The notes beneath the pieces were generated by a model that was given only the letters and a program-made list of their open reading frames with translations, did no database searches and was not told where the DNA came from. Shown here piece after piece: positions 1 to 64,000 of a DNA stretch of 64,000 bases (positions within the stretch are counted from its first letter, which is position 1; each line of letters opens with the position of its first letter). Position numbers and translations under genes: made by a program. Source of the stretch: Hemiscyllium ocellatum (Eukaryota); assembly GCF_020745735.1 (NCBI RefSeq), contig NC_083401.1:98081740-98145739 (forward strand). The letters run 5' to 3'.

Positions 1-1690
1 CGTTTCATCTCCCCAGTGCAGAAGAGCCCAGATTACAAGCAGCAAATACAACAGTCTAGAGTGAGTGGTGCAGGTAAATCGCTGCTTCACCTGGAATGTG
101 TATCTCGAGACTTGGGTAGCAAGGAGTGAGGTGGTAAATGGACAGATATTGCACATGCTGCAAATGCACAGAAAAGTGATAAGGTTGGGATCAGGTGGAC
201 CTGTTATGGGGAGTAAAGGAGTGGACAAGACTGCCCTGGAGAGGATGGGAATGTGTTTGGTGGTGTCATCGATGGCAGCACGCTTGGAGAAGGTGGCATC
301 ATCAGAACAGATGTGATGGAGACAGGGTAACAGAGAATGAAATGAAGCTCTGAAAGGAAGCAGGATATGAGGGTGTAGAGTTTAAAGTGGTGTGGGAGTC
401 AACGGAGACCCTAAAACCATCCTGATTGTGGATGGACGTGTACAGGGACTACACATCCATAACAAAGAGTCGGCAGCTGGTGTCCGCAAACAGAAAGTTT
501 TCAAACTAACAAAGCATTAGAAGAATTGCAGATCTAAGTGGGGAGGGACTGGTCAAGGAGAGAAAGAAAATCCAGTCAAGGTAGAAAGAAATAAAGTTCC
601 ATGTGGCAAGAGCAGGCAGGAATAACGAATCAGCCTGGGCAATCCGGTTTGTGGATTTTTAGAAGAAGGTAGAATTACGCTATATTGGATTGCAGGCTTG
701 GAGGCTGTGGGGCAGGGGAGGACAACCCTCAGATAATCGTCGATACAATAGCCTAATATTCGATGGTGGAGTTATGGTTTGGGGAAGTCAGGTGGTCATG
801 TCTGAGAGCAGATGGTCATCCTCCACAAAATTGAGGTCAGTATGCCAGACAACAATAGCACCACCCTTGTCAGCAGGCTTGGTTACAAAGTCAAAGTTGG
901 ATCTGAGAGCACAGAGGGCAATTAGCTCAGAGGGAAGATTGGTTCAAATGGGAGGCAGGTGCAGAGTAACTGAGGTGACCAATGTCACGTCACAGTTCTC
1001 AGCTAACGGGTCAAGTATACTTAAAAGGCCAGGGAGAAGACTGTTATTCAAAGAAGTGGACACAGAGGTAAAAACAATGGAAGACACCCAACATTCAAGG
1101 TGGGGTCACAGATAAATAATATTGACTCCTTAAATCTTCAACATACACTGCAAAATCAGAAGGGATCATAAACACTTGACATGAGGTGGGGTTAGGAGAA
1201 GGGATGAAGACAGAGGGAAGAGTCGGGTAGAAGGTTTCAGCATGGCATGAGTTTTAGCAGCTTGCATTGCTTAATGCTTGAAAAGGTAGAGAAGTTTCAT
1301 GTTGGAACATCACATAAGCCAGAGAACAAAGTGAAACTGGAGGGCTCTGAGATAGTTTGTGGTGGTACTGTTGGAGAGAGGTTGACAGTGTGCATATGGC
1401 AGGGAATGGCAATGAATATGGATCTCAGTGATGCAGCGAGAACAAATGTCTAAAGAGTGCTGTATATCAGAGAGACCATGGGTGGATACAACATGGAGAT
1501 TGGCCACATTTATGGAGAGAAAGCAGAATTAATATTCTTCAGAACTTGATCTTAACCCATCTTCAAACCCCTGGCCCTGTCACACCATGGGGCTGCTTTC
1601 AGCACAGCCAACCCATTTCCACTTAGTCATGCTCCTAGTTAGCAGCTTTGCTTCCTCTTAGGCTTGCCCTTTGTTACACTGGCAGCTTTC
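1..1690 (-). mobile_element. Degenerate Penelope-like element (RT region, truncated by window edge)
   Basis: Minus strand ~857-897 translates DFVTKPADKGGAIVV, the PLE RT 'KPADKG' motif. Sequence resembles the + strand PLE at 20.8-23 kb. Many stops and frameshifts. Confidence 0.7.
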
Positions 1691-2264
1691 CAACCCTCTG
1701 GGACATGTCCACAAACTAAGGATTCTTGGATGATAACTGCGAATGCATCCACCATCTCTAGCTACATATTTTAATGTCTTAGATGTATCACATCAGATCT
1801 AGGAAATCTCTCAGTCTTGTACACCTTTACTTTTCCTTGACTTTTTCTCCAGTGATAATTGCATTTTGTCCCCATGGTTATTTAGAATTTTGGAATGATC
1901 ATTGAATATTTTTAAGATGGAGGTGGATAGAACCCTGGCAGGAGAATCAAGGGTTATCTTAGTAGACAGGAATGTGGAAATCAAATACAAACAGAGCAGC
2001 CACAATCTTACTGGATGGTGGAATAAACTCAAAAAAGGGCCAAACGGTCTGCACCAACTCCTATGTTGTTGGTTACAAATTATATAGAAGTGTGCAGTGG
2101 TGCTCCCAAGGGTCAGTGTTGGGGCTGCTGCTATTTACATATTAGCAGATATGATCGATTCAAAAATAAACAATGTCCAGAACCATGATTAGAGTACAAT
2201 TTCAAATTTTCAGACAACTTCGTTTTGAAATGCAGTAAACAGTAAGCAGGATAGTAACAAAACA

Positions 2265-2495
2265 CACGTTGCTGGAAAAGCTCAGCAGGTCTGGCAGCTA
2301 CGTGCAGAGAAATCAGAGTTAACATTTTAGGTTGAGTGACCCTTCCTCAGAACTATTCAGAGTTCAGTTGAGGAAGGGTCACTCAACCCAAAACGTCAAC
2401 TCTGATTTCTCTTCACATATGCTGCCTGACCTGCTGAGCTTTTCCAGCAATTTCTGTTTTTGTTACTGATGTTCATCATTTACAGCTCTTTCAGT
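2265..2495. mobile_element. Inverted pair of PLE terminal fragments with decayed hammerhead motifs
   Basis: Arms ~2269-2355 and ~2365-2450 are reverse complements. Each carries (C)TGAGGA-AGGGTC-ACTC-AACC with GAAA mutated to AAAA. Confidence 0.7.
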
Positions 2496-4559
2496 TTTTA
2501 TTTAGCAGAATAGTAAGACTCCTGCAGGACAAACAGAATAGCAAAATCAGCAAATATATATTAGATAAAATATAGAAAAGTTTTACCCAAGGTCAATTTA
2601 ATACAAAGTGTGGAATGGCAATATGAAATAGAGTATAATTTATTATTGCTGGGAATGAAGTACAAAAGCCTTCGATGTAGACAAGCGGAGACAATTATTA
2701 CAAGTCATATAGGAACTTTAGCTTCACAAAGACAGGGATGACTTCAAAAGCAAGGAAGTTGAGCTAAATCTTTATGCAAGACTGTTTAACCCACCTGGAG
2801 TATTACAGCCAGTTCTGTACAGAGACTGTGGGGAGAACTACTCCAGTGACACCACAGTGAAAACTATACAGAGAGAGATGAGAGAACCTGGGTTATATTC
2901 TGTAAAGTACAGTGTTAAAGGAGAGATTTGAAAGAGGAGTTCAAAAGATTGAAATCGTCTTGATCCAGCTGAAAGGATAAACCTTTCAGAAGGGACAGTA
3001 ACAAGAGTGACAAAATTAAATGATTGTCAAAGGACCATATAGTCATTGGACCAATAAAAGGGGAAATAAAATACGAGTGTTGGTATGTGAACGCATTGTC
3101 TCAAAAGAATGTTGGAAACAAATGGCAATAACAACTTGGAAAAGGGAACCGAATAGGGCTGGGTCTCTGATGACACCCCCAGCAGATTCACATTGTGAAA
3201 CACTAGTTAAAAAAAGGCAGCCCCCCCCCCCCCCCAAAAAAAGTTACAACAGATGATATGAGCAAACAGGACAGAATGATGTCACTGACGGTGCTGGAAG
3301 GGGTACTGCGCAGGTGACTTTTACACAAGTACAGACAGCTTTTTGGGAGGTGTCAGCAGATTCTTGAATAAATACTGGATAATGAATCATTTACTGGGTT
3401 ATGAAACTATTTGGACAGACATCAAACAACTGTCACAGCAATGATAGGCCTCCTTCTTGCTACAACATAGGACTAGAGTTAAAACTTGCTTATTGCAGCC
3501 TCCCAGAGTTAAACTTCATTTTGAGGCTAATAATAGGTATCAGATTGAATGTTGGATTTGTAAAGTATGCAGGAAGCAGCACAGATATACTTCTACCAAC
3601 ATAAGAATGTTCTATACATTTCCACGAGGTTACATCTGTGCTACACAGTAGTGAGAACAAAAATTCAACTACTTTTAAAATTAAACTAACATTTAAGAGC
3701 TTTCAAAATGCTGGTCACAACAAGTAAACAAACCACCTTGGGTATCACAAACATCAGCACAAAGAGTTGTGTCAATTTAATTAGGGCCCTCCTTAAGGAC
3801 AAAAACTGCAAATACACAGAGGATCCTAGTTATCACTTTCAGAAGCTGAATTCCAGGCTAATTAGTCATTAAATCTTGTATGCATATAAAAAGTCCCACC
3901 CTACATCACCCAGATTACCTTTTCATCTTGAGGACAAATACATGCCTGCTGCCCTACAACTAGTAGGGTAAAATCCACTTTCTCCTATTCATAGTGACCA
4001 AAATACAGAATTGTGCAACTTAGAGACATACACACAGCTTCAATTAAATTTATGCCCATTCTCGAAAAAGACATGACTTAGTTCACTTTGAAGATGCCAA
4101 CCTAACTACTTCTGGCACTACGGTATTGTTCGATGACTAAAATTTATTTTCTTAAGATGAGATCCAGTAATCACGGAAAAATAGTCATGTGCAGTTATTT
4201 TGGAACACTGCTTAATGCAAAGTCAGAATACCATTACCTAAAACAGGCTGATTACACTGATCATCAGAAATAGATATGAAGATAGTAACCTTGCAACATA
4301 CCTGGCACATATCCCAAAGTATAAATGTTATGTTGCTCACTCAATTCAGCACTGAACTCAAAACTGTTTGGCGGGGTAAATGATATTTGATGGTCGAACA
4401 TAACATTGTAACAACACCTTTACTGAAGTTTTAGTTTTATTTAAACGTGTCAAATAAAAAGGCAAATATGATGTACAGTGCTACGGTACAACAGTTATTA
4501 TTGAAAATTGTTACACCAGTGTATCACTTGCCAAAAACACTGAGCTTCTAAGTATAAAA

Positions 4560-5330
4560 TCAGACCATTGTGTGTCAGAATACAAATAACATCCCAGGAA
4601 ATGGGATGTTACTTGTACCATTTAGGAAATGGATGGGTGGGAGAAACTCAAAAATCACAAGTCACTAGCAAAATGGTATTAAGTAAATTGCTGGAGTTGC
4701 AGGTTAACAAATACCTGGTTTCTGATGGAGTACATTCTGGGGTTTTAAGGTAAGTGGCCAGTGACATTGCTGATGGATTGGTTTTGGTTTTCCAAAATTC
4801 CCCAAATTCCAAGAAGGTCTCATTAGATCAGAAGTTAGCAAGCCATTTCTTTATTCAAAAAGTGAGGGAGACAGAAAGCAGGAAGGTATATAGCCAGTTA
4901 ACGTAACATTTATGTGAGGAAATTTTTTAAAAGGGAGTTACAGCAGGGCACTTGGATAAAGTCAATGCATACAGGCAAAGTCAACATCATTTTGTGAATG
5001 AGAAATCATGGGCAACTCTGAGAAAGTAACATGCTTTAGATAAAAGGAAACTGGTGGATGTACTATAGTTGGATTTTCTTAAGCCATTGAAGAAGTGCCA
5101 CATCAAAGGTACTGCAAAAAGTAAAAAAGGTCCTCTGCAGGTGGTTGCATATTTGCATCGCTTCCTACTTGCCAGCCAGAGTAGGCAAAAATGAGTCTTT
5201 TTATTCTTGGCAGGATGAGACAAGTGGTATGTTACAATGCTGGACCTCAAATCTTTACAATTTACACGGATGAAGGGATCATAAGCATGACTGCCAAATT
5301 TGCAAAGACACAAGGATAGGTAGGAAAACA
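4560..5330 (+). mobile_element. Old CR1-type LINE ORF2 fragment
   Basis: Degenerate similarity to the CR1 RT region (agtcaacatcattttgtgaa..., gtggatgtactatagttggatttt...aagcc). Confidence 0.55.
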
Positions 5331-5489
5331 ATCAAAACAGTCTAGTGCTACAGAAACATATCATCTGTGGAGAGAATTAATATTAAGTCCAATTGGACCC
5401 CTCTGCAAAGACACCGCTAAACCTTCTCTCGCACTGTTTTCATTTCACATCACCAACATCATCTGCACCTATAATAAAAACCAAATTGT

Positions 5490-5770
5490 GAAGTTACATA
5501 TGGCCTGTTCTTGATGTCACAGTACTTGTATGGCTAGCCCATTTCAGTTTTTTGTCAATAGTAACCCCCAGTATGTTGCTCGAGGGGTACTGAGCAATAT
5601 CAATGCAACTGAACACCAGTGGACTATAGATAGATTCCCTTTTATTGGAGATGACCATTTTCTGGGATTCGTGTGGTGCAAATGTTACTTGCCAATCTAC
5701 AGCATACAGCCATGCTGTACCCACGAACTCCTAGCAACAATCACGTTATCAGCAAGATCTAGAAGTATAA
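5490..5770 (-). mobile_element. Non-LTR RT fragment (same family as 29.2-31.0 kb; clade uncertain)
   Basis: ORF 5494-5724 reads WQVTFAPH...ISNKRES...NILGVTIDKKLKWASH, a non-LTR RT thumb region. Confidence 0.6.
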
Positions 5771-6835
5771 TGGACTAAATCTGCACTGTAGTAAATAGGT
5801 TTAAAGCTGATCAAAAGAAGATTACTGCAGCATGAATATGCAATATCAAATCCTTCAATGGAGGTGACATGCAAGTTAATATTCCTTGTATGCTGTAATG
5901 ACACAGAATAAATACTGCATCAAATGATCAAAATATACAGGAGCAGGGGGATATTACCCTTGGAAGTGACAAAATGATCCAGGAAAGTCAAATCATGGGG
6001 ACAAATTGGAGGGAACAGCAGCAGCAGCATAGGTTTCAAACTGCTCTCTCTCCTGTCACAGGAATAGCACTTTGTATGCGCATTACTACTGTAATGAACA
6101 TGTCAACTCGGTAATTTAATATTGAACAGTTTATTCCCCATAAGGATTTGTATTTTTCATTACCACACCTCAAAGCACCTCAAGTTGTTAATGACTTGAG
6201 GTGCACTGACTGTGAGAGACAAACATCCAACTGTTTAGCTATAACCTGACTTGTCCATATGAAGCTTGTTTAAGATAATGACTGTGGTCAACTAGTCGGT
6301 CAATTACTTTTCTAAAGTTGCATTTGTTAATAATGTATACGTGTTTCTTAATGCCAACTTAAATACTACGGCTCAAAATTCTGCTTTCCTTGCGAGTGTG
6401 ACTTCAAGTTTAGCAAAACAGTGATGACGACTGATATTGTGAATTTCCTCTAATTCGGAGAATTCAAATACCCCATGCCTCCACACGTGTACAAAAAATA
6501 ATTGTTACTACATGACTGATCACCTAATAAAGGCAATCATGAGAATTAAAAATGCATCTCTAAAAAGCAAAATAGTAGCCTCAGAGTGTCTCGAGAAGCG
6601 TTTGAGAAAAATGTTTTGACCATTATATTGCACATGGCTAGAACTCAACATTCCCCAATTGGAAATTATTAGGCAATGTACATTTTTACCCACACGTGAA
6701 AGCAATCAAATACTTGAAAAGACAAAAACGATAAGTACCAATTTGAATAAAAAATTGCTAATATAATATCAAGAATTATTTCAGACAATCAAATTTAAAT
6801 TTCCACTAAAGCAGTGAAGGAACTTGATTAGTTAC

Positions 6836-6984
6836 CTGCTAATGTTTGATCAAGCCTATGTATCAATGACTTTTTTGCTGATTCCATTTCTGAATTTGGA
6901 TGATCCAGTACTTGTCTGCACCATTGCAATGGACTAAAAGCTTTTTGAACTGGGGTTGGCAACCTCTTTGGTGATGTGTACAAC
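6836..6984 (-). CDS. SLAIN2: SLAIN motif-containing protein 2, coding exon 2 (149 bp)
   Basis: Acceptor ...cttttcaaccgtag|G and donor G|gtaac. Phase 2 completes the TG|G Trp codon from exon 1. Translates (W)[49 protein letters not shown], matching vertebrate SLAIN2 [47 protein letters not shown] as I recall it. Confidence 0.93.
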
Positions 6985-8553
6985 CTACGGTTGAAAAGAA
7001 ACAACATTTCCTGGGTTAATTATATGACTAGGAATTATTCTTAATCACTTAATATAATATCAGGTCCACTGGTTTTACTATCTTTCTCATTACTTTCCCT
7101 CAAACATTTTAAAAACAACTATGATGGATAAATCAATAAACCTTACATCCCAATTGTTGCCTTTGAGTTACTGGGCTTATCCAATACTTCTCTCCTCTTC
7201 AATGCACAAATGGATTGCTGCATTTTGCGACATTACAAAAGTGACTATTTGAAAAGTACTTCGTAACCTGTGAAGTGAATTGGCTTGTTCTGATATTTTT
7301 TTCAAAAAATAAAACTCTACATTATTTCTTCGTCATGGACTGTTTTAAATTGGCATAAATGCAGTTAATATTATGCTCCAACCCTTTTTCCCCCTCTCCA
7401 AAAATAAGGATAGTTCCTCTACACTGCAATGAAAACTCAAAACAGAAAATAAAAAATAAAAAATAAAAATTCTACCAGATGTGAAGCCTAAAAAGATATG
7501 AAATGATGTCAAAATGCATGTTTCCACACTATCCTTCAGACCAAAGCTAAAGCGAAACATCCTTACAAAATATCACTGCTTTCTCAATTCGACACAGACC
7601 TGTCCAGCAATTTAACAGAGGCAATTTGAAGACATCTCTCAGAAGGCAAAAGCAAACTGCTCATTAACATATTTTGTCAACAATTGCAAACCCATTCTCT
7701 TAGATGGCATATGTTCTGAGATATCCATTCTTAAACTGCTTTGAAAAACAACTTTGAAGTAATGAATAAAATCACAATATCAAGGGATCAGTAATCAAGA
7801 CAAGCAGCAGAACTAGAACCATACAAGGGCAATTTTACTATTTCAGCAGCATGCACATTTGTGCAGACAAAAAAGGGATCATAATATTGACATGCAACTT
7901 CCAATCTGACAAAAGTGGCAGTCATTTAATAAAAAGGATATTATTAGAAGTACAAAACTAAAATCAACCACATTCTGAGCATGACATCAGATTAGCATTA
8001 AGGAAGGGCAGTGATGTGGAGTTGATATTTGTGTATAAAGGATATCCTGGTGCAGACTGGAAAAGGCCTGAATGATTCTCCATTCAGGCCACATGCTTGG
8101 GGGACACTGAGGATTAACTGCTTTCTTGACAAATTAAAAATTTCAAAATCATCTGCGAACATTTAGGCAGATCTCACTTATTGATGTTCTTAATATTTTC
8201 AAGTATTTTAAATGACTGAAGAAAAACAAAAAAAAAGTACATGATTACAGCATCAAGTAGCTTGAGGGTCAGTTTGTCAAAACTGGTCATGCCCTGGATC
8301 AGAAATGCTTAGTTTAAGCATATAATCTGAATTGATGATCCCATATTTAAGAAAATCAACATTATTACACGTGTTCTCCTCCGGATGAAATTTGTCAAAG
8401 CAAAGCAGAATAGCGGTAATTTTTTCACGACCTCAACGTTTCTCCCCCTCAGAGTCAACTGGTCATTTATTTCAAAATACTTGCATTCTGTAAAAAATAA
8501 TAAACTGAGCATATGATGGAATACTATGCAAAACACTCGTAAAAGCAAAAGTC

Positions 8554-11500
8554 GGGGATCCAAGATGGTAGAGATCCGAAGGATCTGCTTTGGTGGCTCT
8601 GCATCATAGCACAGGCAAAGCGGTGTACTAACCCACCCCACTTAAGCCATTTATTTAAAATTCAACACCAAGAGAGCTATACAATATTTACTAATCCTGT
8701 TTTATCAAGTAGAAATGACAAAACATGGGAAAGGATTAAGTCCAAACACGCGGGGCACTCATCAGAAGAAGAGAGTACACCCGCAGCTGCAGCTGCGAAC
8801 TCCTCTGCTAGTTCAATGGACCCGGTCACTTACCAGGCTCTGGTCGCAGAGTTTGCAAAGTTGCAAAAAACAATTGAAGCCACGATTGAAGAAAGGCTCA
8901 CAGTAGGTTGGGACCTGCTCTCAGCTGTGCTCTAAAAACATGAGCAGCAACTTGAAAGTCTTGAAAAGAGAATGGACAAGGTTGCGTGCTGAACCGCAAT
9001 GGCAGAGACTGATCGATTCTTCTAAGGAGTGGAACCAAGCCCTTGAGAAACAGGTCTGTATTTTAACTGAACAAGCTGACGACCTCGAGAATAGGGGCAA
9101 GAGGAAGAATTTTCGTTATCATTGATCTGCCGGAGGAAATGGAAGACGGTCAGCTAGGAAGTTTTTTTCCCCCCCCCCCCCAAGAACTGGCTGCCGCGAT
9201 TCCTTCACAAAGAAGCTCATGTAGGGCGGGAGAAGATTGAAGGAGTTCATCGGGTTACAGGCGCACGGGTCAAGTTTGAACCAGCACACTCACCCGGTCC
9301 TTGTGCGATTTCATAGTTGAGGACAAAAAGAATGATGGAAGTTTCCAGAACCCAGGGGATAGACCCAACAGCTTGAATTCGTGAAGGCTCCAGGATTATA
9401 TTCTTTTGGGACTTTTCAGCAGTGGTGATTTGGAAAAGGAAGTCTTTTGATGATATCAGATGACTAAGGAAACTCTGGATTCAGTATAAGTTAAAATACC
9501 CAGCAGTGCTCCATATTTCTTTCAATGGATCCATGCACTCATTTGACTCTTCAGAGAAAGCAAAAAACATTGTGGACACGTTAAAGTAGGCTGGATGTTT
9601 TAATGGATATAGATAACCATGTTTCTTTGTTTTCTTAAACAAAGTTTGTTGGATTTTTCTGATATTAACCAGTGTTAAATTAGTCAGGGTTGGGTAGAGT
9701 ACTCACTTTTAATTTCTTCATTAACATTGCTATTTTCTCACTTTTCTGGGACAAGGGTGCGTCTCAAACTGGAGAGAGTTATGAAGATGGTTGTGATGGC
9801 TAAGTGTCTGTCTAAGGACAGTTCAAGCCCGGTTTTATAGTTAATTGCCCTAGAAGCCATATTGGTGGTGGGACAGAAGATAAGATTTTGGGATGTCTAA
9901 GTGCCCCCAGTGGGTGGGGGGTTAATTCCCCTATTGAGCGCCATTGACATTGTGTTTTTTGGTTTTGTATGAATGTAGTTTTGTAAAGTTTGAGAACGGA
10001 TTATTTGTAGCAGTTTTATTTAGTGTAGTTTTTAGGCATGGAGTCTCTTTTCATTGATACTCAGCAATTTGCAATTCAAGTTCTTCCTCTCTGGAGTTCA
10101 AATCTTATGGTTTATGATGTTATTAAATGGTGCACCTGGAACATTAAAGGGAACCACTCACCAGTCAAGAGGAAAAGGTACTTTCCCATATGAAAAAAAG
10201 GAGGGGGTGAATATTGCCCTATTGCAGGAGATGCACCTTGATGACAAGGAACATTTGAAATTATAGCAAGGTGGGTTTGATCAGGTCGATTTTTCGTCTT
10301 TTAATATGAGCAGTAAGGGACAGGCCATACTGGTAAGGAAGAATCTTCCATTTAAATTACTAGATTGTACTAAAGACTCTCACAGGGGTTCATAATCCTC
10401 ACAGCTTTGATACAGGGGGAAGAATATGGTATTTTGAATGTTTAGTGCCCCCCGCACACCCCCTTAAATTCCTGGTAGATACATCTTCCAAATGGAGCAA
10501 TCTTGCATCACGACACGTTATCATAGGGGGAGATTTTAATTGTCTTATGGATCCCACGGTATACAGAATGCACAAAGGCCCCCCCATGCCTTCTTTGCAA
10601 TCTAAGCAATTAGTGGATATATGTGTGCATGAAACTAGGGTTGGTGGATGTCTGGAGGCCGCTCCACCCTATGTAGGGATTTTAACTTTCTTCTCTAACC
10701 CGTAAAACTGCCACACAAGGATGGACCTTTTCCTTATTCCTACAATACCCTTAGATTTGGTGGCATCCTGCACAATTGGGAATATTACCATTTCTGATCA
10801 TGCAGCAGTGTACTTACTGGTTAAGATTAAGGGCACTATAACGTGTTCGAGACACTGGTAAATAGATCCCTTTATTCTTAAGGATAGTAAGTTGATTGAT
10901 TATTTCTCTAAGGCATTCATATCTTCCTTAGCCATTAATTCAGATTCAGCCAGGAACCCATCCATTACTTGGGAAACTGCTAAGGCTTATGCCAGGGGGA
11001 TAATTATTTCTTACTCTGCCAGTAGGAAGTGGCAGAAAGGAAAACAGCAACACTTACTCGAGACATGGTTGAGGGCAGCTGAGAGGATATACTTTGATAA
11101 CCTTCGGTGGCTAAGCTGCAGAGAATCACAGCACTTTGGCCCACAAAGGCTGTTTCAGCATGGTGATAAGTCGGGTAAATATTTAGCATATTCTGCCTGG
11201 AAAAAGAGCCCCCACTCCACAAAACCATTACCTCAATTAGGGAAGTGACTGGGACTTTTACCTGCAATTCCAAAAAGATTAATGCAGCATTCCAGAAATT
11301 TTACACGAAATTATATCAGGCTGAGTGTTGTGAGGATAAATGGGTTAAGATAGAGGCTTTTTTCAAGAACTTGGATCTTCCAGGGATAACCCCTGAACAA
11401 GTGTCTTGCCTTAGTGCCCCTCGACAGTGCAGGAGGCTCTGAAGCAGCTTCAGAGCAGAAAGTGCCCGATCTTGATGGCCTTCCTAGTGAATTTTGTGAA

Positions 11501-12646
11501 GAATTTGTAAACATACTGTCAGGGCCCATGCTTAACATATTCAACCACTTGTACAGTCACAACTGCCTTCCACCATCCTGGAGAGACTAGTATCTCTCTT
11601 ATTCTTAGGAAAGGGAAGATTTGGAAGATTATGCTTCTTATCGGCCCATCTCACCTTTAAATGTTGATTTCAAAATCCTGTCCAAATCCTTACATCAAGG
11701 CTGGAAACTGTGCTGCCTTCCATTGTCAAAGAGGACCAGACAGGCTTTATAAAGGGCCACAGAACTTCCCCTAATGTTAGGAGATTACTCAATATGTTGT
11801 GTCAACAACAATCTGTTCAGCGACTAGTAATCTCCTTAGATGCAGAAAAGTCATTTGTTTGGGTTGAATAGCCATACCTCTTCTATACTTCAGAACGATT
11901 TGGTCTAGGTGAACTTTTTATTAAGTGCGTGAGGGTCCTTTATCGCAATCCTCTGGCCTCGGCTCTCACCAATGGTGTGCGATCCAGTAATTGTAATATT
12001 TCTAGGGGTAGTCGACAAGGCTGCCCCCTTTTGCCATTGTTATTTATGTTGATGATTGAGCAGAGGCCATCTATAGGGTCCTGAATAATCTTAATTTTGG
12101 GGTAGATTTGAAGTCGCATAAGATTACATTGTATGTGGATGATGTTCTTACGTTTTTGTCCAATCCAGCAGTTTTGGGACCTCACCTGATACATTTTATC
12201 AATTCATTTAACACCTTTCTGGGGCCATAAGATCAATTTTACAAAGTCAGAGGCCATGCTTATGGGAAGTCTTAGGGAAATATCTAACGTCAAGGGTGAA
12301 TCCTGATTTCCCTTTAAATGGCTTGGGAGGGGGGGGGGGGGGCCTTATTTTAGGTATATTCCTTACTCCTTTCTTGGATCACTTAGTTAGGGCTAACTTT
12401 GTTCATTTGGTTGACATAATTAAACAAGACCTTCAAATATGGGAGTTACATCCACTATCCCAGCTAGGTCAAATAGCTCTTACTAAAGTGAACATCCTCC
12501 CTCATTTGCTATAACCCATGCAAATTCTTCCTATGATCTTGACTAGACAGACAGACAGACAGGAAACTTAAATGACTGGTTTAGCTCTTCCATCTACCAC
12601 AAACGACCCCTTATCAACTTAAACAAATTGCAACTGTCTCATAGAT

Positions 12647-12677
<31 letters not shown>

Positions 12678-14083
12678 AGGGGAGAGAGCAGACCTCCCTG
12701 ATATTAAAAACTATCAATGAAGTTCTCTTTTATCCTATGTTAGTGACTCAGCCCGAGAGGACTTGGTGTCAACATGGATAGATATTGAAGCTTCCCAGGA
12801 AAGGTGTCGCCCTTATTAGGCTGCTGTTCTAAGACAAGAAAAGGGCAGTTACAGAGTATTGTCTGAACCCAATAATTATCAATGCTGTTAAGGCATTGAA
12901 GGCGATGCGTCACATCAAGGGTAATATAGCCAAAACCTAATTTCTTAGCCGTATAATTGGTATGCCGGGTTTCCAACTGGGGATAATGGATTCTGGGTTT
13001 AAACTGTGTCTTGCTTGGGTGACTTATTGGAGGGAGAAGCTATGCTATCCTTTGACCAAATAACTCAAGAACGGACTACTTAGTAGAGATCTCTTCCATG
13101 TTTTTTCAGATCAAGGACTTTATTCAAAACAGAACTAACCTTTTAACAGATCCTTACAGAGCTGATATAGTGAAGAGGGTGCCCAGTGCTAAGAACACAC
13201 TCTCCAGAAGCACCCTTTATCATCTGTTGGAGAGTGGCCCCTCAGACTAGGTTGGGCGACTTTCAGAGTGCTGGGGATTGAGATCCCCTCGGAGATATGG
13301 GAGGACATTTGTCAAAATACAAGGATTTTAATCTGTAGTAGGACACATGCCATACAGCTGAAGATTATGCATAGGGCCCATTCTGCCACAGATCGTCTCT
13401 CAAAATTCAGAGTGAGCGTATATGCCCCAAATGCAGAATGACTATGGGCACCCTTACTCACTGCTTGTAGCTTCATACATATTGGAGTGCTGTATTAGGC
13501 ATGTGGAAGAGGATCTTAGGGAGTGAATTGGAGATGGACCTTATGGTTTCTGTGCTCAGGGTACCTTACTTAGACATTCACGGGGATGTCCTTAATATCT
13601 TTACTTCTTGCGAGTAAAAATATTCTGTTGTGTTGGGTGTCCGAAAACCCCCTAGGTCTATCAGGTTGGTGTGAGCTAGTCATGTAGCATATCGTTTTAG
13701 ACTTTCTCACTAGTATGGTGCACCAAATAACTGAAGATTTTAAGACTTGGCAGCCTTTTTTGAATTACCTAGATACAGACATATCTACCATTCTAATAAG
13801 GGCTTCTATATAGCCATGATGATCTTGTCGAATGAATCTAATACCCTGAAAGGAAGAATTACAAAACATACGAATGTATATGCATTAATACTCTCAAAGA
13901 TTAAGAGCTACTGTGTGTTATTACGCTGAGCATTATTTGTTTTTCTTTTATGTTCATTTACCTTGTACATACAAAACAACATGCACTTGGGTGTAATCTT
14001 GTTCAGTTGGCATTTTGTTTTTAAGTTGTGCTGTTGTTGGTTTATTGCAAAAAATCTCTTGCAATAAAAATATTTTTTAAAAA
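8554..14083 (+). mobile_element. Near full-length decayed L1/Tx1-clade LINE in SLAIN2 intron 1 (antisense to the gene)
   Basis: 5' end GGGGATCCAAGATGG. ORF1 remnant from 8715 (DDLENRGKRKNFR; KYPAVLHI). ORF2 remnants include APE endonuclease (WNIKG, LLQEMH, IIGGDFN, ISDH), WETAKAYARG, RT (LDAEK, RQGCPLLP, LYVDDVL) and C-terminal CPKC..H..C. AATAAA at 14063 plus an A tail. Possible TSD aaaagt (8547-8552 / 14080-14085). Confidence 0.88.
12649..12677 (+). repeat. Poly-G tract (29 G) inside L1 ORF2
   Basis: Directly visible. A second, shorter G run lies near 12330. Confidence 0.9.
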
Positions 14084-15082
14084 GTAGTAATTAATGGCCT
14101 ATGTGTTACATGGTTTGGGTAAAGTGAGGCAGTTGCAGTTATAAAATCATTACTGCAATATGAAGCAGAAAAAAAAAGACTGTTCTTCACAAAAACAGCA
14201 TTTACGAAATACTTAAATAAATGCATCACATTGTCAATATTAAATGACTTTAGAACACCAGGTTGTAAAATTAGATGATTAGACCTAAGTCTGAAATACT
14301 TACAAACTGTTACTTGCAGAGGCATACATTCTTGTATGCACAGTTTCAGCCTGTGCCTTTATGACAACAGGATATTTTCTAAACATATTCAGACATGTTA
14401 GAACACAGCTCTGGAACAAGTGAGATTTGAACTTTGGCCTCCTGGTTAAGAGACACGGACACCACCACTATGCACCAAAAGCCCAAAGGTGGATTTGGAA
14501 GCGTGACCACTGAATTCAATTCAACATCCAACTGATTGCCTAGTAATTATTATGATTACTGGGCAAAGTCAATTCATAAAAGATTCTCTTCTGGATGCAT
14601 ACCTCCCATCAATGCATCTCGTTTAAAACCATCTATTGTGCAACACAGTCTGTTGTAACCTGAAAATAAGTGTTAGCATATTAACAGAAAAGAGGAAATA
14701 ATTGTTATTATAATGGCACAGAAAAGTAATATTGGCAATTGTAAAATATAATTATAATACTCCTTTAACATGATAAACCGAATTAATTTGGGAGAAAAAA
14801 ATTAACAGAATTTCATAGTTTAACTTTGAATGACATACACAGTTAAAAGCAATGCTCCTCAGGTAGATAGGAAATACAGGGATGGCTTATTGTAGAACTT
14901 CCTTCAAATGCAGGAATTTCAGGACATAATATAAAGAGATCCTGCAATTTATGAGTAATGATTAACTTTGCCCTAAGTACAAATCTGCTAACATGGTGGG
15001 TGATATTATTTAACCAAACTCATCTCATCAAATATTAGTGCAGTCAAATCAAGGCAAATTCATCAGTTTGAAGAGGTGCACT

Positions 15083-15670
15083 TAGAGTCAGATGTACAGC
15101 ACGGAAACAGACCCTTCAGTCCAACTCATTCATACCGACCAGATATCCCAACCTTATCTAGTTCCATTTGCCTGCACTTGGCCCATATCCTTCTCAACCC
15201 TTCCTATTCATATACCCATCCAAATGCCTCTTAAATGCTGCAATTGTCCCAGCCTCCACTACTTCCTCTGGCAGCTCATTCTATTCAAGTACCATCCTCT
15301 GTGTGAAAAAGTTGCCCCATAGGTCTCTTTTATATCTTTCCCCTCTCACCCTAAATCTATGCCGTATAGTTCTGGACTCCCCCACCTCAGAGAAAAGACT
15401 TTGTGTATTTACCTTATCCACACCCCTCATGATTTTATAGACCTTTATAAAAAGGTTACTCCTCTGGAGCATCAGAGGCTGAGAAAAGAGCCCCAGCCTA
15501 TTCAGCCTCTCCCTATGCCTCAAATTCCCCAACCCTGGCAACATCTTGTAAACCTTTTCTGAACCCTTTCTTGTTTCACATCATTCCAATAGGACAAGGA
15601 CCAGAATTGCATGCAATATTCCAAAAGTGACCTAACCAATGTCCTGTACAGCTGCAACATGACCTAGCTC
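15083..15670 (-). mobile_element. 5'-truncated CR1 (HER1-like) LINE
   Basis: ORF 15281-15544 MLPGL...RERLNRLGLFS...FFTQRMV, plus the 3' tail tgtacatctgactcta. Confidence 0.9.
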
Positions 15671-18074
15671 CTATATTTGATTAGGATACCTTCGTCAGTT
15701 TCATGCTGAAGCACTACAGCAGAAATAAAAAAAAACAGTAAAATGAAAGCATTTATTATTCCAATCTAGAGACCGTCAAATCGAGACCCTTTTGTGAAAT
15801 ATTCCTGGGTTAGTCAAGTAGGAAAGCAATTTCTGAGAAGGTCGAATGGACAACATGTTAATATGTTTCGAGAAATTGCTGGCACGTACTGTGTTTCTTT
15901 ATGTTGATGGAAGTCAGGATACATTGAGTAAGCATGTACATTAATAAACTGTACATACAGCACACAAAAGTTACATGCCAAGTGAGGATAAATATACATT
16001 TACTTAATGGCATTTACTTTTGACCATTGTTGAATATTTCAGTTGGATGTTCAAGCTCTGCATACAAAGAAATTGCTCAATTGGTTCCATCATATTTTCT
16101 ATAAATTGTAAATTTAAGAATTCAGAAGACAGATAAAACTAGCAATTTAAAAAGCAATATTTGAAGTATGAGAAACTCAAGATGAATTTTTGTTCTTTGA
16201 TTTATATAAGAAGTCACGTATCTTAAACTGTTGAATAACCCAAATATTATTTCCATAAAATCTTAGGTCCAACTGCACAGGATGTCTAACTTGTAAGAGT
16301 TTCTCTCAATGTTGCAAATTATGTGAAATCATTGGAAGACGTGGAATTAGCCTGATTAAAAACTTGCATGGATTTCAGTTAGATAAATCACATATCAAAG
16401 AAATTCCAAAGTTTACCATATTTTGGAACAAGATTATAGCTAGAGTATTAAATTAAAGGGTAAAACCAATACTTACACTGCACGAGGAGAGTGCTGTTTC
16501 ATGAACTGAGATTGGTACGGGTGTTACCAAGAAGGAGACATCTATTAATGTGATTCACAGTTAACCGTTAGACCATAACCTTTAAACCTGTCAGCTTGAC
16601 AATGATTAGTCAAAACATAACACTGAGACATACAGCCTATTAAACAAATAAGTATTTCAGTATCTGAAGTAGCGTAGAAGTCAAGTCAGTATGGAATCCC
16701 TTTATTTTAAAATACCAGCAGATTGTATTAAATAGAATGTCTGTCGCTGTCGGTTTTTAAACAAGATAATGAACGTACCAAACCTGCCTGTACTTGGAAA
16801 ATTCCAACAAAGTCTAGCATTAGAAGCAATTCTATAAATTGTTTAAGGATTATCCAGCACAAGGTAATGAGTGAAAAATTGCACTGTCAACCATTTAGGA
16901 TTCAAGTGAAACTAATATAATGCACATGCTGCACATCTAAAATAAAAACAAGTGCTGGAGAAACTCAGCAAGACAGTTGTGAAAAAAGTGTCATATCAGA
17001 CTCATAACTAACTCATTTTTCTCCACAGAAGCTGCCAGTACAGTTGTGTTTTCTCCAACATATTGTTTTTGTACTAATGTAGGATAGTCTTTGGACTCTG
17101 TCCACTTGAGTATACTGGAAGCGGCGTATGTTAAAATACATTCTTTTATGAACAGACAAAGAACATACAGGTGCATTGCACCTGTTCCAAATAAACAAAC
17201 TAGCTAATCTGTTCATTTCTCAGGGCATAATTCAGTGGGCACAGGTTAACTGTACTTTGAACAAATTACAAACAACATTTCTTTTCATAGTGCCTGCTCA
17301 CTACCACAATGCATTGCACAGCTAAAACTTACCATGCTGTTCACTAGCTGCTGTTGTGGAAATAATATAGAGAATCACCAGGAGACAGAGTTCTTCAAGA
17401 AGTAGGTCTTTTATTTACAATTAAAAAACTGTGACACTGAGAAAGCAGATTCTCAAATGCCCATGAACCTCAGTCTGTGGATTTTTACATTTTTTAAAAA
17501 ATCATGTCTCTGTTAGCTTATCAGCATGTCCAACTATATTAATCAAAGTACCTCACTCTAGCTACACAATAAACCAGTGATGTTAGTTCCCATTATCTCT
17601 TTAGTTGTACATTTAACTTAAATGTTATTCTAATGTCACGGTTAGATATGTATTGCTAACTCTGCTATAGTGATCTTCCATTCCAGACTAACTGGTCACG
17701 ATAGCTATTTAGCTATTCCATCTATTACAATAGTCTCCTGTCTCAAGCTGACTCTATTATTAATTAGATATTTTAATGTCATGTCCCAAATATTTATGGT
17801 CCCAATCCTGTCATAATAACACTTAACAGAAAAACTTGCTTTATTACTTGGTGTTCTCTCATCTCGCCATAGTGACCTTACACCAATTAGCAGAATAGGG
17901 TTAAGGCTGAAAGTGCATTCCACTACTTTTATCCCATCCTGCCTTCCACAGACCAGAGATCACCAGTGCTTTTCATGCTTTAACCCTTCCCATGCTTTCA
18001 TCCTCTATTTTCCATACTGCATGCAACAATAAGGGATCCAAGACGGTAACTGGTTACTAATACTTAAAAAAAAC

Positions 18075-18335
18075 TGTACCATCGGGGAGAAGGTACAGAA
18101 GCCTGAAACACACACCAGTTGGTTTTGAAACAGTTTCTACCCTACTGTTGTTAGAATACTGAATGGACTCAAACTCTTCGCATTCACCTGTACCTATGGC
18201 TTTGGTTTTTGCCACTGTTTACCTATTTTTTAAAACTTATCTACGCTATTTAGCTATGTGATTTGCCCGTATTGCTCACAAGACAAAGCTTTTCACGGTG
18301 CCTCAGTACATGTGACAATAAATTCAATTCAATTA
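18075..18335 (+). mobile_element. Rex1/Babar LINE 3' fragment
   Basis: PSGRRYRS-like coding end and a (caatt)n tail. Near-identical to the reverse complement of 36690-36950. Confidence 0.75.
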
Positions 18336-18679
18336 AAGCTTGCCTACATGGCTTAAAAAAAGTTACACTGCAGCTGAAACAGATGTTTCAATGTTGTATG
18401 TTGCTATCAAGGCCAGCATTGTTGATATGTTTATATCAAATTGCCCTCAAGAAATGGGAGCAATTGAACCATACAGTCCAGTTAGTATAGCCACATCCAG
18501 AGTACTGTTCAGTAATTCCAGGAATTGGAGCCAGTAATGGCGAGAGAATGGCAATGCAGTTCCAACTCGAGAGAGAGACTTGGAAGCGAATTTGCATGAT
18601 GTGGCTTCTTTCCACCTGTAGCCTTAATCCAAGGAGTTAAGAAGTCAAATCTGGAAGGTGCTATCAAAGAAACCTTGAA

Positions 18680-19114
18680 GTTGCCAGGGTTGGAGAGTTT
18701 ACGCTATAGGGAGAGGCTGAATAAGCTGGGGTTGCTTTCCCCACAGCATTGGAGGCTGAGGATTGACCTTAGAGTTTATAAAAATCATGAGGTGCATGGA
18801 TAGGGTAAATAGACAAGATTTTTTCCCTGGGTTAGGAAAGTGCAGAACTAGAGGGCATAGATTTAAAACGGACCTCAGGGACATTTTCACAAAGGGCGAT
18901 GCATGTATGGAATGGGCTACCAGAGGAAGTGGGAGTGGCTGGTACAATTAAAACATTTAAAAAGGCATCCAGGATGAATATGTGAATAGGAAGGGCTTAG
19001 ATGGATATGGGTCAAGTGCTGGCAAATGGGACTTGATTAGTTTAGAACATCTGGTCGGCATGGACAAGTTGGACCAAAGGTTCTGTTTCTGTGCTGTACA
19101 TCTCTATGACTCTA
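18680..19114 (+). mobile_element. 5'-truncated CR1 (HER1-like) LINE
   Basis: CR1 ORF2 C-terminus and 3' tail ending ...tgtacatctctatgactcta. Confidence 0.9.
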
Positions 19115-19245
19115 AGTTCTGAAGAAGAGTCACCAGACATGAAACATTAACTCTGCTTTTTCCAACAGATGCTGCCAGATCTGATTTGCCAGCAATTTCT
19201 ATTTCTGTTTCAGATCTCTAGCATCCACATTCTTGGTTTTATTCT
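19115..19245 (+). mobile_element. PLE terminal fragment with HHR-like motif
   Basis: gttCTGAAGAagagtcaccagacatGAAAcattaac, followed by the gatgctgccaga... tail shared with other PLE ends in the window. Confidence 0.6.
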
Positions 19246-19869
19246 GTAGAATGCCTTGCTTTGTGTGCAGATGGTGGGAAGAGTGAATGCTTAAAATGGT
19301 AGATGAAGTGCCAATCAAGGAGACTGCTTTCTCTTGGATAGTGTCGAGTTTAAATGTTATTGGAAGGTCCACGCATAGGGAATATTCCATTATATCTCTG
19401 GCTTTGCTTTTGTAGATGGTCGAAAGCTCCTTTTCCTCATGGTATTAGTTGAAACATTTGCTAATGGTTTTCTACACTCGACTAAAAGTCTATGTTCACT
19501 GCTCAGGACATGGTTTCTGATTCGTACAGTTCATCATGCTACAAGTTCAATCATATTGGCTAACCTGTGAATATAGCCACAACCATTTGCTTACCATTTA
19601 TGCTTAATGCTGAGAAGGTGTGTGTGTTAAAATGTCAGACACAATACTAGCTGCCCAAATCAAATCAATCGCCTGCTGTACAGGGCAAAAACTCAGAAGA
19701 AGCTTAAGTCCCCAAAATTTGTGAGCGGTACTCACTCCAACCCAGTAGAGAGCTTGCTGGCTCACAATGTTACTTTATAGGAAAACCACAAATGATTTAG
19801 TTCACAAACAGGATGCTGTCAAGCCAAAAAGACATTTTGACTACCAACTGAGTAATGCAACAAGTGTTC

Positions 19870-20198
19870 TTTTCATTCATTCACAGAATGAGGGTGTCAC
19901 TGGCTGGGCCAGCATTAATTGCACATCTCTAATTGCCCAGAGAGCAGTTCAGAGTCAACCACTTCAAGTAATGCAGTTTCCTTCCCAAAAAGGGAATAGT
20001 GAACCAGACTTTGTTTTTCCCAACATTCGATGATGGATTAATGGTCATAATTAGATGACTGAATCATTAGATTCTTAATTCCATATTTTTACTGAATTCA
20101 AAATTCCACCATTTACAGTGAAGGGATTTGAAACCAAGTCCAGGTACATTACCTGGGTCACTGGATAACAGCCCAGTGATAATATCACTGAGCCACTC
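19870..20198 (-). mobile_element. tRNA-derived SINE sharing its 3' tail with the LINE at 29.2-31 kb
   Basis: Reverse strand begins agtggctcagtg (A box) with ggtttcaaatccc (B box). The 3' tail ggcaattagagatgtgcaattaatgctggcc matches the LINE end at ~29230-29290. Confidence 0.65.
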
Positions 20199-20799
20199 CT
20201 TCCCCTCTTTTCTGTGCTGAGTGTGTTCCTGGTTATATAGACTGTACATTCTAATGACCGATGAACCATCAACCACTGCAGTGGACACTATGTCAAATGG
20301 TACTCAACTGGCCCGTGCTTGCAAATCTCAAAAAAGGTAAAGCCACAATCAAATTGTTTCCAACTGTAAGATCACATTAGGTAATCTGGACTGTGACAAG
20401 AATTACACTGGAAACAATTTAAGATCAGCTACAATACATTTGTAGCTTTCTGCCATTGCAACCTGTTTTCTGCCTCTGCATGTAATGGCAGCAACCCAGT
20501 GGGCTAGCAGTGGCTCAGAATACAAACCTGTTGCCATGTCACAGGAGGATGGCACATTTGCCACTTGACTGAGTTTTTACTGTAATCTCAGACAGTTAAT
20601 AAAAGCTTCTGCCATCCATGTTGAAGGTGCATGGAGATTGTAAATAGCCTTCAACACCAGAGTTGATCAAAATCACTTTCCAAAGCCAAATGCAATCTTC
20701 ATTAGCTATAGTGCAGTCACTGGAATAAAACTGCACTGCAGCATTACAACAGGTAAAGCACACAGAAGATAGGCATAAAAGGAATGCCTACACCTCAAT

Positions 20800-22980
20800 G
20801 AATTTCAGGCACATGGCATTAAACATTTCTTCCATCTTCTTCACCTCTGTGCCCATTTCTTTAAGGGCCCTCTCACCATCCCACAGACCCCTTCAACACT
20901 CTCCCTCCATCTAGATCCCTTCCTCTGACCTTTTACCTGCACTTCACCTGTTCACTGAAGAACAGTTAATTGACATTGGTCATTTAAATTTCTGTTCCCG
21001 CTTCAATTATTCAAATCTCTCTCTGAACGAACTGCACTCCAGGCTCTCAGATCCAACTTCAACTTTGTAATCAAGCCTGCCAGCAAGGGTGGTGCCATTG
21101 TCTGGTCTATCGACTTCTACAATGCTCAGGCTGAGAACCGGTTCTCACGAATACCGCCTCCTGCCTCCCCGGGCCATGACCTCACCAGTGAACATCAGGT
21201 GATTGTGTCCAAGACAAATGACTTCCACCCGTAAAAGCACTCCTACCTTCATACCAAAATTTAGAAGAAACAGGATTGCCCAGGCAGACCTACTGTTTCG
21301 GCTAGCTCATCTCCTTTTACTCGCTCTATTTTTGCTCCCCTTCAAGTGCTTTGCCACTTATACCAGAGATTCTAATGACACACTCAATTTCAAAATTTCT
21401 AGCTCGCAGACACCAGCAATTGCAACATCACCATGGATGAGCAATCCCTTTACACATTCAATGCCATCAGGATAATCCTAGGGGTCTCCGCTTGTTCCTG
21501 GGAAAAAAGCCTGAACCCATCCCCAACCACCACGTTCCTCCACTTGGCTAAGCTCACCCTCACTTGGAACATCTTTAGCTCCTTTCCTTTCTTCAGATCC
21601 AAGGTGTAGCTGTACGTATTCACATTGCTCCCTATTATGCCTGGCTCTTTGTGGGCTATGTGGAACATTTCCTGTTCCTCTCCAAAACTCCAGCTCTGGC
21701 ACACCAGCGCTGCTTCCTTCACTTGGTTGGAATTGTAAAACTAAAAAAAAATCAACTCCTCTTCCAATTTCTACCCTGCCCTCACCTGGTTCATCTCTGA
21801 CTCATCCCCTGCTCAACATCTGTTTCCATTTCTGGGGATATGTTGGCTACTGATATCTACTACAAACCCACTGACTTGCACAGTTACCTCAACTATACAC
21901 CCTCATACCCAAATTCCTGCAAGACTCCACCCCATTTTCCCAGTCTGTCTGTCACATCTGATGTCACTTTCTGCAAGGAACTCAAATGTCCACTTTTTTC
22001 CTCAGCAGAGGATTTCCCTCCTCCATGGTCGACAGCGCCTTCAGCTGCACTCAGTCTATTACCTGCACTCTACCTTTCTCTTACACTGACAGGGATCAGT
22101 GATCAGACACAGATGCCCCTTTCCTTTATCAGCTTTCTATAGGGAACCTTGATCAGGGACCTTTGGGACAACCTAATCTACTCTGCATCCCATGGCACAT
22201 TCCCAAGCAATCGTAGAAAGTCTAACACCTGCCCAATTATTCGCGCTCTCCTCACTATCCAAGGCAGCAGGTCTTTCAGGTGAAAAGGCAATTTACTTGC
22301 ACAATTTCAATCTAGTCCACTGCATTTGCTCCTCCCAACATGGTCCCCTCCACACCAGGGAGCTGAAATATCAACTGGGTGGCCACTTTGTAGAACATCC
22401 ACATTCTGCCTGCAAAAATGACCCCCAGCTCTGGTTAACTGCTACTTTAACACACCAAGTTCAACATCTGTATCTTGGGACTGCTGCAGTGCTCAAGGAA
22501 GGCTCAGCACAAGTTGGAAGAACGTCTCATTTTTCATTTACAGACTCTGTGACTTTCAGGACTTAATACTAGAGTTAAATCGTTTAGGCCTAAGCACCTT
22601 CTTCCATGTCCTTTACCCTCAGTAAACCCTAGGCTTTGTCATCACATGGGCTGCTCTAATCTCAGCCAACCCACTTTCACCCTTTAACAATTCTCATTAG
22701 CATTAGCTCCCTGGCTCACTACTGTCCATTCCTTTGTCTGCCCAACTGCTGTTCTCTCTCTGGGCTCCATCTCCACATATTGTTTACTCTTCTCTCCCCC
22801 AAACCTGGTTTTTAGCATATATACAATCTTTACCTAGCAATCAGTTCTAAAGGAGGATTACTGGACCAGAAACATTGACTCTGCATTCTCATCATAGATG
22901 CTGCTAGACCTGTGTTTCTTCAGCTGTTTCTGTTTTTGTTCCTGATTTCCATGATCCACAATTCTTTATTTTTGATGCAG
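20800..22980 (+). mobile_element. Long degenerate Penelope-like element (RT, GIY-YIG remnant, terminal HHR remnant)
   Basis: LSERTALQALRSNFNFVIKPASKGGAI (~21020-21100), TDIYYKPTDLHSYL (21840 ORF), a decayed GIY-YIG region (22192 ORF) and a terminal repeat at ~22845-22980. Confidence 0.8.
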
Positions 22981-23964
22981 AAGGGTAATTTGTTTACCTG
23001 CATTTGCATTGAGGAGTGATTTAATTTTTAAATTACTTTCAAACTTAGTTTTTGGGGGAATTTATTTTTTCACTGGAGTCAAGAGAAAGATGGATTACTC
23101 AGTCACACAAGTCAAGTTGCCAGACCGCAGGGAATTCCAGTTACTGCTACTGCATCCCAACTCAGGCTGAAAAATCATTTGCAGGTTGTCTGTTCCATTT
23201 CCCCTCCTCTTCACATAGTTTCTCACAGCTGGCTTAAAAGGTTTATTCGCTCACAATGAGTGCGTGCACTGCTGAGTAGGCCACCGCAAATTACAGATTT
23301 TTTTTTGTTTTAAACTAAACAGGCTTCCTCCAGAATCGTCCAATATGGTAGAATCATTGTACACCAATAGTGTGTCCTAACACATTTATCTGGCGGTCAT
23401 TTCATAAATGCCATGCGCATATGCATGGGTTGTAAACCAGGGTTATGGCCCATCTTTTTGTCCAGTAGCTCTACTTTGGTTTGACGCAGTGGCTGAAAAG
23501 CAACTGGCCCAATGGGCAACTACAGAATGAAAGTATTATGACTGCTGCCAGGGACGTGGGCACTAGCTTGCTTGACATGCTTCCTATGGTCACACACCAG
23601 CTGGATGGTGAGGCAGTGAAATGCCTTTCAATTCAGGTACACGGCAATGTTGATGTACAATGTGACAATATGACATCCATCCAGTCAATGATAACTTATG
23701 CTGGAAGGCTGAATACTTTGGAGTTCACTTGTGCTAGTTTTTGGAAAGGGAATGAAGCATTAACTTTTGCTTCAGCAAGTTGTTTTATGAAACAAGAAAT
23801 AACAAGCTACCAAATGTTGTTAACATCTCAAGCCTAGAAGAAGCCAGATGCAGACAAGTTCCTAATGGCAACAAAGTCTTTATTTTGAAAAAGTTGGAAA
23901 CTTAGCTCAAACAGCAGATTTCAATGAGATCATCTTCAGTTAAATAAAGACATTTCTCCCACTA

Positions 23965-26900
23965 GTTCATAAGACCACAAGATATAGCAGCACAATTAGG
24001 CATTCAGCCCATTGAGTTTGCTCTGCCATTTGATCATGGCTGATATGTTTCTCAACCCTATTCTCCAACCTTCAACTCTCAATCCTCCTACCAATCAAGA
24101 TCTGTCTTATTGATACTAGATTTGGCCTCCACAACATGCTGCCGCAATGAGTTCCACAGATTTTTTTGAAACTTACTGGCAGAAGAAATTCCTCCTTTTC
24201 TCAGTTCTAAAGGGATGCCCCTTCAGTGAGGGCATGCCCTCAGGCTCTTGTCTCTCCTCAAAATGGAAACATTTTCTCCATGTCAATTTTACATAGGTCT
24301 CTTAGTATTCTGTAAATTTCAATCAGATCACCACACCACCCCCAACACAACCTCACTCTTCTAAACTCCATTAAGTACACCTAAATTCCCCAACTATTCC
24401 TCATAAGCCCTTCAGTTCCAAGATTTTTATAAACCTCCTAGACCCGCTCCAATGCCAGTGCAGCCTTCCTTAGATAATGTGCTCGCAATATTCCAAATAT
24501 GATCTGACCAGAGCTTTATACAGCCTCAGTAGTACATCTCTGCTCTTATATTCTAGCCTTCTCGAAATGAATGCTTCATTGCATTGGACTTCCTAACTAC
24601 CAACTGAACCTGCATGTTAAGATTAATAGAATCCTGAACCAGGACTGCCAAGTCACTTTGTGCTTCTGGTTTCCCCATTTAGAAAATAGTCTACATCTCT
24701 ATACTCCCTACCAAACTGTATAATCTCACATTTGCCTTCATTGTTCAAGCCCTGCAACTCCTCTGATTCCGCAACACTACTACCCTTCAACTGATCTTTG
24801 TCATCTGCAAACTTAACAATGCCCTCAGTTCCTTGGGCCAGATTGTTAATAACTAACATGGATAGTTGCCAGCCAATTCTCCATGCCAGTACCTTGCCCC
24901 TAACAGTGAGCTCATATCTATTTATCAGCATCCTGTGCAATCCTTTGTCGAAGGCCTTCTGCAAATTCAAAAAGATCACATCCACTGGCTCTCCTTTGTC
25001 TAACTTGCTTGTTACTTCCTCAAAAGAATTGTAATAGATTTGTCGGGTATAACTTCCCTTTGATTAAGCCATGTGAATTTCACCCTATTTTACTATGCAC
25101 TTCTAAGTACTCTCCATTTCATCCTTAGTAATGGACTCTAAAATCTTCTCAATTACCAAGATCAGACTAATTGGCCTATAGTTTCCTGTCCTCTGCCTCC
25201 CTCTCCTCTTAAATAGGGTTTGTTAGATTTTAATTTTCCAGTCCTCTGGGATCCATTCTGATTCCAATGATTCCTGAATGATCACCAACGCCTCTACAAT
25301 TTCCTCAGCTATCTCCTTCAGAACCCTGGGGTGTAGTCCATCTAGTCTGGATAATTTATCCACCTTCAGATTGATTCAGTTTCCCCAGCATCTTCTCCTT
25401 AGTGATGGCCACTACACTCACCTCTGTCCACACTTGAAGTTTGGTATGCTGCTCTTGGGAAAATTGAAGTACCCGTTGCATTCCTCCCCCTTTACTACTT
25501 TGTCAAACTTATTTTCCAGCAGTCCAATGTCCACTCTTGCCTCTCTTACCTTTTAGATATCTTCCTCTTGCTTTCTTCTTTCAGCATTCTCATATTTCAT
25601 CTTCTCCCCTTCATTACTTTTGCAGTAATCGCCTGGTTTTTTAAAAAATGGTTTCGCAATTCCTCGACTTCCCACTAATCTTCACTACATTGTATACTTT
25701 TGCTTTCATACTATCCCTGACTTCCCTTCAGTCATTGCAGCCTCGTCCTCCCCTTAAGTAGGTTTCTTCTTCCTTGGAATGACTTTCTGGGAGTAATTTT
25801 GAAGGCATAGTAGAAACTTCTGCCATCGCTGCTCCACTGCCTTCCCAGTCAGATTACACAGTTAACTCTGGCCAGCTCCTCCCTCATGTTTTTGTTGTTA
25901 CTTTTACTCAGTTGCAAGACATCGGATTCAATCTTCTCCCTCTCAAAGTGCAGGGTGAATTCTATCTTATTGTGGTCACTTTCCCCTTGGGTTCATTCAC
26001 CTTCAGCTCCCTAATTAAGCCTGCCTCATACACATTACTAAATCCACAATTGCCTGTTCTCTTGTGGTCTCTACTGCAAGCTGCTAAAAAAAATTCCATG
26101 AATTCCTTTTCTTGGGATTTGGTGGCAACCAACCTGATTTTCCCAGACCACCTGCATTATGAAATTTCCCATGATTACTATAGAAGTACCGTTCCTACAT
26201 GCCTTTTCGATCTCCTGATTTATTCTCTTCTCCACATCCTTGACTACTGCTATATATTGCTTATACACAACTCCGAAGTTTTTGTTTTCTTCTTTGCAGT
26301 TCCTCAACTCTACCCAAACTTTTGATTCTATATCACTGCTTGCTATCAATTTAATTTCATTTCTTACTTACAACACAATCCACCTCCTTTTCTCACCTGC
26401 CTGTCCTTTCAATAGGACATGCATCCTTAGATATTTAACTCCCGGCTCTGATCCCCTTGCAACCATGTTGCTGTGATACTCATCTTTACTGCCAATTTCA
26501 ATTAGCGCTACAAGCTCATTTACCATGTTTTTTTTATATGGCGTGCATTTAAGTACGACACCGTCAGTCCTGTGTCGACTGCCACCTCTTCTCAGTTATC
26601 CCTTACCTGCTGGGCTTGACCCTCCGCTATTTAGTTTAAAACCCTATCCACAGCCTTAGGTTACACAATTCGCAAAGACTGTGGTCCCAGCATGATCCAG
26701 GTGGAGCATGTCCCATTGAAACAACTCCTTTCTTCCTCAGTACGGATGCCATGTCCCAGGAATTGTTTCACTTCTCTCAATTTTTGAGCCATGTGTTTTC
26801 CTCCTTAATCTTGTTAACTCTGTGCCAATTTTATTGTGGATCAGGTAGTAATCCAGGGACCATGTTTTTGGCTCTGCTTTTTAATTTATCCTCTTGCAGT

Positions 26901-27030
26901 GAATGTTTCCTCAGAAGAGCCTGTTTGCTCTTTCTACCTGCATCATTGTAGTCCTTGAGGTTGCCAACAACTGGATCAGCAAACCAAATTCCTCTAATTC
27001 AGATAAAATATCCTGAACCTGAGTAAGCGA
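23965..27030 (-). mobile_element. Old, internally deleted CR1 LINE
   Basis: ORFs read DVIFLNLQKAFDK...KFADD (RT) and WVELRN...IMGNF (APE). CR1 3' tail at ~23965-24060. Confidence 0.8.
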
Positions 27031-29224
27031 TTCAAGAGGATTGCTCCACAGTATCCGGATCAAAAAAGCTTCAGCTCAGACCATTTCTCCAGAAGCTTGT
27101 CTTGCTGTTTGTGGTATCTCCTCATTCACTCATGAATGTTGTTTTCCAAAGCAGAGGCCAACCAGAAACAGTTTCACTTTTGTGCATTGACACTTCAAAG
27201 TAGTACATGGTTTCATCTTCTTTCTGAAAGACAAACGTCCTACTTGCCTTTTCAGGTACATATACAAAATTCCATGATAGTTCTGAAGAGCCAGTCAATT
27301 ATTCTTTATGCCCTGGCCAACATATTTTCCCTAAAAAAAACCATTTAAAAAAATAGACTGTGTGGCCATCATCATGTTTCTGGTAGAGTTTGCTATAAAC
27401 AAGATGGCAATTTTTCTACATTACAACAGCAACACTTGTAAATTACTTCAATGGCTGTAAAATATTTTCAAATTTAAAAATGCTGCCAAAATGCAAGATT
27501 CTTTCATCTGGCCACAGCACTCCCTTAGAATCTTGCAACTTTAAAAACCCTGGAAAACACTATACACTATTGTTATTTTTTAATAAACACTCAGGCATAT
27601 TACAACACACTTCTGAAACGTGGGTTTTGATCTGAGGCCTTCTGACTCATAGGTGGGGACTGTTGTGCCATAAGACACATGATGTACTCTTGTACATTGC
27701 GTCCACAGCATTTTTTTTTGCTAGTTGATCATTTTAAGCAGATAATGATCCGTTTAATTGTTATTTGCACTTATTTGTTTAGCTAATTTAGCTTAAGAGG
27801 TTGACATTAGTGGAGTCAAATCAGAATTGAATCTCATATAACATAATGATCTCCCTGCTCTAAAGACATCTGGTGGCCAGAGATCTTTGTGTTAACACCT
27901 TTACAAGAATAAGCAAAGCAATGGAAGGGTTTATTAACAGTGCTATTGAACACTCAGCAACAACTGCTCAGTTTGGGTTCTATCACAGCCACAGAGCTCC
28001 TAACCTCGTACAGTTTGGCCAATCACTTACAAAAAAATCTGAATTCAAGAGGTTAGGTAAGCATTGATTTAAAATCCACATTTGACCAAAAGGAGCTTGA
28101 AGAAGGAAATTCATTGGATCCAATATGGATTTTAAGCAAGTGTTTAATAAAGTATTATTTAAAAGTCTCATCAACAAAATTGAGGCTTGTGGATTAGGAG
28201 AGATAGTATCAGCTTGGATTAAAAATTGACTTAAGAGTCACAGAGATGGACAGCATGGAAACAGATCCTTTGGTTCAAGGAGTTATGAACCTGCACTCCA
28301 AGATCTCTTTGTTCAAAAACATTCCCTAGAGTTGTCCTAATCAGAGTTTCAGAGTATCAAATTAATTTTGGTCACTGCATATTTGAAAGGATGAACCAGA
28401 AGGTTCCAGGGACAAGTGATTTTTTTTCTCCATAGTTACGTTACCCAAGCTGAAGGTGTTCTCCAAGGAGCAAAGAGGATTTAGTTCACGTGTAAAAATC
28501 TGAGCAGTTTAAGTGGATGGATGGCAGCCAAGATTAATATTTTTTAAAATGGTAAGGGGATAGCGTGGGGGAACTAGAGCAGGAGGGCTGCTCATGATAC
28601 GTGAAATGTATTCAAATGAAGGATGCACCGGAAAAATCAATTGCTTAAATTAAATATAGGGACAGACTTTATACTTTAAAAGAGATCATTTGCTTCATTA
28701 GTTCATTGTTAATAGGCACTCAGTTTAATGAGACACTTGGGACCATCTAGTGGTACAGTGATAGTGATCCTACCCCTAGTCCCAGCTGCTCCAGACGTGT
28801 GTAATAACATTAGAAAAATGACAAATGAAAAATTGAAAAATTATCATTTGGGCTCGGAGCATATGGGAAGGTCTTGTCATGGCTCTGGTCATAATCAAAT
28901 GAACAGCAGGTGCTTAGAAGTAATTTGACCTAACTGTCTACAACTCTTCCATGGTTATGTGTACACTCCAGTGTCTCTGCAGAAGGTGCACGCAGTGTCC
29001 ACTGATACACGAGACCTTCAGTAATGATTGTTTCTCCAAACCTTGAGTGCACCCAGCCCTCAAAATAATTTGGTGTTCCCAGGAAAGTTTGTTTTTGTGA
29101 AACTGTTACTTAATGGCAATATTTCTTGTACTTCAAAAAGAGATATTTCCGTCAAAACAGTGTGTCGTCAGGAAGGAGGCAGTAATTTGAAATGTTGCCT
29201 TTTATTCAGAAATCTATTTTTTCT

Positions 29225-31000
29225 TAAATTCACTTATGGAATGTGGGTGTAAGTGGCTGGGCTAGGTTTTTTGGCATCCCTAATTGCCCTTGGAGTGGCA
29301 GTAGTGATAAGCTACCTTCCTGAACCGATGCAATCCATGTAGTCTAGGTAGACCAACAATGCCACGAGGATAGGAGTTCCAGCATTTAGATTCAACCATG
29401 AAGGAATGGTGATATAGTTCCAAGTCAGGATGGTGCATGGCTTGGAATGGAACTTACAGGTGGTGATGTTGCCCTCATCCCTCCAGACTGTATTGGTCCC
29501 AGGTTTGAAAAGTGCTGTCGAAGAAGCCTTAATGAATTTCTGCAGTGCATTGTAGAGTTAGTACACACTGCTGCGTCTGCAGTCAAGCTTGATTATTGGA
29601 TCTCTATTCATCCAGCAATTGGAGTGTATTCCAAACTCTTGACTTGTCTTTGAGATGATGGATAGATTTTGGGAGTCAGCACGAGTTAATCACCGGATTG
29701 CCTCTGACCTGCCCTTATAGCTACTGTATTTATATGGCTAGTACAGTTCTGTTTCTAGAAAACGGTAACCCTTAGGATGTTGACAGAGGGGGATCCACTC
29801 ATGGTAATGCAACTGAATGTCCAAGGATGATGGTTCCATACTCTCAGGATGGACTTCGTCATTGCCTGGTATTTATGTGGTACGAATGTTATTTGCTAGT
29901 TGTCAACTCAAGCCTGGATACTATCTAGATCTCCAGTCTTGCTCAGGCTTCTTGATGCCACACTTGGCCAAAACATGACCTTCAAGTCAAGGGCAGTCAT
30001 TCTCACCACTTAAAATTCAGCTCTTCTGTCCATGTTTGAACCAAAACTATGATGAGGTCAAGAGTTGAGTGGCCCCAGTGGAACCCAAACTGGGGGTTGA
30101 TAAGGTGTTACATTTTTCATCAAACAAATGATGATCACGACTAACTTGACTGAGTAATTGACAATGCAATTTGTGATTGGATTGAATTTGCCCTGTACAG
30201 GACATATGTGAGAAATTGTCCCCATTGCTGGGTGGATGCAGGTATTGTAGCAGTACTAAAACAGCCTTGCTAGAGGTGAGGCAAGTTTTGGAGCATATGT
30301 GTTACACCATCAGAGCACAGAAGCTGACCCTTCGGTGCACCATGCCCATACAGACTAAATTTCCCAGACTAAACTAGTCCCATTTGACTGTGTTTAGGAG
30401 TATCCCTCTAAACCTTTCCTCTTTCCTGTACCTATCTAAACATCTTTTAAATGTTTTAACTGTAGCCATACCTAACACCTCCTCTGGCAGTTCTTTCCAC
30501 ATACGAACCGCCTTCTGTGGAAATATTGCTCCTCAGGCCACTTTTAAATCTCATGTTAAAATTATGCCCTCCAGTTTTGAACCACCCTCCCCCACTCTAG
30601 AGAAAAGACATCAGCTATTCACTTTACCTATGCCCAAACTTTAACTGCTAGATCTTTTCAAAGTCTAATACATTTAGCATAATGATAGTGCCGCACAACA
30701 TGATAAAAGGTATTCTCCACGTGAAGGTGTGACTTTGTTTCCATAATGACTGAGTGATGATCACTCTTACCAATACAGATTAATCTGTCCATGATAGTGA
30801 GAGACAGAGGCCAAGTACATTCTTCCCTCACCACCTACCATAAAGCAATATAGCAGCAATGTCTTTCAGTGATTGACTCAACCAATCAGTAGTGCAGCTT
30901 CAGACCTACACTGGTTTTGAATATTGACCTCACTCAGTACATTCTGTACTCTGGTCATACTCAGTGTGTTCACCAAGTGGTATTCAACATAAACCACTGA
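29225..31000 (-). mobile_element. Degenerate non-LTR retrotransposon (clade not assigned), with a nested CR1 3' fragment at ~30310-30640
   Basis: The RT thumb sequence is shared with 5490-5770 and the 3' tail is shared with the SINE at 19870. Confidence 0.6.
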
Positions 31001-31719
31001 TAATAATCCAGGGACCCAGATATTAGGTCATTTGCCAACCCCCAAGGCATCTGGCTTCACATTGTATTAAAAAGGACTGATTACGTTGCTGGAAAATTAG
31101 CTGTTGATTTGGGCTACAGAGGCCAAATGCATCACAATTACTTAATGAACCTATGACCAAGGAACAAGACTTCAAATGATAAATAATGCTCATGAAATAC
31201 AGCCTGGTTCTGTAATCCAAACTGCAAGGATGATCTTAAGGTTTTTTATATTTGGATCCATCCCATACAGTTTATCAGCAATTATTAAAACTGGCTCTAC
31301 CATCTTCACAGGTTTGGGGCAAAGGAGCACACTGGCTTACACTATAATTGCTTTAGACATCAGCCACAAGTATCAATATTACTTGCATGCTTATCTTTTT
31401 AAAAGAACGCTCGTCACCTGCACGTGGGTTTTTCATATTTATATGAAAGCCTTAGTGTTTATTTGGCCACCGCACCATTTTTGTGGCTTGGGACAAAGCA
31501 AATTGGGTCGGTGGTCATTTACCTCGAAACAAAAAGTACTTACTGCATCTTAACATGCAGATTTGACAGATGAAAATAAATTCCCGAGGCAACAACATAT
31601 AACATGCTCTAAACAGTACCTTAGGTTTATTTTAAAAAGTTACAGCTTTCAAAAAAAAGCACCAGGAACCTGACTATATTAAAATACCAACTTTAAATAT
31701 CACGCCAGCAAACCGGAAG

Positions 31720-32620
31720 AGACTATGGGAGAGGGAGCAGCCGCCACCATTCGTCAGCTCAGACATGTTTCCAGAGTCAGACACAGGGGGAGTGCCATTT
31801 ATCACGCTGTCCCCGCCCTCCCTCCCTCCCTCCCTCACTCACCAGCTGTCCTCCTCCGCCTCCTTATCCTCCGAAGCCATTGTCTCCAGATCCAGCGCCG
31901 CCACCTCATCCAGCACCGTCCGCTCCCCCAGCACCGGGCTCTCCCTGTCCCCCGACACAGAGCCCTGCGTCTGAGGCACGGCTCCGCCCCGGGCCGCCAG
32001 CTGGGACGCAGCCTCCCCATCCTGAGCGAGCGCCGGGCCGGGGTTAGAGCCGCTGACGGACGGCCAAGCGTTGCCGCAGGCCCCGGGGAGGGCAGGCGGC
32101 TGCTTGGGGCTCAGGAGGGTGGACCGGGTCCTCAGTTGTTCGTTTTGTTTCTCGAGTTTGCGAACCAACTCCTGCAGCTTCCGTACTTCCAGGTCGGCGC
32201 TGACGTTGGAGTTAACGTCCTCCATCCTGACGCGTCTCTCGAGCGTTTCCCCCTCTCTCTCCCGATCTTTTATCTACTCTCGACCCCTTCGTCGTCCTCA
32301 CCTACCGCGACATGACAGGCGCAGCCGGGTTCCCACGCCCAACTCCGGGCTCGGCCGTCATTTGCCGGCCGCCATCTTCCTGCCGCCGGTCTCCACCCCG
32401 TCGCGTGACGTCACCGGGTTCCTGCCTCCCGTGGGGGGGACCAAGACGTCACCGGGTTCCGACACGTCTCGATTCATGACGTTACCGCGCCGGCCACGCC
32501 CCCCTCAACCAGACAGCTGACGCGTGGCGCCCGGCTCCAGTCTCTGTCACGAGCGCAACTTGCAACATTGTGAACACGCGCTCACTGCCAACAATGCGCC
32601 TTCGAGATGTTACATCGTAT
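31720..32620 (-). promoter_or_regulatory. CpG-island promoter of SLAIN2 with YY1, CRE and GC-box motifs
   Basis: Sharp GC/CpG enrichment in an AT-rich, CpG-depleted background. YY1 AAGATGGCGG (minus strand, 32369-32378), CRE TGACGTCA (32406-32413) and Sp/KLF GCCACGCCCC (32493-32502). Confidence 0.85.
31843..32225 (-). CDS. SLAIN2: SLAIN motif-containing protein 2, coding exon 1
   Basis: [35 protein letters not shown]...LDEV...EEDSW matches the SLAIN2 N-terminal coiled coil ([35 protein letters not shown]). Donor TG|gtgagt at 31842. The 383 coding nt give phase 2, which fits exon 2. Confidence 0.95.
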
Positions 32621-32653
32621 TCATGTTGGACTGAGCTTGACCAGGTTAAAAAT

Positions 32654-32699
32654 CAGGAATCCTGATGAAGGGCTTATGCCCGAAACGTCGAATTTCCTG
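32654..32699 (+). ncRNA. Minimal type I hammerhead ribozyme motif (PLE terminus)
   Basis: caggaatc-CTGATGA-aGGGC ttat GCCC-GAAA-CGTC-gaatttcctg. Core boxes and stem II are intact, with a palindromic ACGT at stem III, a GUC cleavage triplet and stem I pairing. The insert is flanked by TSD taaaaatca (32647-32655 / 32752-32760). Confidence 0.75.
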
Positions 32700-32995
32700 C
32701 TCCTTGGATGCTGCCTGACCTGCTGCGCTTTTCCAGCAACACATTTTCAGCTAAAAATCACACAACACCAGATGACAGTCCAACAGGCTTATTTGGAAGC
32801 ACTAGCTTTCTGAGCGCTGCTCCTTCATCTGGTGGTTGTGGAGTAAGAACGTAAGACACAGAATTTATACCAGAAGATTACAGTGTCATACAGATATATA
32901 CAGTAGGTAAAAACAGTGACTGCAGATGCTGGAAACCAGATTCTGGATCAGTGGTGCTGGAAGAGCACAGCAGTTCAGGCAGCATCCAACGAGCA

Positions 32996-33036
32996 GCGAA
33001 ATCGACGTTTCAGGCAAAAGCCCTTCATCAGGAATA
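32996..33036 (-). ncRNA. Minimal type I hammerhead ribozyme motif (PLE terminus)
   Basis: Reverse strand attc-CTGATGA-aGGGC tttt GCCT-GAAA-CGTC-gatt. The insert (32905-33033) is flanked by TSD atatacagt (32896-32904 / 33034-33042). Confidence 0.7.
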
Positions 33037-33172
33037 TACAGTGATATAATGAACAAACCTAGATTATTAAGTCTTTCATCATTTCGAATGATTTGGAGGT
33101 GCCGGTGTTGGACTGGGGTGTACAAAGTTACAATCACATTACACCTGGTTATAGTCAAACAGGTTTAATTGG

Positions 33173-33212
33173 AAGCACTAGCTTTCAGAGCACTGCTCCT
33201 TCATCAGGTGGT
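33173..33212 (-). ncRNA. Minimal hammerhead motif of a second PLE family
   Basis: Reverse strand ccac-CTGATGA-aGGAGC agt GCTCT-GAAA-GCTA-gtg, with palindromic AGCT at stem III and cac/gtg as stem I. Confidence 0.65.
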
Positions 33213-33297
33213 CGTGGCGCTCCGAAAGCTAGTGCTTCCAATTAAACCTGTTGGATTATGACCTGGTGTTGTGTGATTTGTAACATCATTTATAATG

Positions 33298-33987
33298 ATT
33301 AGATTAGATTCCCTACAGTGTAGAAACAGGTCCTTTGGCCCAACAAGTCCACACCAACCCTCTGAAGAGTAATCCACCCAGGCCCATTTCCCTCTGACTA
33401 ATGCACCTAACACTATGGTTATTTTAACATGGCCAATTCACCTGACCTGTACATAAAGTCAGAGAGATGTACAGCATGGAAGCAGACCCTTCGGTCCAAC
33501 CCGTCCATGCCGACCAGATATCCCAACCCAATCTAAGTCCCATCTGCCTGTGCCCAGCCCATATCCCTCCAAACCCTTCCTATTCATAAACCCATCCAAA
33601 AGCCTCTTAAGTGTTGCAATTGTACCAGCCTCCACCACATCCTCTGGCAGCTCATTCCATACATGTACCACCCTCTGCGTGAAAACGTTGCCCCTTAGGT
33701 CTCTTTTATATCTTTCACCTCTCACCCTAAACCTATGCCCTCTCGTTCTGGACTCCCCGACCCCAGGGAAAAGACTTTGTCTATTTATCTTATTCATGCC
33801 CCTCATAATTTTGTAAACCTCTATAAGGTCACCCTGCTTTGGACTGTGGGAGGAGACTGAAGCAAACCCACACAGACACAGGGGTATTTGCAAAATCCAC
33901 ACAGCCAGTCACTAGAGGCCTGAATTGAACCTGGGACCCTGGTGCTGTGAGGCAGCAGTGCTAGCCACTGAACAACCATGCCACCCC
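33298..33987 (-). mobile_element. HE1-type V-SINE interrupted by a CR1 3' fragment (33457-33833)
   Basis: tRNA-like head (reverse of ...gaacaaccatgccacccc), (ctaat)n tail, and the CR1 ORF2 end inside it (ORF 33459-33902). Confidence 0.85.
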
Positions 33988-35409
33988 AAGTTGCAAGTTT
34001 TGGTTCATTAATATGTAAATCCCAGAACGCCTTTTAAGTCACCTTCTCAAGATAAGTTAAGGTTTCATAACAAAAGGTGACAGCTCAGGTGTGAGGCCAG
34101 AGTCTGCAACCCAATCTTGAGTCAGACTGGTTCTATTGTGCACTTTTTGAGCATGTGCGCTCATATTCATACAAGCACACACTCACTCTCTCCCTCATGC
34201 ACGCTCACACACAAGTCTATGGAGTGAATTTGTATTTGCAGAATTATATTTGCAGATAAATTCTAATTTGCTCAAAAAATGCACAATCTGCAGGCAGTCA
34301 ATACATGTAATATTTTGTAAATTTCACTTTGGAAATAGAACCAGTTTGACTCAAGATTGGGTTGCACACCTTTAATGGGTTGTCTGAGCTGAAATGTCAC
34401 CTTTTGTTATGAAACTTTAAGTTATCTCGAGAAGGTGACTTAAAAGAAGTTCTGAGATTTACATATTAATAAACTGAAACTTGCAACCCATTCTAAAAGA
34501 TGAAAGACTTAACAATCCAGGTTTGTTCAATATATCACTGTATGACACTGTAATCTTCTGCTATAAATTCTGTGTCTTACGATGTTATACTCCATAACCA
34601 CTTGAAGGAGTAGCGCTCTGAAAGCTAGTGCTTCCAAATAAACCTGTTGGACTGTAACCTAGTGTTGTGGGATTTTTACCATCATATTCAAACACTTCAT
34701 AAGAATCACAGACCACACCTGATTCCTTTTTTTAAAAACACACATGCTTTTTTGTCTTGCCTTTGTAATGTGAGGTGGGCACTACAACACCTGGTGGAAA
34801 CAGAAGCTTGCATTAATGATCACCTTCTCATGTTATTAGGACCAACCTAAGTAGTCCACATTCAATCATTAGAGAGAGAGAGAGACACTACCGGTGGTGA
34901 GGAGTTTTAAGACGAGGAGTGAGATTGAGAAGGCAGGGCCTTCATGGTGACCTCAGCCAGTGCAGTCTAGTAATCTAAATCGCTGCAGATGTAGTTTAAA
35001 TCCCACCATGGTGGCTGGTGGAATTTAAATTCATTTAAAATAGTGACTGTAAAATACCACTATAATAAAAAGAATGTCCCTGAAGGAAAGGAAAACTAAC
35101 AATTGTACTTGGTATGACTTAATGTAACGCTAGACCCACTATAACTGTCCTAATGTGGCCCAGTAACCCATTTAGTTCAAGGCAACCAAGGATGGCGGTA
35201 AATTCTCACCACAACAATAATAGTCACACCCCATGAAATAAAGAAAAAAAATGCTGTTTTAACACCTGATCACTATTTTATTGTTCACAAATGTGGAAGC
35301 GATGTTGAGTACCGCTAGCTCTCCCAATGACAAGTGAATCTACTTTGCTCGTACTAGTTGATGAATACCGAGTTAATTCATACTGTTGCTGGAAAATGGG
35401 TAATGAGAT

Positions 35410-36680
35410 AGAGTCATAGAGATGTACAGCACAGAAATAGACCCTTCGGTCCAACTCGTCCATGCCGACCAGATATCCCAACCCATTCTAGTCCCACCTG
35501 CCAGCTCGTGGCCCCCAAACCCTTCCTATTCATATACCCGTCCAGATGCCTTTTAAATGTTGCAATTGTACCAGCCTCCACCACTTCCTCTGGCAGCTCA
35601 TTCCATTACACGTACCACCCTCTATGTGAAAAAGTTGCCCCTTAGATCTCTTTTATATCTTTCCCCTCTCATCCTAAACCTATGCCCTCTAGTTCTGGAA
35701 TCCCCCACCCCATGGAAAAGACCTTGTATATTTACCCTATCCATGCCCCTCATGATTTTATAAACCTCTATAAGATCACCCCTCAGACTCCAACGCTCCA
35801 GGGAAAACAGCCCCAGCCTTTTCAACCTCTCCCTATAGCTCAAATCCTCCAACCCTGGCAACATCCTTGTAAATCTTTTCTGAACCCTTTCAAGTTTCAC
35901 AACATCTTTCCGATAGGAAGGAGACCAGAATTGCACGCAATATTCCAACAGTGGCCTAATCAACGTCCTGTACAGCCGTACCATAACCTCCCAACTCCTG
36001 TACTCAATACTCTGACAATGAAGGAATGCATACCAAACGCCTTCTTCACTATCCGATCTACTTGTAACTCCACTTTCAAGGAGCTATGAACTTACACTCC
36101 AAGGTCTCTTTGTTCAGCAACACTCCCTAGGACCTTACCATTAAGTGTATAAGTAAGTAAGTCCTGCTAGGATTTGATTTCCCAAAATGCAGCACTTCAC
36201 ATTTATCTGAATTAAACTCCATCTGCCACTTCTCAGCCCATTGGCCCACCTGAGCAAGATCCCATTGTTAATCTGAGGTAACCTTCTTCGCTGTCTACTA
36301 CACGTATAATTTTGGTGTCACTTACAAACTTACTAACTTATACCTCTTATGCTTGTATCCAAATCATTTATGTAAATGACAAAGAGAAGATGACCCAGTA
36401 CCGATCCTTGTGGCACTCCACTGGTCACAGTCCTCCTGTCTGAAAAACAACCGTCCACCACCACTCTCTGTCTTCTACCTTTGAGCCAGTTCTGTATCCA
36501 AATGGTGAGTTCTCCCTGTATTTCATGAGATCCAACCTTGCTCACCAAGGGGAACCTTATCGAACATCTAATTGAAGTCCATTTACATCACATCTACTGC
36601 TCTGCCCTTATCAATCCTCTTTGTTACTTCTTCAAAAATCTCAATCAAGTTGTGAAACACGATTTCCCATGCATAAAGCC
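35410..36680 (-). mobile_element. 5'-truncated CR1 (HER1-like) LINE
   Basis: ORFs read SGVPQGSVLG, LYRTLIRPLLEYCVQFWSP and FFT, with a (gactcta) tail. Confidence 0.92.
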
Positions 36681-36689
36681 CTCCAACAA

Positions 36690-37790
36690 CTTGATTGAAT
36701 TGAATTGAATTTATTGTCACATGTATCGAGGCACAGTGAAAAGATTTGTCTTGTGAGCAATACATGCAGCTCACATGGTTAAGTAGCATAGATAATTAAA
36801 TAGGGTAAAAAGTGGCAAAAATCAAAACACAGATATAGGCGATTGCTAAGAGTTTGCGAGTCCATTCAGTATTCTAACAACAGTAGAGTAGAAACTGTTT
36901 CGAAACCAGCTGGTGCATGTGTTTGGGCTTCTGTACCTTCTCCCTGATGGTAGAGGTTGTAGAAAAACATTGCCAGGGTGAGATGGATCTTTGAGAATGC
37001 TGGCAGCCTTTCCTTGACAGCGAGCCTGGTAGATGGATTCTATAGATGGGAGGCTGGCATTTGTGATTGTCTGGGCCGAGTTCACCACTCTCTGTTATTG
37101 TCTTTGATCTTGAACGGTATTTGCCATACCAGGTAGTGACACATCCAGACAGAATGCTCTTGATGATGCACCTATAAAAGTTGGCAAGAGTATTTGCTGT
37201 CATGTCAAATTTCTTCAGCTGCCTGAGGAAGAAGAGATGTTGTTGAGCCTTTGTAATCAGCATCCACATGAGGAGTCCAAGAAAGCTTGTTGTGGATGAC
37301 CTCTTCCAGGAGCTTGTCACTCTCTACTCGTTCCACCTCTGTGCTGATGATGTGAAGGGGAGCATAAGTAATATCTTGCTGAAAGTCAATAATGAGTTCT
37401 TTGGTTTTGCTGGCATTGAGAGCTAGGTTGTTCTCAGTGCACCATTTTTCCAGGTCTTCCACCTTCCATCTGTAGTCTGTTTTGTCCCCATTTGAGATTC
37501 AACCTGCTATTGGTGGTGTCATCAGCGAACTTGTAAATGGCATTAATCTGGCATTTGGCTGCAGTCATGGGTATACAGTGAGTACAGTAGCGGCTGAATA
37601 CGCACCCCTGTGTGTGCTCCAGTGTTGAGTGTTGGTGAGGATGAAATATTGTCCCCAATCTTCACTGATTGTGGCCTGTGGGTCAGGAAACTGAGGATCC
37701 AGTTGCAGAGAGTGGGGCTTATGCCAAGATTACTAAGTTTAGTAATCAGTCTCAAGGGGGTAATAGTGTTGAAGGCTGAACTGTAGTCAA
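36690..37790 (-). mobile_element. Rex1/Babar clade LINE, 5' truncated
   Basis: [62 protein letters not shown] and a (caatt)n tail. Confidence 0.88.
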
Positions 37791-38100
37791 AAGTTGTGTT
37801 TTTGTTGTTTCAATTTCCAAATAAGTGTTTTGAGAACAATGGAGTTATACTTTTACTTGCTGTTTAAATTTTTTTGAATTTGTATTATAGGTAGATAATT
37901 CAGTTTATACTTCATTATATCTTCTTTTTTTATTAATAAACTTCTATTTTATTATTAAACAAAATTTGCAGCATGTATCATTCTTTTTCAGTGAGAGACC
38001 ACTTTGTTAAAACCAAAACAAATCAAAATATGATCGTTGAAGCCAAGTTTCAGTGTGGGATCTGACTTGTCTGCTAATAACATCAGCTGGAATCGTAATA
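37790..38100 (+). mobile_element. Possible 3' half of an LTR
   Basis: AT-rich, AATAAA at ~37935, ends ...cagctggaatcgtaata. Composition is typical of fish/shark Gypsy LTR U5 regions. No partner LTR is visible. Confidence 0.35.
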
Positions 38101-38849
38101 CGGTGAAATAAAGCTAGCTAGAAATATAAAATAGATAATTTGAGTTTCTGCAAGTATTTAAATAAGAAAAGGGTAACTAAGGTGAGTGTTCGACTTCTAA
38201 AGATTGAGTCTGAGGAGTTAATAATGAAAAGCAAGAAAATCATGGAATTTTTTGAACAAATATTTTGGAACTGCCTTCACTATAGAAAACTTAGAACATT
38301 ACCTGAACATAATTGAAAATCTCTGAAGAGTGGGATGAACTTAAAACAATCATCACCACCATGGAAGTATTGAGAAAACAATTAGTCAAAAAGCTTATAA
38401 AGTCCCTGTTATTCTAATTATAATAATTTTTAAATGAATAATAACAGAGATTGATTAATTCCACGAGTTAGTTTACTTACAACAATAAAACACATATTAC
38501 CAAATGATTACTGAATGTTTTTGTAGCTTGCAAACTCACGTCAACCAAACTGCTCGGGAGAGTTGCAACATCATATACATGCAACGCACAGGATGCTTTA
38601 AGGTGAGCGCTCTTAAAGATAAGGTATACATATAACTGGCAGGCCAGATCTGAAGGAATTGAAAGAAGTATCTGCAGAGGTCATAGAGACATTGGTTAAA
38701 GTGTTTCTCAAAATCTCCTAGATTCTAGGAAAGGTTGGTGAAAATCGTGAAAAATCTCTTCACTGTCCCCCTGCCCCACTGTTAGAATATTTATTAAATA
38801 CCTTGTTGTTTTATATTTGCTCTGCTGAAGGTATTGTGTATTTAATAAA

Positions 38850-39400
38850 TATTCTAAGAGTGGGTAGGTGGAAAAGGAAATAGGCAGGTAGGACAAGTCC
38901 GGACAAGTCATGGGGAGAGTGCTGAGCTGGAAGTTTGGAACTAGGGCGAGGTGGGGTAAGAGGAAATGAGGAAACTGTTGAAGTCCACATTGATGCCCTG
39001 GGGTTGAAGTATTCTAAGGTGGAAGATGAGGCGTTCTTCCTCCAGGCGTCTGGTGGTGAGGGAGCGGCGGTGAAGGAGGTCCAGGACCTCCATGTCCTCG
39101 TCAGAGTGTGAGGGGGAGTTAAAATGTTGGGCCATGGGGCGGTGTGGTTGATTGGTGCAGGAGTCCCGGAGATGTTCCCTAAAGCGCTCTGCTAGGAGGC
39201 GCCCAGTCTCCCCAATGTAGAGGAGACCGCATTGGGAGCAACGGATACAATAAATGATATTAGTGGATGTGCTGGTTAAACTTTGATGGATGTGAAAGGC
39301 TCCTTTAGAGCCTTGCATAGAGGTGAGGGAGGAGGTGTGGGCGCAGGTTTTACAGTTCCTGCAGTGGCAGTGGAAAGTGCCAGGATGGGAGGGTGGGTGA
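38850..39400 (-). mobile_element. PLE GIY-YIG endonuclease fragment
   Basis: ORF 38941-39510 reads CRNCKTCAH...NIIYCIRCSQCGLLYIGETGRLLAERFREH...VAQHFN-like...PQGIN. Confidence 0.9.
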
Positions 39401-39672
39401 GCGGGTATAGATATACAAAGGACCCAAGGGGCAACTTTTTCACGCAAGGTTGGTGCATGCATGGAATGAGCTACCAGAGGATGTGGTGGAGGCTGGTACA
39501 ATTGCAACATTCAAAAGGCATCTGGATGGGTATATGAATAGGAAGGGTTTGGAGGGATATAGGCCAAGTGGGCAAATGGGACTAGATTGGGTTGGGATAG
39601 CTGGTCGGCATGGATGATTTGGAATGAAGGGTCTGTTTCTGTGCTGTACATCTCTATGACTCGATGACTCTA
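39400..39672 (+). mobile_element. CR1 3' fragment
   Basis: RGNFFTQ...WNELP and the CR1 3' tail. Confidence 0.88.
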
Positions 39673-40269
39673 AAACATTGATCAGCATCTCCCTCACTTC
39701 ACCCAGGCAAAGGCAACAATGCTTCTCAGTCAGCTTTCTACTCTTGTGCTTCAGAAGCAGTTGTGTTCAGCAGAGAGCTTTCAAATCTTCATGCTGTATC
39801 AGCAGCAGCCAAAAACCATTTCCCAGAAAACACAATTCCAAAACAGAGATCCAAGATAGGAGGCATGAGCAGCCAGAATCTGTGCTGGAGTAACCATGCT
39901 GGGGCTAGGTAAGATGCACACTGGAGGATCTGTACAGGGACCAAGAATACAATAGACCCACGAGCAGAGCAGAGTTTCTCAGAGGCGGTTTCATCAAGCA
40001 CACTTGGTAGACAGCAGTTCTCATTCAAAGGTCCCTACACAACAGTCTTAACCAGGCAGATGGAAGATGGACAGAAGAAGAAGAGGAAGACCAAGGAAAG
40101 TGCTCCCGAATACCTCAGCTAGACAGCAGGATGCTGGCCCCATCAATTTAACAAGACTGAAACATTCCAGGCAAACAACCTGTTTGTCCTCTGGCATAAA
40201 TGAAATATCCCCAGTGGTCATGGTTATATAAAGAATGTATCATGTCTAAACTGTTGCTTCTTCATAAAC

Positions 40270-41400
40270 TTAATAAACTATCTGAAAATCTCAAGAAATT
40301 GTTGACTGCCTAAATTTGCAAATGTGATCATGAGTCTACTTGAAATCAACAAAATAAAAACATATCCCAATAAATCCATAAACCCCTGATGAACTGATTC
40401 CTCAAAAATTGGTATGGGAATGAGAAGTGCTGAAAATGTGTTGCTGGAAAGGCACAGCAGGTCAGGCAGCATCCAAGGAGCAGGAGAATCGACGTTCCGG
40501 GCATGAGCCCTTCTTCAAGATTGAGGAAATTATGTCCAGCAGGCTAAGATAAAAGGTAGGGAGGAGGGACTTGGGGGAGGGGCATTGGAAATGCGATAGG
40601 TGGAAGGAGGTTAAGGTGAGGGTGATAGGCCGGAGTGGGGGTGGGCGCAGAGAGGTCAGGAAGAAGATTGCAGGCTAGGAAGGCAGTGCTGAGTTTGAGG
40701 AATTTGACTGAGACAAGGTGGGGGGAGGGGAAATGAGGAAACTGGAGAAATCTGAGTTCATCCCTTGTGGTTGGAGGGTTCCCAGGCGGAAGATGAGGTG
40801 CTCTTCCTCCAACCGTCGTGTTGTTATGTTCTGGCGATGGAGGAGTCCAAGGACCTGCATGTCCTTGGTGGAGTGGGAGGGGGAGTTGAAGTGTTGAGCC
40901 ACAGGGTGGTTGGGTTGGTTGGTCCGGGTGTCCCAGAGGTGTTTGAGAAGGGCTGGTTTGAATGTAGGTTGTGGTTTTCCTACAGTCCGACACATTTGGC
41001 ATATTTCACAAAACTGCACAATGTCCCTGGAAAGACTTGGCCAGTAAAGATGTGAGCTTATACTTGCCTGAGCCTTCCAGATTCCTACTTACCTTGTCGA
41101 AGGAATTTCATTGGCTATCCTCAAAAAACATGAGATATTTGGGCAGTGCCACGATCCAGGGAAACACCATCCATTCTTTGGCTGCACATCCATAACGAGG
41201 TCTCTACTTGCTCATCAAAATCCAGCAAAATCAGTTCAAGTGACTCTTGTATCCTTCAGTATTATGACAGGTTTAACTGCTTTATTTGAGAAATAAGGAC
41301 ATACTTTTCCTTTTGACAAGAACCTCTTGTAACCCTTAGATATCTTTTTCACCAACACCCACACGCATAGCAGAGTTTGGATCTGCCCTGACAACTGCAG
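40270..41400 (-). mobile_element. Gypsy/Ty3 integrase zinc-finger remnant, interrupted by a PLE fragment
   Basis: SSHLYWPSLSRDIVQFCEICQMCRTVGKPQPTFKPA, resuming after the insertion as LLIPIPIFEE. Confidence 0.7.
40433..40943 (-). mobile_element. PLE 3' fragment (GIY-YIG C-terminus and degenerate HHR)
   Basis: VAQHFNSPSH...RRLEEEHLIFRLGTLQPQGMN. TSD tgagaag(t/g)gctg at 40421-40432 / 40944-40955. Confidence 0.85.
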
Positions 41401-41852
41401 TTAGTTGCAGCTTTGTCTGTTGTAGTCTTGGTCAAAAGGTGTGGTGCTGGAAAAGCACAGCCGGTCAGGCAGCATCCAAGGAGCTCTTGATTGTACTCTT
41501 TGTCAAGCAACCCTTTCTTGTATTGAACTTGTGTCCATGAATTTATTTTTCAACAAGAAGATAGATCATTGATCTTCAGAGAAGTCTCAGCAACTATCAA
41601 AATAATTCTGGTTTTTAATAAGAAACCCAGTGTCTTTTCTTTACCTTGATGAATGATCACCTCTTCTATGGATTCTGGGTAATCCAAGATGGAGGACAGG
41701 AAAACATTGTGGTTGTAAGAGCTGCTCCTTTTTTGAGCCATTTCAGGTGATGGAGGTGATTTCTTCGAATTCCAGGAACAGCAATTAATGTTTTACATGC
41801 TGTTGCATTGTTTTGGAACTTTGGGGAAAAAGATCAAAACAATGGCACTTTT

Positions 41853-42182
41853 GGGGTGGCACGGTGGCTCAGTGGTTAGCACTGCAGCCTCACAGAGCCA
41901 GGGACCTGGGTTCAATTCCCGCCTTGGGCAACTGTCTGTATGGAATTTGCACATTCTCCCCATGTCTGCGTGGGTTTTCTCCAGGTGCTTTGATTTCCTC
42001 CCACAGTTCAAAGATGTGCAGCTTAGGTGAATTGGCCATGCTAAATTGCCCATAGTGTTAGGTATATTAATCAAGGGTGAATGTCAGGGAATTGCCCTGG
42101 GCGGTTGCTCTTCGGAGGGTCGGTTTGGACTTGTTGGGCCGAAGGGCCTGTTTCCACACAGTAGGGAATCTAATCTAATCTA
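41853..42182 (+). mobile_element. HE1-type V-SINE
   Basis: A box tggctcagtgg, B box ggttcaattcc, V-domain ggtttcctc...cccacag, a CR1-like 3' tail and (ctaat)n. Inserted at a tttt|aaaa site. Confidence 0.9.
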
Positions 42183-45100
42183 AAAGAAGAAAGACAGACA
42201 AAGGCAGCAGCCACGTGGTCAGTAAGGGAGAGAGAGAAAGAAACCGACACTGATAACTGACACAGCAATAAATCTGCACAGTTACTGCCTTTGCTGTTTG
42301 AGTTCATGCATCTCTGGATATCAGAGTGCGCCTAGGAAAAATTAACAAACAGCTAAATTCATAGCTGACTGTGGAGGAACCTGTGTGGGAGAGCTCACAG
42401 CACAGGAACAGACAAGTGCATAGTTTTTAAGTGTAACCTTGCTATGGGTCTGTAGTGGGTAGAGTGGGTTCTTTCTTGATTATCTGTTTTATTGGGATCT
42501 ATCTCTTAATTAAATTTCAAAAATAGAAACCATAAATACTAAGTTAACCTGTTTCTTAGAGCAAAAAGGTGGTGCTAGTTTCTGGATCTGTAGATTGTGA
42601 AGGAGTAAAGATGGCTTTGAGTAGAGTGATATGCTCTTCCTGTCAGATTTGGAAGTTTAGGGAGAGTTTCCATGTTACTGTTGCTGGAAATGTCTTTGGT
42701 TGCAAATCCTATCAGTTCACATGGATCAGTTAGAGCAGCAGTTAGAGGCAATAAGGAACTTACAAGAGCTAGGGGGTGTGATGGATAGTATTTATAGGAA
42801 GGGAGAAAAGCAGCAGACATGGTCAGGTAGATGGGTTAACTCCAGGAAAGGTAAGAGAGGTAGGCAGTTGGTGCAGGAGTTTTCTGTGGTTATCCCCATT
42901 TTCAAACAAGTATGCAGTTTTGGAAAATGTAGGGGGTGATGGATTCTCAGGGAAATATAGCATGAACAGCCAAGTTTCTGGTATTGAGACTGGCTCTAAT
43001 GTAATGAGGGGCACATTGGGTTCCAAGCTACGATTGTGATAAGGAACTCTCTAGTCAGAGGCATAGACAGATGTTTCTGCAGCCAGCAGTGAGAAATCAG
43101 AAAGGCATGTTTCCTCCCTGGTGCCAGGATCAAGGCTATCTCAGAGAAGGTGCAGCATGTTCACAGAGGGGAGAGGGACCAGCAGGAGGTCATTGTACAC
43201 ATTGGAACTAATGACATAGGAAAGGAAAAGGATGAGATTCTGAAGGGGGAATATAGAGAGTTAGGCAGGAATTTAAAAGAGAGATCCTCGAGAGTAGTAA
43301 TATCTGGATTACTCCCAGTGCTGCGAGTAAGTGAGGGTAGGAATAGGAGAATAGAGCAGATGAATGTGTGGCTGAGGAGCTAGTGCAGGGGAAAAAGATT
43401 CACATTTTTGGGCCCAGCGAAATAATGAGGAAAGAGATCAGTTTGAGACTGGCACAGTTGGGAAAAGGAGCGAGTCAAAGTCAGGGCAGGCAGGAACAAA
43501 GCAGAGAACAAGTTAGGATTGATAAATTAAACTGCATTTTCTTCAATGCAAGAAGCTAAACAGGGAAGGCAGGTGAACTCAGGGCATGGTTAGGAACATG
43601 GGACTGGGATATCATAGCAATTACAGAAATGTGGCTCAGGGATGGACAGGACTGGCAGCTTAATGTTCCAGGAGACAAATAATATTGAAAGGATAGAAAG
43701 GGAGGCAAGAGAAGAGGGGGGAGTGGCGTTTTTGATAAGAGATAGGATTATAGCTGTACTTGGGGAGGTATTCCTGAGAATACATCCAGGGAAGTTATTT
43801 GTGTGGAACGGAGAAATAAGAAAGGAAGGATCACCTTATGGGGATTGTATTATAGACCCCCTAATAGTCAGCGGGAAATTGAGAAACAAATTTGTAAGGA
43901 GATTTCAGTTATCTGTAAGAATAGTAGGGTGTTATAGAAGGGAATTTTAACTTTCCAAAGATGGATTGGGACTGCCGTAGTGTTAAGGGTTGAGGTGGAG
44001 AGGAATTTGCTAATGTGTACAAGACAATTTTCTGATTCAGTATGTGGATGTACCTACTAGAGAAGGTGTAAAACCTGACCTACACTTGGGAAATAAGTCA
44101 CGACAGGCGACTGAGGTGTCAGCGGGGGTGTACTTTGGGGCCAACAACCATAATTCTATTAGTTTTAAAATAGGGATGGAAAATTTTAGACCGGATCTAA
44201 AATTTGAAATTCTAAATTGGAAGAAGGCTAATTTTGATGGTATTAGGCAAGAACTATCAAAAGCTGATTGGGGGCAGATGTTCACAAGTAAAAGGACAGC
44301 TGGAAAGCGGGAAGCCTTCAAAATAGAGAGAGTGTCCAGAGACAATATAATCCTGTTAGGGCGAAATAAAAGGCTGGTAGGTGTAGGGAAAGCTGGATGA
44401 CGAGAGAAATTGAGGTTTTGGTTAAGAAACAGAAGGAAGCGTATGTCAGGATCAGACAGGAGAGATCGAGTGAATCCTTAAAAGAGTATAAAGGAAGTAG
44501 GAGTATACTTAAGAGGGAAATCAGGAGGGCAAAAAGGGGACATGAGATAGCTATGGCAAATAGGGTTAAGGAGAATCCAAATTAGAATTTTATAAATTTA
44601 TATTAATTTTATAAATACTTAGGGCAAAAGGGTAACTAGGGAGAGAATAGGACCCCTCATAGACCAGCAAGGCAGCCTATGTGCAGAATCACAGGAGATG
44701 GAAGAGGTACTAAATGAGTATTTTGCATCAGTGTTTACTATGGAGAAGGACGTGGAAGATATAGAATGTGGGGAAATAGATGGTGACATATCACAGAGGA
44801 GGAGGTGCATAAAAGTGGTAACTCCCCAGGATCTGATCAGGTAAACCCTAGAACTCTGTGGGAAGATCAGGAAGTAATTGCTGAGCCTCCTGCTGCGATA
44901 TTTGTATCATCGATCGTCACAGGTGAGGTGTTGAAAACTAGAGGTTGGCTAACATGGTGCCACTGTTTAAGAAGGGTGGTAAGGACAAGTCAGGGAACTA
45001 CAGACCAGTGAGCCTGACATCGGTGGTGGGCAAGGTATTGGAGAGAATCCTGAGGGACAGGATTTACATGTATTTAGAAAGGCAAGGACTGATTAGGAAT

Positions 45101-45602
45101 AGTCAGCATGGCTTTGTGCGTGGGAAATCATGTCTCACAGACTTGATTGAGTTTTTTGAAGAAGTATCAAAGAGGAATGATAAGGGCAGAGTGATAGATG
45201 AGATGTAAATGGACTTCAATGAGGTGTTCAACAAGGTTCTCCATGGGAGACTGGTTAGCAATGTTAGGTCTCATGGAATACAGGGTAAATTAGCTGTTTG
45301 TATACAGAACTGACTCGAAGGTAGAAGACAAAGGATGGTGGTAGAGGGTTGCTTTTCACACTGGAGGCCTGCGACTAGTGGTGTGCCACAAGGATTGGTG
45401 CTGGGTCCATTGCTTTTTGTTATTTATATAAATGATTTAGATATGGACATGGGAGGTATAATTAGTAACTTTGCAGATGAGACCAAAATTGGAGGTTTAA
45501 CAACCAGCAAGGAAGGTTACCTCAGAGTACAATGGAACCTTGATCAGATCAGCCAATGGGCTGAGGAGTGACAGTTGGAGTTTAATTTAGATAAATGCAA
45601 GG

Positions 45603-45756
45603 TTAGGCGAATTGGCCATGCTAAATTGCCTGTAGTGTTAGGTGAAGGGGTAAATGTAGGGGAATGGGTCTGGGTGCGTTGCTCTTCGGAGGGTCGGTGT
45701 GGACTTGTTGGGTCGAAGGGCCTGTTTCCATACTATAAATTAACTAATCTAATCAC
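45603..45756 (+). mobile_element. 5'-truncated HE1 SINE inserted in CR1 ORF2
   Basis: The SINE 3' half splits the CR1 motif FNLDKC|VLHLG. Confidence 0.8.
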
Positions 45757-46559
45757 AAATGCTGCATTTGGGAAAAGCAAATCAGAACAGGACCCACACA
45801 TTTAATGATAAGATCCTAGGGAGTGTTGCTGAACAAAGAGACACTGGAGTACAGGTTTATAGTTCCTTGAAAATAGAGTTGCAAGAGGATATGAGAGTGC
45901 AGAAGGCATTTGGCATGCTTTCCTTTATTGGTCAGAGCATTGACTAGAGGAGTTAGGAGGTTATGTTGTGGCTGTACAGGACATTAGTTAGGCCACTTTT
46001 GGAATATTGCGTGCAATTCTGGTCTCCTACCCATTGGAAGGAAGTTGCGAAACTTGAAAGGGTGCAGAAAATATTTACAAGGATGTTTCCAGGGTTGGAG
46101 GATTTGAACTATAGGGAGAGGTTGAATAGACTAGGGCTGTTTTTCCTGCAGTGTCGGAGGCTGAGGGGTGACCTTATAGAGGTTTATAAAATCATGAGGG
46201 GCATGGATAGGGTAAATAGACAAGGTATTTTCCCTGGGTTGGGCAAGTCCAGAGCTAGAGGGCATAGGTTTAGGGTGAGAGGGGAAAGATATAAAAGAGA
46301 TCTAAGGGGCAACTTTTTCACACAGAGGGTGGTACGTGTAATGGAATGAGCTGCCAGAGGAAGTGGTGGAGGCTGGTACCATTACAGCATTTAAAAGGCA
46401 TCTGGATGTGTATATGAATAAGAAGGGTTTGGAAGGATATGGGCCGGCCGGGTGCTGACAAACGGGACTAGAATGGGTTGGGATATCTGGTCGGCATGGA
46501 CGAGTTGGACCGAAGGGTCTATTTTCATGCTATACATCTCTATGACTCCATGGTGAATT

Positions 46560-47170
46560 GCACATTTCGTTACCACCCCAAATACCACCCAAACACCTTA
46601 CTAGTATTGCCATCCCAAAAAACTGATCTCCCAGTAACCGTCCATTTTAATTCCCTTTTCCACTCCCTTTCTGATATGACCATTCTTGGCCCCCTCCTTT
46701 GCCACAGCGAATCACACTGCACATTGGAGGGACAACACCTCATCCTCCGTCTGGACAATTTACAACCCAGAGGACTTAATATTGAGTTCTCCACTTTCAA
46801 ATCCCTTCCCGTCCCCCAACTCCCTTCCCAGTCCCTCCCTCCCCCTCCCTTCCATTCCTCCGATCAACCCTTCCTTGCAGCTACCAACTGCATTCATTCC
46901 TCCCATCAACCAACCAGGTCGTACCCTCTACCTGTGTTCACCTATCCCTACCTCACCACTCCGCCCCCCTCCCCCACCCCCACCCCCACCCAAAACCCTT
47001 CCCAAACCACCACCCCTCCTTTATCTGCAGCTCCCCTTACACTCATGCCCAGTCCTGAAGTCTGAATGTTGACCTCCCCACCTCCTGATGCTGCCTGGCT
47101 TGCTGTGTTCTTCCAGCCTCCTGATGGTCTACCTTGGATTCCAGCATCTGCATTTTTTTGTCTCTAACTC
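46560..47170 (+). mobile_element. PLE 3' fragment
   Basis: LPVTVHFNSLFHSLSDM...LILRLDNLQPRGLN (ORF 46478) and the PLE terminal repeat. Confidence 0.8.
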
Positions 47171-49504
47171 AACAGGGTTTAGCAGACTTGATAAAACAAT
47201 TGCATCAAATATAGGTAGGGGGGAATCAGTACTCCTTGAATGTTTGTCAGTTAAGGGGTGGCCATTGTTGATTGTTGGTAGCCAAATTAAAATATTCCAA
47301 CCACGGAGGAGAGATTAATAATAACGGGAAAACAGAAGTGGAACACAGCCACTGGGTAGAATTGGAAATAGAGGGGATTGAAATTCCAGTTCAATTTTGG
47401 GTATATTCAAATGGAGAGGGAACATTTCTGAGAATGGAAACTCTAGGGATATCAAGAGCGGTTATATTTCTTCAAGAGCATATAATGCCATGGGGAGAAG
47501 AGAAACAGATACATTCCTGACTCAGTGATCCCACCACTGCGTGTCGATGGAGGGGGGAAGTGAAAGCTACACAGGTAAATTGGAAAATAAAGGGAGAATT
47601 TGACATGAACATGGAAACTGCTTCTGATGATTTAAGCCGAACAGAAATGGGATTGTGACCAACTTGAGGGTGAACCCCCAGAGTGATTCCACAGCCAGTA
47701 GACACACCTGTAAACAGCCCCTGATTAAAGCGGGAGGTATTCGAAGCGGCAACTGGGATAATCGCGAGTGAAAATGGCAGGGGGCAGCTATAGAGTCGGC
47801 TTTCTATCAGTAACTCTCCTAATTGGCCCCTGAAGAACCCGGATGGGGCACAATGATTTACAGTCAAAGACAATGGCCTTAAATTCACTAACGCCACGAT
47901 CACACCCAATCGGAAGACCATTCTGAATGGAAAGCACAGGTCATCGGATCTTCACAGTGCTTGACATATCCAACAGGTCCTGAATAATTCCACTCCATGA
48001 AGTACTCACAATCCACAGTTTGCTTTCACTCTGAGCGAAATCCAATACACTTGGACAAGAGTGTCACAGGGATTCCACAGAATATATTCCGTCACCACCT
48101 GATGCATAAAATAGAAGGTTTTGACCCTTCCATTACCGGAGGGTACAATGTCTGGAATATCTACTTCGTCCCCGCTAGTGTAGCCGAACCATGCACAGGA
48201 ATACCTGCAACTGTTTGAGATCCTGGGGAAATCAGGGCTGAAAATTATCTCCAATGAAACCCAGTTAGAACGAGAATCTGTAGTTTATTTAGGATACTTG
48301 ATATCAAAAGGAGACAGGAACCTCGAACCCAGAAAGGAGACGACCATTTTATTGTTACCACGACCGAGGACATTGCGGGAAGTGTCACAAATTTTGGGGC
48401 TAGTCAAATACTGCAGGAGTTTTGAATTATGCTCACATCAATTCTGAGGGCACTGCACAGATTCTGTCTGATCCATTGCGATATTAAACACTTTTGTCAG
48501 TACAGATTTCAGTATCTACCTCAATATGCTCCTACATTGTGTCTATTAGCCTACCATTCTAGTATGCAGCAAGTCTGTGAAAGCGGCTTAACGAGATCGC
48601 ACAGTTTGGGCGGTGAAAGTTACTGATCCCATTATATAACACAGGCAGAGATGGTAATGAACACATAAACACCACACGCATTCATTCAGCTGTTAAATAT
48701 GGACATTGGTCTCAGATGTAAGAAGGGCACAATGGGAATGTCTCTTACTTCCGAAAACTAATTTCGACAGTCAGGGACAGGGTTATCAGCTCTGCCGAGT
48801 TAAAGAAAATTGAAAGCACAAAGCCTGTCTGTGATATACACAGAAGTGGACAGGTGAGGGAGCCCATGTAGTATTATGTGTAGATGGATCCTGGAAAATT
48901 GTGAAAGGAATTCTACCGCCCCCGCCCAAATATTAGGGCAGTAACATAGGAACATATAAAAGTTGTAGCAGGAGTTGACCATTCGGCCCCTCGAGCTAAT
49001 TCCGTCATTCAGTGTGATCATAGCTGATACCACAACTCAATTGACCTCACCCGCTTTCCCTCCCCCGACCCTTTAACACAAAGAATTATTTGTAACCTGT
49101 TCTTGAACATATTCAATACTTTGGTCTTAACTGTTTTCTGTGGCAGAGAATTTCCCTCTCTGGGTGAATATAGTAGTAGAAGATGGAGGGAGACTACTGA
49201 GCCAGGGATGCTTATCAGTGGGAGATTCAGGCGACAGAGTTCATCGCACTAACTGAGTCTTTGAAGTCAGCAGAGGACTGACCTAAACTGTCAGTCGGTA
49301 CGTATTAGGGATGGTCGATGACTTAGCTGATTCATGTGAGGGGGGAGGAAAGGCGATATGTGACACTTAGTGAGAGTTTATTGGAGGATGTACAAAAACC
49401 TAAGACGTAGCAGTAACCAAAATTAAAACTCATTGGAAAATAGGCACATCAACACGGTTTGGGAATAGTCAGAATAGAAACAGGCCCTTCGGCCCACGAG
49501 TAGA

Positions 49505-50297
49505 TAAAGCTGGATTTTGGGAAAGCAAATCTTAGCAGGACTTATACACTTAATGGTAAGGTCCTAGGGAGTGTTGCTAAACAAAGAGACCTTGGATTGC
49601 AGGTTCAAAGCTCCTTGAAAATGGAGTTGCAGGTAGATAGGATAGTGAAGAAGGCATTTGGTATATTTTCCTCTTATTGGTCAGAGTATTGAGTACATGA
49701 GTTGGGAGGTTATGGTGCAGTTGTACAGGACATTGGTTAGGCCACTGTTGGAATATTGTGTGCAATTCTGGTCTCCTTCCTATTGGAAAGATGTTGTGAA
49801 ACTTGAAAGGGTTCAGAAAAGATTTATAAGGATGTTGCCAGGGTTGGAGGATCTGAGCTATAGGGAAAGGCTGAACAGGTTGGGGCTGTTTTCCCTGAAG
49901 CGTCGGAGCCTGAGGGGTGACCTTATAGAGGTTTACAAAATTATGAGAGGTATGGATAGGATAAATAGACAAAGTCTTTTTGCTGGGTTCGGGGAATCCA
50001 GAACTAGAAGCCATAGGTTTAGGGTGAGAGGGGAAAGATATAAAAGAGAGCTAAGGGGCAACCTTTTCACGCAGAAGGTGGTACGTGTATGTAATGAGCT
50101 ATCAGAACATGTGGTGGAGGCTAGTACAATTGCAACATTTAAAAGGCATTTGGATGGGTATATGAATAGGAAGGGTTTGGAGGGATATGGGTCGGGTGCT
50201 GGCAGGTGGGTCTAGATTGGGTTGGGATATCTGGTCGGTGAGGACAGGTTGGACCGAAGGGTCTGTTTCCATGCTGTACATCTCTATGACTCTATGA
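49505..50297 (+). mobile_element. Young 5'-truncated CR1 nested in the ERV
   Basis: Open ORF 49658-50215 is the CR1 ORF2 C-terminus, followed by a (tatgactc) tail. Confidence 0.92.
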
Positions 50298-50299
50298 CA

Positions 50300-51522
50300 T
50301 GATGGACTATGAAGGAGACAATGAGGAAGTTACCAAAAAGATTGGTGAGGTCAGAGCAATAGACTTTGTTAACTTGGACTTTAGTAAAGTCTTCTACAAG
50401 ATGCTGCATGGTAGACAAATTAGTAAAGTTAGATCACATGGGAATCATGGTGGCTTAGGCAGGAGATAGAGAGTGGTGGTGGAATGTTGCTTTTGGGACT
50501 GGAGATCTGTCACCACGATGTTTCACAGGGATCAGTTTTGGGTCCTGTTTTATTTGTCATCTATATAAATGATTTGGGTGAGAATTTGAAGGCTTGGTTA
50601 ATTAGTTTGCAGATGGCTCCAAAATTGGTGGCACAGTAGACAGTGAAGGAAGTTTTCTAAGATTACAAAGGGATTTTGATCAATTGGGTCAATGGGCTGA
50701 AAAATGGCCGGTGGAGTTCAATCTGGATAAATGTGAGTAATTGCATTTGGTACAAGAAATAAGGGTAGGGCTTGTACAATTAATGGTAGGGTCTTGTGTA
50801 GTGTTGTAGATCAGAGGGATTCAGGGGTGCAAGTACATAATTCATCGATGTTTGCATTGCATATAGACAGGATGGTTAGAAGGGCATTTGGCACGCTTGT
50901 CTTCATTGCTCAGTCCTTCAAGTATAGGAGTTGGAAAATTATGTTGTGGTTGAATAGGGTATTTGTTGAGTCCTCTTTTGGAATAGTGTCATACAGTTAT
51001 ATGAAGGATATTATTAAGCTGGAGAGGGTTCAGAAGAGATTTCCCAGGATGTTGCCAGGTTTGGAAGGTTTGAGTTAAAAAGAAAGGGCTGGTTAGACTG
51101 GAATTTCTTTCACTGGAATCTAAGAGGTTGAGAGGTGACCTTATAGAAGTCTATAAAATAATGAGAGGTATTGATAGCATTAATGGCAGTTGTCTTTTCC
51201 TTCAGATGGGGAATTTCAAGACTATGGACCACATTTTTAATGTGTGAGGAAAAAGATTTTTAAAAGACATGAGGGGAAATTTTTTTACACAGAGGATGGT
51301 TTGTGTGTGCAATGAACTTCCTGAGGAAGTGGTGGATGTGGGTACAATTACAACGTTTAAAAGACATTTGGGTAAGGCCATGAATAAGAAAGGGTTGGAG
51401 GTACATGGGCCAGTAGCAGGCAGGTGGGACTAGTTTATTTTGGGTTATGTTCTGTATGGACTGGTTGGATTGAAAGGTCTGTTTCCATGCAGTGTGAATA
51501 TTTGACTCTATGGCTATGACTA
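50300..51522 (+). mobile_element. Older CR1 3' part nested in the ERV
   Basis: Degenerate RT-to-3' end CR1 sequence with tail gactctatggctatgactat. Confidence 0.85.
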
Positions 51523-51647
51523 TTTTATGGCAGCATTAAGAGACCAATGCCCAAAAAAGACATCCCTGAGGTTCATTTGACCAGGGGATGGGGGGTGGGG
51601 GTGGTTGTTGGGGGGCGGTATGTATGTGAGGTGCTGAGGTACGCTGT

Positions 51648-51913
51648 GGGTGGCACGGTGGCACAGTGGTTAGCACTGCTGCCTCACAGCGCCTGAGACC
51701 CGGGTTCAATTCCCGACTCAGGCGACTGACTGTGGAGTTTGCACGTTCTCCCCGTTTCCTCTGGGTGCTCCGGTTTCCTCCCACAGTCCAAAGATGTGAA
51801 TTGGCCATGCTAAATTGCCTGTAGTGTTAGATAAGGGGTAAATGTAGGGGTGGGTTGCGGGTTGGTGTGGACTTGTTGGGCCGAAGGGCCTGTTTCCACA
51901 CTGTAAGTAATCT
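51648..51913 (+). mobile_element. HE1-type V-SINE
   Basis: gggtggcacggtggcacagtggttagcactgc...ggttcaattcc...gggccgaagggcctgtttccacactg. Confidence 0.9.
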
Positions 51914-52267
51914 GTAAGTACAGACCAACGCCAAGTGACCAGAGTGGGAGAAAGGGGAGCACAGAATGAATCAGATGGAGCATGGAGAAAAATTGGAAAT
52001 GTTATAGCTCCCCAAAATTTACCACGGAAGTCAGAGTACAGGATGAAATAATCTGAAAGATGAATTAACTCATTGCAGGTAGTGGATAGGAGTCAGGTGG
52101 GAGGTGGCCCTAAATTGTCAGATGTATAATTTGCACCCAACGCAACCCTGAAAAATCAGATCTGACGACAGCATCAACCACGTCCCAACAAATACAAATT
52201 GACGTTAACGGAGCCATCCCTGTGTGTTGAGGAAAGCAGTATTGTCCAGTTACAATCAACCAATTCA

Positions 52268-52390
52268 CTCTGACGAAGGGTTTTGTCCAGAAACGTTGAC
52301 TTTCCTGCCGCTCGGATGCTATCTGACCTGCCGTGTCTCACCAGTTTCACATCTATTGACTTCCAGCATCTGCAGTCCTCACTGTCTCCA
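52268..52390 (+). mobile_element. PLE terminal fragment with HHR motif inserted in the integrase
   Basis: CTGACGA-agggttttgtcca-GAAA-CGTT-gac followed by the gatgct...cagcatctgcag tail. Confidence 0.65.
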
Positions 52391-53025
52391 ATGTACCCGA
52401 TAGGTGGAGCCAAATCCCTCTTCTAGAGACTGCTCTGCCGGGGCGGTAACACAACCATAAAAGAGGGTGTCCATAACGTTAATAGATTCTGACCTAGGCA
52501 CCTATTTTACCACCAATGACACATGTAAACATTTAGGAAAAGGTAGAAATTCCACATTCCGTTCCACCCTCAAAACTTTGCATAATGGAGCGGGTGAAGA
52601 GAAATTTAAAGGCCTCGTTAGCCAAAGCGATTCAGGTAGTAGGTACCAGTATCCTAGTACCATCCCAAACTGAACGACAGGGTACACCCCGTTCTAATTA
52701 ATGAGGGCGATGTGGTGGCCCAAGGATGTCGTAGCATGATGGATTCCCCTCAATAAACAAATATAGATTACGTAAGAGATGATGAACAAGCAATTGCACA
52801 AAATGAAGCTAACAAAAAATTAGTGCTGTAGAAACGGACAGAACAAAGGAGCCACAACAAATGCCTCAAGTGCGGAACAGGATAATAGTCAACATTAACT
52901 CCGACAGAGTTGGACTTTCCCCCAGTTAGACGCACCATGTGAAGTAATTATGACAGGTGATACGTGCGCACTTGCAGATTTGAAAGAAAACATTAGTCCA
53001 ATTAAAAGTATATGGAGAACTTAGT

Positions 53026-53326
53026 GGGCGGCACGGTGGCACAGTGGTTAGCACTGCTGCCTCATAGCGCCTGTAGACCCGGGTTCAATTCCCGACTCAG
53101 GCGACTGACTGTGTGGAGTTTGCACGTTCTCCCCGTGTCTGCGTGGGTTTCCTCCGGCTGCTCCGGTTTCCTCCCACAGTCACAAAGATGTGCGGGTCAG
53201 GTGAATTGAAATTGCCCGTAGTGTTAGGTAAGGGGTAAATGTATGGGTGGGTGGCGGGTCGGTGTGGACTTGTTGGGCCGAAGGGCCTGTTTCCACACTG
53301 TAAGTCTAATCTAATCTAAAAAAAAA
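53026..53326 (+). mobile_element. HE1-type V-SINE
   Basis: Near-identical to the copy at 51648, with a (ctaat)n plus A tail. Confidence 0.9.
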
Positions 53327-53979
53327 CTCCCACTTAGCAACCTGGACATCGGAAGTCGACTTTATTTAAAAAAAAAATTTGGAATGTAATGCTCACTATT
53401 GGAGAGATAGTGCGAAGCCCCGATGATTTATATAAACCGCAATAAACGCCTTCATCTGGGACAGTATGTCTATTTACCATGAGGAGGGACCGGAGAATGG
53501 GTTAGTAAACCCAGTACTTAGGAATCAGACTGAATCACTCCTGTTAGTCACTGGACTCAGGCGGTAACATGGACATAATAGATGGATTAAATTATTTTTA
53601 AACCGAGGATACCAATTTATTAACTCAGGATATGAGTGGAGTGGGAAGGCTGTCTTTAATAATACAAACAGAAAACCAGAAGAATTAGTGGATATATGAT
53701 TTAAATAGGGAGTGGAATATTCCTCTATATACTCCTGGGAATCTCGAAACTACATTTTCAGCCAGTAATTTGAATTTGGGAGGGATCCATGGAAGGACAT
53801 TGTACTGAGCATATGATAAGATGTGTCTGAGGTTAATATCAGTCTAAATTCATCTGTGATGCTCCGTAACAATATGATTGGAAATATGACTGGATAGACC
53901 GTATTGCCAAGTATAAGGCTGTAAAATGGCCTTAAATACTTAGCGGATATCAAAACTCCACGCTGCGAGTCCGCTAGAT

Positions 53980-55700
53980 GGGATGGTGAGGATAGGGAAA
54001 CTCAGCCATTATTGTATGGTGTTACTATGGTCACTTTTGAAGTAACATCATGTGTCAGGATAGATACCTATCTTAGATGCTACATGTAATACCTCTCCAA
54101 GGACCGTGCGGTGGGTGGGCCGAGCAACAGCTAGGAAGAAACACAAGAGAAAGTTCAGAGTTGCCCCAGGGATAAGTAGGCACCATGGAGTGATGCGCAG
54201 GGAAAGGGGAACCCCACTGGAGATTTCGCTTCGTTGTTTGGCAACGCCAATTCGCTAAAGATCCGTAGAATATGCCATCTGTCAGAAACGAGGTATTCTG
54301 TGTGGCCATCGAGACAGCTCGGGGAGTGCAGTTTGGAAGCAAGGGGACAGTATCTGTGTTAACGCTAATAGATGTGCAATGATTTGGAGATGCCGGTGTT
54401 GGACTGTGGTGTACAAAGTTAAAAATCACACAAACCTGGTGTTGTGTGATTTTTAAAGATGTACAATGAAAAGGGACCGTTAGGGTGTTAAACTAAGGCC
54501 GGGCTTGCAACATGTTAGCCCGAGACTTAATCGAAAGTGTGAGGCCCAATATCAAGGACATCCGATTTGGAACAATTCCAGAACAGATTTTTTTTCGGTC
54601 TATAGTTGAAGCCCAAAACTACATGAAGAACGGCAAGAAGCAACCGAAGCCCAGGAGCTGGTAGGACAGGGAGAATCGGATTCTTGATAATTATTCTATC
54701 TGTCTTGCCACTCCCGGTTTGAAGCGCTGGGTCTATATAACGAGAGGCAGCGTCCGAGGAGCAGGAGAATCGACCTTTCGGTCAAATGCCCTTCATCAGG
54801 CCTTAAGATCCCTTCTCAGTCCTTCAATTCCTGAGGAAAGGCTCTTGCCCGAAACATCGACTCTCCTGCTCCTCGGATGCTGCCTGACCTGCTGAGCACC
54901 CCACTCTCGATTCTTGATCCCCAGCAGCTGCAGGCCCTGTATACAAGGAGAGACGAGTATATCGAGAAGGGTCACAATTAACAGTATTGTTTTTTAAGGA
55001 CACGGGCTTGTTGTTCAGAATCAATAAATTACATTGCTTGTTCCGCCCAAACTCGAAGGCCATGGAAAAATGATAGCACATATTGTTTCCGGTCCTGACG
55101 ACAGAGGAGCAATTTAAGGCGTTTCAGGTTACCCCAGACTCAATGGTGTTTTATACGAAATGAGAAACAATTTACATTTGGTCAGTTGGTGTGTATGTGT
55201 AACGGCAGCTTCTGCATTCAAGTCACCCACTCCTTCACGATGGGAAACTTCTATCTACCCGGGAGGGCAGTGAATACCTTCTGTTCAGTGTCCTTTCACA
55301 GACCGCATACTGGACAAAATGATGCGAATAGGTATATGCAAAGTATGGCCCAGATAGCTCAGGAGTATGTAGAATCTACACTAAGACAAGAAAACAGGTG
55401 AATCTGGAAACCCAAACTGTCAGGGGACTAATTAACTCAGCAAAGGAATCAGACAGAAACACCACAAGATGGCAGGGAACATGTAGGTTAGGAATCACCG
55501 CTGATGTTAATTTGTCTATGTTGCTATCAGAGGGAAATGTTGTGAAGAACACGACCGATTATGATAGCAGGATACACGCAAGTGCCTCAGATGGGGAAAA
55601 AAAATGCACCTCGCAAACCGACTTGATATAATACTTAGGTTAAATTGTTTAGGATTCCTCTCCCAGACTGGACCGCTGGCCATCTGGAGAAAGGGGGAAA
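53980..55700 (+). pseudogene. Degenerate env-like gene of the ERV
   Basis: Lies after IN. Furin-like RRER (54196-54207) is followed across a frameshift by the fusion-peptide-like GDFASLFGNANSL. Then come ACNMLARDLIESVRPNIKDIRFGTIP, RIGFLII and Cys-rich segments (CMCNGSFCIQ). Purine tracts lie downstream. Confidence 0.6.
54745..54935. mobile_element. Inverted pair of HHR-bearing PLE termini inserted in env
   Basis: Minus strand: CTGATGA-agggcatttgacc-GAAA-ggtcga (~54768-54800). Plus strand: CTGAGGA-aaggctcttgccc-GAAA-catcga (~54830-54860). Confidence 0.7.
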
Positions 55701-55744
55701 AATTCTCAGCTTGAAAATTAGCCTATTTAGGTTCTGCCAAATCC

Positions 55745-56075
55745 AAAAGGGGACACTGAAAGGCTGAAAAAGGACAGAACCTCAAGACACACTACAGATC
55801 AGGATGCTAGAACCAGCTACAAGCATTAAGTATTCCTGTAATGTTTTCTGGATTCCCAGCCATGGGAATTTTATCAATGTTTCCTGGATACCAGCTGGTT
55901 AACCACCTTCTACTCTTCATCTGCAGGTATCTGAGGAGGTCTCCACAACTTGATCAAAACCACAGTTTAACAACAGCATTCTGGAAATCCTTCAACATTA
56001 GCTTCAGTTTGAGCAGTTTGTGCCACTTTTTAAACTCTGGATCAACCTGCCATCAACTTGCTACCACTTCAGACA
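55745..56075 (+). mobile_element. Candidate polypurine tract and start of the ERV 3' LTR
   Basis: AAAAGGGGA (55745-55753) followed by TG at 55757. A second purine run lies at 55686-55702. No matching 5' LTR is seen. Confidence 0.35.
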
Positions 56076-57444
56076 CTGGACTGAGGAGTGGCAGCTGGAG
56101 TTTAATTTGAATAAAGGCGAGGTGTTGCATTTGGGTAAGACAAACCAGGGCAGGACTTACACAGTTAATGGTAGGTTGTGTTGTTAAGCAGGGATGCCTG
56201 AAATGCCAGCCTCGATATTGGCTTTTGTCTCTGCGTTTGAACTTGAAAACACAACTTTGTTATTTAAAGCAAGAATGCTACACAGTACCATATAAAGGCA
56301 GGCTTTAGACATAGGAATGGCTGAGCTTGCATTCCAAGCACACACAACAGGACTTTCAGTGGATGGGCTCTTAGTTTTAAGGCAGGAAATAGATGGCACT
56401 GCAGTTGAAACTTAGCCATTACATTTTCTAATACCATTATGTTTTGCTATAGAAAGACACATTTTGTGAAATCCTTTCTTCTTGCAATGATCAGGGACAT
56501 TCACAAGAATATCCATTTAAAGAAGAACAACATTTCAGTGTCAGTCATCATGGAACTGGAGCATTCTGCTTGTTTGTGCTTCTACAGTTCAGAGTTCACT
56601 TGCCAATCAATCAGCACTTTTTTCTCACACGGTATAAAATCTTAGATTGACACTCTTGCAAATGTCCTGATGAGTGAAAGATGAAAAAGATCAACAAAAT
56701 GTGTCTTTTTTTCCAGCAACACTCAAGTTCTCTACTGTCAAACAACAGCAGTGTGAGAACTGAAACACAGAAAGGTGGTGGTATAAGTTAGTTATGTAGC
56801 AAATTGAAGCTTGTGTCAGTTGCTAAGATTTGTGCAATCATTGTTATTCCCCATATCCATACATGACTTGAAGAAGTGAATAAAAAAAATTCCAGAATTT
56901 TCTGACAATAACAAATTTATGAATTTGAAACTGTGAAGATAAGCAAAGGAGAATGCAGAAGACATAGCATTGTTTGGGATATGTGTAGAAAACATATATT
57001 TATATTCATTTATATATTGCTTCATTACATCCTCAGGATATCTCAACGATTTATATTCTGATGAATTACTTTTGAGATATTTTCTAGTCACGTGGAGTAA
57101 ATGAGGTGGCCAATTTGATTCCAAAGCCACCTAAGTGGATGGCTCTTGGTCTTTGCCAACTGGTAATCAGAAATAAATATTGGATTGTTATAGTTACCAA
57201 TCTCTAGATGTGAGGGCTGAATGGGCTGCAAGTGGCCACCTGGGCTCCTGTAATTAATATCATACCATTCTTAAATTTCAGGTCATACCCCTCCAAGTAT
57301 CATTGACCAGCAACATAGGATTAAGTTATGATCATGACAGCTTCATTAAAGATATTCCTGAAACTGGGCTACATGATTGAAAAATATCGAGAGAGAGAAA
57401 GAGAGAAGCCCATTTCAGTTGTGGTTTTAAAAGAAGCAACATCA

Positions 57445-57549
57445 TTGTTGTGGTTCTGTTCGCCGAGCTGGGAATTTGTATTGCGAACAGCTTGGCGAAC
57501 AGAACCACAACAACGAGCACCCGAGCTACAAATCTTCTCACAAACTTTG
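57445..57549. mobile_element. 105-bp hairpin-forming mini-insertion (PLE-terminus-like)
   Basis: 26-bp inverted arms at 57445-57470 and 57488-57513, with a perfect 14-bp TSD aagaagcaacatca (57431-57444 / 57550-57563). Confidence 0.8.
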
Positions 57550-59934
57550 AAGAAGCAACATCAGCTGAATGGAAATGCAGCAAAGATCAAAGCGATGGTC
57601 AGTAGTGACCATCCCAAATGAGTGCAAAAGAATTGGCACTTACATTGCTACAACAAAGCCTTGTGAAGCATCAGACTTTGTTTCTGAGATCTTTCATCGG
57701 TATATCTTCAAATGATATTCCATTCTACATGCATCTGAACTGACTGTTTGGATCCTTTTAGGATTTAAGTCGGGAAGTACCTTCCAGTGATAAATCATGT
57801 GATGTCACCAAATCAGAGAGAAATGACCTGCAATTAAAGCAACAAACTCATTCATGCCTACTTTAACAATAGTTATAAGATTGGTTATATCCTGAAGAAG
57901 AAACCAATCTGTGAAGGCAACAATTTCCAGACAGCAAAGAGGTTTATAAATACAATTTAAAACTTCTTGCCACTTTTTCAAGCATATTTTAAAATGGGAC
58001 AAGAAAATCTATTTGTACCAGAGGCATCCACACTTACTGTGTGAATATGCATTTTTTAAAACAATTCATCAGCTATAGTATTCCTGGTACATTTGGCATT
58101 CATCACGGATTGAGTAGAATTGACCAGATTAGATTTGATATTGCTATTTTGGAGAGGACACACATGGGCAATTTCCCAAATTGTTAGGTAGATGCGAATG
58201 CTTCATCCAGGTTATTGATGAGGCCCACATCAATGCACTCAGCAGGTTTGTGATGTTCCATAGGCATTGAAGAAGAAAGCAAATATCCAGAATTTCTGGG
58301 TTTTTTTGTATTATAAAGCTGTACTTATGGAGATGCTTTTTCAGAAAATTGTACTTACATAGATTTATGAGTCACATGGATTGGAAACTCTTAGCTAAAG
58401 TGATTGGTTTTTGCCCATCAATTAAAATAATATACAAGCTGTTATGCAAGGAACAACTTTTGTTTGGCTTATATACGCAATTGAATACTTAATGGTCTAG
58501 CATGAGGATCTTTCAAACATAAAGTAAAGCTACCTGCTGCCAGGCTAAAGTTTTGACAAGATGCAGAAGTGGAGCATTGAACTCTACTGGCCCAATATTC
58601 CTCTATCCTTGCTCATTCAGAGGATAGGTGGAGTGCATTGAAGGCACATCTGCTTCTCTAGTACGGTTCTGAGTATGTTTTCTGCAATTAAGTTGGAGAC
58701 TTAAATTCTTAAGGCCCAAAGATTCTCTTGGTAAAGAAAGACTCAATTATTTTCAGACCCACTTTATGATTCTGGTTTCATGAGATATAGTATTCTGGCA
58801 GGAAGCTGTTGTGCAAAGTATAGTTTGGGGAAGCTCTGAAAGTGGGTGCACTGTAGATTGAGGAAATTGTGGTAAGAGCCCTGTGAACAAAATCATAAAC
58901 TCATTTCCATTACGTGCTGAGATTATATCTATTCAGAAAATGTAAAACATAAATTATTACTGAACTCCCTGCAGTTCAGGGGTGTAATACTTGCCGAAAA
59001 GTAGCATTCCTACACACATTCTTGTTTATTCAGCTAATCTTTGCTGTTGCTTGCCTCAAGTAGGATGAATAAGTTTTTACAAACTGTCCCCAAGAACACT
59101 CAATGCTCGCCTCCAGCAGAACAGCAGTTTGATGATCCTCAACCTTCAAGTTCCAGATCTGCAGATAGTCAGATGACCCACAGTTTCCCATCTCCAGATA
59201 AGGAAACTTGCTTGTGAGGCAATAAATATTAAAACACATTCTTTTAAAAAACCTTTTCATGCCAATTTTTGTGTTTTATATTAACTTGGTGCTTGTATTC
59301 CGTATTGTTCGATGTTGCAGAATGTAATCCAAATATTTGCTGTTACAAAGGTTTCAGTCAGAATACTTGCTTCCAATAACTTGGTTTTGCTTAATGTGGT
59401 GATTTTCAGGACCATGATTACTATGTCTATTGAGGACCACCTATAAGAGGAACCTAAAAACTATCATGTGGAACATTGATCCCCATAGCATTTCTTTTGA
59501 ATTAAAAATACAACCAGGTGCTTAATTTTCCTCAGAGCTAGACCAGTAGATGGTGCTATTTGCTGCAATTTAACATGCGATGGAAATTTTGAATTGAATT
59601 GAATTAGCTTTTCAGATTGTAGGTGCACTGGGGCCCCTAACTATCCTCCCACAACTAGTAGCTTATTTGCTCTTCCTAGGGCATTAAATGGCAGAGAATT
59701 GACTTAAAGGTTAGAGGTTTAAATATCAGTACAGAAATCAGAACACATCACCTTGCCTGAAACTTCAGCACTGTTCCTTCAAGGAAGATGTTTTTTGGAT
59801 GTGATGTAGAACCATACCTCTGTCAGGTAAAGAAAACTCGGCTTTTATATAATAGTTTAACTCAAAAGTCTCAAAGACCTTCATAGCTCATTGAGCATTT
59901 TCCTTGCTATGAAATAGGAAAGGTAGAGCCAACT

Positions 59935-60260
59935 TCGTACACAGCAAGCTCCCAGAAACAGCAATGTGACAACGAGCAAATTATTTGCTTATGTAGTAGT
60001 AATTAAGGGATAAGTATTGGCTCAGACACTAGGAAGAACTCCCCTGATCTTTGATGAAACAGTACTATGGGATCTTTTAAATCCATCAGAGCAGTCAGAT
60101 GGAATAGTATTATAACTCATCTGAAGGACAGCTCAGCTTTGTCTCAGAATTTCAGTGGAGTGTCAACCTGGACTTTTAGGCTTATGTCCTAAAGTAGGTG
60201 TTGAACCCAAACCTTTTGAACCTCAGAAGTAAGAGTTCTTCTAACTGAGCCACAGCTGAC
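59935..60260 (-). mobile_element. Old DeuSINE (SacSINE1-like), with an adjacent inverted 3' fragment at 60280-60470
   Basis: Reverse tRNA-like head (tcagctgtggctcagtt...gggttcaacacc) and a Deu-domain-like core (atgggatcttttaaatcca...ctcatctgaaggacagc...ggagtgtcaacctgga). Confidence 0.6.
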
Positions 60261-62279
60261 AACGTTGGTATAAAAGTGTCCCGGGTACTATTTGAAGAAG
60301 TGCAGGAGAGTTCACCTCATGTCCATGCCACCAGTTTTCTCTCAAACAAAACTCACCAAACAGATTGATTAGTCGTTGATCCCATTGCTCTTTGTGAAAG
60401 CTTATTATGAAATTTGGTTGCTATGTTTTCCTAGATTAAAGATGTTTGGGATAAAAAAGCAATCTGCACTAATGAGCCTCTTCACTTGCCAGGCATATGA
60501 CCTCTATTGTGAGGTATACACACACCGGAGAAGCCTTCTTGCAAGGGCTTCAATAAAGATACAGTACAGATTTGACTGCTGCTTTGTGAACACAGAACAT
60601 GGTGTCAGAAATGAAGCTGAGCTTGGGTGTTGAAGAACTGTAAAACTGAACAATATCTGACAGAGTCACAGAATGTTCAGAATTATGAAAGCAACTGTTA
60701 CAAGCAACTGAAAGAAACTGAAAAAGAACAAAGAACAGGCTGCACCAGAAACACTGGGTAACAGACAATGAGTGCAACATCTTCTCTCTGGTCAAACTGA
60801 GAAGTGATCTGAAATAAAACTTGCAGTTTTTCCACATGCAATGGCAAATTGACTAACCAACGTCAGATCAGCTTCACAGGCCAGTGCAGTTATGAATAGC
60901 TGTGCACATCACTGTCAGGAAATGACTGTCTCAGAGCATATTCCACTCTAAATCTCTCTGAACAACAGAAAAAAGAAACAGATTACAGCCTTGTGAGCCT
61001 TGAAGGCATATGTTGAACTCCAAGTGAATGTTCAATATTAGAGTCATGCTGAAATCATCCATTGATCAATATTTGGCACATTCACTCAGCTCACATAATT
61101 TTATGAGTTTGTGCAACTAAAAGACAGTAGGAGACATAAGAGATTTTTGCAGTGAGAGGACATCTACTGAGGAGAAACTTACTCTCAGGAAAGCAATTGA
61201 CATGTGCAGAAACAAAGGTTGCAAACTAGCAGTGAGAGCACATTCATGGCAGAACAGACAAAGTCTTTCATTTCACAGGTAGATACTCCAGACCTAAAGA
61301 GCAGAACAATCATGGACGAAGGATGGTATGCAAACACTGTGGAGGACATTGTAGAGAACAGGATAGCAGTGTTCTCACTGTAAGAAACCAAATCATTTTG
61401 TGCACAAGTGTCTAATGGTAAAGCAGGACACCAAGCAGGAACAGACGGCCACTGGAGAGTATCAGCTGAACATGCTGCAAATCACTCAAAATAAAATAGT
61501 GGGTTGGTTCAGTCAAGTTGGTAGGTCAGACATGGTAATGTGGCTATTGGAATGATGATTGCAGAAGATGAAAATCTTCCATAAAGTGTCAGATAGGCAC
61601 TGGTTCATCATGCAACATCATGATCTTCACTGACCTGTCTGTGTAAAGCAGTTCAGCATGGTAACTCAGTCAGGTTGAGGTAAAATGATGGCAGCATACT
61701 TGTATTGAGAGGGTTGATTTCTCTGTAAACCCACTGAAATAACATGAACGAAGATCAGGAATTCCAGATCAGAGACAGTGAACAACAGCCACTTAGTTCA
61801 ACTAGAGCAAGTCAAAAGCTTCGACTGCCCTCAATGTGCCAAAAATTATTGGCAACCTATAGAAACACATTAGCCCAATGGCTGTGGAACAGATAGATTA
61901 TTCATCTTCTTAAAGGTGGCTCATTCTGCTTGAGGAGCCCAATATCACAGGTGGCGAAGGTTTCTTAAAGGACGACTGCATCTTGTAAATGGGAGGTTAA
62001 TTTGGTTGCATGAATTGAATGAAATCCTTTGTGGGCTGAACCTAAATTGTAAAAAAATTAAAGCTTTGCAGAAGATGCATGGTGCAAGATAAGCAGAGAA
62101 GGGAAAAGTCCTGTAGGGTGGGGACAAGGCCTTCAAGGAATAAGCTGAGGAGACAGTAGAAAGAATTAGCAATAGTATGCAATATCAAAAATATAGCTGC
62201 AAGAACACGGTGCATAATTTTATGGTTCCCCCACTGACATGTTTGCCTGGTTGAGGATACAAAAGATTCCCTGGGTGAA

Positions 62280-64000
62280 CATACAGACATAGGAAATAGG
62301 ATCAGAAGTAGACCTTTTAAGTCTGCTTGGATATGTGATAAGATCAGGGCTGTTCTGTTTGTGTTTTGCATTCCACATTCTGACCTACCATAATAACCTT
62401 TGATTCCCTGGTCTAACAAGAACCTACTCACCTCTGTCTTAAAAATATTCAATGTCCCCATCTTCAGCACTTTCTGATTCAGTAAGTTCCAAAGTCATAC
62501 AACCCTCTGAGAGAAACAAACTCTCTTAATTACTGTCTAAAAGGGTGACTGTTAATTTTAAAATCTGGACTAGAAGATAAATCCTTTCTACATCCTTGTG
62601 AAAACTCTTCAGGATCTGATACATTTCAATCAAATCATCTATCACAATTGTCTTTCATCTAGGTTTAACACACTAGTCTTCGACCCATTCTTCTCCCTTC
62701 TGAACTGGGTATAAAATTCAAACATAGTCACTGCTCGTAGGGTGTCTTTACTCTAACATCATTAGTTACTGCTGTCACATTATACAATAAAAAGTCTAAA
62801 ATAACCTGCACTTTGGTTGGTTACAGATCATGCTTTTCTAAAAAGATTATCTTGAAAGACTTCTATGAAGTTTTCATCCAGGCTACTTTTGCCAATTTTA
62901 GTTTTTCCAAGTTACATGTAGATTAAAGTTATCCATGACAAATGTCCAATATTTCCCCAAATATACTTTGTCTCACATTGTATTTACTGTTTGGGGGATT
63001 GTAGACCACTCCCACCAGTCACCCAATCTCTTCCATTTCCTAACCTCTTGAACCAATATTATCTTTAACTATTGAAAAAAATGCCTAGATTAAAAATGCT
63101 ACTCCTCCGAATTTATCCAGATTCCAATTTTTCTGGATGTTATATACCCTCAATATCCAGAATACTGACACCAAGCCAGAAATACAGCAATCTGGATTCT
63201 TACAGAGACACTTTGACAAATTCCTCTCATGATACTATTCTCTAGTGTGCACTGCATTCCTTGTCATCTTGAAGCTATATTTCCATAATGGGTATCAGAT
63301 AATATTTATCTATTTCAATGTGCACTACCACTCCGTTTCTTTTGTTATGAATGCAACATGCATTGAGAAGCAGAGCCATTAAGTTTTTTTAAATTATCTT
63401 TATAACATCTAGCCTTAATTGTTGGCCTTTTCCTTGATTGATTTTCTTTCTGCTCCTCCTGCCATACTCTCGTCCTCATTTCCCATATTATTACTTTCCT
63501 CTCATTGTTCTCTACATGTTGCTATACCACATCTTTCTACATTACTTCCACTCTAGTTTAAAACCCCCTCTATTTCCTGACTCATACAGTTCATAAGAAA
63601 CCTGGGCGCAGCATGTTTCAGGTATAGATTGTCCTAGTTGTCCAGCGATCACTTTCCACAGTACAATATCAGTGACCCACAAACTAGAACCCACTTTTCC
63701 CATACCAGGCTCTGAGCCATGTATTCACTTCTCTAATTTAATGTATCCTATGCACATTTGTACATAATGGTAGTCATCCAGGGATTATAACCTTTGAGGA
63801 TCTATTTTTCAAATTTTGTGCCTAGCTTCTCAAACTGTCTATGCAGAACCTCGTTCCTAGTTCTACCTATACCACTGGTATCCACATGGACCAGAAGCAT
63901 TGGATTCTTCTCCCTCTCACTGGAAGTTTCCTTGTAATCCTGAGCAGGTGTCTTGAATACTGACACCCAGCTAGAAATACAGAAATCTGGTTTCTTAAAG
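62280..64000 (-). mobile_element. Old, fragmented CR1 LINE
   Basis: The reverse CR1 3' tail lies at 62280-62470 (LNIFKTEVSRFLLDQGIKGY). The further part resembles the old CR1 at 24-27 kb. Confidence 0.65.

Follow-up and report, generated by a model that had tools for sequence, protein, structure and literature searches.

The window analysed here, 64,000 nucleotides of the Hemiscyllium ocellatum genome, carries at 47.2-55.7 kb a decayed provirus that groups with a shark ERV family and is neither a lokiretrovirus nor a foamy virus. With a probability of about 0.85, we take it to be a dead, 5'-truncated provirus whose reverse transcriptase (RT) belongs with this family of canonical non-foamy retroviruses and which likely goes back to one germ-line insertion followed by neutral decay. 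The family is represented by XP_067870587 of the horn shark, Heterodontus francisci, together with LTR-bounded copies from the same genome as the provirus; it also includes env proteins of Mustelus asterias and Chiloscyllium punctatum and the comparator copy G000:C9:37004296-37014219, whose LTRs are 93.9% alike and whose Gag has CCHC. Judged by its sequence motifs, the family would be SnRV-like and class III in the broad sense.

Anatomy and Extent of the Provirus

The retroviral order PR-RT-tether-RNase H-IN, followed by an env-like region and a PPT, was proposed in a preliminary description of this DNA and is borne out by tblastx, which aligns it colinearly with ERVs bounded by LTRs elsewhere in the same genome. 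A Pol profile scores 187 bits in total over five colinear stretches of the provirus, and shuffled sequences score 0 in 20 of 20 cases. The features are as follows.

42200..47167: LINE and other repeats adjoining the 5' end; they occupy the expected place of gag and the 5' LTR, with no gag or LTR match
47200..47508, plus strand: protease remnant (tblastx to same-genome ERVs, 26-42% identity; by-eye comparison with the start of the comparator PR; profile)
47677..48423, plus strand: reverse transcriptase (phmmer E 1.7e-17 to XP_067870587; PDB RT matches; tree)
47815-47847: RT motif SPNWPLKNPDG
47954-47971: RT motif VLDISN
48046-48078: RT motif YTWTRVSQGFH
48453..48545: nested host repeat (14 further genomic places, 74-77%)
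48574..48762, plus strand: tether (connection) domain (61-71% identity over 14-18 aa to shark-family copies; profile 13.5 bits)
48856..49465, plus strand: second RNase H, interrupted by an insert (VDGS motif near 48877-48888; weak profile match at 49173-49472, 1.9 bits)
48945..49160: nested old repeat (40 of 545 candidates scored; the best of the other near-full-length copies has 73%)
49470..51915, plus strand: nested LINE pieces and SINE (copies elsewhere in the window, 87-90%)
51950..52988, plus strand: integrase remnant with zinc-finger region, core and C-terminal part (colinear tblastx matches; profiles)
52269..52392: nested repeat dividing the integrase remnant (matches at 19 loci)
52482-52511: IN motif IDSDLGTYFT
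52550-52573: IN motif FHIPFHPQ
53020..53326, plus strand: nested young SINE (85-87% to other copies)
53327..55540, plus strand: env-like remnant between IN and PPT, into which 54379-54456 and 54745-54936 are inserted (profile: two weak matches, colinear)
55686..55702, plus strand: PPT (GAAAGGGGG in common with comparator PPTs)
55901..56173: host repeats lying outside the provirus and not part of an LTR

At least seven nested repeats thus interrupt the provirus: all six inserts listed earlier are indeed repeats, and a seventh, at 48453-48545, had been missed. The insert at 49470..51915 presumably consists of CR1-type LINE pieces plus a SINE. The proposed extent of 47200..56075 is too long at its end, since the stretches 55901-56043 and 56077-56173 consist of host repeats instead of an LTR, and the viral part therefore stops near 55702-55900. 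LTR identity was considered for the post-PPT stretch 55901-56173 and ruled out, as it belongs to a longer host repeat. Neither gag nor paired LTRs nor a PBS was detected in the window and 10 kb on each side of it (best gag/LTR E 0.21), and decay could mask them.

The tether together with a second RNase H identifies the element as a degenerate true retrovirus, this dual RNase H being common to all retroviruses. Its decay is extensive: the RT and IN motifs are distributed over three frames, the RT is frameshifted, contains stops and has lost its YxDD motif, and the catalytic motif of PR is destroyed, with a remnant near 47240-47257. Since both catalytic motifs inspected, those of PR and RT, are gone and the longest stop-free run within the viral parts is 100 aa, the provirus yields no working protein. 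None of the six X-read frames of the provirus matched any Pfam family, the IN frame gave 0 matches in PDB by sequence, and so did 40-58 kb in Rfam.

Phylogenetic Placement

Among 332 phmmer matches to the provirus RT, the top one is the horn-shark ERV Gag-Pol XP_067870587. In an IQ-TREE RT tree of 45 of the 83 rows, with three natural rows for lokiretroviruses and with Odin and published fish FLERVs left out, the provirus and the shark ERV family form a clade supported at 100/97, with lokiretroviruses outside (100/99), foamy viruses apart (100/100) and a class I clade (100/98) that does not contain the provirus; FastTree on all 83 rows recovered the same grouping with 0.99. The profiles rank in the same way on the provirus: shark family 187 bits, SnRV group 93, epsilon/gamma 72, foamy 34 and lokiretroviruses 2, the last profile being built from three sequences only. 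As had been suggested, the element is neither Ty3/Gypsy nor epsilon/gamma: the AU test rejects both (epsilon/gamma p=0.024), and the RT was not placed within Metaviridae.

The RT and IN motifs cited earlier as signs of lokiretroviruses or Spumaretrovirinae are all present, and they do not discriminate for either group, because they match Snakehead retrovirus (SnRV) and elephant-shark CmiERV lineage I. The IN motif SD.G.HF is common to most groups tested. It is extremely improbable that the provirus is the first chondrichthyan lokiretrovirus. Lokiretroviruses share with it the dual RNase H and the NSPIWP and SD.G.HF motifs, and the shark-family Env is predicted to be F-like as theirs is, but the AU test rejects the grouping at p=6.8e-11, and the lokiretroviral RT reads RCPFGY where the provirus has QGFH, PFGY or PFGL being found in all lokiretroviral rows examined. 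A search of viral contigs for the lokiretroviral motif gave 0 matches. Odin retrotransposons, which have no env and an RT sister to that of lokiretroviruses, would attach at the lokiretroviral branch, a placement that the same AU test rejects. The earlier statement that the published host list lacks cartilaginous fishes agrees with PMC7947760, which gives lokiretroviruses in 0 of 6 chondrichthyan genomes. The Loki-like impression also has a basis that the preliminary description did not cite, namely the predicted F-type Env of the shark family.

Affinity to foamy-like ERVs (FLERVs, clade Tu), or a position basal to Spumaretrovirinae, would be suggested by the best PDB matches to the provirus RT, which come from foamy viruses (E 5.9e-12, against 2.7e-9 for MuLV), by the F-related Env of foamy viruses (PMC11468914) and by the FLERVs known from sharks. 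Such a placement is very unlikely, however, as the AU test rejects it at p=0.0043 and the foamy-like family of the same genome is distant from the provirus. Foamy Gag is not known to carry CCHC knuckles, which are present in shark-family Gag. The RNase H of the shark family is not of the foamy type: in a quick tree in which the family is represented by intact members only, it clusters with those of SnRV and class I (99) and apart from those of foamy viruses and lokiretroviruses.

How closely the provirus is tied to the shark family is less certain than these support values imply, since the provirus sits on a very long branch (1.89), with 182 informative residues and a best identity of 38%. In addition, the mask and the scored pieces of one comparison were picked via shark-family alignments, which biases toward that family. 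It is possible, though on balance unlikely, that the provirus represents a separate deep canonical lineage merely nearest the shark family, or that the shark family itself lies between SnRV-like elements and class I. RT identity to any genomic copy is only 30-37% over the full query, the env is far from shark-family env, and the shark family forms an open polytomy with SnRV, a grouping with which is not rejected (p=0.20) although no SnRV clade was recovered in the RT tree; a quick RT plus tether tree places the family beside class I, weakly (84). Against this, decay inflates distance, the PR, tether and IN C-terminal pieces all match the shark family best, the tether motif is of the shark-family type, and the RT clade has its 100/97 support. 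An IN tree was uninformative, as long branches meet in it.

Envelope of the Locus and of the Shark Family

The env-like region proposed earlier is upheld by its position and by two weak colinear env-profile matches, at 54491-54589 and 55141-55248, and by nothing beyond these. The env remnant at 53327..55540 is probably a shark-family F-type Env, by a link to the family that is weak: hhalign of the env relics against shark-family Env gives a probability of 0.8%, and pairwise comparison gives z of at most 4.0. The provirus env is nearer to another relic, at G000:C8:29595144-29595338 (E 1.6e-7), than to shark-family env. The remnant contains a basic cluster, RKKHKR, at 54133.

A recombinant in which shark-family pol is joined to an env from another source, or env-side DNA that is not env at all, is rather doubtful. 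Each single env match is non-significant, there is a CX6CC-like string near 54985-55011, and CmiERV lineage I joins a similar pol to a gamma-type env, indicating that env swapping occurs. On the other side, the matches in the 2.4-kb env slot rank second and third among 720 tiles, in order and on the correct strand (an unrelated hit ranks first), the best score of 6.7 tops 100 of 100 shuffles (maximum 5.4), and no QNR-type immunosuppressive motif was seen by eye.

The Env of the shark family is predicted to resemble paramyxovirus F. The top Foldseek matches of two low-confidence models are all F. ESM Atlas gave F-like clusters at 0.91-0.92 for P0231, a weak result given its recognition of 1608, and no usable match for a 100-aa env piece of the provirus. 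For the second model, VIA-align gave nothing but helical bundles (best Z 8.2), and the Z of 6.9 for foamy Env is not above background; a PDB sequence search with shark-family env gave no significant match.

Age and Possible History

No close copy of the provirus was found elsewhere in the genome. Two related organisms have the env-side part too, at a divergence of about 5%; the element differs by 4.7-5.0% vs 4.1-4.7% for its flank, that is, to equal depth, which suggests that the provirus is old and apparently neutral.

The ancestral retrovirus would have been enveloped, encoding PR-RT-tether-RNase H-IN and probably an F-type Env. After reverse transcription with a PPT-primed plus strand and integration, it would have entered the ancestral shark germ line, likely once, and become fixed before the split from the two related organisms. 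Both pol and env may later have received LINE and SINE insertions, and gag and the LTRs were presumably lost or decayed below detection.

The Loki and Odin papers describe an F-like Env in lokiretroviruses, absent from canonical retroviruses, and leave four scenarios for Env origin open; PMC11468914 places orthoretroviral Env in a fusogen class other than F. No publication describing F-type Env for WDSV, for SnRV-like ERVs or for those of sharks turned up in our literature search, which covered neither subscription papers nor bioRxiv supplements. If F-type Env occurs in lokiretroviruses, foamy viruses, possibly the walleye epsilonretrovirus and the shark lineage, retroviruses would ancestrally have had an envelope of the F fold; a canonical family outside the foamy viruses that bears such an Env would, if true, favour this view. 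Only tentatively, then, may the provirus be regarded as a datable fossil, possibly older than 100 million years, of a canonical shark lineage, neither Loki nor foamy, with F-type Env, the F fold being ancestral and gamma/beta-type Env a later replacement. An orthologous insertion common to several sharks would set a minimum age for the shark family.

Comparison with Known Systems

The locus is one among many class III relics and does not extend the lokiretroviral host range: a published count across six genomes of chondrichthyans gives 2843 clade III RT loci (PMC11089739, Table 2), and foamy-like and SnRV-like ERVs have already been published from cartilaginous fish. With lokiretroviruses (Wang and Han 2020, PMC7947760) the element has the dual RNase H in common, and the shark family a predicted F-like Env; the element differs in its RT, and the shark-family RNase H falls in another group, not in group I with foamy viruses. 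With foamy viruses and fish and shark FLERVs (PMC5512871 and PMC10699275) there is a general RT similarity and, for the shark family, a predicted Env of an F-related class, but the RT placement differs, as do the CCHC Gag and the RNase H of the shark family.

SnRV and the class III ERVs of clade Huo (Xu et al. 2018, PMC6001957) have the LDISN and YTWTR..QGFH RT motifs and a fish host, and SnRV resembles intact shark-family members in its CCHC Gag and RNase H type; however, a single clade of SnRV and the provirus was not recovered, SnRV scores well under the shark family, and its Env does not match the shark-family Env profile (E 0.035). CmiERV lineage I of the elephant shark (Han 2015, PMC4422223) has a chondrichthyan host and, by eye from DNA, an identical set of RT and IN motifs, but differs in its gamma-type env with QNR...CX6CC, its SnRV-type tether motif and its intact LTR pair. 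The shark ERV family has colinear Pol, tether motif and PPT in common with the provirus, and its copies differ in being multicopy and far younger (LTRs 88-94% alike), with about 31-38% identity to the provirus and a more distant env.

Affinity of the provirus

The decayed provirus at about 47.2-55.7 kb of the window, which the preliminary description proposed to be a lokiretrovirus or a foamy-like element, is neither: it belongs to a family of shark endogenous retroviruses (ERVs) that has been little described, and is very old. When frame 1 of 47305-48900, which covers the RT, was compared with 1.84 billion proteins (E<=0.001), 332 matches were obtained, and the top one (names were checked for 10 of the 150 matches listed) was XP_067870587, a horn shark ERV Gag-Pol bearing CCHC knuckles. 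Such named relatives suggest that the host is a shark. Its nearest intact relatives (P0164 and P0165, 55%) gave, as queries, 84 matches in the window's own genome, G000 (50 scored candidates), one of which, G000:C9:37004296-37014219, has LTRs that are 93.9% alike and is colinear with the element across PR, RT, tether and IN. The shark-family profile scores 187 bits on the window over five colinear stretches (0 in 20 shuffles); profiles of the snakehead retrovirus (SnRV) group, class I, foamy viruses and lokiretroviruses score 93, 72, 34 and 2 bits, values that are not strictly comparable because the profiles were built from different numbers of sequences (7 each for the family, SnRV and class I, 6 for foamy and 3 for lokiretroviruses).

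Phylogenetic analysis places the element, represented by a single natural frame (182 informative residues), inside the shark family (FastTree, 83 rows, support 0.99); the scored pieces were picked using shark-family alignments. IQ-TREE on 45 of the 83 rows, with 38 left out, likewise unites the element, on a long branch (1.89) that weakens the placement, with the shark family (100/97*), lokiretroviruses being the sister of all other retroviruses and foamy viruses standing apart. The AU test rejects the union of the element with lokiretroviruses (p=6.8e-11), with foamy viruses (p=0.0043) and with epsilon/gamma retroviruses (p=0.024), the last in agreement with the earlier view that the element is not gamma/epsilon; the rejection of Gypsy (p=6.7e-11) is not independent of the lokiretrovirus result, since the likelihood loss is identical. 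The foamy references were 15 foamy viruses and the foamy-like family of the same genome. The three lokiretrovirus references are elements from metagenome contigs, labelled by motif match to rows of the lokiretrovirus paper, the SnRV reference (P0178, L146) was named so because its motifs are identical to those in the SnRV row of that paper's alignment, and epsilon, gamma, ERV-L and Gypsy labels were assigned by us from motifs and hosts; the RT trees were built without Odin rows and published fish foamy-like ERVs (FLERVs). The shark family itself lies among canonical non-foamy retroviruses, in a polytomy of the 45-row tree. Its grouping with SnRV is not rejected (AU p=0.20), a quick RT+tether tree puts it weakly beside class I, and an RNase H tree puts it with SnRV and class I.

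The foamy-like element of this genome is a separate, young family (e.g., L151, G000:C3:119529004-119529771), not the provirus of the window. Its RT is 42-45% identical to the RT of one foamy virus in about 120 of 147 scored matches, many matches lie in 1724-aa open frames, and it joins foamy viruses at 100/100 in the IQ-TREE tree.

Anatomy and surroundings

The layout of the element is retroviral, pol-env-PPT with nested insertions, and its virus-derived sequence amounts to about 5.05 kb. Every RT and IN motif cited in the preliminary description was seen in three-frame translation, and the six inserts it listed are indeed repeats; 48453-48545 is a seventh, and the DNA beyond 55900 is a host repeat. 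A Pfam search of six X-read frames found nothing. In the PDB, the RT frame matched retroviral RTs, that of foamy virus best (E 5.9e-12) and that of MuLV next (2.7e-9). The PR and RT catalytic motifs are destroyed, and a search reaching 10 kb beyond the window detected neither gag nor an LTR or PBS. The provirus region is adjoined by an almost complete CR1-type LINE that contains a SINE (42200-46556), and the CCHC zinc knuckle encoded by a decayed frame at 61370-61411 is probably an unrelated Gypsy-type gag relic.

Envelope

The intact shark-family Env has a furin site, a long heptad helix, a cysteine-rich beta region and a C-terminal membrane segment. Two low-confidence AlphaFold models, one of this Env and one of the ~30% identical Env of related family B (pLDDT 42 and 51), matched in Foldseek searches of the PDB paramyxo- or pneumovirus F proteins in all rows listed (best E 5e-5 and 1e-4, TM-scores <0.3). 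With VIA-align the second model gave matches to helical bundles alone (best Z 8.2), foamy Env at Z 6.9 lying within the background. A BFVD search with the low-confidence F-type model returned further F-type proteins together with walleye retrovirus Env at ranks 2 and 8 (walleye dermal sarcoma virus and WEHV1; A4GTG3, Q9WHI8; E 1.1e-6, 2.0e-5), ranks hinting that the Env of fish epsilonretroviruses may be F-type too. Weak Fusion_gly matches were present in two of the three lokiretrovirus references.

The env side of the element matches the shark-family Env profile colinearly at 54491-54589 and 55141-55248. These are the top two matches of the whole window in one search and ranks 2 and 3 in a separate search over 720 tiles; the best score, 6.7 bits in a restricted search, exceeds 100 of 100 shuffles. 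The element's own Env was likely of the family's predicted F-type, though pairwise and profile-profile comparisons with the shark-family Env gave no significance.

Other envelopes were encountered in the genome. A second young ERV family (L081-L086; contigs C6, C8 and C61; LTRs 98-99% alike) has a primer-binding site resembling that of SnRV, and its Env, of F-type, gives a weak N-terminal Ig-domain match (Pfam Ig_3, E 0.012). An env-like frame at G000:C6:95620603-95622894 (L079-L080), stop-free for 764 aa and 22% identical to the shark-family Env, has no pol match or LTR pair in 20 kb and is a candidate co-opted envelope gene. A decayed env relic at G000:C8:29595144-29595338 (L088), with no pol detectable in 20 kb, is of the subtype of the element's env (51% over 41 aa).

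Copy number, age and fate

No other DNA copies of the viral parts were found in the genome by searches that give lower bounds: the RT query had 15 matches, 14 of them to the nested repeat; the env query had none but its own locus; and the 3' query had 7, of which 6 belong to the host repeat. The best protein matches are 30-37% identical over the full query (150 scored of 2422 candidates, a lower bound). In sequencing runs of two other organisms the env-side stretch and the 3' flank are both covered at similar depth, and one contig, none spanning the whole, runs from env via the PPT into the host repeat. Divergence from the two relatives is 4.7-5.0% for the element and 4.1-4.7% for the flank, the pattern that a single orthologous insertion free of selection should give. 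At shark rates of 0.5e-9 and 2.2e-10, taken from PMC10699275 and PMC4422223 respectively, the split from these relatives alone dates to roughly 50-110 million years, the rates being uncertain. For one nested repeat the best scored copy is just 73% alike, which suggests that the insertion is several-fold older than the split, this age too being rough.

An enveloped retrovirus would have infected the germ line, with reverse transcription primed at the PPT and followed by integration, and the provirus would have become fixed and then decayed neutrally. It likely has no present function. The element is real but a fossil of an ordinary kind, and the part deserving pursuit is the predicted F-type Env of the shark family.

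Comparison with known retroviruses

The lokiretrovirus host list of the preliminary description, from which cartilaginous fishes were missing, agrees with PMC7947760 (0 of 6 chondrichthyan genomes), and shark FLERVs and class III ERVs have already been published (PMC5512871, PMC10699275 and PMC11089739). The IN motif of the preliminary description is common to most groups. At the RT site where the element has YTWTRVSQGFH, lokiretroviruses have an RCPFGY-like sequence, whereas SnRV has YTWTRLPQGFH and also LDISNGFW. Read by eye, lineage I of the elephant-shark ERVs (CmiERV), described as related to SnRV in PMC4422223, shares the RT and IN motifs of the element but has a gamma-type env.
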